Shown piece by piece: positions 1 through 64,000 of a DNA stretch of 64,000 nucleotides (within the stretch, counting starts at the first letter, position 1; each line of letters opens with the position of its first letter). A program made the translations under genes and the position numbers. The notes under the pieces were generated by a model. It ran no database searches. It was given only the letters and a program-made list of their open reading frames with translations, and had not been told where the DNA came from. This DNA is from an uncultured Chloroflexia bacterium (GTDB taxonomy: Bacteria > Chloroflexota > Limnocylindria > Limnocylindrales > CSP1-4): positions 17,173 to 81,172 of the forward strand of contig CAWFJD010000008.1 of assembly GCA_963816135.1 (NCBI GenBank). Reading direction: 5' to 3'.

Positions 1-1738
1 TGGGATAGACGATTCCGTGGACACCCGACGCTTCGGCGGTCCGCAGCAGGGAGCCGAAGTTCTGGGGGTCCTCGAGCGAGTCGAGGACCAGGACGAAGGG
101 CGGTTCGCCACGCTCGATCGCCCGGGCGAGCAGATCGTCGATGCCGGCGAACGACCGCTTGTCCGTCACTAGAGCGATGCCCTGATGGCCGTCGAAGCCG
201 GCGAGCGACGTCAACGTCCCGCCCTCGACCTCGAGGATCGGGATGCGGAGGTTGGTCGCATGCAGAACGAGTTTCTCCAATGCCTGACGGCGCTGTGGCA
301 CGACCAGGAGCCGAACAGCCTTGCGGCGGGCGATGAACGCCTCTTCGACCGGATGGCGTCCGGCGACGAGCTCTTCGTTCTCGCCCATGTAGTCGGCCGG
401 ATTGACGGTTGACTCATGGAAGCGCGACGGCATCGGGGGCTCACGGAACGGCCGGGCCGCAAACGGCGGAGGGGCGAACGGCCGGGGACTCCGGAAGGGC
501 GGGCGATCCGCGCCGGGTCCACGGGGGCGAGCGGATCGTCCGGCCTCGTCTACCGCCGACTCCTGGTCCACCGTGGACTCGAGATCCTCGGATTGCGCCT
601 CGTCGGCATCGGCGAGACGGGCTTCGTCAAGCTCTTCCGGAGGCGCCTGGTCGAAATTGCGATCCGGCGCCTGCTCCGCGTCGGCCGGGCCGAACTCTCT
701 CCGGGGGGCATCGAACCCGGGCCTGGGAAACGGCCGGGGACCTCGATCATCGAAAGGCCGCGGGCGAGATCCTCCGAAGCCACCCGGGCCGCGCTCGGGC
801 CGATCGCCCTGCGGACGGAACGGGGGACGCGGAGACCAGCCAGGGGCCGGCTGCCACTCGCGTCGGGGGCCGCGAGGAGCGTCCTCACCGGCCGCGGACG
901 GGAAACCCCGATCGCGATCCGCGGGTCGAGGTCCACGCGGACCCTGAGGCCCGCCGAAGCCGAATCCCGCGCGCCCGCCGGGCGCGCGTTCGCCGCCCTC
1001 TCGACGGAATGGAGCGCGCTCTCCGGTCTCACTCCGCTCCTGCGATGGGCCCGCGGACGGACCCGGGCCGAACGATGGTCGGGCGAACCTGCCCGGGCCG
1101 TGCGCGTGGCCTGGCCCGTGACCCGGATTAGGTCGGGCGTCGTGCTGGCGCGGACGATCCTCGTACTGCGGTCGGGGGCGATCATCGCCGAACTGGGGCC
1201 GCGGACGATCTTCACCGAACGGCGGCCGCGGACGATCTTCGCCGAACGGCGGCCGCGGACGATCTTCACCGAACGGCGGCCGCGGACGATCCTGGCCAAA
1301 CGGAGGCCGCGGGCCGCCGGGCCCGGGACGTCCTCGTCCGAATCCATGCTGACTCTGGCCGAAGCTCGGCCGTCCCTGGCCGTAGCTCGGCCTTTCTCCC
1401 TGGGACGGATACGGGCGGCCGGCCGATCTCGGTCCTTCGCCGCCCGGGCCGCGGCCGAAGCCCTCGCCCGACTGGCCGGGTCCCCGGAACTCGTTGCCGG
1501 GCCGGTTCTCGTTGTCGTACGGGCGCGGCTCACGCCACTGACCTTGCGCCGGTCCTCGCCCCGGCCCGCCCGGTCCACGCCCCGGCCCGCCGGATCCGCC
1601 AAATCCGCCCGGGCCGCCCGGTCCGCGTCCGCCGGGTCGTCCGGCTCCGCGGAAGGACCCTCCGCGACCCTGGCCGGGCCGCGGCCCCGAACCGCGATTG
1701 AAGCCACCGCCGCCGTGCCTGTCGTGATGATCTGCCAA
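1..1738 (-). CDS. rlmB: 23S rRNA Gm2251 2'-O-methyltransferase RlmB with long low-complexity N-terminal extension (3' end outside window)
   Basis: Manual minus-strand translation gives EELVAGRHPVEEA...FDGHQGIALV...FVLVLDSLEDPQNFGSLLRTAEASGVHG (SpoU motif 1). The frame appears open up to a TTG at 1738 (MADHHDRHGGGGFNRG). Lies downstream of cysS as in the conserved cluster. Start is uncertain. Confidence 0.88.
   Translation of the reverse strand, partial: MADHHDRHGGGGFNRGSGPRPGQGRGGSFRGAGRPGGRGPGGPGGFGGSGGPGRGPGGPGRGPAQGQWREPRPYDNENRPGNEFRGPGQSGEGFGRGPGGEGPRSAGRPYPSQGERPSYGQGRPSFGQSQHGFGRGRPGPGGPRPPFGQDRPRPPFGEDRPRPPFGEDRPRPPFGEDRPRPQFGDDRPRPQYEDRPRQHDARPNPGHGPGHAHGPGRFARPSFGPGPSAGPSQERSETGERAPFRREGGERAPGGRAGFGFGGPQGPRGPRPADRDRGFPSAAGEDAPRGPRREWQPAPGWSPRPPFRPQGDRPERGPGGFGGSRPRPFDDRGPRPFPRPGFDAPRREFGPADAEQAPDRNFDQAPPEELDEARLADADEAQSEDLESTVDQESAVDEAGRSARPRGPGADRPPFRSPRPFAPPPFAARPFREPPMPSRFHESTVNPADYMGENEELVAGRHPVEEAFIARRKAVRLLVVPQRRQALEKLVLHATNLRIPILEVEGGTLTSLAGFDGHQGIALVTDKRSFAGIDDLLARAIERGEPPFVLVLDSLEDPQNFGSLLRTAEASGVHGIVYP
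1201..1308. repeat. Four tandem 27-bp units (gcggacgatcttcaccgaacggcggcc) encoding RPPFGEDRP-type repeats in the RlmB extension
   Basis: Units begin at 1201, 1228, 1255 and 1282; the last is degenerate. Confidence 0.9.
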
Positions 1739-1837
1739 TTCGAATTCCAATCGTGATGAGGCGGCCGTTGCCAGCCGCGGGGGTGAGTGAATCGATAGTT
1801 GCCCCAGCCAGGGGCTGGGCGCCCGATCAGATCCTTG

Positions 1838-3235
1838 TCAGTCGGTGCGCCGCCATCGCTGTCCGTCGCGTGTGTCTTCAACTAGGATGCCCCGCTCGGC
1901 AAGTGCCACGCGAAGCCGGTCGGACGCGCCCCAATCGCGGGCGGTTCTGGCCGCGGCCCTCTCGTCCAGCAGCTTCTGCTGGTCAGGGTCGAGCTCGGCT
2001 TCAGCCTGAGGGGCGATCGCCAGGACGCGGTCCAGGTCACGGATGAAGGCCGTGGTTCGCTCCGCGTCTCCGCTCGAGATCACTCGGGCGTCGAGCCGGC
2101 GGTTCACGTCACGTACCAGCTCGAAGAGGGCCCCGAGGGCCGGCGAGATGTTGAGGTCGTCGTCGAGCGCCGCCTCGAAGGCGCCCCGCGTGCTATCGAG
2201 TTGGGCCGTCAGCGCCGGATCGTCCGGGCAGTCGTTGCGGTAGGCAGCCAGCGCGACCATCAGGGCGTCGAGACGCTCGATCGCCGAGCCGGCCGCCTGG
2301 AGCGAATCCTCACCGAAGGAAAGAGGCGCGCGGTAATGCGCGGAGATGAGCGCCAGTCGAAGCGCTCGGCGCGAAACGCCCCGAGCGACGATCTCCTCGA
2401 CGCGCTCGATGTTGCCCGTGGACTTGGCCATCTTCTGGCCGCCCATCTGGAGGAAGGCATTGTGGAGCCAGAAGTTCACGAACCTCTGGCCGGTCGCCGC
2501 TTCGCTCTGGGCGATCTCGTCGGTGTGGTGCGGGAAGATCAGGTCCACGCCGCCAGTGTGGATGTCGAACGACTGGCCGAGGTACCGCATGCTCATCGCC
2601 GAGCATTCGATGTGCCAGCCGGGCCGGCCGGGTCCGATGGCGGTGTCCCAGCTGGGCTCGCCCGGCTTGGGGCCCTTCCACAGGGCGAAGTCGCGGACGT
2701 CGTCCTTGCTGTACTCGTCCGACTCGACGCGATCGCCCACGCGCATTCCTTCCGGATCGATGCGAGCGAGGCGGCCGTATTCGGGCCAGGAAGCGATTCG
2801 GAAGAAGATCGAGCCCTCATCCGTGCGGTATGCGTGGCCCTTGTCCAGGAGGGTCTGAATCAGCGAGACCATCTGCGGGATGTTCTCGGTGGCGCGGGGC
2901 ATCACGTCCGGCAGCTGGACGCCCAGGGTCTCCATGTCGCCAAGGAACACCTTTCCGTACCGAGTCGAGATCTCCGAGATGTCGACGCCTTCCTGATTGG
3001 CCCTCTTGATGATCTTGTCGTCCACGTCGGTCACGTTCATGACCCAGGTGACCTTGTAGCCGCGGTAGCGCAGGTAGCGGACGAGCAGGTCGTCGAACGC
3101 GATGGCCCGGAAGTTGCCCACATGCGCGGGGCCGTAGACGGTAGGGCCGCAGCTGTAGACGCGGACGTGGCCCGGTTCGATCGGCTCGAAGTCGCGGACG
3201 GCGCCGGCCATCGTGTCGAACAAGCGGATGGTCAT
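1838..3235 (-). CDS. cysS: Cysteine--tRNA ligase
   Basis: YSCGPTVYGPAHVGN (HIGH), GRPGWHIECSAM, DIHTGGVDLIFPHH, KMAKS; start MTIRLFDT at 3235. Confidence 0.97.
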   Translation of the reverse strand: MTIRLFDTMAGAVRDFEPIEPGHVRVYSCGPTVYGPAHVGNFRAIAFDDLLVRYLRYRGYKVTWVMNVTDVDDKIIKRANQEGVDISEISTRYGKVFLGDMETLGVQLPDVMPRATENIPQMVSLIQTLLDKGHAYRTDEGSIFFRIASWPEYGRLARIDPEGMRVGDRVESDEYSKDDVRDFALWKGPKPGEPSWDTAIGPGRPGWHIECSAMSMRYLGQSFDIHTGGVDLIFPHHTDEIAQSEAATGQRFVNFWLHNAFLQMGGQKMAKSTGNIERVEEIVARGVSRRALRLALISAHYRAPLSFGEDSLQAAGSAIERLDALMVALAAYRNDCPDDPALTAQLDSTRGAFEAALDDDLNISPALGALFELVRDVNRRLDARVISSGDAERTTAFIRDLDRVLAIAPQAEAELDPDQQKLLDERAAARTARDWGASDRLRVALAERGILVEDTRDGQRWRRTD

Positions 3236-3236
3236 C

Positions 3237-4505
3237 TCATGCGCTCCCCTGCCCTGCCGGCACCCGGACGAGGAAGGCAACGGCGACAGCCGAGATCGAT
3301 CGGCCCGCTCCTTCGCTGCCGGCAAGGTTGCCGGTCGAGGCTTTGACATTGACGGCGGACGTCTCGATGCCGATCGTCCGCGCTATCGCGAGCTCCATCT
3401 GCGGGAGAAGCCCGGCGAGCTTCGGCCGAGCGGCGGTGATCGTGAGATCCACGCCGGTCACCTGCCAGCCGTGCTCGCGGACCTGGTCCACGACGCCCCG
3501 CAACAGCTCGCCGCTGGCGACGCCGCGAGGGGTGCGCCGGTCGGCAGGAAACAGCCGGCCGAGATCCCCAAGGCCGGCGGCTCCGAGAAGCGCATCGGCC
3601 ACGGCGTGCAGGGCCGCGTCGCCGTCGGAATGGCCCAGAAGCGCGGGCGCGTCGTCGATGCGGACTCCGCCGAGCATGAGCGGCCGGCCCGGGCCGAACG
3701 AATGTCCGTCCACCCCAACGCCGACGCTAACTCCGGGCAGGGCAGCGGCCGAGGAGCTCGCCACTTCGCGGGTGTCGAGCAAGACCCGAGCCCGTTCCAG
3801 ATCCGCGGGCACGGTCACTTTGAGGTTGGTTGCTTCGCCGGGGATCGCATGAACCGGGATTCTACAGGCCTCGAGCAGCGACGCCTCATCGGTCCACGTT
3901 TCGGGTCCGTCCGCGGGAAACTCGCGATAGGCCTGTTCGATGAGGCTGAGCCGGACGCCCTGGGGCGTCTGGGCGGTCACCACGTCCGTCCGATCGACGG
4001 TTTCGCCTACGCTGTCGCCCACCAACCGCTTGAGCGTCTCGGGAACCGGGAGAACCGGAATGGCGGCCCCGTAGGTCGCGGCTGCGCTCGCCACCGCGCG
4101 AACCAGTGCCGGGCTCACGAGTGGCCGCGCGGCGTCATGGACGAGGACGACGGGATCGAACCGACCGCCCAAGCCAGCCCCGCCGGCCGCGGCCTTGACC
4201 GCGGCCTTGACCGCGTCGATGCCCTTGGCCACCGATTCCTGCCGTCTCGCGCCGCCGCACACGACTGCGCAGCTTGCTCCAGCCGGCCAATCGGCCCCGG
4301 CCAGACGGTCGAGACGTTCGGCCGCCGTCACGATCACGATGTCCGAGACTCCCGCCGCCGCAAGTGCCTCGACGGAGCGGCTGAGAACGGTCTTGCCGCC
4401 CAGTACGGCCTCGAGCTTGTCGTGGCCGCGCATCCGGCTGCTCGAGCCGGCCGCGACGACTACGCCGAGGATTCGGCGGTTCCTCCGTAGCCTCATTGCC
4501 TCCAA
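3237..4505 (-). CDS. ispDF: Bifunctional IspD/IspF (MEP cytidylyltransferase / MEcPP synthase)
   Basis: IspD motifs AAGSSSRM, RQESV, VHDAARP, QTPQ, NLKVT; IspF motifs GVDGH, GHSDGDAALHAVADALLGA, VNVKA. Confidence 0.95.
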   Translation of the reverse strand: MEAMRLRRNRRILGVVVAAGSSSRMRGHDKLEAVLGGKTVLSRSVEALAAAGVSDIVIVTAAERLDRLAGADWPAGASCAVVCGGARRQESVAKGIDAVKAAVKAAAGGAGLGGRFDPVVLVHDAARPLVSPALVRAVASAAATYGAAIPVLPVPETLKRLVGDSVGETVDRTDVVTAQTPQGVRLSLIEQAYREFPADGPETWTDEASLLEACRIPVHAIPGEATNLKVTVPADLERARVLLDTREVASSSAAALPGVSVGVGVDGHSFGPGRPLMLGGVRIDDAPALLGHSDGDAALHAVADALLGAAGLGDLGRLFPADRRTPRGVASGELLRGVVDQVREHGWQVTGVDLTITAARPKLAGLLPQMELAIARTIGIETSAVNVKASTGNLAGSEGAGRSISAVAVAFLVRVPAGQGSA

Positions 4506-4508
4506 CGC

Positions 4509-5567
4509 TCACTCGGGCTTGACCTGGGCGAAGACCATCCGGCCCATCACGGTCTGGAGCACGCGAGTAACCATCACATCCAGCTCATGCCCAACCAGGC
4601 GCGAGCCGCCCTCGATGACGACCATCGTCCCGTCGTCCAGATAGCCGACGCCCTGACCCGCCTCTTTGCCCTCCGTGAGGACCTTGATCTTGAGGGAGTC
4701 GCCGGGCAGTAGAGCCGGTTTCAGCGCATTCGCGAGCGAGTTGATGTTGAGCACCCTTATCGACTGCAGGTCGGCGACCTTGTTCAGGTTGAAGTCGTTG
4801 GTCAGGATCGCGGCGTTGCGGATACGGGCCAGTGAGACGAGCTTGCCGTCCACGTCCGGAGCGTCGGTCGGATCGTCCGTGACGATCTCCACCGGTGTCG
4901 GACCTTCCTTCTGGAGGCGAGCCAGGATCTCCAGGCCGCGCCGGCCGCGGCCCCGTCGCTGCGCGTCCGAGCTGTCGGCGATCTTCTGCAGCTCCTCGAG
5001 AACGAAGCGCGGAATCAGGAGCCTGTGATACAGGAATCCCGAGTCCACGATGTCGGCGATGCGCCCGTCGATGATCGCGCTCGTATCCACGACGACCTCG
5101 GTCTCGGCGGACCTGGTTACGACCGACTGCGCTTCCACGTTTCGAACGATGCCCGCGGCCTGTGCCGCGGCCACCAGATCCTCTCTCTTGGCGAGCGTCA
5201 GCCCGACCATGCCGAGCCCGAAGAAGATCGAGACGCCGATCGGGAGATAGCTCCCGTACGGCTGCGGCAGTGCGGCCAGAGGCAAACCCAGCAGGACCGC
5301 GATCAGCAGGCCGACGACGAGCCCAGCCAGGATGGCCAGGAAGTCCGCGGTGGACATTGCCCGGACCTCGTGGATGAGCTTGTTCGCCGGGACCACCGTC
5401 AAATAAGGCAGCAGGACGTAGCCGACGAGGATCCAGGCGGCGATCCAGATGAGGACCAGCATGGCCGTGGCGCCGGTGCGGTCGAACAAGGATGCCTGGG
5501 ACAGCACGAATCCCAGGCCGATGAGAGCACCCAATGCGGCGCCCAGCAGGCGGATGAGTCGAATCAC
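4509..5567 (-). CDS. Membrane-anchored PIN/TRAM domain protein (YacL family)
   Basis: N-terminal TM helices, VDTSAIIDGRI, RGRRGLEIL, TNDFNLNKVA, GQGVGYLDDGTMVV. Confidence 0.93.
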   Translation of the reverse strand: MIRLIRLLGAALGALIGLGFVLSQASLFDRTGATAMLVLIWIAAWILVGYVLLPYLTVVPANKLIHEVRAMSTADFLAILAGLVVGLLIAVLLGLPLAALPQPYGSYLPIGVSIFFGLGMVGLTLAKREDLVAAAQAAGIVRNVEAQSVVTRSAETEVVVDTSAIIDGRIADIVDSGFLYHRLLIPRFVLEELQKIADSSDAQRRGRGRRGLEILARLQKEGPTPVEIVTDDPTDAPDVDGKLVSLARIRNAAILTNDFNLNKVADLQSIRVLNINSLANALKPALLPGDSLKIKVLTEGKEAGQGVGYLDDGTMVVIEGGSRLVGHELDVMVTRVLQTVMGRMVFAQVKPE

Positions 5568-5637
5568 GGATGAATGCCTTGCCGCGAGGGAGGATGAATC
5601 CGAGATGAGTCCGGGGTACGGCCTCGCAGCGTGCAGC

Positions 5638-7114
5638 CTAGCATCGAGGCGGCGGCGTCGCTACGGCGTGACACCCTCGAGGGTCACGAGCGGCTCTGGA
5701 TCGGGCGGTCGGAGCGGCTGCGGCACGCGTGAATACCAGGGCGATCGCCTCGCGCAGATTGCCGGCGGCCAGGGTCTCCAGCCCGGCCACGACGGGCACG
5801 TCGCCGCGGCGCGAGCGAGGCACGACCGCCGACTCGAAAGCCGAGCCGGGCGGCCTCGCGAAGCCGTCGCTCCAGGCCCGCGACGGGCCGGACTTCGCCG
5901 AGGAGGCCCACCTCGCCGATGGCTATGAGATCCGCCGGCACGATGCGATCGCGCAACGATGAGGCGAGCGCGATGGCGAGCGGCAGGTCCAGACCCGGGT
6001 CGGCGAGATCCAGCCCGCCGGCCAGGTTCGCGTAGACGTCGTGGCTTCCGAGCCCGATGCCGGCCCGCCGCCCCAGGACCGCGACCAGGAGGGACAGCCG
6101 GTTGGAGTCCATGCCGAGGGCCGTCCGGCGAGGAGTCCCGTAGCCGCCGGGAGCGACGAGGGCCTGGACCTCCACGAGCAGGGGCCGCGTTCCTTCGAGA
6201 GTGGCGCCGGTGACACTGCCGGGGGCGTGCTCCTCGGTGGCCGGCAGGAAGGCGCGGCCCTGGATCGGAGACCTCGGCCAGGCCCCGCTCCGCCATCTCG
6301 AAGACGCCCACTTCCTCGGTGGATCCGAAGCGATTCTTGGCGGCCCGGAGCAGCCTCATCGCGGAGGTTCGCTCGCCCTCGAGATTGAGGACGGCGTCGA
6401 CGAGATGCTCCAGGGTCTTGGGCCCGGCGAGCGTGCCGTCTTTGGTCACGTGGCCGACGAGCACGGTCGCGATCCCCTCCTGCTTGGCGAGCTCCATCAG
6501 GCGCGTGGCGCATTCCCGGACCTGGCCTACGCTGCCCGCCGGTCCGTCGAGATCGTCCGAGGTCATCGTCTGGATCGAGTCGATCGACCAGGAGACAGGG
6601 CCGCAGTTCGCGAGCGAGCTCCGCGATGTGGCCGACTTCGCTCGCCGCCACCACGTGGATCAACTCGGCCGCGCGACCCTCCAGCAGGCCCAAGCCGTCC
6701 GGCTCTGAGCCGAACCTGGGCCGCGGACTCCTCGCCCGTCGCGTAGAGCACCGGGGCTTTGGCGCCCGACGCGAGCGCGGAGGCTACCTGGAGCAGCAGC
6801 GTCGACTTGCCGATGCCGGGCTCGCCGCCTACGAGGACGATCGAACCCGGAACGAGGCCGCCGCCAAGGACGCGGTCGACCTCGCCGATCGTCGTCGGCG
6901 TTCGGACCGTGTCCGTCTCGCGGAGCTTGCTCAGCGGCTGCGGCCGGGCGCCCGTTGCCGCGCCGGCATGCGAGCCTGACGCTTTGGCGTCGGACGGCCG
7001 AACGACCGTCTCTACGAGGGTGTTCCAGGCCGCGCAGGTGCGGCACTGGCCCTCCCAACGGAGATGCTCAGCACCGCACGACTGGCAGATGTACCTGCTC
7101 TGGGAGCGCGCCAC
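5638..7114 (-). CDS. radA: DNA repair protein RadA/Sms (split by several indels)
   Basis: YICQSCG...WEGQCRTC zinc finger, [40 protein letters not shown] spread over four ORF pieces. Confidence 0.93.
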
Positions 7115-7131
7115 CCCTCCGACCCGGCTTC

Positions 7132-9617
<2,486 letters not shown>

Positions 9618-9806
9618 GAACGTCCGCTTGTCTTCTGGCGCTCAAAGGCGACCTTGAGGGCATGCTAGCACGCCCTGCTTACCGTGTAACTCGCCCCCAA
9701 AGGGGAGGGTATATCGGCCCGAGACATGGTCCGCGGGACCTACCCGGACAGTTGGCAGAATGCGAGAAATCCGCGACACGGGGTGAATGTAGTTGTTCGA
9801 GGGTGA

Positions 9807-9837
9807 CAACGACCCGCCGGATCCCGGCGGGTCGTTG
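9807..9837. terminator. 14-bp perfect hairpin downstream of rpsA, possible terminator
   Basis: caacgacccgccgg-atc-ccggcgggtcgttg; only a weak U-tract. Confidence 0.55.
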
Positions 9838-9911
9838 CACGTTTGTACATAAGTTGTACGCGTGAGCGGCCTATACGGATCTCCCGTACCGCGGCGTGAG
9901 GCCGGCCGGGC

Positions 9912-11847
9912 TTATTCGGCCGGAGCCTCCGACTCAGGTTCCTTGGGGGCTTCGGTCGGAGTCATTCGGCGGAGCTTCGGCCGGAGCCTCGGCTGCCTCG
10001 GCACGGCGCTTCGGCCGCGGCGTCTGCCACAGCTTCGGGCTCTGCCTCGGGCTCGGCTACGGTCTCGGCTACGGCTCGGCCGCGGCGGCTTCGGGTTCGG
10101 CTTGCGTCGCTTGTTCGGCGACGGCCGCCGGTTCGACTTCGGCTGAGGCCGGTGCCTCCTCCGGAGCCGGCGCTTCGCTCTCGGCATCGGCCTTCTTGGC
10201 ACGAGGCTTCTTGACGGGGGCTTCCGCCTCGACCGCTTCCGGAGCGGGTGCAGGGTCGCCGGCAGCTCGCGCTTCCGACTCCGCCACCTGAGCCCGGATC
10301 TGGGCGAAGGCAGATGCGAGGGTGTTGTCGATGCCGCCTTCGGGTTCCTGGACGGCATCCGACATCGAATAGCCACGCTCAGGTCGAGGGCGGCGTTCCG
10401 GACGGGGCCCGCTGCTCGGAGCGGAGCTCGGAGCAGAGGTCGCGGCGACGGGAGCGGGGGCCACGGGCTCCGGGCGAGCCGGCGGCTCCTCGGCCTGCTT
10501 GAGGCTGAGGCCGAGTCGATGCCGCTCGGAATCCAGGCTGATGATCTTGAGCTTGAGCGTCTGGCCCTCGTGGACGACGTCGCCCGGATGGGCCACGCGC
10601 TGATGGGACAGCTCGCTGATGTGGATCAGGCCCTCGAGGCCGTCGCGCACTCGCACGAAGGCGCCGAAGTTGACGAGCTTGGTGACCGTGCCGTCGATCA
10701 CGTCACCGACCTTGAAGTCGGCAACGGTGCTGTGCCACGGATCCGGCTGCAGCTTGCGAATGGACAGGCTGATGCGGCCGCGCTCGTGGTTGATGTCGAT
10801 GACTTCGGCCTCGACCGAGTCGCCGACCTTATACCCGGACTCGGGGTTGTTGACCTTGTTCCACGAGAGCTCGCTCTTGTGGACGAGGCCATCGATCCCG
10901 CCGAGATCGATGAAGACGCCGAAGGGAGCGATCGAGCGGACGGTTCCGCTGACCTTCTGGCCGACCTGCAGGCTGCTGAAGAGCTCGTCCCGCTTCTCGC
11001 GGCGCTCCTCGTAGAGGGCAACCTTCTCCGAGAGGATGAGTCGGTTGGCCTTGCGGTTGACCTCGAGGATCTTGAGGCGAAGCTTCCGGCCGACGTACGG
11101 CTGAAGCTTCTCCGCGATCTCCTGCGCGGCGTCACGCGGCTGATCGTTCTGCGGGCGGCGCGGGAAGTCCACGATCTGGCTGATCGGGACGAAACCGCGG
11201 ATGCCGCAGTCGACGATGAGGCCGCCCTTGTTGTGGTCGATGACCGGGGCATCGATGATCGCGCCCGCCTCGAACTGCTCCTGCATGGCGCGCCACTTGC
11301 GCTCCAGGCCGGCGCGGCGGAGCGACAGGACGGCGTGGCCTTCCTGTGACTCCGGCTGCAGAACGTAGACGAGGACGACATCGCCAATTGCCAGGGCCGG
11401 CGCCGATTCGGCGTGTCGACCGTAGAGCTCGCGGTTGGAAACCACGCCTTCACTCTTGGCCCCGATGTCCACCAGGATCTCGTCGCGATCGATGCGGACA
11501 ACGGTGCCTTCGACGACGTCACCGTGCTTGAAGCTCCGGATGTCGGCGTCCTGCTCGGCGAGGAGCTCTTCCATCGTCGAGGGCTCTGGTCGGGGCGCGG
11601 CCACGGGCGCGGGGGCCTCTTCGGGCTCCTCCGCCGCGGGGGCATCGACGACCTCGGCTTCGGTGACCGCAGTCGGCTCGAAGGCGGCCGGGGCGGGCGG
11701 CTCGCTGATCTCTTCGACGGCGGCGGGTGTGGTCTCGGCGGGCTCGCCGGCGACAGCTACGCCAGCGGCTTGCTCGGACGCCTGGTCAGCGACAGAGGCC
11801 GTTGCCTCGGTCTCCGGCGTGGTCCCGCCCATCTGCTCTTCGGTCAA
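9912..11847 (-). CDS. rpsA: 30S ribosomal protein S1 (four S1 domains, acidic Ala/Glu/Pro-rich tails; the C-tail probably continues past an indel to 9912)
   Basis: GDVVEGTV..DIGAKSEG, RGFVPISQ, GGIDGLVHKSELSW, GLEGLIHISEL; AGGAGA RBS precedes TTG at 11847. Confidence 0.93.
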
Positions 11848-11876
11848 GATATGTCTCCTGTAATTCATAGGCCCGG

Positions 11877-11911
11877 AAAAGCAAAACGGCTCGAGCCATG
11901 CTCAAGCCGTT
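11877..11911 (-). terminator. Intrinsic terminator-like hairpin inside the rpsA 5' leader
   Basis: Minus strand AACGGCTTGAGC-ATG-GCTCGAGCCGTT followed by TTGCTTTT, about 30 nt upstream of the start codon. Confidence 0.55.
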
Positions 11912-12095
11912 GGTCGATCAGCAGTCCGGAGGCTTAATCCGCTCGGTCCACTCCTTCGATCAGGCTCGGTTGGCTCTTCACCTGTTCGCCCAAAGGGCCG
12001 GGTGAATCTAGCACACGGGCGTTACAAATCAACCTTGGACAAGGTGTATTGCCGCCAGCTCCTCGGGCATCGACCGTCGTTGGGCGCGAGCCCGG

Positions 12096-12290
12096 CTACC
12101 TTGGCAGCGCGGCGGGCGCCTGGGTCGCGCCGGGAGCGGAGCCACGACACTCACGATCTCGCCGCCGCGCATCCTTAATGACACGGTCGCAGGCCTGGCC
12201 GACTTCCTCGTCGTGCGTCACAAGCACCATCGTCTGACCGATCTCGCGATTGAGATCGCGAAACAGTCGAAGCACTTCCTGGTGCAGCGA
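12096..12290 (-). pseudogene. Remnant of the C-terminal part of a LolD/MacB-type ABC ATP-binding protein
   Basis: [35 protein letters not shown] (H-switch region) with no Walker A/B or signature motif upstream. Confidence 0.6.
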
Positions 12291-12385
12291 CCCTGGAACT
12301 GCTGCCGGCCTCCAACGACCATCGACGGGTCCTGGCGGTCCTCGCATTTCTGGATCGTTAGCGTTCGCGAACATACAATCGGGCC

Positions 12386-13268
12386 ATGCCCGAACTGCCG
12401 GACCTTGCCATCGTGGCGGACGCGTTCCACGCGTCCCTGACCGGTCGCTCGGTGCTGGCGGTCGAGGCGCCGGGTCCGCTCACCGTGCGCGGTACTCCCG
12501 TCGAGATGGACGGCCTCGTCGGCCAGCGGCTGGAGCGGTTCTGGCGGCGTGGGAAGTTCCTGTGGCTGCAATTCGAGCGGGATCGAGTCGCGATCAACGC
12601 GATGCTGACGGGCCGGCTCCAACTCGCCGCCTCGAGCAAAGTGAAGCGACCGGGCAAGACGATGTTCGTCATGCAGATTCGGGCCGAGGCAGGACGGTCC
12701 TCCTCCGGACGCCGCGTCCTGGACCGCCGGCGCCGCCTGGATCCCCTCGCCGGACTCCAACCCGGAGCTTCGATACCGCGACCAGACGCAGATGGGCAAG
12801 ATCTACCTGCTGCCCGCGGGAGTGGAGCGTGTCGTTCCCGGCGCCGCGGAATCGGAGATGGGGCCGGACGCGGACGATCCTCTATTGACGGCCGAGGTCT
12901 GGCGGACACGAATTCGCCGCCATCCGGGCGAGCTCAAGAACCTCCTGCGGAACCAGGAGTTCGTGGCCGGCATTGGGAACGCATATTCCGACGAGATAGT
13001 CCACGCCGCGCGGCTTCTGCCCTTCAGGAAACGAGGCACTCTCGCGCCCGAGGAGATAGACGAGTTGTTCCGGGCCACTCGCTCCGTTCTGGGGAACGCG
13101 GTCGACGTGCTCCGGCAGCGCGTGCCTCCCACATTCGAAACGGAGGTACGCGACTTCCTGGCCGTTCACAACAAGGGCGGGCAGGCATGTCCGCGCTGCG
13201 GTCAGCGAATCACGCAGACCGAAGCCGGAGGCTTCACGACGAGCTACTGCCGGCACTGCCAGCGGTAG
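12386..13268 (+). CDS. Fpg/Nei family DNA glycosylase (indel near 12700-12780)
   Basis: N-terminal [23 protein letters not shown] (H2TH), C-terminal CPRC...CRHCQ zinc finger. Confidence 0.9.
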
Positions 13269-13284
13269 CGAGTGGCCGCCCTGA

Positions 13285-13482
13285 CTCGCTCGATCCGCCC
13301 CTTCGGCGCGAGCTCGCTCGCACAGGGCGGCCACTCGCGTCTATATGGTCCAGTGCGCGCCGGCTCGCTCGATCCGCCCCTTCGGCGCGAGCTCGCTCGC
13401 CCACGGCGGGACCTCGCATTTGTATGGTGTCTGCGCGGCGCGCGGCTCGCTCGATCCGCCCCTTCGGCGGGAGCTCGCTCGC
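13285..13482. repeat. Three copies of a 37-bp palindromic direct repeat separated by 42- and 45-bp intervals
   Basis: ctcgctcgatccgccccttcggcg(c/g)gagctcgctcgc at 13285-13321, 13364-13400 and 13446-13482. Confidence 0.9.
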
Positions 13483-13522
13483 ACGCGAGGGAAGTCGAGA
13501 AATCGGCGCATTAACGCAGAAA

Positions 13523-13640
13523 TCCTGGCGACGACCTATTTTCCCGAAAGGCTGCCCTCTCAGTATCTTCGGCGCTGGAGAGCTTAACTACCGTGTTCGG
13601 TATGGGAACGGGTGTTGCCTCTCCGCTAGAGTCACCAGGA
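13523..13640 (-). rRNA. rrf: 5S rRNA
   Basis: Complementary ends TCCTGGTG/CGCCAGGA; CCCGTTCCCATACCGAACACGG conserved core. Confidence 0.95.
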
Positions 13641-13834
13641 TTTCATGCGTATGAGTACGAACCCGCAACGGGTTCGGAATAGTGTTTCGGCAAGCGACGC
13701 GCCACTCACGATGGAGCGGCTGCGGGTCGCCACCGCAGATCTTCAATCTCGCTTCTGGACCGGTCGTCTGACCAGGTCCAGTCATTGTGCAGGTGGTCCG
13801 CGGACCAGCACCTAACCCTTGGTAAGGTGCTGTA

Positions 13835-16906
<3,072 letters not shown>

Positions 16907-17393
16907 ACCACAGCAACTCACCAAGCGGTTAGCTGCTGCTTGCGAACCTGAGTGGCTCGCACGAGCGTAACGTCCTCGTCAGTCGCTCGAAGAGAAACCC
17001 TGGAGGGGTTCTCTCGAAGCGAGCGCGAAGCGTTCGCTCGGGGTCCGGGATGCACCTTGCACAACTCGGCGAAATTGAAGATCTTCAATCTGCCGAAACA
17101 CTATTCAGCTGTTAAGGTTCGGGCCTTTCGACCCTGAGTCAGCGTTCCGTCGGCTTGTGGCCGGCTTCCGGTTGACCCTTTCCAGCGATCCGCTGGTCGG
17201 TGAGGAGCGAACCTTTCGGTTGGCTTCACGGATCAGAGGAGCGATGGCGCTGGACATGAAAACAGCGGCCCGACCTTTCGAGCCGCTGTGAGAGACAGCG
17301 CTTGTGCTCGAGCTCGCTTTGGGCTTTGCGCCCGATATTCAGTTTCTATGGATGGTGCGGGAGGTCAGCGTTCTTACCTCCGAGGTCCCAGGT

Positions 17394-17469
17394 TGGTGGA
17401 GACGAGGAGACTCGAACTCCTGACCCTCTCCTTGCAAAGGAGATGCTCTGCCAACTGAGCTACGTCCCC
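17394..17469 (-). tRNA. tRNA-Ala(TGC)
   Basis: GGGGACG...TCTCC-TTTGCAA-GGAGA...CCA cloverleaf in the ITS. Confidence 0.96.
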
Positions 17470-17479
17470 GTCAAGGAAG

Positions 17480-17556
17480 TGGTGGGCGACACTGGACTCG
17501 AACCAGTGACCTCTGCCTTATCAGGGCAGCGCTCTAACCAGCTGAGCTAGTCGCCC
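17480..17556 (-). tRNA. tRNA-Ile(GAT)
   Basis: GGGCGAC...CTGCC-CTGATAA-GGCAG...CCA cloverleaf in the ITS. Confidence 0.96.
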
Positions 17557-17794
17557 GCCTGGCGGTGCCGACGCTCGTCGACGGTCGGTCGCCACGCGGT
17601 GCACCCTAACCCTTGAAGAGTGACAGGAAATCCAGCTCGTTGGAGCGGTATCGGTGCTTATGCCAGGTCGTCAATCGATCTCATGAACAAGTCCATGCCG
17701 CGCTCACCTGACGAGAGCGCGAAACGATCGCGACGATCAACCTGGGAGCCATCAACGCCGAGCTCACACCGACGGAGCTCGACTCGGATCTCCC

Positions 17795-19295
<1,501 letters not shown>

Positions 19296-19390
19296 GAACC
19301 GATCTTGCGATCGGCATTAGCGATCTTGCGATCGCTCAAGGTCCGAGGGTTATTCCCGCTCTTCCTTACCGGATTTCCTGCCACTCTTCA

Positions 19391-19404
19391 CTTGTTAAAG
19401 GTGC
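19391..19404 (-). promoter_or_regulatory. rrn leader boxA antitermination element
   Basis: Minus strand GCACCTTTAACAAG; a second boxA-like GAACCTTAACAGC occurs in the ITS near 17110-17120. Confidence 0.6.
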
Positions 19405-19441
19405 CCGCGTTTGACGCGACCGCGCCAGGCGCAACGCTCCA

Positions 19442-19470
19442 ATGATGAGGGCGAACCTCATCACTGTCAA
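19442..19470 (-). promoter_or_regulatory. rrn proximal promoter (P2)
   Basis: TTGACA-17 bp-CATCAT on the minus strand. Confidence 0.55.
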
Positions 19471-19538
19471 GCGAGGGAACCGGGAGCGGCCCGCTCGCCG
19501 ACGGTCCTTCGAACCGCCGGACCAGGGCGCGGAGGCGA

Positions 19539-19567
19539 ATATTAGGTGGCCTAAAGCCCCCTGTCAA
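19539..19567 (-). promoter_or_regulatory. rrn distal promoter (P1)
   Basis: TTGACA-17 bp-TAATAT on the minus strand. Confidence 0.7.
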
Positions 19568-19845
19568 ACGAGGCCTTCCGCCGACCCCCGGTGAGCACGA
19601 ATCACGCTCAATGGCCTCGGCCGAACGCCTTGCCGACCCTCCGGCCGGCCCCGCGGGGCAGCGATGGCGGCGCCAAACGGGGCCCTGACGAATCCACGTA
19701 TTTGCGTCGAAGTTCGCGGAATTTGCCCGGCGGCCAGGGATGTGGAGGGGACTCGGGCCAATCCTGGTGAATGGTCTTGCCCCCGGAATGGGCTGCCCGC
19801 CCTGGAGAATCGGTCGTCGCGTCTCCGCGGGCTGGACCGTAGCCG

Positions 19846-20031
19846 CTAGAACGGGCTGCTCTCTACCAGCAGGATGCCAACCGAGGCCGAGATCCAACAG
19901 AGTGCGGCCAGCTCGAACGACGGCGAAGCGCCCGCGACGGCAACAGCGACCACGTAGACGATCGCACCCACGATCCCGGCGAAGATGAGCTTCGCGAGCC
20001 GAAGAAGAATCTCGTTGATGAGGTTGCTCAT
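19846..20031 (-). CDS. Small two-TM membrane protein, hypothetical (61 aa)
   Basis: AGGAG RBS, two hydrophobic segments, directly downstream of recR. Confidence 0.65.
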   Translation of the reverse strand: MSNLINEILLRLAKLIFAGIVGAIVYVVAVAVAGASPSFELAALCWISASVGILLVESSPF

Positions 20032-20092
20032 CGTTCACTCCTGGGGACAAGCCTGGCGGGTTGTTCGGGTGACGCCGGGCGCGGGGGCGACA

Positions 20093-20710
20093 TCAGATGG
20101 CGCGCCGGCCCTGGAGGGCTCGGATCAGGGTGACCTCGTCGGCATACTCGAGATCGCCGCCGACTGGCAGGCCGCGAGCGATCCGGGTGACCGACCCAAC
20201 GTGCGTCTCCAGCCGTTCGGCCAGATACATGGCCGTCGCCTCGCCCTCCAGAGTTGGATTCGTGGCGATGACGACTTCCTCGAAGCGCTCGCCGGCCCTG
20301 TCCGCCTCGTCGGCCCGGGCAATGAGCTGGGCGATCTTGAGCCGATCCGGCCCGACTCCGTCGATCGGCGAGATGGCTCCGTGCAGCACGTGGTAGAGGC
20401 CCTTGAATTCGCCGGTCCGCTCGAGTGCCAGGACGTCGAGCGGTTCTTCCACCACGCACAGACGAGTCTGATCCCGGCCGCCGTCGGAACAGATCGAACA
20501 GATAGGACGATCGCTGATGTTGAAGCAGCGCTCGCAGAAGACGACTTGATCCCGGACCGCGACGAGCGCGGCCGCGAGAGCGCGAGCTTCCGTGTCGGGC
20601 GCGCGCAGGAGGTGGTACGTCAGTCGTTGGGCGGTCTTGGGGCCGATGCCCGGCAGCCGGGCAAACGACTCGATGAGTCGGGCTACGGGCTCGATGAGGG
20701 GCGCGGGCAC
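20093..20710 (-). CDS. recR: Recombination protein RecR
   Basis: LPGIGPKTAQR HhH, CERC..CSIC zinc finger, Toprim ATNPTLEGEATA, GGDLEYAD. Confidence 0.97.
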   Translation of the reverse strand: MPAPLIEPVARLIESFARLPGIGPKTAQRLTYHLLRAPDTEARALAAALVAVRDQVVFCERCFNISDRPICSICSDGGRDQTRLCVVEEPLDVLALERTGEFKGLYHVLHGAISPIDGVGPDRLKIAQLIARADEADRAGERFEEVVIATNPTLEGEATAMYLAERLETHVGSVTRIARGLPVGGDLEYADEVTLIRALQGRRAI

Positions 20711-20719
20711 GGGCGGACG

Positions 20720-21025
20720 CTACATGCCGGGCAGGCGCAGCCCGCCGGTAACCGCCGCCATCTTCGTCTCGGCCATCTGGCTCGCGGACGTTAAGGCTTC
20801 ATTGACGGCGGCGACGATGAGGTCCTGGAGCATCTCCACGTCCTCTGGATCCACGGCCGAGGGATCGATCGTCACCTCTACCAGCTTGTTGTCGCCGGTC
20901 ACGACGGCCTTGACGACTCCGCCGCCGGCGGTGCCTTCCACCCGGGCTTCCGCGAGCTCGTGCTTGACGCGCTCGATGCCCTGCTGCATCTGCATCGCCA
21001 TCCGCTGCAGGTTGGCCATGCCCAT
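20720..21025 (-). CDS. YbaB/EbfC nucleoid-associated protein
   Basis: EGTAGGGVVK, DPEDVEMLQDLIVAAVNEA; position between dnaX and recR. Confidence 0.93.
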   Translation of the reverse strand: MGMANLQRMAMQMQQGIERVKHELAEARVEGTAGGGVVKAVVTGDNKLVEVTIDPSAVDPEDVEMLQDLIVAAVNEALTSASQMAETKMAAVTGGLRLPGM

Positions 21026-21145
21026 TCGCTCGTCCTCCTGGCAACCTCGGTTGCCGTCCACGGCCCGTGGCCACGTCCGGCGTGTCGAGACAGTCTGGCC
21101 GAAACCGACGCGCGCTGCATGGCCACGCCGGCCGGCAGCGCCCCG

Positions 21146-22889
21146 CTAGCCCACGTCGCCGACGTCGACGACATCGTCTCCGAAGATCTTTTTGAACTCG
21201 TCCAGGAGGCGGCCACTGTCCGGATCGGTGGGCAAGGGCGTGACTTCGACGTTCGCGGCGACACATCGGACGGAGACGGGCATGCCGAGCACCCGGCTGA
21301 CGCCATCCTCGAGGATGCCGCGCCGCCGCTCCGCTACGTCCTTGAAGAACGACTGGGTCTCGGGGAAGCCCAGGGTGACGATGTTGCCGTCGACGTTGAC
21401 CGGCCTGCAGGCGAGGATCAGCGGCTTGGTGGGTGGGTTCTTGCTGACGACCTCGACGATCTCGGCCCAGCGCTCGAGAAGTAGCTGCAGGGTGGGGCCG
21501 CCGGAACGCCTGGTGGCGGAGGGGGCATCGGCCGCGACCGGTTTGGCCGCAGGTGGAGGCACGCGAGGAGTCGGAGGGGCGGCCTTGTCCGGCGGCGGGG
21601 TTGGAGCCTCGGGCTTTCCGATCGGGCGCATGCCCGCGGGCTTCCCGGCCGGAACCGGTGGGGCTGGCGCAGCCGTCGCGGCAGGTTCGGGCTCGGGGCG
21701 GTCCTTCGGCTCCGCGGAGGTGTGGGAGATATCCGTGGGCGCTTCAGGCTGAGATCTCGCGGGCAGTCGCGGCTCCTCGGGAGCCCTGGCCGGACGCGAG
21801 ACAACATCGGCCTCGCGTCGCGGCAGTGGCGGCAAGGCCACACGCGGCGCCTGGCGGTCCCAGCAGTGCCAGCTCGAGCTGGAGCCGCAGCCCGCCCGGC
21901 CCCGGATGGACAGGGTCTATCGAAGCCAGCGTCCGAGCAGCGGCCGTGAGCGCGCCGGGAGTGGCGGCGATCGGGATGGGCGTGGGAGCACGACCCAGGG
22001 ACGCCAGCAGAGCGGTCCGCAGCCGCTCGATCGCCTGCTCGACGAAGGCCCGCAGGTCACGGCCCTTTTCGTCGAGGCCGTCGAGGATGTCTATGCCCAC
22101 GAGGGCGTCGCCGGCGATCAGGGCGCGCAGGAATGAATCGATGGTCTCTTCGTCGACCAACCCGAGCACGTCGCGGACGCGTTCGGCCGTCAAGCCGTCG
22201 GCTCCGGTGCTGAGCAGCTGGTCGAGCATCGATTCGGCGTCGCGCATTCCGCCCGCGGCCAGGCGGGCGATGAGGTCAATCGCCTCGGGCTCGGCGCTCG
22301 GACCGTCGGCGTCGAGGATGGCCCGGAGCTTGCCGGCTATCTCGGCCACGGTGAGGCGTCGGAAATCGAAGCGCTGCACCCGCGACAGGACGGCCGGCCT
22401 GATCTGGCTCGAGTCCGTCGTGCAGAAGATGAAGACGACGTGATCCGGCGGCTCTTCGAGCGTCTTGAGGAGCACGTCCCAGCCCTGGGTTATGCGCTGG
22501 ACCTCGTCGACGATGAAGACCTTCCGGCGCAGGTCCGAAGGCGTCGTGAAGACGCGCGGCAGAAGGTCGCGCATGTCGCCGACGGTGTTGTTCGAAGCCG
22601 CGTCGAACTCGTCGACGTCGAGCGCCCGGCCCTCTCGAATGGCCACGCATGAGGGGCAGGCGTCGCATGGCTCGCCGTCGTGGAGGTTCGTGCAGTTGAG
22701 AGCCTTGGCGAGGATCCGGGCCATCGAAGTCTTGCCCGTGCCACGAGGGCCCACGAACAGCAACGCGTGCGAGGTCCGCCCGGTTCGGACGCCGTTGCGC
22801 AGCGTCTCGACCACGGCCTGCTGGCCCACGATCTGGTCGAAGGTCTGGGCGCGCCAGCGGCGATAGATGGCTTGATGCGGTGAGGTCAC
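21146..22889 (-). CDS. dnaX: DNA polymerase III subunit gamma/tau (frame break near 21840)
   Basis: YRRWRAQTF, GPRGTGKT, zinc motif, IVDEV, KTLEEPP, GGMRDA; the Pro-rich linker and C-terminal domain are in a second frame. Confidence 0.93.
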
Positions 22890-22963
22890 CTCGAGGATTG
22901 CTCCTGCCGTCTCGAAGCGGTCTTTCGGCGTGCCCGGGCAAAACCGGCACGCGAAAGCAGAGC

Positions 22964-23230
22964 GCCGTGCACCCTCCGTCGACCAGTCGCTTCCGTGTCT
23001 ACCGCTAGAGGCAGCTCAGACCAGGCCTTTCCGCGGCACCCGACGGTCATCGCTTAGTGCTGCTTCCTTCCGGACCTGACACGGTTCGCGAGCCGCCGCT
23101 GCGCGGGACCCGGCCCTCAACGTCACCAGGAGCGGCGGCTTTCGAGAGCGGGGACCTCGGGAGGGAATTCAGCCCTGCTGGAGCGGATTGCAGGTTACAG
23201 GGCACCGCTAGTTCCCCGCCTAGCACGGCC
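22964..23230 (-). ncRNA. ffs: Signal recognition particle RNA, large (Alu-domain) type
   Basis: Helix 8 GTCAGGTCCGGAAGGAAGCAGC; 5' GCCGTGCTAGGCGGGGAACTAGCGGTGCCCTGTAACC Alu domain pairing with 3' GCACGGC; upstream of dnaX. Confidence 0.92.
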
Positions 23231-23314
23231 CGGGAATCATAGCAGCCGCGGGCCCTCGACCGCCGTCCGGACTTGGACATGGCGCGGCCCGACCGGCACA
23301 AGCGTTGGGAGTTG

Positions 23315-23403
<89 letters not shown>

Positions 23404-23514
23404 GCGGGCGGAAACGACCGGCGCCAGGCGACGACGCGGCCCGAACCGGGCCATCGAAACGCTGGCACCCCGACCGGGCTCGGACCAACCGAACCGGTCT
23501 CGCTTTCAGGTGAG

Positions 23515-23600
<86 letters not shown>

Positions 23601-23696
23601 GCCGGAGAGGATACCAGAGCATCGGGGGCGCCCGGATCCTGCCCAAACGGGCCCCTCGGTCGTGCGAAAGGCCGTCGCGGGGAAGGCGCGCGGAGG

Positions 23697-25074
23697 CTAC
23701 TCGGCGACGGCCATCGCCTTGCCGGGATCAAGCAGGAACGGCGGCAGGAAGGCGGGGATGTTGGAGAACGGCAGCACGTCGGGGTGGAGCGAGATCCCGA
23801 GCCGGCTCTCCATGAACGCTCGCCGAGCCTGGATCCGCTGCCACGCTTGCGGATAGGCTGCCGCGAGGGACTCCCTCAGCGAGGCATCCGCCAGGGCGAT
23901 TCCATCCTCTATATTGGTCGTGAAGTAGTCGGTGCCCGTTCCCGGGATGATGTCCACTTGCATCGCCGTCCCCGAGCGCAACTCCGCTTTGGAGCCCGGC
24001 GAGACCGGTGAGTTGACCCACTCGTCGAGGCCGATCATGTGGCCCGGGTTGAGCGACACGCCGAAGAACGGGTCGCCGATGTGCCGGTGGACGATGTCGT
24101 ACAGCGTCCCGCCCGTCTGGCCGACGTGGAGAGCCTCATACCACTCCGCCACTGCCTCGAAGTAGGGGGCCACGAGACGGTCGACGTAGTCTGAGATGGG
24201 CGCCGGCAGGTCTTCTGGGCCGGCGGCAAGGAAGCCCGCCCGGCATGTCAGCGAACCCCAGATGCCGAAGGCGGTCGTAAACCTGTCGCCGCGTTCCATC
24301 TTCCGGTCGCTCGGGCTGAGCATGCCGTATGTGGCACGCGGACCGGCGGTCAGCATCAAGTGGCACGAAAGCGGCATGCCGTTCCAACCCAGGTATCGGA
24401 CCGCCTCTGCTTCGGTCAGGCCGGGCTTCACGTTATAGATGAGATTGCGGACGCCGCCGGAGGTCTGGCAGGCGGCGTACTCGAGCGCGGCGAGCTCCTC
24501 TACCTCGTTCACGGTCCGAAGGCCGGTCGTGTTGTCGATCAGAAGGTCGGTGGCGTTCTCGACCGAGCCTGTCCGGCCCACGAGCGCCCGCAGCTCGTCG
24601 ACGATGTAGGAGGGAACGTCACTGCGGTTCGGACGGCCGTATGTCTTCCAGCCGATCAGACCGACCCTGCGGCCCGGCCCGATCCCCTCCCCGCTCAGGA
24701 TCTCGGCGATGGTCCGCGACCGGTCGCGCGGCTGGCCGGGCAGGCTGAAGTCCTGGAACAGCATCGAGCGCATCCGGAGCGGCGCCTGCGAGGCGAGGCC
24801 CCCGTCCTCGTTGCCGACGAGTATCGCGGGATCGCCTACCGGCCCGAAGACGAGAAGCGACTCTTCGAATCGCGGATCGAAGCCGCTTAGCCAGGCAAGG
24901 TTGGCGCTGTGCTCCCGATCCGAGTAGATGACCAGCCGGTCGAATCCGGCGGCGTCGGCCCTGTTCACGAAGACGCTCGAGACGGGCCTCGTACGTGGCC
25001 GCCGGGATTTCGGGCCGAGACTCGGGCATGCCGAAGTCCGGCAGATCGATCTTGATCAAGCGTGCCTTAGCCAT
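23697..25074 (-). CDS. M24/Xaa-Pro peptidase-like protein (creatinase-N plus pita-bread fold; indel near 24965)
   Basis: YEARLERLRE / VIYSDREHSANLAWLSGFDPRFEE N-terminus; NPGHMIGLDEW and NIEDGI. Confidence 0.7.
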
Positions 25075-25360
25075 GCTCCTCATCCTGCTCGTGTCGCTCG
25101 GGCCGTGGTGCCGCCGGCCAGGCCATGCAGGCGGCTGCCAAACCGCAGTCTGCGTGGCGCATCAGTCTGCGCCGTGCATCCTTTATCGATCAAGCTGTCT
25201 CCCGATCGCGGGAGCTATGATGCGAATCGATTGCTTGCGAGGCTTCAGAAGTGACGCGGTCGGCGGGCCGGTCATTAGAGCGATCGCTGACCTGCCAACG
25301 GCAAGAGTCCCGATCCGGGATCGGACACTCGATTCCCGGCCTGACAGGAGGAGCGCTCAA

Positions 25361-27256
25361 GTGCTTGCCAGGCGTTCCAGGCGCAATGCCATCGCAATCG
25401 CCGTTTCGATAGTGGCCGTGGTCGTCCTCGTCACGGGCGGGCTCCTAGCCTGGAGCCCCTGGAAGAGCGGCAACTCCAGCTCCAACACCAGCCAGAGTTG
25501 GACCGTGGCCCGGAAGTGGGACGAAGCGCTTCTGGATGCGATCCGGCGTGCCCTGCCGAACCCGCCCGTCCATGCCCGGAACCTGTTTCATACATCCGTG
25601 GCAATGTGGGATGCGTGGGCGGCGTACGACCCCACCGCCGCCGGATACCTCGTCAAGGAGAAGGACACCGCGTCCGATGTGGCCGCGGCTCGGAACGAAG
25701 CCATCAGCTACGCCGCGTATCGCGTCCTGACGGCTCGATACATCAAGGCGGTGGGCGCGGACAAGTCCCTGTCCGAGTTCGACGACCTGATGGACTCGCT
25801 GCACTATCCACTGACCGTTACGACTACCGAGGGGACTACGCCCGCAGCGCTCGGCAACAGGATCGCGAAGGCCGTCCTGGCCTACGGCGCCAACGACGGC
25901 TCGAACCAGGCCGGAGGCTACCAATCCCCGTGGTACAAGTCCGTCAATCCGCCCCTCGTCGTGAACAAGCCGGGGGCGACCATGGCCGATCCCAACCGCT
26001 GGCAGCCCCTCCAGATCGAGCACATGATCTCCCAGAACGGAATCCCGGTTACCAACGGCGTCCAGCAGAACGTTGGTCCGCAGTGGGGAGGCGTGGCCAG
26101 CTTCGGCCTGCCCGCGGTCGGCGCCACGGTAGTAGGCAGCACCGTCGCGGCTCCGCCGCTCGATCCGGGCCCTCCGCCCAAGCTTGGCGATCCCACTACC
26201 GACCAGGATTCAAGGACCAGGTCGTTGAAGTGATCCGCGACAGCAGCATGCTCGATCCAACGCTCGGCAACACCATCGACATCTCTCCCGGAGCCCGTGG
26301 CAACAACGATCTGGGTACGAACGACGGCACCGGCCACAAGGTGAATCCGGCCACCGGCAAGCCGTACCCGCCGGACGTGGTGAACGAGGGCGACTTCGGG
26401 CGGGTCATGGCCGAGTTCTGGGCCGACGGTCCCAACTCGGAGACACCGCCCGGCCATTGGAACGTGCTCGCCAATCTGGCCTCCGACGAGCTGGCCCCGA
26501 ATCTACGGGTCGGCGGCAAAGGCCCAGTCGTCAACCGGCTGGAATGGGACGTCAAGCTCTACCTGGCGCTCAACGGCGCCGTCCATGACGCGGCCATCGT
26601 GGCCTGGGGCGCCAAGGGCTACTACGACGGCGGCCGGCCGATCTCCTGGGTTCGATATATGGCCGGACTTGGCCAGTCGAGCGACCCCTCGCTTCCGTCC
26701 TACAACAAGGAAGGCCTGCCCCTCGTTCCAGGCCTCATCGAGCTGATCACCAAGGAGACCACCGCGCCCGGCCAGCCCCACGCCGCCCTCGCCGGACACG
26801 AGGGCGAGATCGCGATCCGATCGTGGACCGGCATTCCGAAGGATCCCAAGACCGAGATCGGTGGCGTGGCCTGGATCCTGGCCGCCAACTGGGTCCCCTA
26901 CCAGCTGCCCACCTTCGTCACGCCGTCGTTCCCCGGCTATTTCTCCGGTCACAGCACCTTCAGCCGGGCGGGCGCGGAGGTGTTGACCAGCTTCACCGGC
27001 AGCGAGTACTTCCCGGGCGGCGTGAGCGGCTACACGATCAAGGCCGGCTCGCTCAAGTTCGAGCACGGCCCGACGCAAGGACATCCGCCTCGAATGGGCG
27101 ACCTACTACGACGCCTCGGACCAGGCCGGCCAATCGAGGCTCTGGGGCGGCATCCACGTTCAGGCGGACGACTTCACGGGCCGTAGAGTCGGGTCCGAAT
27201 GCGGCAAGACGGCGTGGCTGATCGCCCAGCGCTATTACGCCGGCACGGTCGGGTGA
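25361..27256 (+). CDS. Vanadium-dependent haloperoxidase / PAP2 superfamily exported protein (two indels)
   Basis: AGGAGG RBS, N-terminal TM; motifs WGAKGYYDGGRP, TPSFPGYFSGHS and SRLWGGIH (the last in a shifted frame near 27135). Confidence 0.85.
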
Positions 27257-28944
27257 GAGCGGCGATCCGCGGTCGGCGGCGCACCCTGGCGATCGGCGGA
27301 GGCCGTGGCGATCGTCGCCCTGGTGGCTGTCACAGCCACCGGCTTCGGTCTCGGGTATTTCGGCGGCTCGGCGACGCCGACCGCGGCCGGCGGCACTCCC
27401 CATTTCGTCGAGCAGACCGCCGGCTCCGGTTTGAGCCACACCTTCGGGGGCGGCGACGCGTACGTCGTGGGCGGCGGAGTGGCGGTCTTCGACTGCAACG
27501 GTGACGGCCGGCCCGACATCTATCTTGCGGGCGGCAGCAACCCGGCCGCCCTGTACCGCAACGACAGCTCACGTGGGCGGCAAGACGCTCGCCTTCACAC
27601 CGATACCCGCCGCCACGACCGATCTCACCGGCGTCCAAGGCGCATACCCGATCGACATCGACGGCGACGGAAACGTCGATCTGGTCGTGCTCCGGTTGGG
27701 TGAGACGGAGCTACTGCGCGGCCTGGGCGGATGCCGCTTCGAGAAGGCGAATGCCGCCTGGTCGTTCGACGGCGGCAACGACTGACGCGCTTGCCTTCAG
27801 CGCGACCTGGGAAGGTTCGAACGCCCTGCCGACGCTCGCCATCGGTCACTACCTGAAGCTCGATTCCACGGGCCAGCCGACGCGGGACTGCGCCGATAGC
27901 GAGCTCGTCCGTCCCAAGGCGGACGGAACGGCGTTCGACCGGCCGGTCGCTCTCTCGCCGGGCTATTGCGCCCTGTCGATGCTGTTCAGCGACTGGGATC
28001 TGCTCGGGCCGGCGCGACCTGCGCATCTCCAACGACCGCAACTACTACGTGAACGGCGAGGACCAGCTGTGGCGGATCGCTCCGGGCGAAAGCCCCCGCC
28101 TCTACACCGACGCCGACGGTTGGGTCTCGATGCAGATCTTCGGCATGGGCATCGCCGGCATACGACGTCAACGGCGACGGCTATCCCGACTACTACCTCA
28201 CGAGCCAGGGCGACAACCGGCTCCAAACGCTCGCCGCGGGACCGGATCAGCCGAGCTACCGCGACATCGCCCTCAAGCGTGGCGTGGTTTCCACGCGGCC
28301 CGGCAGCGGCGGACAGGATCTGCCCTCGACCTCCTGGAACCCCGAGTTCGAGGACGTCAACAACGACGGCTTCATCGACCTGTTCGTCTCCAAAGGCAAC
28401 GTCAACCAGCAGCCGGGCTTCGCTACAAAGGATCCCAGCGATCTGTTCCTCGGGCAGCCGGACGGCAACTTCAAGCAACAGGCCGAGGCGGCCGGCATCG
28501 TCGAGTACGATCGCGGGCGTGGCGCGGCCCTCGCCGACTTCAACATGGACGGTCTGCTGGACCTGATCGAAGTCCACTACGGCGCGCCGGTGCGGGTCTG
28601 GCTGAACGCCGGCTCAGCGGCATCGCGGCGAACCTGCGCAGATGGGCCACTGGCTGGCGCTTCGACCGATCCAGACCGGGCCAAACGTCGACGCCATCGG
28701 TGGCTGGATCGAAGTCAAGGTTGGCGACCTGACACTCCGTCGCGAGCTGACCATCGGTGGTGGGCACGCCGGTGGACAGCTGGGGTGGACCCATTTCGGC
28801 CTCGGTCCTGCAGGCTCGGCCCAGGTCCGGGTCCAATGGCCCGACGGCCAGGTGGGGCCGTGGCTCCAGGTGAACGCGAACCAGTTCCTCGACATCACTC
28901 GAGGGGCGACGGAGGCGCACCCGTGGTCGCCTCCAGGCGCTTGA
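27253..28944 (+). CDS. CRTAC1-family protein with FG-GAP repeats and ASPIC/UnbV domain (several indels)
   Basis: DCNGDGRPDIY, DIDGDGNVDL, DVNNDGFIDLF, DFNMDGLLDL; C-terminal GPNVDAIG, THFGLG, VRVQWPDG; GTGA overlap with the upstream stop. Confidence 0.85.
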
Positions 28945-29444
28945 AGGGAGGTGGCGATTGGCCCACGGCGAGGCCGGCAGAGACCGGTCGGCCCGAGTAG
29001 TCCGAAGCACGGCCAGGCCGGCATTTCCGCCCGCGCCGTAGTGTTGATTACCGCGATGCCGTTCTGCGAAGTCATGTGGGCGATCGGAGCGCCCGCCTGC
29101 GATTCAGGATCGTTCAAGCTCGTCCGCAGCTGGGCTACGACCATGCCGGTTTCCAAGGTGGCGGGTGGATGGCCCAAATCGTTGTCGAATTGAGCGGCTA
29201 GCCCCAATGCATGCATAGATTGTCGAACTCGGCGAGCGGAATCGGAGGCGCACAGCCTTGCTGTTCCGCTCGGTCACGACTGGCCATGCCGCGTAGACTT
29301 TGACCTCATTCCGGGGCCGCGGTCATGTCGGCGGCGGTGCCCCTCTCGTTGATGAGATACCTGCGTCAACGGGTCGACAACTGCCGTAAACGGAACCGAG
29401 ATTCGCGATTGACAGCGCACCCTGTCATGTACGAGGCTATCAAG

Positions 29445-29475
29445 AACGTTTGCAAGACAACGTTTGCATACGTTT
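29445..29475. promoter_or_regulatory. Tandem LacI-type operator boxes upstream of the sugar ABC operon
   Basis: AACGTTTGCA at 29445 and 29459, then TACGTTT at 29469; resembles TGNAANCGNTTNCA; TTGACA at 29409. Confidence 0.55.
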
Positions 29476-29601
29476 AGGATGGCTCGGGTAACCGGGCCGA
29501 TACGGAGAGAGGAGAAGGCAAAGCCCAGAACTGGTTCGACGTGTAGGACCGGTCGGGCGACCGGTCAGCGTACCGAGCTTCCAGAGGAGGAAGGAGACCA
29601 G

Positions 29602-30811
29602 ATGGCGCGAAATCGACGAGCGGTAGCCGTCCTGGCGATCGCCGCACTAACTATGTCCGTGGTCGGCTGCTCCAGTTCAGGGGCAACCGCGACCCCAGCT
29701 GCGACCCCAACCCCGGTGGCGGCCGCCACCCCGACGCCTGCCGCGGGCACACCCACGCCAGGCGCCAAGCCCTGCACCGTGGGCGTTTCGTGGAACAACT
29801 TCCAGCAGCCGCGCTGGGCCGCGCACGACAAGCCGGGCATCCAGAAGACCGTTGAGGCGGCCGGCGGGAAGTACATCGACGCCGACGCGAACCTCAGCAA
29901 TGAGCAGCAGCTGACCGACGTCGATACCCTCATTTCGAAGGGCGCCAATGTCCTGATCCTGCTTGCTCAGGACAACAAGGCAATTCTGCCGGCGCTCAAG
30001 AAGGCGTCGGATGCCGGGATCCCGGTCATTGCCTATGACCGCCTCATCGAAGACCCGAGCATCCTCTACATCACCTTCGACAACGTCGGCGTTGGCGAGG
30101 CCATGGCCGAGGCCATCCTGGCCAAGGTTCCGAAGGGCAACTACGTCCTCATCAAGGGCGACCCGGGCGACCCGAACGCCTCGACCTTCCTGCCGCAAGG
30201 CTGGGACAACGCGGGCCTCAAGGACAAGGTCGCCTCCGGCGACATCAAGATCCTCAACGGCCCCGACGGCACGTTCACCGACGCCTGGAAGACCGAGAAG
30301 GCCCAGGCGAACATGGAAGCGATCATCGACAAGGCCAACTCGTCCGGCCAGAAGATCGATGCGATCCTCGATGAGAACGACAGCACCGCCCTCGGCGTCG
30401 TCGCCGCTCTCACGGCCAAGAACTACGGCTTCCCGCCGCTCAGCGGCCAGGACGGCGATCCGGCCAACCTGAACAACGTAGCCCTCGGCAAGCAGTACGT
30501 GGACGTTTTCAAGAACGCCAATGAGCTCGGCAAGGCTGCCGGCGCCGCTGCGCTCGCGCTCTGCGCGGGCGGCAAGATGGCCAGCCTGGCGCTCCCCGCC
30601 GGCCTCATCGCCGCCAACGTGGCGCCGACGGCCGGTCTCACCGCCCAGCCTTTCAAGACCCCGGGCGGAACCACGGTCAGTTCCTTCATCCTCCAGCCGA
30701 CCCCGATCACCGCGGACTAACCTCCAGGACGCGATCGATGCCGGCCAGATCACCAAGGCTGACCTCTGCAAGGGCGTGGACGCCGCAACGGCCCCACCTG
30801 CCTGCAAGTAA
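29602..30811 (+). CDS. Sugar ABC transporter substrate-binding lipoprotein, XylF-like (indel near 30717)
   Basis: GAAGGAG RBS, lipobox VVGC, QPRWAAHD, VIAYDRLI, ITFDN, DPNA, NDSTALG, SGQDGD. Confidence 0.9.
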
Positions 30812-30903
30812 CCCATAATTAGGCCTCTCTAGGACAGTCCGATCTGCGTCCACGGGACAACCCCCCGTGGACGCAGGTCCTTTCGTGGAACAGGAGTGCT
30901 CCC

Positions 30904-32232
30904 GTGGCGAACGTGGCCGACGCCACCGGTACAGCGTCAGAGGCAGCGGCCGACTCGTCGCATCTCTGTCTGCGCCTTATGGCCCAGACCGAAGTCGATC
31001 TCCGGTTGTTCGGGATGCTCGTCGCACTTGCGGTGATTCTTCTCGTCTTCGACGTCATGAGCGGCGGGCAGATGATCAGCCCGACGAACATGGTCACGCT
31101 GTCCGTCCAGGCGACGGGCATCGCGATCATCGCCGACCGGAATGGTGCTGGTCATCGTCTCGCGAAACATCGACCTCTCGGTCGGGTCGCTGGTCGGTTT
31201 CGTGGCCATGAGCTACGCGCTGCTGATGACCGACTGGTTCCCCAACACCTCCACCTGCCTGCCGATTTCCCGCTGACCTGGGCGATCGCCCTGGCCATCG
31301 GTGTCGCGATTGGCGCCGCGTTCGGCGCCGTGCAGGGCTTCATCATTGCCTACATCGGCGTGCCCTCGTTCATCGTCACCCTCGGCGGCCTGCTTGACCA
31401 TCCGCGGACTCGTCTGGTACCTCTCGCAAGGCGCCGCCGTATCCGGCCTCGACCCGACTTTCCAGCTCCTCGGCGGAGGGGCCGCGGGCTCGATGGGCGC
31501 GACACTCACGTGGGGCGTCGGGGTCGTCGGCTGTCTCGCAATCGTGCTGGTTCCTTATCACTGCGCGCCGGCAGCGTCGCCGGTTCGCGTTCCCGGTTCG
31601 GCCCATGTGGGCCGAGACGGTGATCGGCGTGGTCGGATGCCGCCGCAATTCTCGGTCTGGCCGCTTTTGCGAACGCCAATTACTGGCCGAAGGGCCTGGC
31701 GGATCGGTACGCCGCGGAGCACGGCATCGCGGTCCCGGCGGGAGGCCTGCAGATCTCCACCGGGTTCCCGTACCCGATCATGTTGCTCATCGGCGTGACG
31801 ATCGTGATGAGCTGGATCGCCAAGCGCCGCCGCTTCGGCCGATATGTCTACGCCTACGGCGGCAACCCCGACGCGGCCACGCTGGGCGGCATCAATACCC
31901 GCTGGACGATCATGAAGACGTACGTCCTGATGGGCATCCTGTGCGCCATAGCGGCGGCCATCGCGGCGGCCCGACTGAACGGCTCGACCCTCGACGTCGG
32001 CCAGAGCTACGAGCTCTACGTCATCGCGGCGGCCGTGGTCGGCGGCACATCGTTCGCGGGCGGCACCGGATCGATCGCGGGTGCGGTCGTCGGTGCCTTC
32101 GTCATGCAGTCGATTGCGTACGGGCTCAGCTTCAACGGGGTGAACTCACCCGGCCAGAATGTCGTTGCAGGCATCGTCCTGATCCTCGCCGTCGGCTTCG
32201 ACGCGTGGAACCGGCGCCGCTCTCGCAGCTGA
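30904..32232 (+). CDS. Sugar ABC transporter permease, XylH-like (several indels)
   Basis: [52 protein letters not shown]. Confidence 0.88.
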
Positions 32233-32245
32233 CGGAGGGACCACT

Positions 32246-33035
32246 TTGACGGTTGCAGATGGCACTCCGCTCGTGGAGATGCAGCACATCAACGTCGCCT
32301 TCGGAGGCGTTCACGCGGTCCAGGACGTCTCGGTCGACCTTCGGCCGGGCGAGGTCGTCGGTCTGGTCGGCGGCAACGGCGCAGGCAAGACCACGTTGAT
32401 CCGATGCCTGTCCGGCGCGCATCCGGCCGACTCGGGCCAGATCCTCATCGACGGCAAGCCGGCGTCGATCGCCAACCCGCGCGATGCCAAGGCGCTCGGG
32501 ATCGAGACGATCTACCAGACTCTGGCGCTGGCCGAGAACATCGATGCGTCGGCCAACGTCTTCCTCGGCCGGGAGCTGACGAGCCGGTTCGGCGATCTCG
32601 ACGACGCGGCAATGGAGTCCGCCACGCGGCAGGGTCATGGGGCGGCTGAACCCCAACTTCAAGAACTTCAAGACGCCGGTCGTGTCGCTCTCCGGCGGCC
32701 AGCGCCAGGCGATCGCCATCGGCCGGGCGGTCCATTTCAACGCCCGGATCCTGATCATGGACGAGCCCACCGCCGCCCTCGGGCCGGCCGAGACTGCCCA
32801 GGTCCGCGATCTGATCAAGCAGCTCAAGTCGGAAGGCATCGGCATCTTCCTGATCAGCCACGACATCCACGACGTCTTCGACCTCGCGGATCGGATCAGC
32901 GTCATGCTCCACGGCAAGCTCGTCGGCACGGTCAACAAGTCCGAGATCACCACGGACGAAGTCCTGGCCATGATCATCATGGGCAAGCTGCCCAGCGAGG
33001 TTTCCCAGAAGGAACTGGCCGAGCTCCACTCCTAG
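32246..33035 (+). CDS. Sugar ABC transporter ATP-binding protein, single domain (indel near 32630)
   Basis: GGNGAGKT Walker A, LSGGQ signature, [12 protein letters not shown]. Confidence 0.9.
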
Positions 33036-33050
33036 AACCGCTTCTCAGAC

Positions 33051-33085
33051 ACGCAGCCCGTCTCTCCGAGGCGGGCTGTTCGTTA
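33051..33085 (+). terminator. Hairpin between convergent ABC ATPase and LacI genes
   Basis: gcagcccgtctc-tcc-gaggcgggctgt followed by tcgtt. Confidence 0.5.
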
Positions 33086-33114
33086 TCCGGCCGCCGCCCT
33101 GGCGGCGCGAGGTT

Positions 33115-34150
33115 CTACCTCGGCGAACTGGGCGATCGGGGCGGCGGGCCGGATGACTCGCGAACCACGATCGAGGGCGGGAGCACCTCGAGATCCGGGG
33201 CTTTCAGATCGTCCAGCGCGTCGATCGCGACCCGGACCCCAACCGTGGCCATCTCTGCCATCGGCATCCGCACGGTTGTCAGCGATGGGTTGGTGTACCC
33301 GGACATAGGCAGGTCGTCGAAGCCGACGATCGTGACTTCTCCCGGCACCGGCATTCCCCGGCGGAACGCCGCGTGGAGAGCGCCGATGGCGAGGACATCC
33401 GTCGAAGCGACGATGGCCGTGGGCCGCTGTTCGCGGCTCATCAGCGCGTCGAATGCGTCCGCGCCGCCCTTCATCGTGTTCGGCGCTTCACGAAGCCACT
33501 CAGGCGCGAGGTGGAGGCGCTCGGCAAGCAGCCGGTTCACGAAGGCGGACGCCTCTCGCCGATGTCGCCGAGGAGCCGGCCTTCCGAGAAGCCGCCGCTG
33601 ATGAATGCGAAGCTCCGGTGGCCCAGCCCGAGGAGATGATCCATCAGGCTGTTGATGCCGGCGACGTTGTCCACGGCGACCGTGTGCAAGCCCGCGACGA
33701 CGCCCGAGCCCTGCCACATGGCGACGATGTGGAGGTTGGCCTGCCGCAGGTCCTCGAGCAGCCGGGGCTGATCGCTGGTGTCTCCCAGGACGATGATCGC
33801 GTCGCAGTGGCGGGTCTCGAGGACCGCGCGAACGGCAAGCGCTTCGTCCGTGCGTCCGTGGGCGTGGCCCAGAACGACGTTGTAGCCGCGCCTGTACGCT
33901 TCCGCCGAAACCGCGTCGACAGCCCCGGCGAAGAACGGGTCCGTGATCTCGCGGACGATCACGCCCAGGAGCATCGTTCGCGAGCCGCGGAGTCCGCGCG
34001 CCAGAGGGTTGGGCCGGTAGCGCATCTGGCGCGCCATCTCGAGGACCCTCTGCCTCGTCAGCTCATTGATGGGCACGCGGTCCGCGTTCCGGTCAGGACC
34101 CGCGAGACGGTGCTCTGGGAGACGCCGCTCGCTACGGCGATGTCGCGCAT
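33115..34150 (-). CDS. LacI-family transcriptional regulator (indels; start uncertain)
   Basis: [54 protein letters not shown]. Confidence 0.88.
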
Positions 34151-34518
34151 CGTCGGCAGTCTCGGGACGGGTCGGACCTCCCGGCGGCGAGGGGCGGGCC
34201 GAACCCGAAAGGCTCGGCTCCAGCCGCCCCCGGCTCGGATGACGAGCCAGACCCGCCTCGTGGAAGGTTGTCGGCATCGAGGTCATCGCGGAGCCATTGC
34301 ACACTCTTGGCTAGTCCATCGTCGCTTCGACGGCCACGGTCTGCGTGGTCGGCTACGCGGACCAGGCCGGTCGAGGCGCATCTGTTGCATGCATCGGGAG
34401 CATACATCCGGGGCGGGCACGACAAGCCCCCTGGTGGACGGAGTGAACCATCCGACGGTTGAGAGGCGGTCGAACGACCGACAGCACGTGGTGGCGCGGC
34501 CGAGGGTCTGTTGCCGGC

Positions 34519-35022
34519 TCAGCCGATGGCGGCGTTGAGCCTCTCGGTCGAAGAAGTCCGCTCGCCCGGGCCGGCCGTGCCCTGGGCGGCGGTGCCCTGG
34601 GCGAGGAGCTCCTCGGCCTCGTCGCAGCGGATCCCGCTGACTACCTTGAGTCGACGTGCAAGCCTGCCGTCCTGGGCAAGCTGAAGCACCGAACCCGCGG
34701 CGCCATCGACGGGATTTCCGGTCGCGAAGACCAGAGCGTCGATGTCGCAGGCGAGCAGCGCTCCGACGCACATGGGGCACGGTTCGCGGGTGACGAAGAT
34801 CGTGGCATCTGCCAGGCCACTTCGCCCCAACTTGCGGCTGGCTTCACGGAGAGCGACAACGATCGCATGCGCGGTTGGATCGTTCGTCTCGGCCACTCGG
34901 TCGTGGGCTCGGGCGACCATCGCGTCGTTGACGACGGCCACGGCCCCGATGGGGGTCATGCCCAGATCCAGTGCGACCCGCGCCTCTGCCAGCGCCTCGC
35001 CCATGAACAGTTCGTAGTTCAT
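34519..35022 (-). CDS. tadA: TadA-like nucleoside deaminase lacking the catalytic glutamate (HAI instead of HAE)
   Basis: FMGEALAEA, PIGAVAV, NDPTAHAIVVALREA, VTREPCPMCVGA, GAAGS; near ffs/dnaX and the tRNA genes. Confidence 0.85.
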   Translation of the reverse strand: MNYELFMGEALAEARVALDLGMTPIGAVAVVNDAMVARAHDRVAETNDPTAHAIVVALREASRKLGRSGLADATIFVTREPCPMCVGALLACDIDALVFATGNPVDGAAGSVLQLAQDGRLARRLKVVSGIRCDEAEELLAQGTAAQGTAGPGERTSSTERLNAAIG

Positions 35023-35114
35023 GGCCGGATCATACAGGCCCGGGACGCCGGCACGCCGCGCCACGAGTCCCTTTGCCGCCGACCGACACGATGGGCGGGC
35101 TTCGCGGAGCCACG

Positions 35115-35992
35115 CTAGTCACGGCCCGTCGGCTCCCGGATGGCCTTTGCCAGAACCGACATGTCCTCGCCGGAGTGGCCTCCCGCCAACAGTTCATCCT
35201 CGAGCCTTGCCGCGAGCCCCGCTACCGGAAGCTCCATCTCGAGCGTCCGGGCAAGCTCCAGGGCGATGCCGAGGTCCTTTCGGTGCAGCGACAGCCGGAA
35301 GCCGAGCGGGTACTTGTCCTCGATCATGTTCGTCGACCGATTTGTCAGCACCCAGCTCTGGGCCGAGCCGCCCGACAGTGCATCGACCAGCCGCGCGGGA
35401 TCGAGTCCGGCCTTCATGCCCAGGATGAGTCCCTCCGCGAGGCCGAGGTAGATGCCGGTGATGACGACCTGGTTGACCGCCTTGGCGGCCTGCCCCGAAC
35501 CCGCCGGACCCAGGTGCGTGATCGTCCTGCCGATCGTCTGAAGAACCGGCATCGCTCGAGCCACGTCCTCGTCCGATCCGCCGACGAATACGGTGAGCGT
35601 TGCCAGACGCGCTCCCTCGGACCCACCCGATACCGGCGCGTCGACCATGCGGACGCCCTTTTCGGCAAGCCGGGCGCCGAACTCGCGAGTCGCCACGGGA
35701 GAGATGGTCGAGCAGTCGATGACCAGGCTGCCCGGCCGGAGCCCTTCGGCAAGCCCGCCGGGCCCGAAGATGACGCTTCGACGTCCGGCGTATCCGAGAC
35801 GCAGATGACGACCACATCCGAGCGCCCGGCGAGCTCGGCAGGTGAAGCGGCCTCGCTGGCACCCATTGCCACCAGCTCGGCTCCCCGGCCGGCGGTCCGA
35901 TTCCAGACGGTCAGCTCGGCGCCGGCGGCCCTGATGTTCCGGGCCATCGAGAAACCCATCGTCCCGAGACCGACGAACCCGATGCGTTCCAC
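35115..35992 (-). CDS. NAD(P)-dependent oxidoreductase, 3-hydroxyisobutyrate/tartronate semialdehyde reductase family (indels near 35750-35780)
   Basis: IGFVGLGTMG, WNRT, DAPVSGG, KAVNQ, FRLSLHRKDL. Confidence 0.9.
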
Positions 35993-36084
35993 GACGACTC
36001 CTCCGATTCAGTCCACGTTCTCATGGCCGTGGCCGAGCCCAACGGCTCGCAGCATAGCCTCGTCACTGCACCCTCGGACGCATC

Positions 36085-37181
36085 ATGACTTCGGCCACTA
36101 ACGCTGGCCGGTCTCCGGCCTCAGAATACGAAACCGTGTCGAAGCAGCTGGATTGGATCATCGGCCGCGGCCTCGTGGGCCGGCGGCGGACAGCGGTTGG
36201 GGTCGCCTTTTTCGTGCTGGTCGCCGCGTCCATCGCCGCCTCCAGCGTGCCGGCCGTTCGCAGCCGGGCCGCGCACCCCCGCGCCCGCGGTCGGACTCGC
36301 GGCAGCGGCTTCGGCACCGGAGTCCGCTCCAGGCGGTGGCCAGCCCGCCCGGCAACCCGTCCGCCGCGGCTGACGTCGCCGTCGGTCTCCGAAATCGCCT
36401 CCGCCTTCGTCGTCTTCGCATCGACGATTCGTGTCAGGGATGCGGCGTCGCGCCCACGCAGCCGGCACCCTCCGGACCGATCGCCAGCGGCGCGGCCCCG
36501 TTCCGCCTCCACGTCCCGATCCTCGAGTACCACCGGGTCAAGCCCTGGCAGGGCGAGACGGGCAGCGCTCGAAACCTGATCACTCCGCCCGAGGACTTCC
36601 AGGCGCAGATGGACGCCATGGCCGCCGCGGGCTGGAAGACGATCACGATGGGCGAGCTGGGCGATGACCTCCGCCTGAGCATCGCGCCCGGGCCCAAGAC
36701 GTTCGTCGTGACCTTCGACGACGGCTACGAAGACGGCTATCGCAACGCGTTTCCAGCCCTGCTGAGCCACGGCTTTCGGGCCACGTTCTTCGTGATCGCG
36801 AGCCGGATCGGATCCCAGGGGTTTCTTTCGGCGTTCGAGATGCGGCAGCTCGTAGCCGCCGGAAACGAGATCGGCAACCACAGCTACTCACACAAAGTCC
36901 TGACCGCCGTGGCACCGGACCTCCTGCCCCAGGAGATCAACGGCGCGTCCGCCCTCATCGCCGACGCCACGGGCGTGTGGCCGAAATCCTTCTCCTATCC
37001 AAAGGGCCTCGGCAGCGACTTCCTGCAGGCTCGATTGGCCGCCTGCCCTCAACTCGAGACCGCCGTCGTGCAGGGCGGCTCCGCACCGGAGATCTGGCTC
37101 AACCACTGGCGGCTGCCCCGGATACGAGTGGGGGCCGGCACGTATCCTTCTGATCTTGTGGAGAGGGCAACAAGGTACTGA
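36085..37181 (+). CDS. Exported polysaccharide deacetylase (NodB/CE4); 5' part ambiguous
   Basis: PILEYHRV, VTFDDGY, EIGNHSYSH, FSYPKG, LPRIRV. Confidence 0.82.
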
Positions 37182-37255
37182 CATGAGGATCTTCCCCCGG
37201 CGCCGAAAGAGGCACTTCCGATTAGCCGAACACGAAGGCGAGCAGGGCTGTCCCG

Positions 37256-37969
37256 GTGGGCTCGAAGCCGCGCCGGAGTCGCCGCAGCCGGCTGCTGCGG
37301 ACGATCCTCCTCGTCGGCCTCTTCGCCGCCTTCACCCGACCGGGCCAACGTCTGGCGCGGTCAGCGGCGCGTGGCGCGGACAAACGCCTCGGCGGCTTCG
37401 CCGAGCCGGAGTCGCTGGCCTACTCCAAGGTCATCGCCCCGTTCATGGGCCGGCTCTACAGGCGTGCGGCCGAAGACGTGGCCGCCGAATTCAAGGGCTT
37501 CGGCAAGGGCAAGCGGCCCACGATCGTGGACATCGGCTGCGGTACCGGAGAGCTGGTCGTGGCGATCTCGCGCAAGCTGCGCGAAGCCCGGATCGTCGGC
37601 ATCGATAGCTCCCCCAGCATGCTGCTGTTCGCGAGCCGGCACGAGACAACGGACGGCCGCCTGCGGTTCGTCGTCGGAGACGGCGCGAGGATGCCGTTCG
37701 CCGACGGCTCGGTCGACTTGATCGTCTCCACTCTGAGCCTTCATCACCTGGCGGATCCTGTGGCCGTGATGGTGGAGATCGACCGCGTGCTCCGCCCGGG
37801 CGGCTGCGCGCTCATCTACGACCTGGGGCTCGTGACGCTCACCTCTCAGGAGATGGCCCGCGTCGTCGCCGACGCCGGAATAGCGCCGGATTCGGTCGTG
37901 GTCGAGCGCGTCAGTGGCGGCCTGCTTTCCCGCTTGTTCGTTCGCTTCAGGTTCGACCCCGATCGGTGA
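37256..37969 (+). CDS. Class I SAM-dependent methyltransferase
   Basis: VDIGCGTG, GIDSSPSM, GDGARMPFADGSVD, LHH, RVLRPGG. Confidence 0.88.
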   Translation: MGSKPRRSRRSRLLRTILLVGLFAAFTRPGQRLARSAARGADKRLGGFAEPESLAYSKVIAPFMGRLYRRAAEDVAAEFKGFGKGKRPTIVDIGCGTGELVVAISRKLREARIVGIDSSPSMLLFASRHETTDGRLRFVVGDGARMPFADGSVDLIVSTLSLHHLADPVAVMVEIDRVLRPGGCALIYDLGLVTLTSQEMARVVADAGIAPDSVVVERVSGGLLSRLFVRFRFDPDR

Positions 37970-38028
37970 AAGCCTGCCGGTTCTGCGGGCCCGTCTCGGC
38001 ATGCTAGAATTCCGCCCGCTGTAGGCCT

Positions 38029-38121
<93 letters not shown>

Positions 38122-38167
38122 CCTTTCCGTCTCCGGCGGATTCGTCCGGTGAAGGACAGCGAACGAT

Positions 38168-38243
38168 GCGCCCGTAGCTCAGTGGATAGAGCGCCAGGTT
38201 GCGGACCTGGAGGTCGTGGGTTCGAGTCCCGCCGGGCGCGCCA
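38168..38243 (+). tRNA. tRNA-Arg(GCG)
   Basis: GCGCCCG TA GCTC AGTGGATA GAGC G CCAGG TTGCGGA CCTGG AGGTC GTGGG TTCGAGT CCCGC CGGGCGC GCCA; anticodon GCG at 38201-38203. Confidence 0.93.
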
Positions 38244-38402
38244 GAACTCAACACGCAGCGACCCCGAGCAATCCTCGGGGTCGATCTGTTTCCAGGCGCC
38301 GAGGCCATTCGCCCGCCCCGGCGAGCGGATAACCTTGGCTTGGCAGGGCAGGCGAAGACGACGGATCGCGGAGGCTGCTGAGCGCGGTGAAATTGCCGAG
38401 GG

Positions 38403-40018
38403 ATGGGTCCAGCGCGAGGTCCGGCTTGGGGACTTCTGCTGACGACTGTCCTGGCATTCGCGGCCGCCGGCTGCGGAAGCGCCGCCCCATCCGCCACGAG
38501 CGTCACGGGGGCTACGCCACCGCCTTCGATACGAATGACTCCCACGCCCTGGTCCACCGCCGCAACGGCGGCCACGGCCGCCACGCCGCCCGCCTCCCTG
38601 CCCCCGACACCGTCCCCTACTCCCGATCGGCCGGTCTCGTTCTTCGCGGCGGTCGTGGCCAGGTACGACGAGCCCCGCGAGTCGCTCACCGCGGCGCAGC
38701 TCGCATCGGGCCTGCAGGATGGCAAGGTCCTGGTGCCGTGCGAGTTCAACTTCATCGGTCTGCCGGACATCTCCGTCTCGATGCCGCCGGCGACTCCCTG
38801 CGTGCCGATCGCGCAGATGACCGAGCGAGTCCGAAGCGCGGCCGGCACCCTTGGCTTGCTGCCACCGGGCCTCGTCAGCGCTTCGGTCAAGGTCCTCTCG
38901 ATCGACGGCGCGGATCTGTTCGGCTCGCCGACCAAGCGAACCAGGTCCTACCCGCTGTATGCCCAGTCGGCACGTCGTCGGCGACTGGGCCGACTACCGG
39001 CAGGACGACATCCGAACCCTGATCTCGACCGGCGACACCTGCCCCGACCGGGGCGTTTCGTTCATGGCGGTCACCAAGAAGCAGGGCTGGGATTGGGTTC
39101 TCGATGGCGGCTCCGTCCGCTACCGCGGCTTCAAGACGAGCGCCTGGGATTGGCCGGTGCCGATCCTGTCGCGAACCGGCAACGCCGGCCGGGTGAGCGC
39201 CCTCATCTCCGACAACGACGTGAGCGTCAACGACTTCGAATGCCCGATGATCTCGACCTGGACCCAGCACAACACGGGCATGGTGTTCAGCATCGACCCA
39301 CGCGTCGGGCCGCTGCTGGCGAGCAAGGCCGGCCTCAAGGCCGTGACGCTCGGCTCCAACCACATAACCGACGCCGGCCTCGAAGGGAGTCCGCCAGACG
39401 CTCAGCTATCTCGACGCGGCGGGGATCAAGCACACCGGAGCCGGCACGAACGCTTGCCGATGCCCTGGCGCCCGCGGTCGTGGACGCCAACGGACTCAAG
39501 TTCGCCTTCGTCGGCTGGGACGACGTCAGCGGCTCGCGCGCGGCGACGGAGACTCGCCCGGAGTCGCGCCCATGACCGACGAGAACGTGTGCGCCTCGAT
39601 CAAGGCGGCTCGGGCGGAGGCGGATGTCGTCATCGCCATGCCGCAGTGGGGCTGGCCGGAGTACCACGCCACGATCACCAAGACCCAACGCACGCAGCGG
39701 CAGTTCATCTACGACTGCGGCGCCGACGGAATACTCGGCAGCGGAACCCACTGGGCTTCCTGGGTCTCCATCTGGCCGTCGGCCGCTGAGACCCATTTCG
39801 CCATCGGCAGCCACGGCAACTTCCTGTTCGATCAGAGCTGGAGCCGCCAGACGATGGAAGGCGTGATCGTCGAGGCGACCTTCTCCGGAAAGAAGCTCGT
39901 CCAGTTCCGTCTCCATCCCTATGCCGTGGTCCAGGGCGCCCAGCCGTGCCTGCTGGATCCGACCACGGACGGCGCCTTCGTCCTGAACCAGGTCTGGCAC
40001 GTCAGCGACGTCCAGTAG
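38403..40018 (+). CDS. CapA/PgsA-family metallophosphoesterase-fold lipoprotein (several indels)
   Basis: Lipobox AAGC, TGDT, NDFECP, GSNHITD, MPQWG.EY, SHGNFLFDQ. Confidence 0.78.
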
Positions 40019-40091
40019 CCCGTCGCGGGCCGCGGACGAGAGGCCGGCGGCACGAGGGACTCCGGCCGCAGGTCTTCGCGCCAAATCCTAT

Positions 40092-40121
40092 TTGACACTC
40101 GCCCGGGTAAACGGTTACTGT
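40092..40121 (+). promoter_or_regulatory. Sigma70-type promoter of the aro operon leader
   Basis: TTGACA (40092)-18 bp-TACTGT (40116). Confidence 0.6.
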
Positions 40122-40133
40122 CCGAGGACCGAT

Positions 40134-40172
40134 ATGGACACGTACTTCTACTTTTATCGCAACCCGGCATGA
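40134..40172 (+). CDS. Putative Tyr/Phe-rich attenuator leader peptide MDTYFYFYRNPA
   Basis: GAGG RBS; ATG GAC ACG TAC TTC TAC TTT TAT CGC AAC CCG GCA TGA between the promoter and a terminator upstream of DAHP synthase. Confidence 0.82.
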   Translation: MDTYFYFYRNPA

Positions 40173-40218
40173 CCGTTCCCGGAGCCTAGACCCGGGAGCG
40201 CGGGTCGTGTCGGGTGCC

Positions 40219-40244
40219 AGCAGAGGCAATGCCTCTGCTTTTTT
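40219..40244 (+). terminator. Intrinsic terminator (attenuator) in the aro leader
   Basis: AGCAGAGGC-AAT-GCCTCTGCT followed by TTTTT. Confidence 0.85.
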
Positions 40245-40313
40245 GTTACCTGATCAGATCCTATCTCCGGCCCGACGCCGAACGAGCCGGTCAGCCAACC
40301 AGGAGACCGCCAC

Positions 40314-41390
40314 ATGATCATCGTGATGTCGATGGGAGCAACCGAGGAGCAGGCGACAAATGTTCGCGACCAGCTCCGCTCATACAACCTGCAAGCCCAC
40401 GACAACTACGGGACGCAGCGTGTGGTCATCGCGGTTCTCGGAGACGTGGCTCCGGTAAGGGATGTTCTGATGGGCAAGCTTTCGGTCATGCCGGGCGTGG
40501 AATCGGTCACGCCGATCACCCGGCCCTACAAGCTCGCTTCGCGAGAGTCGCATCCCGAAGACACCGTCATCGAAGTCCTGGGTAAACGGATCGGCAACGG
40601 GACGCTGACCATCATGGCCGGACCTTGCTCCATCGAAGGCCGGGACATGATGATCGAGACCGCAAGGGCGGTGGCCGCGGCCGGAGCGACGGTGCTGCGC
40701 GGCGGCGCGTTCAAGCCACGCACCAGCCCTTACTCATTCCAGGGATTGGGTGTCGAGGGGCTCAAGTACCTCGCCGAGGCGAGCAAGGAGACGGGCCTGC
40801 CCACCATCACCGAAGTGATGGAACCCGGCCAGGTCGAGGTCGTGGCGCGCCACGCGGACATCCTTCAGGTGGGCACCCGGAACATGCAGAACTACTCGCT
40901 GCTGACGGCGGTGGGCAAGGCGGGCCGGCCGGTGATGCTCAAGCGCGGTTACGGAGCCACGATCGAGGAGTGGCTCATGGCGGCCGAGTACATCGTCTCG
41001 TCGGGCAACCCGCACGTGATCCTGTGCGAGCGGGGCATCCGGACCTTCGAGACGTACACCCGAAACACGCTGGACCTGACGGCCGTGCCGCTTCTCCACC
41101 ACCTGACCCATCTGCCCGTCATCGTGGACCCGAGCCATGCCACCGGGAAGCGCTGGCTGGTCAAGCCCATGGCCCTCGCGGCCGTGGCCGCCGGGGCCGA
41201 CGGGATCATGGTCGAGGTCCATCCCGACCCGGACCAGGCCCGCTCCGACGGCGAGCAGTCGCTCACCTTCGACCAGTTCGGCGACATGGCCCATGCCCTG
41301 TTCAAGATCCACGAAGAAGTCCGCACCCTGATCAAGGACCCGTTCGCGATGACCGGCCCCGTCGCCGTGGACGGCGCGAGCAAGCACTAG
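40314..41390 (+). CDS. aroF: DAHP synthase type I-beta with N-terminal ACT/ferredoxin-like regulatory domain
   Basis: [45 protein letters not shown]. Confidence 0.96.
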
Positions 41391-41393
41391 ACG

Positions 41394-42764
41394 ATGATCG
41401 CGCCGCAGCTCGCCGGGGAGGGGTCCCGGACTGTACTGCCCGCCATGCGCCTGCGTGGCGAGCCGCGCCTGCCCGGCGACAAGTCGATCTCGCATCGGGC
41501 CCTGGTCCTGTCCGCCCTGGCGGAGGGCGAGTGCCTCATCACCGGTGCCGGGGATGGGCGCGACGTCCAGGCCACGGCGGCGATCGTCGCCGCGCTGGGG
41601 GCGCGCGTGGAGCGGCTCGGCGAGGATGGCTTGAACGTGGATTACCGGGTCTCGTCGCCCGGGCGGGCAGGACTCCACGAGGCCGAAGGGATCCTCGATT
41701 GCCGCAACTCCGGCACGAGCCTGCGGCTGTGCGCGGGCCTGCTCGCCGGACTGCCGTTCATGTCGGTACTGGACGGCGACGCTTCATTGCGGACCCGTCC
41801 GGTGGCCCGTATCATCGAACCGCTGCGCTCGATGGGCGCGGCTTTGTTTGGGCGGCGATCGGACTCCCTCCCTCCACTCGTGGTGATAGGCCGTTCCCCG
41901 CTGGCAGGCATCGACTACGCGACCAGAGTGCCGAGCGCCCAGGTCAAGTCGGCGATCCTGCTCGCGGGCCTGAACGCGGAGGGGCCCACAACCGTGCGCG
42001 AGGCCGTGGCCACGCGCGACCATACCGAGCGGATGCTGCGATCCCGCGGGGTTGCCGTACGCCGAGGAGCCAGCGCGGGAGGCGAGTCAGTGTCCTGGAC
42101 GATCGACGGTGGAGCGCGGCTCGAACCCGTGAATGAACGGGTTCCGGCCGATCCTTCCGCTGCCGCGTTCTGGCTCGTCGCGGGCGCCGTCCATGCCGAC
42201 GCCGAGATCACACTCCGGGCCGTTGGCGTCAATCCCACCCGCCGGGCGGCCATCGATCTGCTGCTCCGAATGGGGGCCCGGATCGAAGAGACGTCCGTTG
42301 GACCGGCTGTCGCCTCCGTGGCGGGCAGCGAGGCGGGCGAGCCGCTTGCGGACCTGATAGTCCGGTCCAGCGAGCTGCCGCGATAGACCTCGGTCCTGTG
42401 GACGTGGCGGCCGCGATCGACGAGATTCCAATCCTCTGCCTGGCCGCGACGCAGGCTCGCGGCCGGACTACGATTCGAGGCGCCGGCGAGCTTCGGAACA
42501 AGGAATCCGATCGCATCGCCGGTATCGTCGAAGGCCTGCGAGAAATGGGAGCTCGCATCCGACGTCGACGGCGACGACATTTCGATAGACGGTCCTACTC
42601 CGCTCGTCGGCGCCGCGACCCGGACGTTCGACGATCACCGCCTGGCGATGACTTTCGCGATCGCCGGCTTAATTGCGTCGGGCTCGACGTCGATCGACGG
42701 CGCGGACAGCGCGTCAGTCTCGTACCCGGGCTTCTTCGCAGAGATGGAAAGGCTCCGAGCATGA
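41394..42764 (+). CDS. aroA: EPSP synthase (indels near 42385 and 42560)
   Basis: [52 protein letters not shown]. Confidence 0.94.
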
Positions 42765-43702
42765 CCCACCGTGTCGTCCTGATCGGCCATCCGGTCGCCC
42801 ACTCCTTCTCCGCCGCGATGCAGCAGGCTGCGTTCGACGCCCAAGGAATCGACGCTCGATACGAGCTGTGGGATCGGCGGCCCATGGACCTCGCGGCCGC
42901 GATCAACGAGCTGCGAGGCGAGGAATTCCTCGGCGCCAACATCACGATCCCCCATAAGGAGCACGCGGTTCCGCTGGTGGACCGCTTGACCGAAGAGGCC
43001 CAGGCCACGGGCGCGGTCAACGTGATCTCGCGAGACGGCAAGAAGCTGGTCGGCCACAACACCGACGTGCCCGGCTTCAAGGTTGCCCTGGACAAGCTCG
43101 TCGGACGCCAGAAGATGCCCCGCTACGGCGTGGTGCTGGGCGCCGGAGGCGCCGCCCGGGCAGTCGTCTACGCGCTCATCACCGAAGGCTTCCAGCGCAT
43201 CGTCATCTTCAACCGGCATCTCCATCGCGGCGAGGCCCTGGTCCGCCACTTCAACAAGAGCGCCGCCCACATGGACCTGCGCGCCATGCCGTGGCACGAG
43301 TCGGTCCTGGAAGCGGAGCTCTCCAAGACGAAGCTCCTGGTCAATGCCACCGCGCTCGGCCTGGTAGCCGGCGAAAGCCCCATCCCGGCGGATCTGCTGC
43401 CGCCGGATCTCATGGTCATGGACCTCATCTACAACCCGACGCAAACGCAACTCCTCAAGGACGCGCTGGCCGCCCGCGACACGGTGCTCGGCGGCGAGCT
43501 GATGCTCCTCCAGCAAGGGGCGCGGGCGTTCGAGTTGTGGACGGGCAAGCCCGCGCCGATCGACGTCATGCAAGTCGAGCTCGAGCGCGTCCGCGAACAT
43601 GGACTCCAGCAGGTCCCGATCGACATGGGCGCTGCCGGCAACGGCACGTCCGGAGTCGTCGCACCGCCGGCCGAGCCCGCCGCGCCCGGCGCGGCCTCCT
43701 AA
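42761..43702 (+). CDS. aroE: Shikimate dehydrogenase
   Basis: [35 protein letters not shown]; ATGA overlap with aroA. Confidence 0.93.
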
Positions 43703-43712
43703 GACCGCGGAA

Positions 43713-45037
43713 ATGGGCCGCCTCCGATTCCTGACCGCGGGTGAGTCGCACGGACCCGCACTCGCGGCCACGATCGAAGGGGTGCCCGCGGGCCTGCGCG
43801 TCACCGCCGAAGCGATCGAAACGGACCTTGCGCGGAGGCAGCGCGGTTACGGCCGCGGTGCCCGGAGCACGTCGATCGAGCATGACCGCGCCGAGATCCT
43901 CTCCGGGGTTCGCCACGGGTTGGCCCTGGGCTCGCCGATCCTCCTCCTGATCCGCAACCGCGATTGGGAGAACTGGACACGGGTGATGCAGGTCGAACCG
44001 CTGACCGATGAGCAAGCGGCCGAGCTGGCTGCCCTGGCAGCGGGTGGCGACAAGCGCGCGGCGCCGATCACGAGGTTGCGAGCCGGCCACGCGGACCTGG
44101 CCGGGGCCGTGAAGTACGGCTTCGACGACGTCAGAAACGTCCTGGAACGGGCCTCCGCTCGCGAGACGGCCGCTCGGGTGGCCGCGGGTGCGGTGGCTCG
44201 GGCCTTCCTCGCCGAGTTCGGCATCGACGTCTGGTCACATACCACCGCCGATCGGTCCGGTGTCCGCCGAGCGCGAGCTCGAAACGCGGTCACGCCAGGA
44301 GGCCGAGGCGAGTCCATTGCGCTGCCTGGACGCCGCCGCGGAGCAATCGATGATCGAGTGCATCGATCGAAGCCCGCTCCTCGGGCGACACGGTCGGCGG
44401 CGTCTTCGAGGTGGTGGCGACCGGCGTGCCGATGGGCCTCGGCAGCTACGTCCAGTGGGATCGCCGTCTCGACGCGGCCCTCGCCGCCGCGGTGATGAGC
44501 ATCCCGATCGTCAAGGGCGTGGAGTTCGGGCTCGGGTTCGAGCAGACGCGCCATTTCGGCTCTCAGGTGATGGACGTCATCGAGGGCCGGGACGGGCCCG
44601 ACTGGCGGCGAGCCTCCAACAACGCGGGCGGCCTCGAGGGCGGCATGTCCAACGGCCAGCCGATCGTCGTGCGCGGCGCCGTCAAGCCGATCTCGACACT
44701 CCCCCGGCCGTTGCCGTCCGCGGACCTGCTCACGGGCGAGCCCGTCGAGAAGGCCCATTACGAGCGCAGCGACATCAGCGTCGTGCCCGCCACCGGCGTC
44801 GTGGCAGAGGCCATGGTTTGCCTGACCCTCGCGGACTTCCTCCTCGACAAGTTCGGCGGGGACTCCATGGCGGCCGTGGTCGAGGCGGTGGAGCGCGACC
44901 GACGCCGGGTTGCCGCCGGAGCCGCAGGAGCTGCCGGAGCCGCAGGAGCCGCCGGAGCCGCCGGAGGCCCAAGCGCCGCCTCAGCGACGCGGGATCGCCC
45001 AGGCTCGCCCGTCGCCATTCCGGCCGAGGGCGAGTAG
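43713..45037 (+). CDS. aroC: Chorismate synthase (indels near 44250 and 44375)
   Basis: [53 protein letters not shown]. Confidence 0.94.
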
Positions 45038-45039
45038 CC

Positions 45040-46695
45040 ATGGACGTCGTTCTCGTTGGGCTTCCGGGCAGCGGCAAGAGCGCCGTGGGGCGCCGCCTGG
45101 CGACGCGTCACCACGCCCAGTTCATCGATCTCGACGAAGTCATCGAGCGGCGGGCCGGCAAGACCGTATCCGCCATCTTCGCCAGTGAAGGCGAGCCCGG
45201 GTTCCGGCGCCACGAACACGAGGCGGTCCTCTCGCTCGGACCAGCGGACCCGGAACCGGAAGTGCGGCGCGTCATCGCCACGGGCGGCGGCGCCGTCATC
45301 GACCCGCGAAATCGCTGGCTGCCTGTATCGCGGCCGCTTCCCGGTCTGGCTCGACGGCGCTCCGGAGCTCCTCGCCAGCCGCCTCGAGTCGGAGCGCCAA
45401 CGTGCGGCCGCTCGTGGCCGGCAGCGATCCACTCGGCTCGCTCCGCGAGCTGGCCGCGGAACGGCGCCGCTTCTACTCCCCTGCCCTCCAGATCAGCGGC
45501 GCCGCGCAGATCGACGCGATCCTCCGCGCCCTGGACCAGCGAATCGGCGAGGGGGTCTCGGACGGGGCCACTCTCTTGCGGGCGGACACGCCGATCGGCC
45601 GCGTGGAAATCGGCCACGGGATCGCGGCCACGGCCGTGGAATCGGCACTCACCCGGGCGGAAGCGTCGGCGGGCAATCCTGATCGCGGAACCGCAGACGT
45701 GGGAGGTGGCCGGCAGCGGGATCGCGGCGTCCCTCTCGTCCGCCGGCTGGCAGGTCGAACGGATACTCCTGCCCCGCGGCGAGGACGCGAAGCGGATGGC
45801 GGTCGTCGAGTGGACCTGCAGCGAGCTCGCGAAGCTCGAGGTGGATCGGGGCGAGACGCTGGTCGCGATCGGCGGCGGCGCCCTCACCGACGCGGCCGGA
45901 TTTGCCGCCGCCACGTACCTTCGCGGAATCCCGATCGTCAACGTGCCCACGACGCTGGTCGGCCAGATCGACGCGGCGCTCGGCGGCAAGACCGCGGTGG
46001 ACATCCCCGAGGGTAAGAACCTGATTGGCGCATTCCATCAGCCGGCGGCATTCATCGCCGACACTGCCTTTCTCCGGACGCTGCCTGCCCGCGAGCGCCG
46101 AGCCGCCCTCGCCGAGGTGGTCAAGATGGCCGCACTCGGCGACGAGCGCCTCCTCGACCTCGTCGAAGCTGAGGGTGAAGCCTTCGCCAATGGCAGCGAC
46201 GACCCGATCGACTCGGGCGCGGCCGCGGAGATGGTCGAGCGCTGCGCCTGGGCCAAGGTGGCAGTCGTCGTGGTGGATGAGCACGACGTCGGCGTCCGGA
46301 GGACCCTGAACCTGGGCCACACCCTGGGCCACGCGATAGAGGCCGCGGCCGGTTACAAGGACCTGCTGCACGGCGAGGCGATCGGCTACGGCCTCCGGGG
46401 AGCCTTCGCGATCTCGCTGGCGATGGGACTCACCAGCCGCGAGCGATCGCACCGGTTCAACACCCTGCTGGACCGTCTGGGCCTGGGCATCGAGCCGCCG
46501 GGCCTCGAGCAGGACGCCGTCCTCGAGCGGATGGCCCGAGACAAGAAGCACGCGCTGGGCAAGCTCAGCTGGATCCTGCCCACGGCGAACGGAGTGGAGA
46601 TCCACAACGACGTTCCGCCCGCGGCAGTGGAGTTCGGCCTCATGGCGGCTCTGCGGTTCAGCGGAGAGCACCGCCCCACCGGGGAGCCCGTCTGA
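45040..46695 (+). CDS. aroKB: Fused shikimate kinase / 3-dehydroquinate synthase (AroK-AroB; indels)
   Basis: GLPGSGKS, DLDE, GEPGFR, ATGGG, then GGGALTD, LRGI, PTTL, GGKT, KNLIGAF, LNLGHTLGH, LLHGEA; no start/stop junction evident between the domains. Confidence 0.85.
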   Translation: MDVVLVGLPGSGKSAVGRRLATRHHAQFIDLDEVIERRAGKTVSAIFASEGEPGFRRHEHEAVLSLGPADPEPEVRRVIATGGGAVIDPRNRWLPVSRPLPGLARRRSGAPRQPPRVGAPTCGRSWPAAIHSARSASWPRNGAASTPLPSRSAAPRRSTRSSAPWTSESARGSRTGPLSCGRTRRSAAWKSATGSRPRPWNRHSPGRKRRRAILIAEPQTWEVAGSGIAASLSSAGWQVERILLPRGEDAKRMAVVEWTCSELAKLEVDRGETLVAIGGGALTDAAGFAAATYLRGIPIVNVPTTLVGQIDAALGGKTAVDIPEGKNLIGAFHQPAAFIADTAFLRTLPARERRAALAEVVKMAALGDERLLDLVEAEGEAFANGSDDPIDSGAAAEMVERCAWAKVAVVVVDEHDVGVRRTLNLGHTLGHAIEAAAGYKDLLHGEAIGYGLRGAFAISLAMGLTSRERSHRFNTLLDRLGLGIEPPGLEQDAVLERMARDKKHALGKLSWILPTANGVEIHNDVPPAAVEFGLMAALRFSGEHRPTGEPV

Positions 46696-46696
46696 C

Positions 46697-47155
46697 GTGA
46701 TCACAGTCCTGGTCCTCAACGGACCCAACCTGAACCTTCTCGGAACCCGCGAGCCGGAGATCTACGGGCGGACCACGCTCGCCGAGATAGAAGCCGGGCT
46801 GCGCGCTCGGGCGGCCGAGCTGGGACTCGGGATCGACTGCTACCAGTCCAACCACGAAGGAGCGCTGATCGATCGGCTGCAGCGCCGGGACTTCGATTGG
46901 GCGATCGTCAACGCCGGCGGCCTGACCCACACGAGCGTGTCTCTCCGCGACGCCCTCAAGGGCATCGACGTGCCCTTCATCGAGGTCCATATCTCGGACC
47001 CTGACACGCGCGAGCCGTTCCGGCGGGTCAACTACCTTCGGGACATCGCAGCGGCGAGCATCGCCGGCAAAGGGCCGGCCGGCTACACCATGGCTCTCGA
47101 CGAAATCGCCCGCCGAGCTGCCCTCCCGAGCTCCGGCCCGGGGAAACCCGCATGA
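46697..47155 (+). CDS. aroQ: Type II 3-dehydroquinate dehydratase
   Basis: LNGPNLNLLGTREPEIYG, QSNHEG, THTSVSLRDA, EVHIS. Confidence 0.96.
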   Translation: MITVLVLNGPNLNLLGTREPEIYGRTTLAEIEAGLRARAAELGLGIDCYQSNHEGALIDRLQRRDFDWAIVNAGGLTHTSVSLRDALKGIDVPFIEVHISDPDTREPFRRVNYLRDIAAASIAGKGPAGYTMALDEIARRAALPSSGPGKPA

Positions 47156-47436
47156 CGGACGACCTCGACGCCCTTCGAAACCAGATCGACTCCCTCGACC
47201 GGGAGATCGTCCGTCTCCTCAACGACCGGGCCCGTCTCGGCCTGGCCGCGGGCAAAGTCAAAGCTCAGTCGGGCAGGCCGATCGCGGACCAGGACCGTGA
47301 GCGCGAAGTCCTCGTCCGCGTCGCCATGGCCAACAACGGCCCGCTTCCGCAGGATGCGCTGCTGACGCTGTATCGCGATCTGATCGAGACCATCAAGCGT
47401 CTCGAAGAACTCGAGAAGTCCGGCAATACTGCCTAG
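47152..47436 (+). CDS. Chorismate mutase, AroQ class, monofunctional
   Basis: LDALRNQIDSLDREIVRLLNDR, K...DQDRE; position at the end of the aro operon. Confidence 0.9.
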   Translation: MTDDLDALRNQIDSLDREIVRLLNDRARLGLAAGKVKAQSGRPIADQDREREVLVRVAMANNGPLPQDALLTLYRDLIETIKRLEELEKSGNTA

Positions 47437-47460
47437 CCGGGCCACAAGGAGGCGGTCGAG

Positions 47461-47649
47461 ATGAGCCAACGGGCGCCGAACGTCCAACAGCCAGGGGATC
47501 CCCGTCCGAGCCGCCGCAACGCGCGGACCTTCACCGTCGCGGGGCTCCTCGCCGTGTTCATCGTCGCCGTAGTAGCGGTTCTCGCGAGCAAGCTCGTCCC
47601 CGGCCGCTTTACGGAGTACGCCGAGCGAGTGCGCCGTCGGGTTCGCTGA
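47461..47649 (+). CDS. Small single-TM hypothetical protein (62 aa)
   Basis: AAGGAGG RBS; TM VAGLLAVFIVAVVAVLA; basic tail. Confidence 0.6.
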   Translation: MSQRAPNVQQPGDPRPSRRNARTFTVAGLLAVFIVAVVAVLASKLVPGRFTEYAERVRRRVR

Positions 47650-47818
47650 CGTTCCTCGGCAGCGGCGAGTAGCCACGGGCCGCGTGCTCGTCCCACCTTC
47701 CGCGACGAATTCTGGATATGGCGCACCTGACGGAGAAACCGGTGCTGCGAGGTCGCGGGCTTCTACCCTCCCGCGCAGGCCGGGCCCTGTGTTGGTCGGC
47801 TTTGCGAGAGGTGCCGCC

Positions 47819-48193
47819 ATGCTCGATTCCGCGATGCTCGTGACGACGATCGCCGTCGATGACCTCGAAACCGCCCGTCACTTCTACGCCGATCTGCTCC
47901 GATTGCCTCTGCTCGACGAGTCGCCATTCGCCCTCCGTTTCGGGTGCGGGAGCGGCCAGGTCTCCGTTCGCAAGGGCAAGCCGAACGTAGGCCAGACCGT
48001 CGGACATTTCGAAGTCGCCAATCTCGACGAGACGATGCGCGAGCTCTCGAGCCACGGGGTCAAGTTCGAGGAGTACGAGGCTCCCAAGACCGTCAACTTC
48101 GTGGCGCAGATAGGACCCGCTAGAGGGGCCTGGTTCCAGGATCCTTCGGGGAACGTCCTCGGCTTGCGAGAAGGGCCCGTCCCGGGCCGATAG
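47819..48193 (+). CDS. VOC/glyoxalase family protein
   Basis: IAVDDLETARHFYADLL, FEVANLD...GVKFEEY, AWFQDPSGNVL. Confidence 0.85.
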   Translation: MLDSAMLVTTIAVDDLETARHFYADLLRLPLLDESPFALRFGCGSGQVSVRKGKPNVGQTVGHFEVANLDETMRELSSHGVKFEEYEAPKTVNFVAQIGPARGAWFQDPSGNVLGLREGPVPGR

Positions 48194-48270
48194 CGGGCGC
48201 GAGGCGCAGCCGGCGACGACACCAGATCGCGACCTTACGAAGTCACTCGTTCCGCCGACAACTATGGGGA

Positions 48271-50397
48271 ATGAGTGCAGCTGCTGTATCCAGGGGAATT
48301 CGCTCGGGGTGGGCACGATTGCGGCTGCTCGCCGCGCGTTCACGCCGGTCACCCGCTCAGATCGCGTCGAGACTCGACCCCGTTCTGCTCGTCTTCCTGA
48401 TCTGGACCCTCGCCTATCTGCTCATCACCCGCGACCCGCAGCCGGTCGTGGTCGATGTCTGCGTGGCGCTGGCCGCCCTGGTGACCGTCCAACAATTGTT
48501 CACGCTGCGGCGCGCCAGGACGGCGGATCGGGCCCGCCGCAAGACGGAGGCCAGGCTTGGCTGGCTCGTCCGCAACTCCTCGGACTTCATCATGGCCGTG
48601 GACAAGACCGGCGCCCTGGACTACGTCAGCCCATCGGTGGAGCGGCTGCTCGGAAAACCGGCCATCCAGCTCATCGGCATGCCGCTGAGCTCGCTGGCTC
48701 ACCCCGACGACGCGACCGAGCTCGACGCACTCCTTTCGCGGGCGCTCAACGGACCCGGATCGAGCTTCACGGGCGAATGGCGTGTCCAGCAGGCCGACGG
48801 CGGCTGGCTCCCGGTCGAAACCGTGGCGAGCAGTGCCAGCGGCGACGTCGAGACCAAGGGCGTGGTGCTGAACACGCGCGACCTCAAGGAGCGCAAAGCG
48901 CTCGAGCAGAAGCTGACCTTCCAGGCCTTTCACGATCCGCTGACCCGGCTCGCGAACCGGAGCCTCTTCCGGGAGCGGGTCGAGCACGCCCTGGACCGGC
49001 GGCACGTGGGCGACATCGCGGTCCTGTTCATCGACCTCGATAACTTCAAAACGATCAACGACAGCCTGGGCCACGCGGCCGGCGACCACGTGCTGGTGGA
49101 GACTGCCCATCGCGTCCGCTCTACTCTCCGTGCCGAGGACACGGCCGCTCGACTCGGCGGCGACGAGTTCGCGGTCCTGCTCGAAGAAGCCGACGTCACC
49201 TGCGCGGCCAGAGTCGCCGAGCGGATTCGGGAAGCTCTGGGCACGCCGTTCTGGGTTCTCGGCCAGGAAGTCTTCGTCAGCGCGAGCATCGGCATCGCCA
49301 TGCGCGAAGACGGCGACAGCGCGGGCGACCTGCTGCGCAACGCGGACGTGGCGATGTACACGGCCAAGACCAAGGGCAAGTGCCGCTTCGAGATCTTCGA
49401 GGCGGCGATGCACGACACCGTCATGGCTCGCCTGGGCATGGAGGCCGAACTGCGCCGGGCCATCGAGCGCCATGAGTTCGTCGTCTACTACCAGCCCATC
49501 GTCCGCCTGGATACGGCCGAAGTGATCGGCGCCGAAGCGCTGGTTCGCTGGCAGCACCCCACCCGCGGGCTCGTGCCGCCCGTCGAGTTCATTCCCCTCG
49601 CCGAAGAGACCGGCCTGATCGTGCCCCTCGGCGGCTGGATCCTGCGCCAGGCCTGCCAGCAGCTCGCCGAGTGGCAGCGAATGCGCGGCGGCGGCGAGCC
49701 GTTCGTGATGAACGTCAACCTCTCGTCGCGGCAGCTCGTCCGCGACCAGATCGCCGAGGAAGTCGCGGCCGCGGTCGACGAGTCGGGCATCCGGGCGAGC
49801 TGGCTCGTCCTGGAAGTCACCGAGACGGTGCTCATGGCCGATCCTCCGGCCGCCGCCACGGCGCTGGCTCAGATCCGGGACCTGGGCGTCCGAGTCGCCC
49901 TCGACGACTTCGGCTCCGGCTACTCGTCCTTGAGCCACCTCCGGCGCTTCCCGATCGACATCGTCAAGATCGACAAATCCTTCGTGGACGACGTCGCACG
50001 GGACGGTGTGGAATCGGCCATCGCCCGGAGCATCATCGAACTCGGGCGGGCGATGAAGATCCAGACCGTCGCCGAAGGCATCGAAGCCGGCGAACAGGCG
50101 GAGCGGTTGCTCGACCTCGGTTGCGAACTCGGCCAGGGCTTCTTCTTCTCCCGGCCGCAGGACCCGGCGATGTGGCGACAGCTTCTGGAACGGACCAGCG
50201 ACTCGCCTCTCGCACCCAGGGTCGAAGACTCCGGCCTCCCCGAAGGCCTCGCGGGCATGAGTCGCACGTCCAACCCCGACCGTAAGCGCAGAGCCGGACG
50301 AACCGGCTCGGCGAAGTCGCCCGCTCCGGTTCCCGCGTCGGCCGGATCGGAGCCGGCCGGATCGCTCAAGGCTTCTCGATCCCGGGACGCCGCCTGA
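48271..50397 (+). CDS. Membrane PAS-GGDEF-EAL diguanylate cyclase/phosphodiesterase
   Basis: Two TM segments, PAS (YVSPS, HPDD), HDPLT, RLGGDEF, EALVRW, DDFGSGYSSL, KIDKSF, VAEG. Confidence 0.95.
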   Translation: MSAAAVSRGIRSGWARLRLLAARSRRSPAQIASRLDPVLLVFLIWTLAYLLITRDPQPVVVDVCVALAALVTVQQLFTLRRARTADRARRKTEARLGWLVRNSSDFIMAVDKTGALDYVSPSVERLLGKPAIQLIGMPLSSLAHPDDATELDALLSRALNGPGSSFTGEWRVQQADGGWLPVETVASSASGDVETKGVVLNTRDLKERKALEQKLTFQAFHDPLTRLANRSLFRERVEHALDRRHVGDIAVLFIDLDNFKTINDSLGHAAGDHVLVETAHRVRSTLRAEDTAARLGGDEFAVLLEEADVTCAARVAERIREALGTPFWVLGQEVFVSASIGIAMREDGDSAGDLLRNADVAMYTAKTKGKCRFEIFEAAMHDTVMARLGMEAELRRAIERHEFVVYYQPIVRLDTAEVIGAEALVRWQHPTRGLVPPVEFIPLAEETGLIVPLGGWILRQACQQLAEWQRMRGGGEPFVMNVNLSSRQLVRDQIAEEVAAAVDESGIRASWLVLEVTETVLMADPPAAATALAQIRDLGVRVALDDFGSGYSSLSHLRRFPIDIVKIDKSFVDDVARDGVESAIARSIIELGRAMKIQTVAEGIEAGEQAERLLDLGCELGQGFFFSRPQDPAMWRQLLERTSDSPLAPRVEDSGLPEGLAGMSRTSNPDRKRRAGRTGSAKSPAPVPASAGSEPAGSLKASRSRDAA

Positions 50398-50755
50398 GGG
50401 TCGGCGCTGCCACTGGATGGCTGAGGCAGGGGCCGCTGGCCGGCCGGCCGGCCCAGATTCGTGGCTCGTCGATGTGGGCGGATCCGGACGAGATTTCCGG
50501 AATACCGATGCCGGCGGTATTGCGGACACCGCTCGGCGCCGCCGCAACGCATACGTGCCTCTCGGCGGTCCTCGGAGGCGACATGGGTGCGTCAATTGCC
50601 GGCTGCACGCTTCCTGAACGGCCTCCGGGCCCAAGGAAGCCTCAAGCTCGCCCGCCGTCGCTTTGGTCGTCGACGCAACACCGCCCCCATCGGTAAACCG
50701 GCGTTCTCAGCGTTGGTTGGGCGCGCTGGCGAAGGCCTCGTCCGATCCGCGGCCT

Positions 50756-51148
50756 CTATTCGATCGCGTGGTCCCAGCGCCTGCGAAGCACGCTCGCCGA
50801 GCGCCCGTCCAGCGCCGGCCCGAGCAGCTCGACGGCCGCCGCGTCGTAGATCGCCTGAGCGGCCCCGACCCGCAGGTCCTCGAGCATCACGTCGGCGGCC
50901 CGAATGTCGGGCGCGTATATGCCGGCCCCCGCACCCCCGGCCGTGGCCCAGTTCATGATCTCGCTCTTGAGGCGGTCCAGTTCCGCCGTCCTGCCCTTGC
51001 GCCCCGCCACGCGCCGGGCCACCGATCTTGCGACTTCGAGCTCGTCGAACTCGCGGCCGGACGTTCTTACGCTCAGCGCCAGGAGGCCGCCCTTGTCGAG
51101 ATCGGCCACCTGCTCGAAGAAGTGCCCCAATCCAATGTTGTCCGACAC
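50756..51148 (-). CDS. Hypothetical protein (130 aa)
   Basis: GAGGGAGGA RBS, GTG start, coding-like composition. Confidence 0.6.
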   Translation of the reverse strand: MSDNIGLGHFFEQVADLDKGGLLALSVRTSGREFDELEVARSVARRVAGRKGRTAELDRLKSEIMNWATAGGAGAGIYAPDIRAADVMLEDLRVGAAQAIYDAAAVELLGPALDGRSASVLRRRWDHAIE

Positions 51149-51371
51149 TCAGTCCTCCCTCAATACCCACTCCGAACGGATCCCACCTCGGGGTCGAAGA
51201 ACTCTTCAGCGGAGCGTGGCGATGCCATCGACGCGTGTCAATGACGACGGCGCCGGAGTGGCCGATATCGGCCCGTCGCCGCGCGCCCGCCGGCTCCTCG
51301 CACCGTGAGCACCGCGCTGTAAGCCCGCGTCGGCCGGCCCGCTGCCCGTTTCTCCGAGATACGCATGCCTG

Positions 51372-51552
51372 TGGTGGTAAGTGACAACGGCAGCAGACCT
51401 GAGGTCGCCATCCAGCTAACCAAGGCCACGCAAAGCGATCCTGGCGCTGTCGTCAGCCGAAAACGGCTAACAGAAGGCAGGCTAACGTCCGATCCGACCC
51501 ATCGGCGGCCCCGCGGACCTCAGGGCCGGGAACCGGGTTCCACTTACCACCA
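51372..51552 (-). ncRNA. Candidate structured non-coding RNA or MITE-like element, about 180 nt
   Basis: Perfect 12-bp terminal inverted repeat, nested 9-bp inverted repeat and internal hairpins; G-U pairs favour the minus strand. Confidence 0.5.
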
Positions 51553-51607
51553 TCCCCATTGGTAGACCGGACTTATGAGACCGAGCGCCGGCGCGGACCG
51601 GCTACGG

Positions 51608-52529
51608 CTAGAGACGAGCGGTCGCGGCGCGGAGCTCGCCGACGAGCTTGGACAGCGAGGCGAGGTTGCGGCCGTCCGGGCCAAGCGCATCCACGAGGGC
51701 CGAGGCGACGATGACGCCGTCGGCGCCGGCTTCGACGAGCATTCGGACGTGAGCCGGCTGGCTCACGCCGAAACCGACGGCGACCGGGACCGGCGAGTCC
51801 ACCCGGGCAGCGGCCACGAGGCCCGCCACGGAGGGCGGCAGCGAGGTCCTGGCGCCCGTGACCCCGACGAGCGAGACGCAATACAGAAAGCCGGCCGATC
51901 GAGCGGCGACTTCGCGGCGGCGATCGGGCGTCGTCGTGGGGGCAATGAGATAGACGACCGCCAGGCCCACATCCGCGGCTACGGCTTCGAAGCGAGCGCC
52001 TTCGTCCGGCGTCAGATCGGCGACGATCACGCCGCTGGCGCCGGCCTCGGCCAGGCGCGAGGCCACCGCTCGGCCGTCGCCACCGCCGATGATCTGATTG
52101 GCGTAGCACATGGGCACGAGAGGCGTGTTTGGGCGGGCCGCCGAGATGGCCCGGATCAGCTCCACGGATCCGGTCAACGTTGCCCCGGCCCTCAGCGCGG
52201 CCGACGTCGCCCGCTGGAGCGTGGCGCCGTCGGCCAGGGGATCGGAATAGGGCAATCCGACTTCGAGCAGAGTCCGCGCCCGCATCGATGGCCGCGAGCG
52301 CGATGGCCAGCGACGTGTCGTGGTCGGGAAAGCCGGCGACGACGTACGGGATGAGTGCCGCTCGCTTCTCGGCAGCGGCCGCCGCGAAGGCCGTGGCGAT
52401 GCGACGGGCGCCGAGCGTGGCTGTCGTCATCGAGACGCTTATGGCAGGCAAGGGAGGTGCGGCCGCGCCCGTTGGGGTTGGCGCGGCCGCGCCATGGGTT
52501 GTGGCGGCCGAATCGGCAGCTGCCTTCAT
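51608..52529 (-). CDS. trpA: Tryptophan synthase alpha chain (indel near 52280)
   Basis: [49 protein letters not shown]; AGGAGG RBS. Confidence 0.93.
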
Positions 52530-52602
52530 CGGGTCGCCTCCTGTGTTCCGTCGGTTCGAACCACCTCCTGAGCTGACGCGGCCCCGCCTGCCTCGCGCAG
52601 GC

Positions 52603-55610
<3,008 letters not shown>

Positions 55611-55614
<4 letters not shown>

Positions 55615-56694
55615 GCCCTGACTCCCGTGAGTCCGGTCGCCTGGGCTGCGGCCGCGGCCGCCTCGCGGGCCGCCTCCCGTGCCTGCTTCTCGGTCCGCAG
55701 CCGCCCCAGCAGCCGCGCGGCCGCTCCGCTGTCGATCGCCTCCGCCGCCAGGGAGATTCCGTGGCGAAGGTCTTCCGCGCGGCCCGCGGCCATGAACGCC
55801 GCCGCCGCGTTCAGGAGCACCACGTCGCGGCGTGGACCAGTTTCGCTACCGGCCAGCACCGATTCCACGATCCGGGCGTTGTCCATTGCGTTGCCGCCGA
55901 CCAGGGCCGAAACCGGCGCCGCCGTCAGGCCGAGTTCCGTGGCCACGACCTCATGGCGGGTGACGCCCATCGGTCGCACGTCGTAGAGAACGCCGCGGCC
56001 GTCGAGCGGCAGCTCGTCGAGCCCGTCGCCATGGACGACGAGAGCGCGCTCGGCGCCCAGAAGCCGCAGCACTTCGGCGAGCTTCGGCGCCGCACGCCGC
56101 GGCGCCCACTCCGACCACCTGCCGGCGCGCTCCGGCGGGGTTCGTGATCGGGCCGAGCAGGTTGAAGGCCGTTCGGACGCCGATCTCCTTGCGGGTCGGG
56201 CCGGCGTGCTTCATGGCCGGGTGATAGGCCATCGCGAACAGAAAGGCGAAGTTATCGGCCCGCAGCGCCTCGCCGGCTTCCTTTGGCGAGAGGTCCGTGG
56301 AAATGCCCAAAGCCTCGAGGACGTCGGCCGATCCGCACGCGGAGGTCATCGCCCGGTTGCCGTGCTTGGCCACGGGTATGCCCGCCGAAGCCACGACCAG
56401 GGCCGCGGCCGTCGAGATGTTGAAGGTGTTGCTGCCGTCGCCGCCGGTGCCGCAAGTGTCGATGGCGCCTTCCGGAGCCTCGACCCGGAGGACTCGCTCG
56501 CGCATCGCCGCCGCGAAGCCGGCCAGCTCCTCAACGGTCTCGCCGCGCATGCGGAGCGCGACCAGGAGCGCCGCGAGCTGAGCGGCCGTCGCTTCGCCGT
56601 CCATCACGGAGCCCATCGCGAGACGGGCTTCCTCCATCGTCAGCGTCCTGCCCTCGACCACGGTCGAGAGCGCGCCTCGAACCACGGCACTCAT
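55611..56694 (-). CDS. trpD: Anthranilate phosphoribosyltransferase (indel near 56095)
   Basis: DTCGTGGDG, NIST, KHGNR, GSAD, RTAFNLLGP, VHGDGLDE, LNAAAA. Confidence 0.95.
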
Positions 56695-57464
56695 CGCCCT
56701 GCCTCCACGCGGCCTGCGGCCGCCACTTCTGCCCGCGCCTCTTCTGTCCGCGCCGCTTCTGTCCGCGCCTCTTCTGCCCGGGCCTCCAGGTCGGCGGCCG
56801 GGCCGGTCATCTCGCCCATGCCCGACAGCGCGAACGAGCCGGCGGCCTGGTCGAGCAGGATCGCGTCGCCCTCACCTGCCTGCCTCATGAAGTTAGCCAG
56901 CAGGTGCGGGCCCTGCGGAGTGAGCACGGATTCGGGGTGGAACTGGACGCCCTCCACCGGAGCGTGGAGGTGGCGGATGCCCATCACCACGTAATCGCCC
57001 TCCGTCCGAGCCGTGACCACGAAATCGGCCGGCAGCGTGTCCGGAGCCACGCTCAGCGAGTGGTATCGGGCAGCCATGAACGGCATCGGCATGCCGGCGA
57101 GTAGCCCGCGCTGGTCGTGGCGGATGCTCGACGCCTCGCCGTGGACGAGGGTCGGGGCCCGGCGGATCGTGGCGCCAAAGGCCTGGGCCATGGCCTGCAT
57201 GCCCAGGCACACGCCAAGGGTTGGGATCCGTCGCTCAACTCCGACGCGGATGGCATCCATCGATACGCCCGCCGAGTCCGGATCGCCAGGCCCGGGCGAG
57301 ACGACGATGCCTCGCAGGTTCGCCGCGGGATCGGACGCGAGGGCTTCGATGCCCGCCCGGTCGATGGCGTCGTTGCGGATCACCCTGACGTCCGCCCCGG
57401 CCGCCTCCATGGCCTGCACGAGGTTGAACGTAAACGAGTCGTAGTTGTCGATCATCAGGATCAT
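56691..57464 (-). CDS. trpG: Anthranilate synthase component II (glutamine amidotransferase); alternative in-frame start at 57578
   Basis: MILMIDNYDSFTFNL, SPGPG, GVCLG, RYHSL, QFHPES. Confidence 0.95.
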   Translation of the reverse strand: MILMIDNYDSFTFNLVQAMEAAGADVRVIRNDAIDRAGIEALASDPAANLRGIVVSPGPGDPDSAGVSMDAIRVGVERRIPTLGVCLGMQAMAQAFGATIRRAPTLVHGEASSIRHDQRGLLAGMPMPFMAARYHSLSVAPDTLPADFVVTARTEGDYVVMGIRHLHAPVEGVQFHPESVLTPQGPHLLANFMRQAGEGDAILLDQAAGSFALSGMGEMTGPAADLEARAEEARTEAARTEEARAEVAAAGRVEAGR

Positions 57465-57590
57465 CGGAGACTCTCCGGTGGGACGCTGGCGGCAGATGGA
57501 AGCCTGCGCACGAGCGGTTGCGGAGCAACCGCCAAAGCGAACCCGAAGGGTTCGCTCGTTGTCGATCATCAAGATCATCGGGAAATCTCC
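57444..57590. repeat. 33-bp imperfect direct repeat of the trpG RBS/start flanking an 81-bp two-hairpin insert
   Basis: gttgtcgatcatca(g/a)gatcatcgg...tctcc at 57444-57476 and 57558-57590. Confidence 0.85.
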
Positions 57591-59355
57591 ACAGGGCGCC
57601 TGCTGCGGCGGCTTCGGAGGCGGTCCCACTCCCGGCATCGCCGAAGGAGGAGGACGATGCGGCCGCGGAAACCGCCTCCGTCACTGCCTGTTCCAGGGCC
57701 CTCCTGATGGCCCCGGCTTTGTGTTCGGTTTCTTCGAATTCGCGTTCTGGCACCGAGCCGGCCACGATGCCCGCGCCGACGGTGAGATGGATCCGGTCGG
57801 CGGTCATGACCGCGGAGCGGATGGTGATGGCGGTATCGAGGTTGCCGTCGTAGCCGAGATAGCCCACGGCGCCGCCGTACAGGCCGCGCCGCTCCTTCTC
57901 CGCTTCGGCGATGAGCTGCATTGCCCGGACCTTGGGAGCGCCGGAGAGGGTCCCGGCCGGGAAGATGCTCCGGAGCGCGTCCAGGGCGTCGCAGCCGGGC
58001 TTGAGTCGGGCTTCCACGTTGCTCACGAGATGGAGCACGTGGCTGTACTTCTCGACTTCCATGTACTTGGTCACGGCGACGGTTCCGGCTCGGGCCACGC
58101 GGCCGAGGTCGTTGCGGCCCAGATCGACGAGCATCACGTGCTCGGCGCGCTCCTTGGGATCGTTGCTGAGCTGGTAGGCGAGCTGGTCGTCCTCGAGCGG
58201 GGTCGCGCCGCGCGGCCGGGTGCCCGCGATCGGGTGCGTGGCGATGCGATCGCCTTCGACTCGGACGAGGAGCTCCGGGCTCGCGCCCACGACGGTGAAC
58301 TCGGGCATCCGAACGAAGAACAGATACGGGCTCGGGTTGATGCGTCGCAGCGAGCGGTACATGTCCACGGCGTCGAGGGGAGTGGTCGTACCCGCCACTC
58401 CCCGGAGCATCGGCCGCTCGAAGGTCTGCCGGCGCGCGACGACGATCTGGATGCACTCGCCGGAGGCGATCGCTTCCTTCGCATCCCTCACGGCGGACTC
58501 GTACTCGCCACGTTCGAGGCTGACGTCGATGGGCTCCAGGCGGCCGCCGTGATTCCGTTCGGTCCCGCCGGCAACGCCGGTCCGGCCGGCTCCATCGCCA
58601 GGCCGGGCATCGTCCGGGCTTTGGGCGGCGAAGGCCGCACCGTCGCGATCGCCCGCTCGGTCCCCCGCCGGAGCGTGGCTTCGTCTCGTCAGGCCCGCCA
58701 GTTCGATCTCCGTCGGCCGACCGGTTCGTTCGAGAGCATCGAAGATCGCGCGCTCGGCGATGCGATAGCGGCCCTCCAGATCGGGCGCCTCCGTGTGGAG
58801 CGACGCAACGGCCGAGAGCGTGTGGGTCAGGTGGTCGAAGACGAGGACGAGGTCCGTCTCCTGGAAGGCGGCCATCGGGACGCCGATCGGGTCGCGATCC
58901 GGCAGAGGAACCGTGGGCTCGAACATGGAGACGGCGTCGTAGGCGACCGCGCCGACTGCCCCGCCCGGGAAACGCGGAATGTTCGTTGTCGGGGCGATGC
59001 GCCGCTTCGGGATGAATCGCCGGAGGGCTTCGAGCGGATCGGCGACCTCGAACGACTCCGTGGGCAGGTCGGGGCCAAAGTCGTCGACACTCACGGGCCG
59101 CGTCTGGATCGTGGCCGTGTGGCCCCGGACCGTCAGCAGGCGGCGCGGGCCGACGCCCAGGAAGCTGTACCGGCCCAGGCGCTCGCCGCCTTCGACGGAT
59201 TCGAGAAGGAAGGCCGGACCGCCGTCGTCGAAACGCATGAACGCCCCGATCGGCGTTTCGAGGTCGGCATTGCGCGTGGCAGTCAGCAGGATGGTGTCGG
59301 CCGAACCCGCGAGCTGCCGGACCTCCTTGAGACTGAGCGGATCGCTGATCGCCAT
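57575..59355 (-). CDS. trpE: Anthranilate synthase component I (3' end uncertain)
   Basis: ADLETP, FLLESVEGGERLGRYS, NPSPY, GASPE, PIAGTRPRG, AEHVMLVDLGRND, PAGTLSGAPK. Confidence 0.95.
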
Positions 59356-59434
59356 GTTCGCTGCCTTGCCTTTCGTGGTTGCCGCTGTCCCCTCGGACCG
59401 CGATCTCGGTGCTTCCCCGAGGACCGCCGGAGAA

Positions 59435-59725
59435 TCAAAGAGACCCTTCGTCCTGGGACGAAAGGTCTGATCCTTCCGCGGTGCCACCCACATTCGGCTT
59501 GGCCGCTCTTTGGCCGACGCGGAGCTCACGATCTCGCGTGGTCTCCTGAATCGGTGCTGCCCTTTATCGCTGGCGCTTTGCGCCGGAGCCTACTACCGAG
59601 CCCTGGAAGCCCTGGTTTTGGTCCGGAGGCTCACGGGTCCATTCCTTCTCGTCGCCGCCCCAGCTTGCACCAACCGCTGGTTCTCTACGCCGGCGCCGGG
59701 AAGTACTCGTCCCGATCACAGCCCG
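59435..59725 (-). promoter_or_regulatory. Trp-specific T-box riboswitch
   Basis: Stem I with AGAGA and GGTGCAA motifs, specifier GAA-TGG-A (UGG at 59639-59641), T-box TGGGTGGCACCGCG (59477-59490), terminator AGACCTTTCGTCC-C-AGGACGAAGGGTCTCTTT. Confidence 0.92.
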
Positions 59726-59743
59726 TGTTCGTATGTGGCGCGG

Positions 59744-59773
59744 AGTCTAGGGTGAGTTGCTGCACGCTGTCAA
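59744..59773 (-). promoter_or_regulatory. trp operon promoter
   Basis: TTGACA-18 bp-TAGACT on the minus strand. Confidence 0.7.
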
Positions 59774-59823
59774 ATGGCGTGCCGGCGTAAGCACGAGAGA
59801 GTCGTTGACCGAGCCACGGGTGG

Positions 59824-61083
59824 TCAGCGCCCCGGTGCTGCCGTACCGACTCCGCCCGGGCTGGCCAGCGAGACAGTGATCTCCGTGGGCCCGCTTGACG
59901 TGGCGAGCACGACACGTCCGCCGAAGGCCGCCATCGAATTCATGTACGGCAGGTACCCAGGCGCGGCACCGAGGAGCCGCCAGCTCGAGCCGTCGCTGGA
60001 AACCCAGGCGCTCGGCGGCACCAGCGGAGGCTGCGTCGGACTGCCTGGTTCTGTGTCCGTGTTTCCCACGTGACTCTGGCCAATGGCAACAATGGTCCCT
60101 CCGACTACCGTCGCGGAGTCAAACGACGCGCCCACGCCGCTCACTGGCGGATCGGATTCCGTCCAGGAAATGGCGTCGGGCGACGACCATGACGCGGGGA
60201 CCATTCCGAGGCTGGTGTCCTTCCGGGAACCCAGCACCACGAGCCGCCCGGGCACCTCGACGATCGAAGCGCCACTCAAGCCAGGGACAGTCGCGGCACG
60301 GTGCCACACGATCCCATCGGGCGAGGTCCAGACCGCGTACTCCGGATCCTTCGCCTGACTCCCGAGAGCGGCGAACCCATTTCCCCAGGTAGTCATCGAC
60401 CGGGCCTGGTAGCCATCTGAGCCCGGAAGATCCACACGTGTCCAGGAGCGGCCATCCGTGGAATGCCAGGCATCGAGGGAGCGAACCTCTCCTGCGCTCT
60501 TGTCTAGACTCAAGAAATCGTGATCGCCGAGAGCGGCCAGCCGCCCCGCGTGGCCCGCAACGGCCACTATCTCGCCTGAGCCGCCGCCAATGCCACCGGC
60601 GCCGGGCCCAAGGGCCAGCTTGGACAGGTCCACCTGCGCCCTGGTGAACGTGTGGCCGTCGGGCGCCAACCAGATCTGCGGAATGACCGACTCGGACGGC
60701 GTCAACTCGCCGACGACGATCAGGCCGCCGGATCCATCGCCGATGGCCTGGCGCGACACGAAATCGTTCTCGATCCCGGAAACGGCGAGCCGCTCCCAGA
60801 TCAGCCCATCGGAGGAGGACCGGACTTCCAACGTGCGGCTGCCTTGTTGGCCGCCGCTGCCGAGGACGAAGAGGCGGGCTCCGGACGTCGCGAGGAGAGG
60901 CGACAGGCTGGATGCCATCGCGATGCGGGTTGAGTGCCAGGTGAGGGCCGCGGCATCCGTCGCTCCCGGGCCCTGGACCGCGGCCGGCGCCCGATTCAGC
61001 GCCGCCATCAGGAGCGCCACCATGAGAATTGCCGTCGCGGCAAGGCCCGCGACCGCCGATGCCTGCCGTCCCCTCCGGCCCAT
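59824..61083 (-). CDS. Exported hypothetical protein with repeated WxSxDG (Asp-box/BNR-like beta-propeller) motifs
   Basis: Signal/TM segment; SSSDGLIW, WHSTDGRSW, WTSPDGIVW, WSSPDAISW, WVSSDGSSW. Confidence 0.78.
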   Translation of the reverse strand: MGRRGRQASAVAGLAATAILMVALLMAALNRAPAAVQGPGATDAAALTWHSTRIAMASSLSPLLATSGARLFVLGSGGQQGSRTLEVRSSSDGLIWERLAVSGIENDFVSRQAIGDGSGGLIVVGELTPSESVIPQIWLAPDGHTFTRAQVDLSKLALGPGAGGIGGGSGEIVAVAGHAGRLAALGDHDFLSLDKSAGEVRSLDAWHSTDGRSWTRVDLPGSDGYQARSMTTWGNGFAALGSQAKDPEYAVWTSPDGIVWHRAATVPGLSGASIVEVPGRLVVLGSRKDTSLGMVPASWSSPDAISWTESDPPVSGVGASFDSATVVGGTIVAIGQSHVGNTDTEPGSPTQPPLVPPSAWVSSDGSSWRLLGAAPGYLPYMNSMAAFGGRVVLATSSGPTEITVSLASPGGVGTAAPGR

Positions 61084-61237
61084 GACGCTCCCTCCCGATC
61101 GCCAGCGGTTCCGTGCTCGCCGAGGCGACGCGTTGTCGTGGCGAGCCCCTCGGAGAGAGTACGCCGCCTGAGGGTCGCCGGTTCATTCCTGGCCGCAGCC
61201 TAAGGCCCGGCCGCAATAGGTGCTCGGCGGGCCGAAC

Positions 61238-62101
61238 CTAGACGACGCCGAAAGCTCTGGCCAGAGCGTCGTACATGACCTTCACCGGGGCATCGAGACC
61301 GGTCCAGAGCTTGAACCCGATGGCGCCTTGATAGACGAGCATCCCGAGGCCATGGACAGGCTGGGCGCCGCGTTCCCGGGCCGCGTCCAGGAAGGGAGTG
61401 GCGGGCGCGGGGATCACGTCGCAGACGATCATCCCTGGCCGGATGGTCGCGTAGTCGACGTCGGGCCGCTCCCGGTCCGCGGGCGGAAGCCCGATCGACG
61501 TTGCGTTGACCAGGATGTCCGTGCCGGACGGAATTGGATGAGAGCCCTGCCAGAGCGTGAACGTCGGCTCAACTGGCGTCTTGGCCGCGAGCAGCCGCGC
61601 GAGCTCCTCGCCGCGACGCGCCGATCGATTGACCACGCTCAGGGTCGCCGCGCCGGCCAGCGCCAGCTCCACGGAGATCGCCCGGGCCGCCCCGCCAGCA
61701 CCGAGGATCACCACGTGTTTGCCGTGCGGATCGACGCCGGCGTCCTGGCCCAGGGCGGTCATGAAGCCCTTGCCGTCGGTGTTCTCGCCGATCAGCCGGT
61801 CGCCGTTGCGGATGACCGTGTTGACCGCCCCCATGAGCGCGGCGGCGGGCCGCACCTCATCGAGGTATTGGAGAACGGCCACCTTGTGCGGAATCGTCAG
61901 GTTGACGCCCCGCATATTGAACGCCCGCATCCCCCTCATCGCCGCCTCGAGATCCTCGGGCAGAACCTCGACCGTCAGGTATCGCCAGTTGAGGCCGAGA
62001 TGCGCGAAGGCGGCCTCGAGCATGACCACGGTGGGGTTCTCGGCGACCGGGTGCCCGAAGACCCCGACCAGCTCGGCCTTGTAGTTGGCTGCGTCCGCCA
62101 T
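61238..62101 (-). CDS. Shikimate dehydrogenase family paralogue
   Basis: [42 protein letters not shown]. Confidence 0.9.
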   Translation of the reverse strand: MADAANYKAELVGVFGHPVAENPTVVMLEAAFAHLGLNWRYLTVEVLPEDLEAAMRGMRAFNMRGVNLTIPHKVAVLQYLDEVRPAAALMGAVNTVIRNGDRLIGENTDGKGFMTALGQDAGVDPHGKHVVILGAGGAARAISVELALAGAATLSVVNRSARRGEELARLLAAKTPVEPTFTLWQGSHPIPSGTDILVNATSIGLPPADRERPDVDYATIRPGMIVCDVIPAPATPFLDAARERGAQPVHGLGMLVYQGAIGFKLWTGLDAPVKVMYDALARAFGVV

Positions 62102-62172
62102 GTCGGCCTCCCGCGACTGCTCGGCCCCTGCCTCGGGCCTCCGCGCCGGCCTCGGCCCGGCCGAGAGCCGGC

Positions 62173-63147
62173 CTACCAGTACTCCTCGGTGTGGATCGTG
62201 CCGATGTCGTGGCCCTTGTCTCGCGTGAAGCCCCGGGCCTCAGCCCACGAAATGACCGTCTCGATCATCCCTGGGTTGCCGCACAGGAAGATGTCGAAGT
62301 TGTCCGGCGTGATCGCGAGGCCGGTCTCCTCCTCGATCGCACTCGAGGCGATGACGTTCTGGAGGTAGCCGCTGCGGCCCTTCCAGGTTACGTCCTCCTG
62401 CGGCCGGGTGATGACCGGCATGTAGACGAAGTTGCCGCAGTGCCTGGCGAGACCGATCAGTTCCGTCCGGTACCCGAGATCCCAGGAGAAGCGGGCGCCG
62501 TGGACGACGACGAACTTGCGAGGCCCGTTGCAGTCGAGCTCGCTGCGCAGCATGGACATGTACGGGGCCAGGCCCGTCCCGGTCCCGATCATGAGGATGT
62601 GCTTGCCCGGCGCCTTGGCCAGGGTGAAGACCCCCACGGCCTTGGGCCCGACATACAGGCGGTCCTTGATCTTGAGCTTGAACAGGCGAGGCGTAAGCTC
62701 GCCGCTCATGACGACGGTCAAGTAGAACTCGAGGTATTCGTCGGCGCGCGACTCCGAGGCGATCGAATAGGCCCGCCTGATCATCCGATCCGGATCGGCC
62801 GCCGCCTGGGCCACGGCAACGGCCTGAGCCTCGACAGCGGCGCGGCTCTCCGGCGTCCCGACGATCGCTTCGGCGACCTGTGATGCCACCCCTCCGGCTC
62901 GCGGCGAGTCGCCTTCGGCCGCGGCGACAGCGGCAAATGTGGCGGCGGGAGTGGCGACGGCGGAGACCACGGCGGGCGCCTCGCCCTCGAATTCCTCGAG
63001 GCGCGGTTCGGAGGCCTTCAGTCCCAGCACGACGTACTGGCCCGACTTGAACTCGAAGGGCAGCTTGTCCGGGACGACCCGCATGATGACCAGGCCCGGC
63101 GCGACCTCGACCCGGCTCGATACCGTCGCGTTGTATTCAGCCGCCAT
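62173..63147 (-). CDS. fpr: Ferredoxin/flavodoxin--NADP+ reductase with Ala-rich insertion
   Basis: FKSGQY, RAYSIAS, GELTPRL, GTGTGLAPY, LCGNPGM, C-terminal EEYW. Confidence 0.9.
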   Translation of the reverse strand: MAAEYNATVSSRVEVAPGLVIMRVVPDKLPFEFKSGQYVVLGLKASEPRLEEFEGEAPAVVSAVATPAATFAAVAAAEGDSPRAGGVASQVAEAIVGTPESRAAVEAQAVAVAQAAADPDRMIRRAYSIASESRADEYLEFYLTVVMSGELTPRLFKLKIKDRLYVGPKAVGVFTLAKAPGKHILMIGTGTGLAPYMSMLRSELDCNGPRKFVVVHGARFSWDLGYRTELIGLARHCGNFVYMPVITRPQEDVTWKGRSGYLQNVIASSAIEEETGLAITPDNFDIFLCGNPGMIETVISWAEARGFTRDKGHDIGTIHTEEYW

Positions 63148-63239
63148 GGAGTCCCTCCGATTGTCGAATCACCGGGCCGGCAGCACGACCGGACAGCCGC
63201 AAGGATACGAGGCGGCCAGCTTCGTGTCAGCGACTGCTT

Positions 63240-64000
63240 CTACGAGCCCGTCGGGTCCGTGGAATTGGGTGTCGGCGTAGCGCTCGGGGCCGCGGGGCTG
63301 GGCGAGAGCTGGGCCGCGGGCGACCCAGACGCGGCCGGCAAGCCGGAGGGCCCGGGGCTGGGCTGGCTCAAGCCGATGAGTTCGGCGACGGGACCCGTTC
63401 CCGCCATCACGGCCGTCAGTGCGCTCCACGGGACCAGGACGGACGGCGTCCGATCCCCTCCGACAACCTGGAACTGGTCGAACGTCACCTTCAGGCCATT
63501 GGCGGTCAGGGCCCAATTGCCGAAGTTGGCATGGGTCGGCGCCAATCCCAGGTCGGCCGCCGTCTGGTCCCACTGGGCTCCGAGCTGGACGTACAGCATG
63601 TCCGAGGCCTGGGTGGAGAGGAGCTGAAGGGCCGTCTCCGGGTCGGTGAACATGTCGTCGAAGGCGATCGGCTGGCCCGTGGCCAGGTCCAGGTTGAGCG
63701 TCGAAACGATGATCGCCAGGTGGCCGGGCACCGTGTCGTCGACCCAGGTCAGGGTGAACGCGGCGATCCGCGGAGTCAGCAGCTCCGTGACGAAGTTGCC
63801 CTGGAGCCGGTTGGTCTTGCCCGCCTGCTGCCGTGTTCCTGCCGGACCCTGTTCGAACTTGTCGGCCTGCATCCGCTCGACCGATTCGATCGTGTCGTTG
63901 ATGTCGGCCGCCCAGGGCGTGCTGCTTCCCTGGAATGCAGGGTAGGCGATCGAGACATCCCAGATTCCCCTGGGATCGTGCTCGGCCAGCCGCTTGTCCA
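63240..64000 (-). CDS. RsiV/DUF3298 (PdaC-like) exported protein, 5' end outside window
   Basis: SIAYPAF, TLNLDLATGQPIAFDDMF, NWALTANGLKVTFDQFQV, VLVPWSAL. Confidence 0.7.
   Translation of the reverse strand, partial: DKRLAEHDPRGIWDVSIAYPAFQGSSTPWAADINDTIESVERMQADKFEQGPAGTRQQAGKTNRLQGNFVTELLTPRIAAFTLTWVDDTVPGHLAIIVSTLNLDLATGQPIAFDDMFTDPETALQLLSTQASDMLYVQLGAQWDQTAADLGLAPTHANFGNWALTANGLKVTFDQFQVVGGDRTPSVLVPWSALTAVMAGTGPVAELIGLSQPSPGPSGLPAASGSPAAQLSPSPAAPSATPTPNSTDPTGS

Follow-up and report, generated by a model that had tools for sequence, protein, structure and literature searches.

Leader-peptide attenuation of transcription is textbook regulation. In the enterobacterial trpL and pheL attenuators, the leader RNA has four segments, of which segment 3 is common to the antiterminator and the terminator. 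Literature searches for an aromatic attenuator in Chloroflexi or Chloroflexota, or for Limnocylindria in that context, returned no description, which agrees with an earlier reading of the present DNA (the sequence-only reading) that had called to mind no such system in this phylum. PMC4833913, in the parts covered, holds nothing relevant on such leaders. In Corynebacterium glutamicum, the aroR-aroF system has a leader peptide with Phe-Tyr-Phe before an operon headed by DAHP synthase (PMC11802643, PMC4046766), and its attenuator was predicted in Mentz et al. 2013 (PMC4046766). PMC11802643, summarizing Neshat et al. 2014, reports that aroR-aroF read-through goes up when ribosomes stall as Phe becomes limiting. 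In the same species, the ilvB leader is cited in PMC4046766 as having a leader peptide without a ribosome-binding site (RBS). In mycobacteria, as outlined in Canestrari et al. [quoted passage not shown] The closest described system to the locus presented here is C. glutamicum aroR-aroF. With one aromatic case on DAHP synthase already described, in Corynebacterium, the present element is ordinary as a member of its class.

The window, i.e., the whole stretch of 64,000 nucleotides that was analyzed, comes from a bacterium of the Limnocylindrales, an abundant and uncultured order of soil and freshwater. Its genome has a size of 4.0 Mb and a GC content of 68%. The DNA was traced to 18 sequencing runs, all of DNA and each with a small share of it (<=0.15); no RNA run was among those listed. 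All features given below lie on the forward strand. The gene aroF (40314..41390) is the first of an operon and encodes a type I-beta DAHP synthase with a ferredoxin-like domain at its N-terminus (Pfam PF00793, E 2.6e-82, and PF18152). The remaining operon (41394..47436) contains aroA, aroE, aroC, aroK-aroB, aroQ and a chorismate mutase gene. By Pfam matches, the downstream products are, after DAHP synthase, EPSP synthase, shikimate dehydrogenase, chorismate synthase, shikimate kinase and DHQ synthase, type II dehydroquinase and chorismate mutase, and the list of shikimate genes given in the sequence-only reading is thereby borne out from aroF to the last gene. The operon thus covers the shikimate pathway and chorismate mutase, and is a biosynthetic operon for the amino acids that the leader would sense. 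In the window, aroA and aroC each appear as two overlapping or adjacent frames.

With the AroF protein as query, 30 loci with AroF identities of 58-100% were found in 41 genomes from two genera of one order, the window's own and a second one. The whole element, consisting of a TTGAC and a TAnnGT hexamer, a leader ORF (ORF1), a long hairpin and a terminator, is present in all 30. In the window, the -35 hexamer is TTGACA (40092..40097), with TTGAC invariant in the alignment, and the -10 hexamer is TACTGT (40116..40121; family consensus TAnnGT, from conserved alignment columns), with a spacer of 18 nt between the two. The promoter proposed earlier is supported by the conservation of both hexamers in 30/30 loci, though a simple sigma-70 scan did not call it. 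From the usual spacing, transcription would start at about 40127-40129, and the leader mRNA is probably leaderless or has about 6 nt ahead of the start codon. The distance from the -10 hexamer to the ATG is 12 nt in the window and 7 nt in the second genus, the latter being compatible with a leaderless mRNA; loci without ATG have GTG at the same distance from the hexamer. A GAGG (40124-40127) had previously been read as an RBS. It begins and ends 2-5 nt past the -10 hexamer, at or before the expected transcript start, and is unconserved in relatives, so that this assignment is not supported.

ORF1 (40134..40172; MDTYFYFYRNPA*) has 12 codons and ends with a UGA stop within the 5' arm of the long hairpin. 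Its codons, ATG GAC ACG TAC TTC TAC TTT TAT CGC AAC CCG GCA TGA, include five Tyr/Phe codons in succession (40143-40157), exactly as had been noticed from the letters, and a short ORF with such a run of codons for the regulating amino acids is typical of trpL/pheL-type leaders. Across the 30 AroF-anchored loci, all of which carry it, ORF1 has 11-12 codons, of which 3-5 are for Phe or Tyr. The first three or four residues are free, Phe and Tyr are exchanged for one another, and synonymous changes and whole-codon indels occur; this is the pattern expected of a translated ORF under selection for aromatic codons. Relatives in both genera clearly keep the mini-ORF with its Tyr/Phe codons, which is what the check suggested with the sequence-only reading had asked for. 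A larger set of 143 loci with a complete ORF1 gave 112 distinct nucleotide sequences, and 97 of these have 3-6 Phe/Tyr/Trp codons among 10-14 codons, with a genome-wide F+Y+W share of about 4.5%. Trp codons are found in 7/112. The proposed dual Tyr/Phe sensor would thus be an aromatic one in a wider sense, not a strictly Tyr/Phe device. TTT, a rare Phe codon, makes up 52% of the Phe codons in the leaders and 17% genome-wide. A constant distance, two codons and one base, separates the last aromatic codon from the CCCGG that starts the stem. When the window's genome (69% complete) was screened for mini-ORFs rich in one amino acid at most 160 nt upstream of a hairpin with T>=5, only ORF1 and one unconvincing match were obtained.

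The distribution of the element was followed with an IUPAC pattern that combines the terminator arms with the UGA and the base of the hairpin. In a species-representative genome collection, this pattern was found in at least 117 stretches, nearly all labelled Chloroflexota, Limnocylindria/Limnocylindrales, Limnocylindrus or Aquidulcis. One match labelled Rubrobacteraceae was a chance match within unrelated sequence. AroF is encoded on the same strand 30-130 nt downstream of the element in 141/147 loci; in five of the other six the contig ends too early, and the sixth was matched falsely. In an even sample of the class (401 genomes), the exact pattern occurs in 81/137 genomes of the window's family, in 13/16 genomes of the order's second family and in none of 247 genomes of three other families, and a reversed-pattern control gave 0 everywhere. 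Diverged versions are present in genera of the same family that have no exact pattern (L148, L149 and L150). In three loci from other families of the class, aroF stands directly behind another gene, and no aromatic mini-ORF was found within 1 kb upstream of it (L153-L155). In addition, one genome has a second aroF-like gene with a leader of its own (L152), MSQYWYFI*, of 8 codons. The hairpin and terminator sequences of L152 differ, and the layout is shared: a long hairpin with the stop at its base, then a terminator after a linker of 2 nt. By sequence, L152 is a diverged paralogous leader in which the layout recurs.

The long hairpin (40159..40217) is formed in the minimum free energy (MFE) fold by an outer stem, 40162-40174 with 40203-40215, which encloses an inner stem at about 40176-40182 with 40192-40200. 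The 5' arm starts within the last three codons of ORF1. The outer pairing around an inner hairpin had been picked out by eye. The MFE of 40121-40250 is -59.2 kcal/mol (z = -4.64), and 0/200 shuffled sequences are equally stable. The hairpin is present in the MFE fold of 133/133 distinct leaders. Covariation, which had been proposed as a check, also supports it: in the unbiased 30-locus alignment, 85% of cells are paired and 35-50% with slid partners, a pairing figure that is lowered by the alignment being partly one column off for the second genus. There are 33 double-sided changes, a level reached by 0/500 shuffles. RNAalifold on a MAFFT alignment of the 133 leaders recovered the outer stem alone, because the inner stem is misaligned.

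Directly behind the hairpin follows an intrinsic terminator (40219..40245), found by both the terminator scan and the fold, where a U-tailed terminator had been suspected. It has a stem of 9-10 bp (AGCAGAGGC/GCCTCTGCT), a loop of 3 nt and a T-run followed by GTT, and its stem-loop (40219-40239) is the sole terminator-like site in 39500-41000. The arms are invariant in 30/30 anchored loci except for one A>G, and L148 has a compensated base pair (GGCAG...CTGCC). Counting both strands, T>=5 runs number 172 in the whole genome, and a GC-rich hairpin closely precedes 26 of these. With just 26 such sites in a genome of 68% GC, the terminator is not a chance feature. The spacer to aroF (40246..40313; 30-130 nt in 141 loci) contains a Shine-Dalgarno-like AGGAG at about 40301-40305, and the scan found no promoter-like site in it, so aroF needs read-through. 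An intrinsic terminator thus separates the leader ORF from the first structural gene, with no promoter between the two.

One unpaired base lies between the long hairpin and the terminator in the window. Measured from the helix extended by its flanks, this linker is 0 nt in 40, 1 nt in 36, 2 nt in 32, 3 nt in 12, 4 nt in 4, 5 nt in 8 and 6 nt in 1 of the 133 distinct leaders, i.e., 0-2 nt in 108 and at most 3 nt in 120; the 5-nt linkers form one clade. The abutment is not unique in this 68% GC genome, as a helix predicted to be stable (-23 to -33 kcal/mol) stands no more than 3 nt away from 3 of the 25 other terminator-like sites as well. Five sites were inspected as possible further attenuators with abutting helices, and all were poly-T contig ends or coding sequence.

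A second frame, ORF2 (40169..40189; MTVPGA*), overlaps ORF1. Its ATG shares the ATGA at 40169-40172 with the ORF1 stop, and after six codons the frame closes with TAG (40187-40189), which lies in the apical hairpin loop. In a set of 122 distinct hairpin-plus-terminator sequences, the start is ATG in 118 and CTG in 4. An in-frame stop after exactly six codons is found in 111 (TAG in 72, TGA in 27 and TAA in 12), and six sequences with seven codons and two with five differ by whole codons. The loop context is highly variable, and close relatives differ solely in the choice of stop codon. In L065, a one-base difference joins ORF1 and ORF2 in frame, ending at the same apical stop. Exceptions are L109 (a one-base deletion), L099 (an early stop) and L149 (ACG for ATG), and by eye the apical in-frame stop is missing in 3 of 95 matches of the 401-genome class sample; ORF2 thus appears dispensable in some lineages. 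The GTGA and GTAA apical loops could be GNRA tetraloops that are kept for RNA reasons. On balance, we think that the apical stop is selected as a stop, which would point to translation up to the apex of the hairpin and no further. ORF2 and the abutment of hairpin and terminator are features new in the present analysis.

A trpL/pheL-type design, to which the sequence-only reading had likened the leader, includes an antiterminator that shares bases with the terminator when the ribosome stalls. No antiterminator helix had been recognized by eye, and none appears in any computed fold. When the 5' part of four leaders was blocked to mimic a ribosome with its A site on codons 2 to 13, the mean pair probability of the terminator stayed at 0.94-0.98 for each of the 13 ribosome positions. 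Likewise, L149 and L152, two divergent leaders, have no alternative fold, and their terminator always forms. The best RNAduplex partners of either terminator arm reach just -6 to -14 kcal/mol, at positions that differ between the genera. Other ways of coupling the leader to aroF were also considered and rejected. A +1 frameshift at UUU-UAY could bring the ribosome into a frame open through the terminator; one clade has stops in all three frames before the terminator, the frame is closed in 2/19 loci of the window's genus, and there is no conservation of the slippery run. Translation control of the mycobacterial style would have the codon stretch pair with the ribosome-binding site of aroF; for this pairing, the means were equal to those of a reversed-sequence control, both means being inflated by one sequence pair without a duplex.

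The comparison of relatives, above all the conservation of ORF1 and its linkage to aroF, supports well the proposal that a ribosome-read Phe/Tyr attenuator acts over the whole shikimate operon, and we put the probability that the element is a ribosome-mediated (leader-peptide) transcription attenuator of the aroF-led operon at about 0.85. The quantities sensed would be charged tRNA-Phe and tRNA-Tyr, and in some relatives tRNA-Trp as well. Transcription would start a few bases ahead of ORF1, which would be translated without a Shine-Dalgarno site. With plentiful aromatic aminoacyl-tRNAs, the ribosome would reach the UGA within the 5' arm of the long hairpin, restart at the overlapping AUG and read the six codons of ORF2 as far as the apical-loop stop. 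The hairpin would thus still be unzipped when RNA polymerase transcribes the terminator, 1-3 nt further on, and the terminator would then fold and end the transcript before aroF. ORF2 would in this way provide six more codons during which a ribosome is on the 5' arm, while the polymerase covers the approximately 30 nt to the release point, and its stop would keep the ribosome out of the terminator. When Phe or Tyr is scarce, the ribosome would stall at codons 4-8, with its front edge at most about 4 nt into the hairpin, and the hairpin would stay folded.

In toeprinting, the stretch protected by a ribosome measures about 15 nt, counted from the first base of the P-site codon. By this measure, no more than about 4 base pairs would be lost to a ribosome held at the last aromatic codon and none to one held at the earlier codons; with a ribosome at the UGA, or at the apical stop, the hairpin would be fully open. 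The folding of the hairpin is the only structural difference between stalled and completed translation, and for this reason a folded hairpin is assigned to read-through and an unzipped one to termination. The direction follows from the need of a biosynthetic operon to go up when Phe or Tyr is short, as is reported for C. glutamicum aroR-aroF. The folded hairpin would then be an antiterminator that shares no bases with the terminator. The base of a completed terminator stem lies deep within the RNA exit channel, and most likely a rigid, GC-rich helix located 0-3 nt from that base cannot follow the stem into the channel; the lower pairs of the terminator would compete with the lower pairs of the hairpin and so fail to form in time. 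We infer the regulatory direction, the restart from ORF1 to ORF2 and this steric step. The exclusion of the terminator by the hairpin is argued from the geometry of RNA polymerase, while thermodynamic folding forms the terminator throughout. The 5-nt linkers of one clade (8/133) and the abutting helices at 3/25 other sites are counted against it, and nothing relevant as a precedent for an upstream hairpin that lowers termination was found in the portions of the literature covered. As a whole, the combination of attenuator, relay from ORF1 to ORF2 and hairpin as steric antiterminator has, in our estimate, a little less than an even chance of being correct, and blocking of the adjacent terminator by the hairpin, taken as a step on its own, is a tentative proposal with the odds leaning against it.

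The leader could follow the same attenuator logic with a hairpin that acts in a non-steric way, through modification of RNA polymerase in cis, through binding of a protein or through tertiary or alternative pairing that is invisible to nearest-neighbour folding. The put RNA of HK022, for example, binds and modifies RNA polymerase in cis. The outer stem and the terminator arms are invariant in 30/30 loci, beyond what pairing needs and with neighbouring positions saturated, and the motif GCAGAGGC, which is the same as the terminator 5' arm, recurs as an unpaired bulge in L152; together with the lack of an RNA antiterminator, these observations suit a hairpin of this kind. However, the two overlapping reading frames also constrain the outer stem, there is no protein or polymerase contact to name as a candidate, and a pseudoknot between loop and terminator finds no covariation, as the apical loop varies while the terminator arms are constant. 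We consider a non-steric hairpin unlikely. Lower still is the probability of a leader without a regulated switch, in which a constitutive leaky terminator and a stable 5' hairpin fix expression or stabilize the mRNA and the mini-ORFs are by-products. The lack of an alternative fold is what such a leader would predict, but its aromatic codons would then hardly be selected, as they appear to be from the free exchange of Phe, Tyr and Trp and the variable flanks in 112 distinct sequences; start codons, ATG or GTG, are kept at a fixed distance from the -10 hexamer, and in C. glutamicum a functional analogue has been described on the same gene. An unregulated leader is therefore judged improbable.

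Two further readings place the decisive contact elsewhere in the leader. A ribosome on a start codon in the 3' arm of the hairpin (the conserved GUG at 40206-40208, or downstream starts) might block the terminator. An ORF from the interval between apex and terminator does span the terminator in 127/129 distinct leader-plus-spacer sequences, in 21 of the 129 this ORF ends at a TGA overlapping the aroF ATG, and L152 likewise has a terminator-spanning ORF by eye. Neither the frame nor the end is conserved, though, as 79 enter aroF in various frames and 24 stop earlier. With a terminator that is stop-free in any frame and DNA of 68% GC, such ORFs are expected by chance. The GUG becomes CUG or CGG in some clades, and the start would be buried in the hairpin just when the leader ribosome is stalled; read-through would therefore occur with plentiful aromatic tRNAs, the wrong direction for a biosynthetic operon. 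This makes a role for such a ribosome quite improbable, both where it would cover the terminator 5' arm and where, as in pyrBI, it would translate through into aroF. The aromatic-codon stretch could also act as a long-range antiterminator, lengthening the hairpin by pairing with the terminator 5' arm (CUUCUACU with AGCAGAGG), until the leader ribosome undoes this pairing. Partly by hand, 7/8 pairs were counted in the window and most relatives and 9/10 in a single clade; in that clade, the flanks form UUCG:CGAA pairs as well, and the terminator stem loses its first base to them. On the other hand, a stalled ribosome would cover this stretch, so that starvation would terminate, and the pairing is never preferred over the terminator in minimum-energy folds. 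It is down to 6/8 in one clade of the second genus, and neither L152 nor the leaders that contain Trp or Arg codons have it; pyrimidine-rich Phe/Tyr codons pair with any purine-rich stretch. Of all the readings weighed here, this one appears the least probable, and very little chance is given to it.

The leader-peptide attenuator favoured here resembles the enterobacterial trpL, pheL-pheA and pheM-pheST systems in its leader ORF with cognate codons, its terminator before the first structural gene and its presumed sensing by ribosome position. Unlike in these systems, the hairpin and the terminator of the Limnocylindrales leader share no base, and the common pathway is controlled rather than a terminal branch. 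When 39000-41500 was run through cmscan against Rfam at E<=10, three weak and unrelated matches came up, and no leader family (Phe_leader, Trp_leader) or riboswitch family. With C. glutamicum aroR-aroF, the locus shares a Phe/Tyr leader directly upstream of a DAHP synthase operon. It differs from aroR, here compared by description only, in belonging to another phylum, in its five aromatic codons and overlapping second ORF and in having no antiterminator. The mycobacterial polycysteine ORFs, as far as the preprint cited above describes them, are similar as leaderless sensory mini-ORFs at the 5' end of a biosynthetic operon in high-GC Terrabacteria, whereas the Limnocylindrales locus has a canonical terminator between leader and gene.

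As an attenuator, the element would add one-leader regulation of the entire common aromatic pathway in Limnocylindrales. Its design is unusual, with no competing fold, the stop of an overlapping ORF held in the hairpin loop and a hairpin flush with the terminator, and this design recurs in a diverged paralogue. That it combines a non-overlapping antiterminator, i.e., a helix 0-3 nt from the terminator, with a relay of two ORFs, an aromatic sensor followed by a six-codon 'unzipper', is a rather doubtful proposition. It is similarly doubtful that the layout conserved across this order of uncultured Chloroflexota, and in the diverged paralogous leader, reflects a non-overlapping antiterminator. 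If blocking by position alone were true, translation and termination would be coupled without any shared RNA segment. This would offer a simple rule for building or recognizing attenuators, and such attenuators would be missed by present search methods because these look for alternative pairings. At about 115 nt, the element is small and would make an easy test object in vitro.

In one same-family genome, the second AroF-like gene (locus L152) is preceded by a diverged 8-codon leader, MSQYWYFI followed by a stop, which has a promoter, a hairpin and a terminator of its own. The main aroF of that genome (L151) has no leader and is located behind another gene. At the related locus L065, a single 17-codon frame, MNPYFYFRRPGMTVPGS followed by a stop, corresponds to a fusion of the two short leader frames of the window, ORF1 (40134-40172) and ORF2 (40169-40189), and terminates at the stop in the apical loop of the hairpin.

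The region between the attenuator terminator and aroF also varies among the relatives. At L148, an imperfect tandem-repeat array, with units like GGCGCCAGGGACGGCGCCAGGAACGGTGTC, is inserted here, and approximately 250 nt separate the terminator from aroF; the terminator of this locus contains a compensated base pair (GGCAG...CTGCC). In 5 of the 19 same-genus loci (L002, L005, L009, L010 and L016, the last with two copies), a small palindromic insert, consisting of AGCCAACC, 4-6 nt and GGTTGGCT, is found in this spacer directly ahead of the aroF Shine-Dalgarno sequence. A remnant of this insert, in which the first half alone is retained, is present at approximately 40293-40301 of the window. 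The insert may represent a mobile mini-repeat, or it may act as a translation element. In addition, stretches resembling the 5' arm of the hairpin, GCCCGACC and GCCGGCAGGCC, have been observed in the spacer of the window (40246-40313) and in most same-genus loci. These stretches could pair with the 3' arm of the hairpin in read-through transcripts, and an effect on aroF translation is possible.

Within the aro operon, EPSP synthase is divided over two frames, 41394-42386 and the start of 42398-43702, the latter of which runs on into shikimate dehydrogenase. Chorismate synthase is likewise divided over 43599-44495 and the start of 44188-46695, a frame that continues with shikimate kinase and DHQ synthase. 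Either frameshift errors introduced by the assembly, in a genome that is 69% complete, or genuine fusions could account for the split frames. The upstream neighbor of the aro locus (38403-40018) appears to be split as well; the Pfam match of frame 39572-40018 is confined to the C-terminal portion of PGA_cap (PF09587), and the overlapping frame 38403-39575 has no Pfam match. Downstream of the operon, a gene encoding a PAS-GGDEF-EAL protein (c-di-GMP turnover) is located at 48271-50397. Elsewhere in the same genome, on the minus strand of contig C24 around position 82883, a short unique stretch lies between long poly-T runs; this arrangement is probably an assembly artefact.
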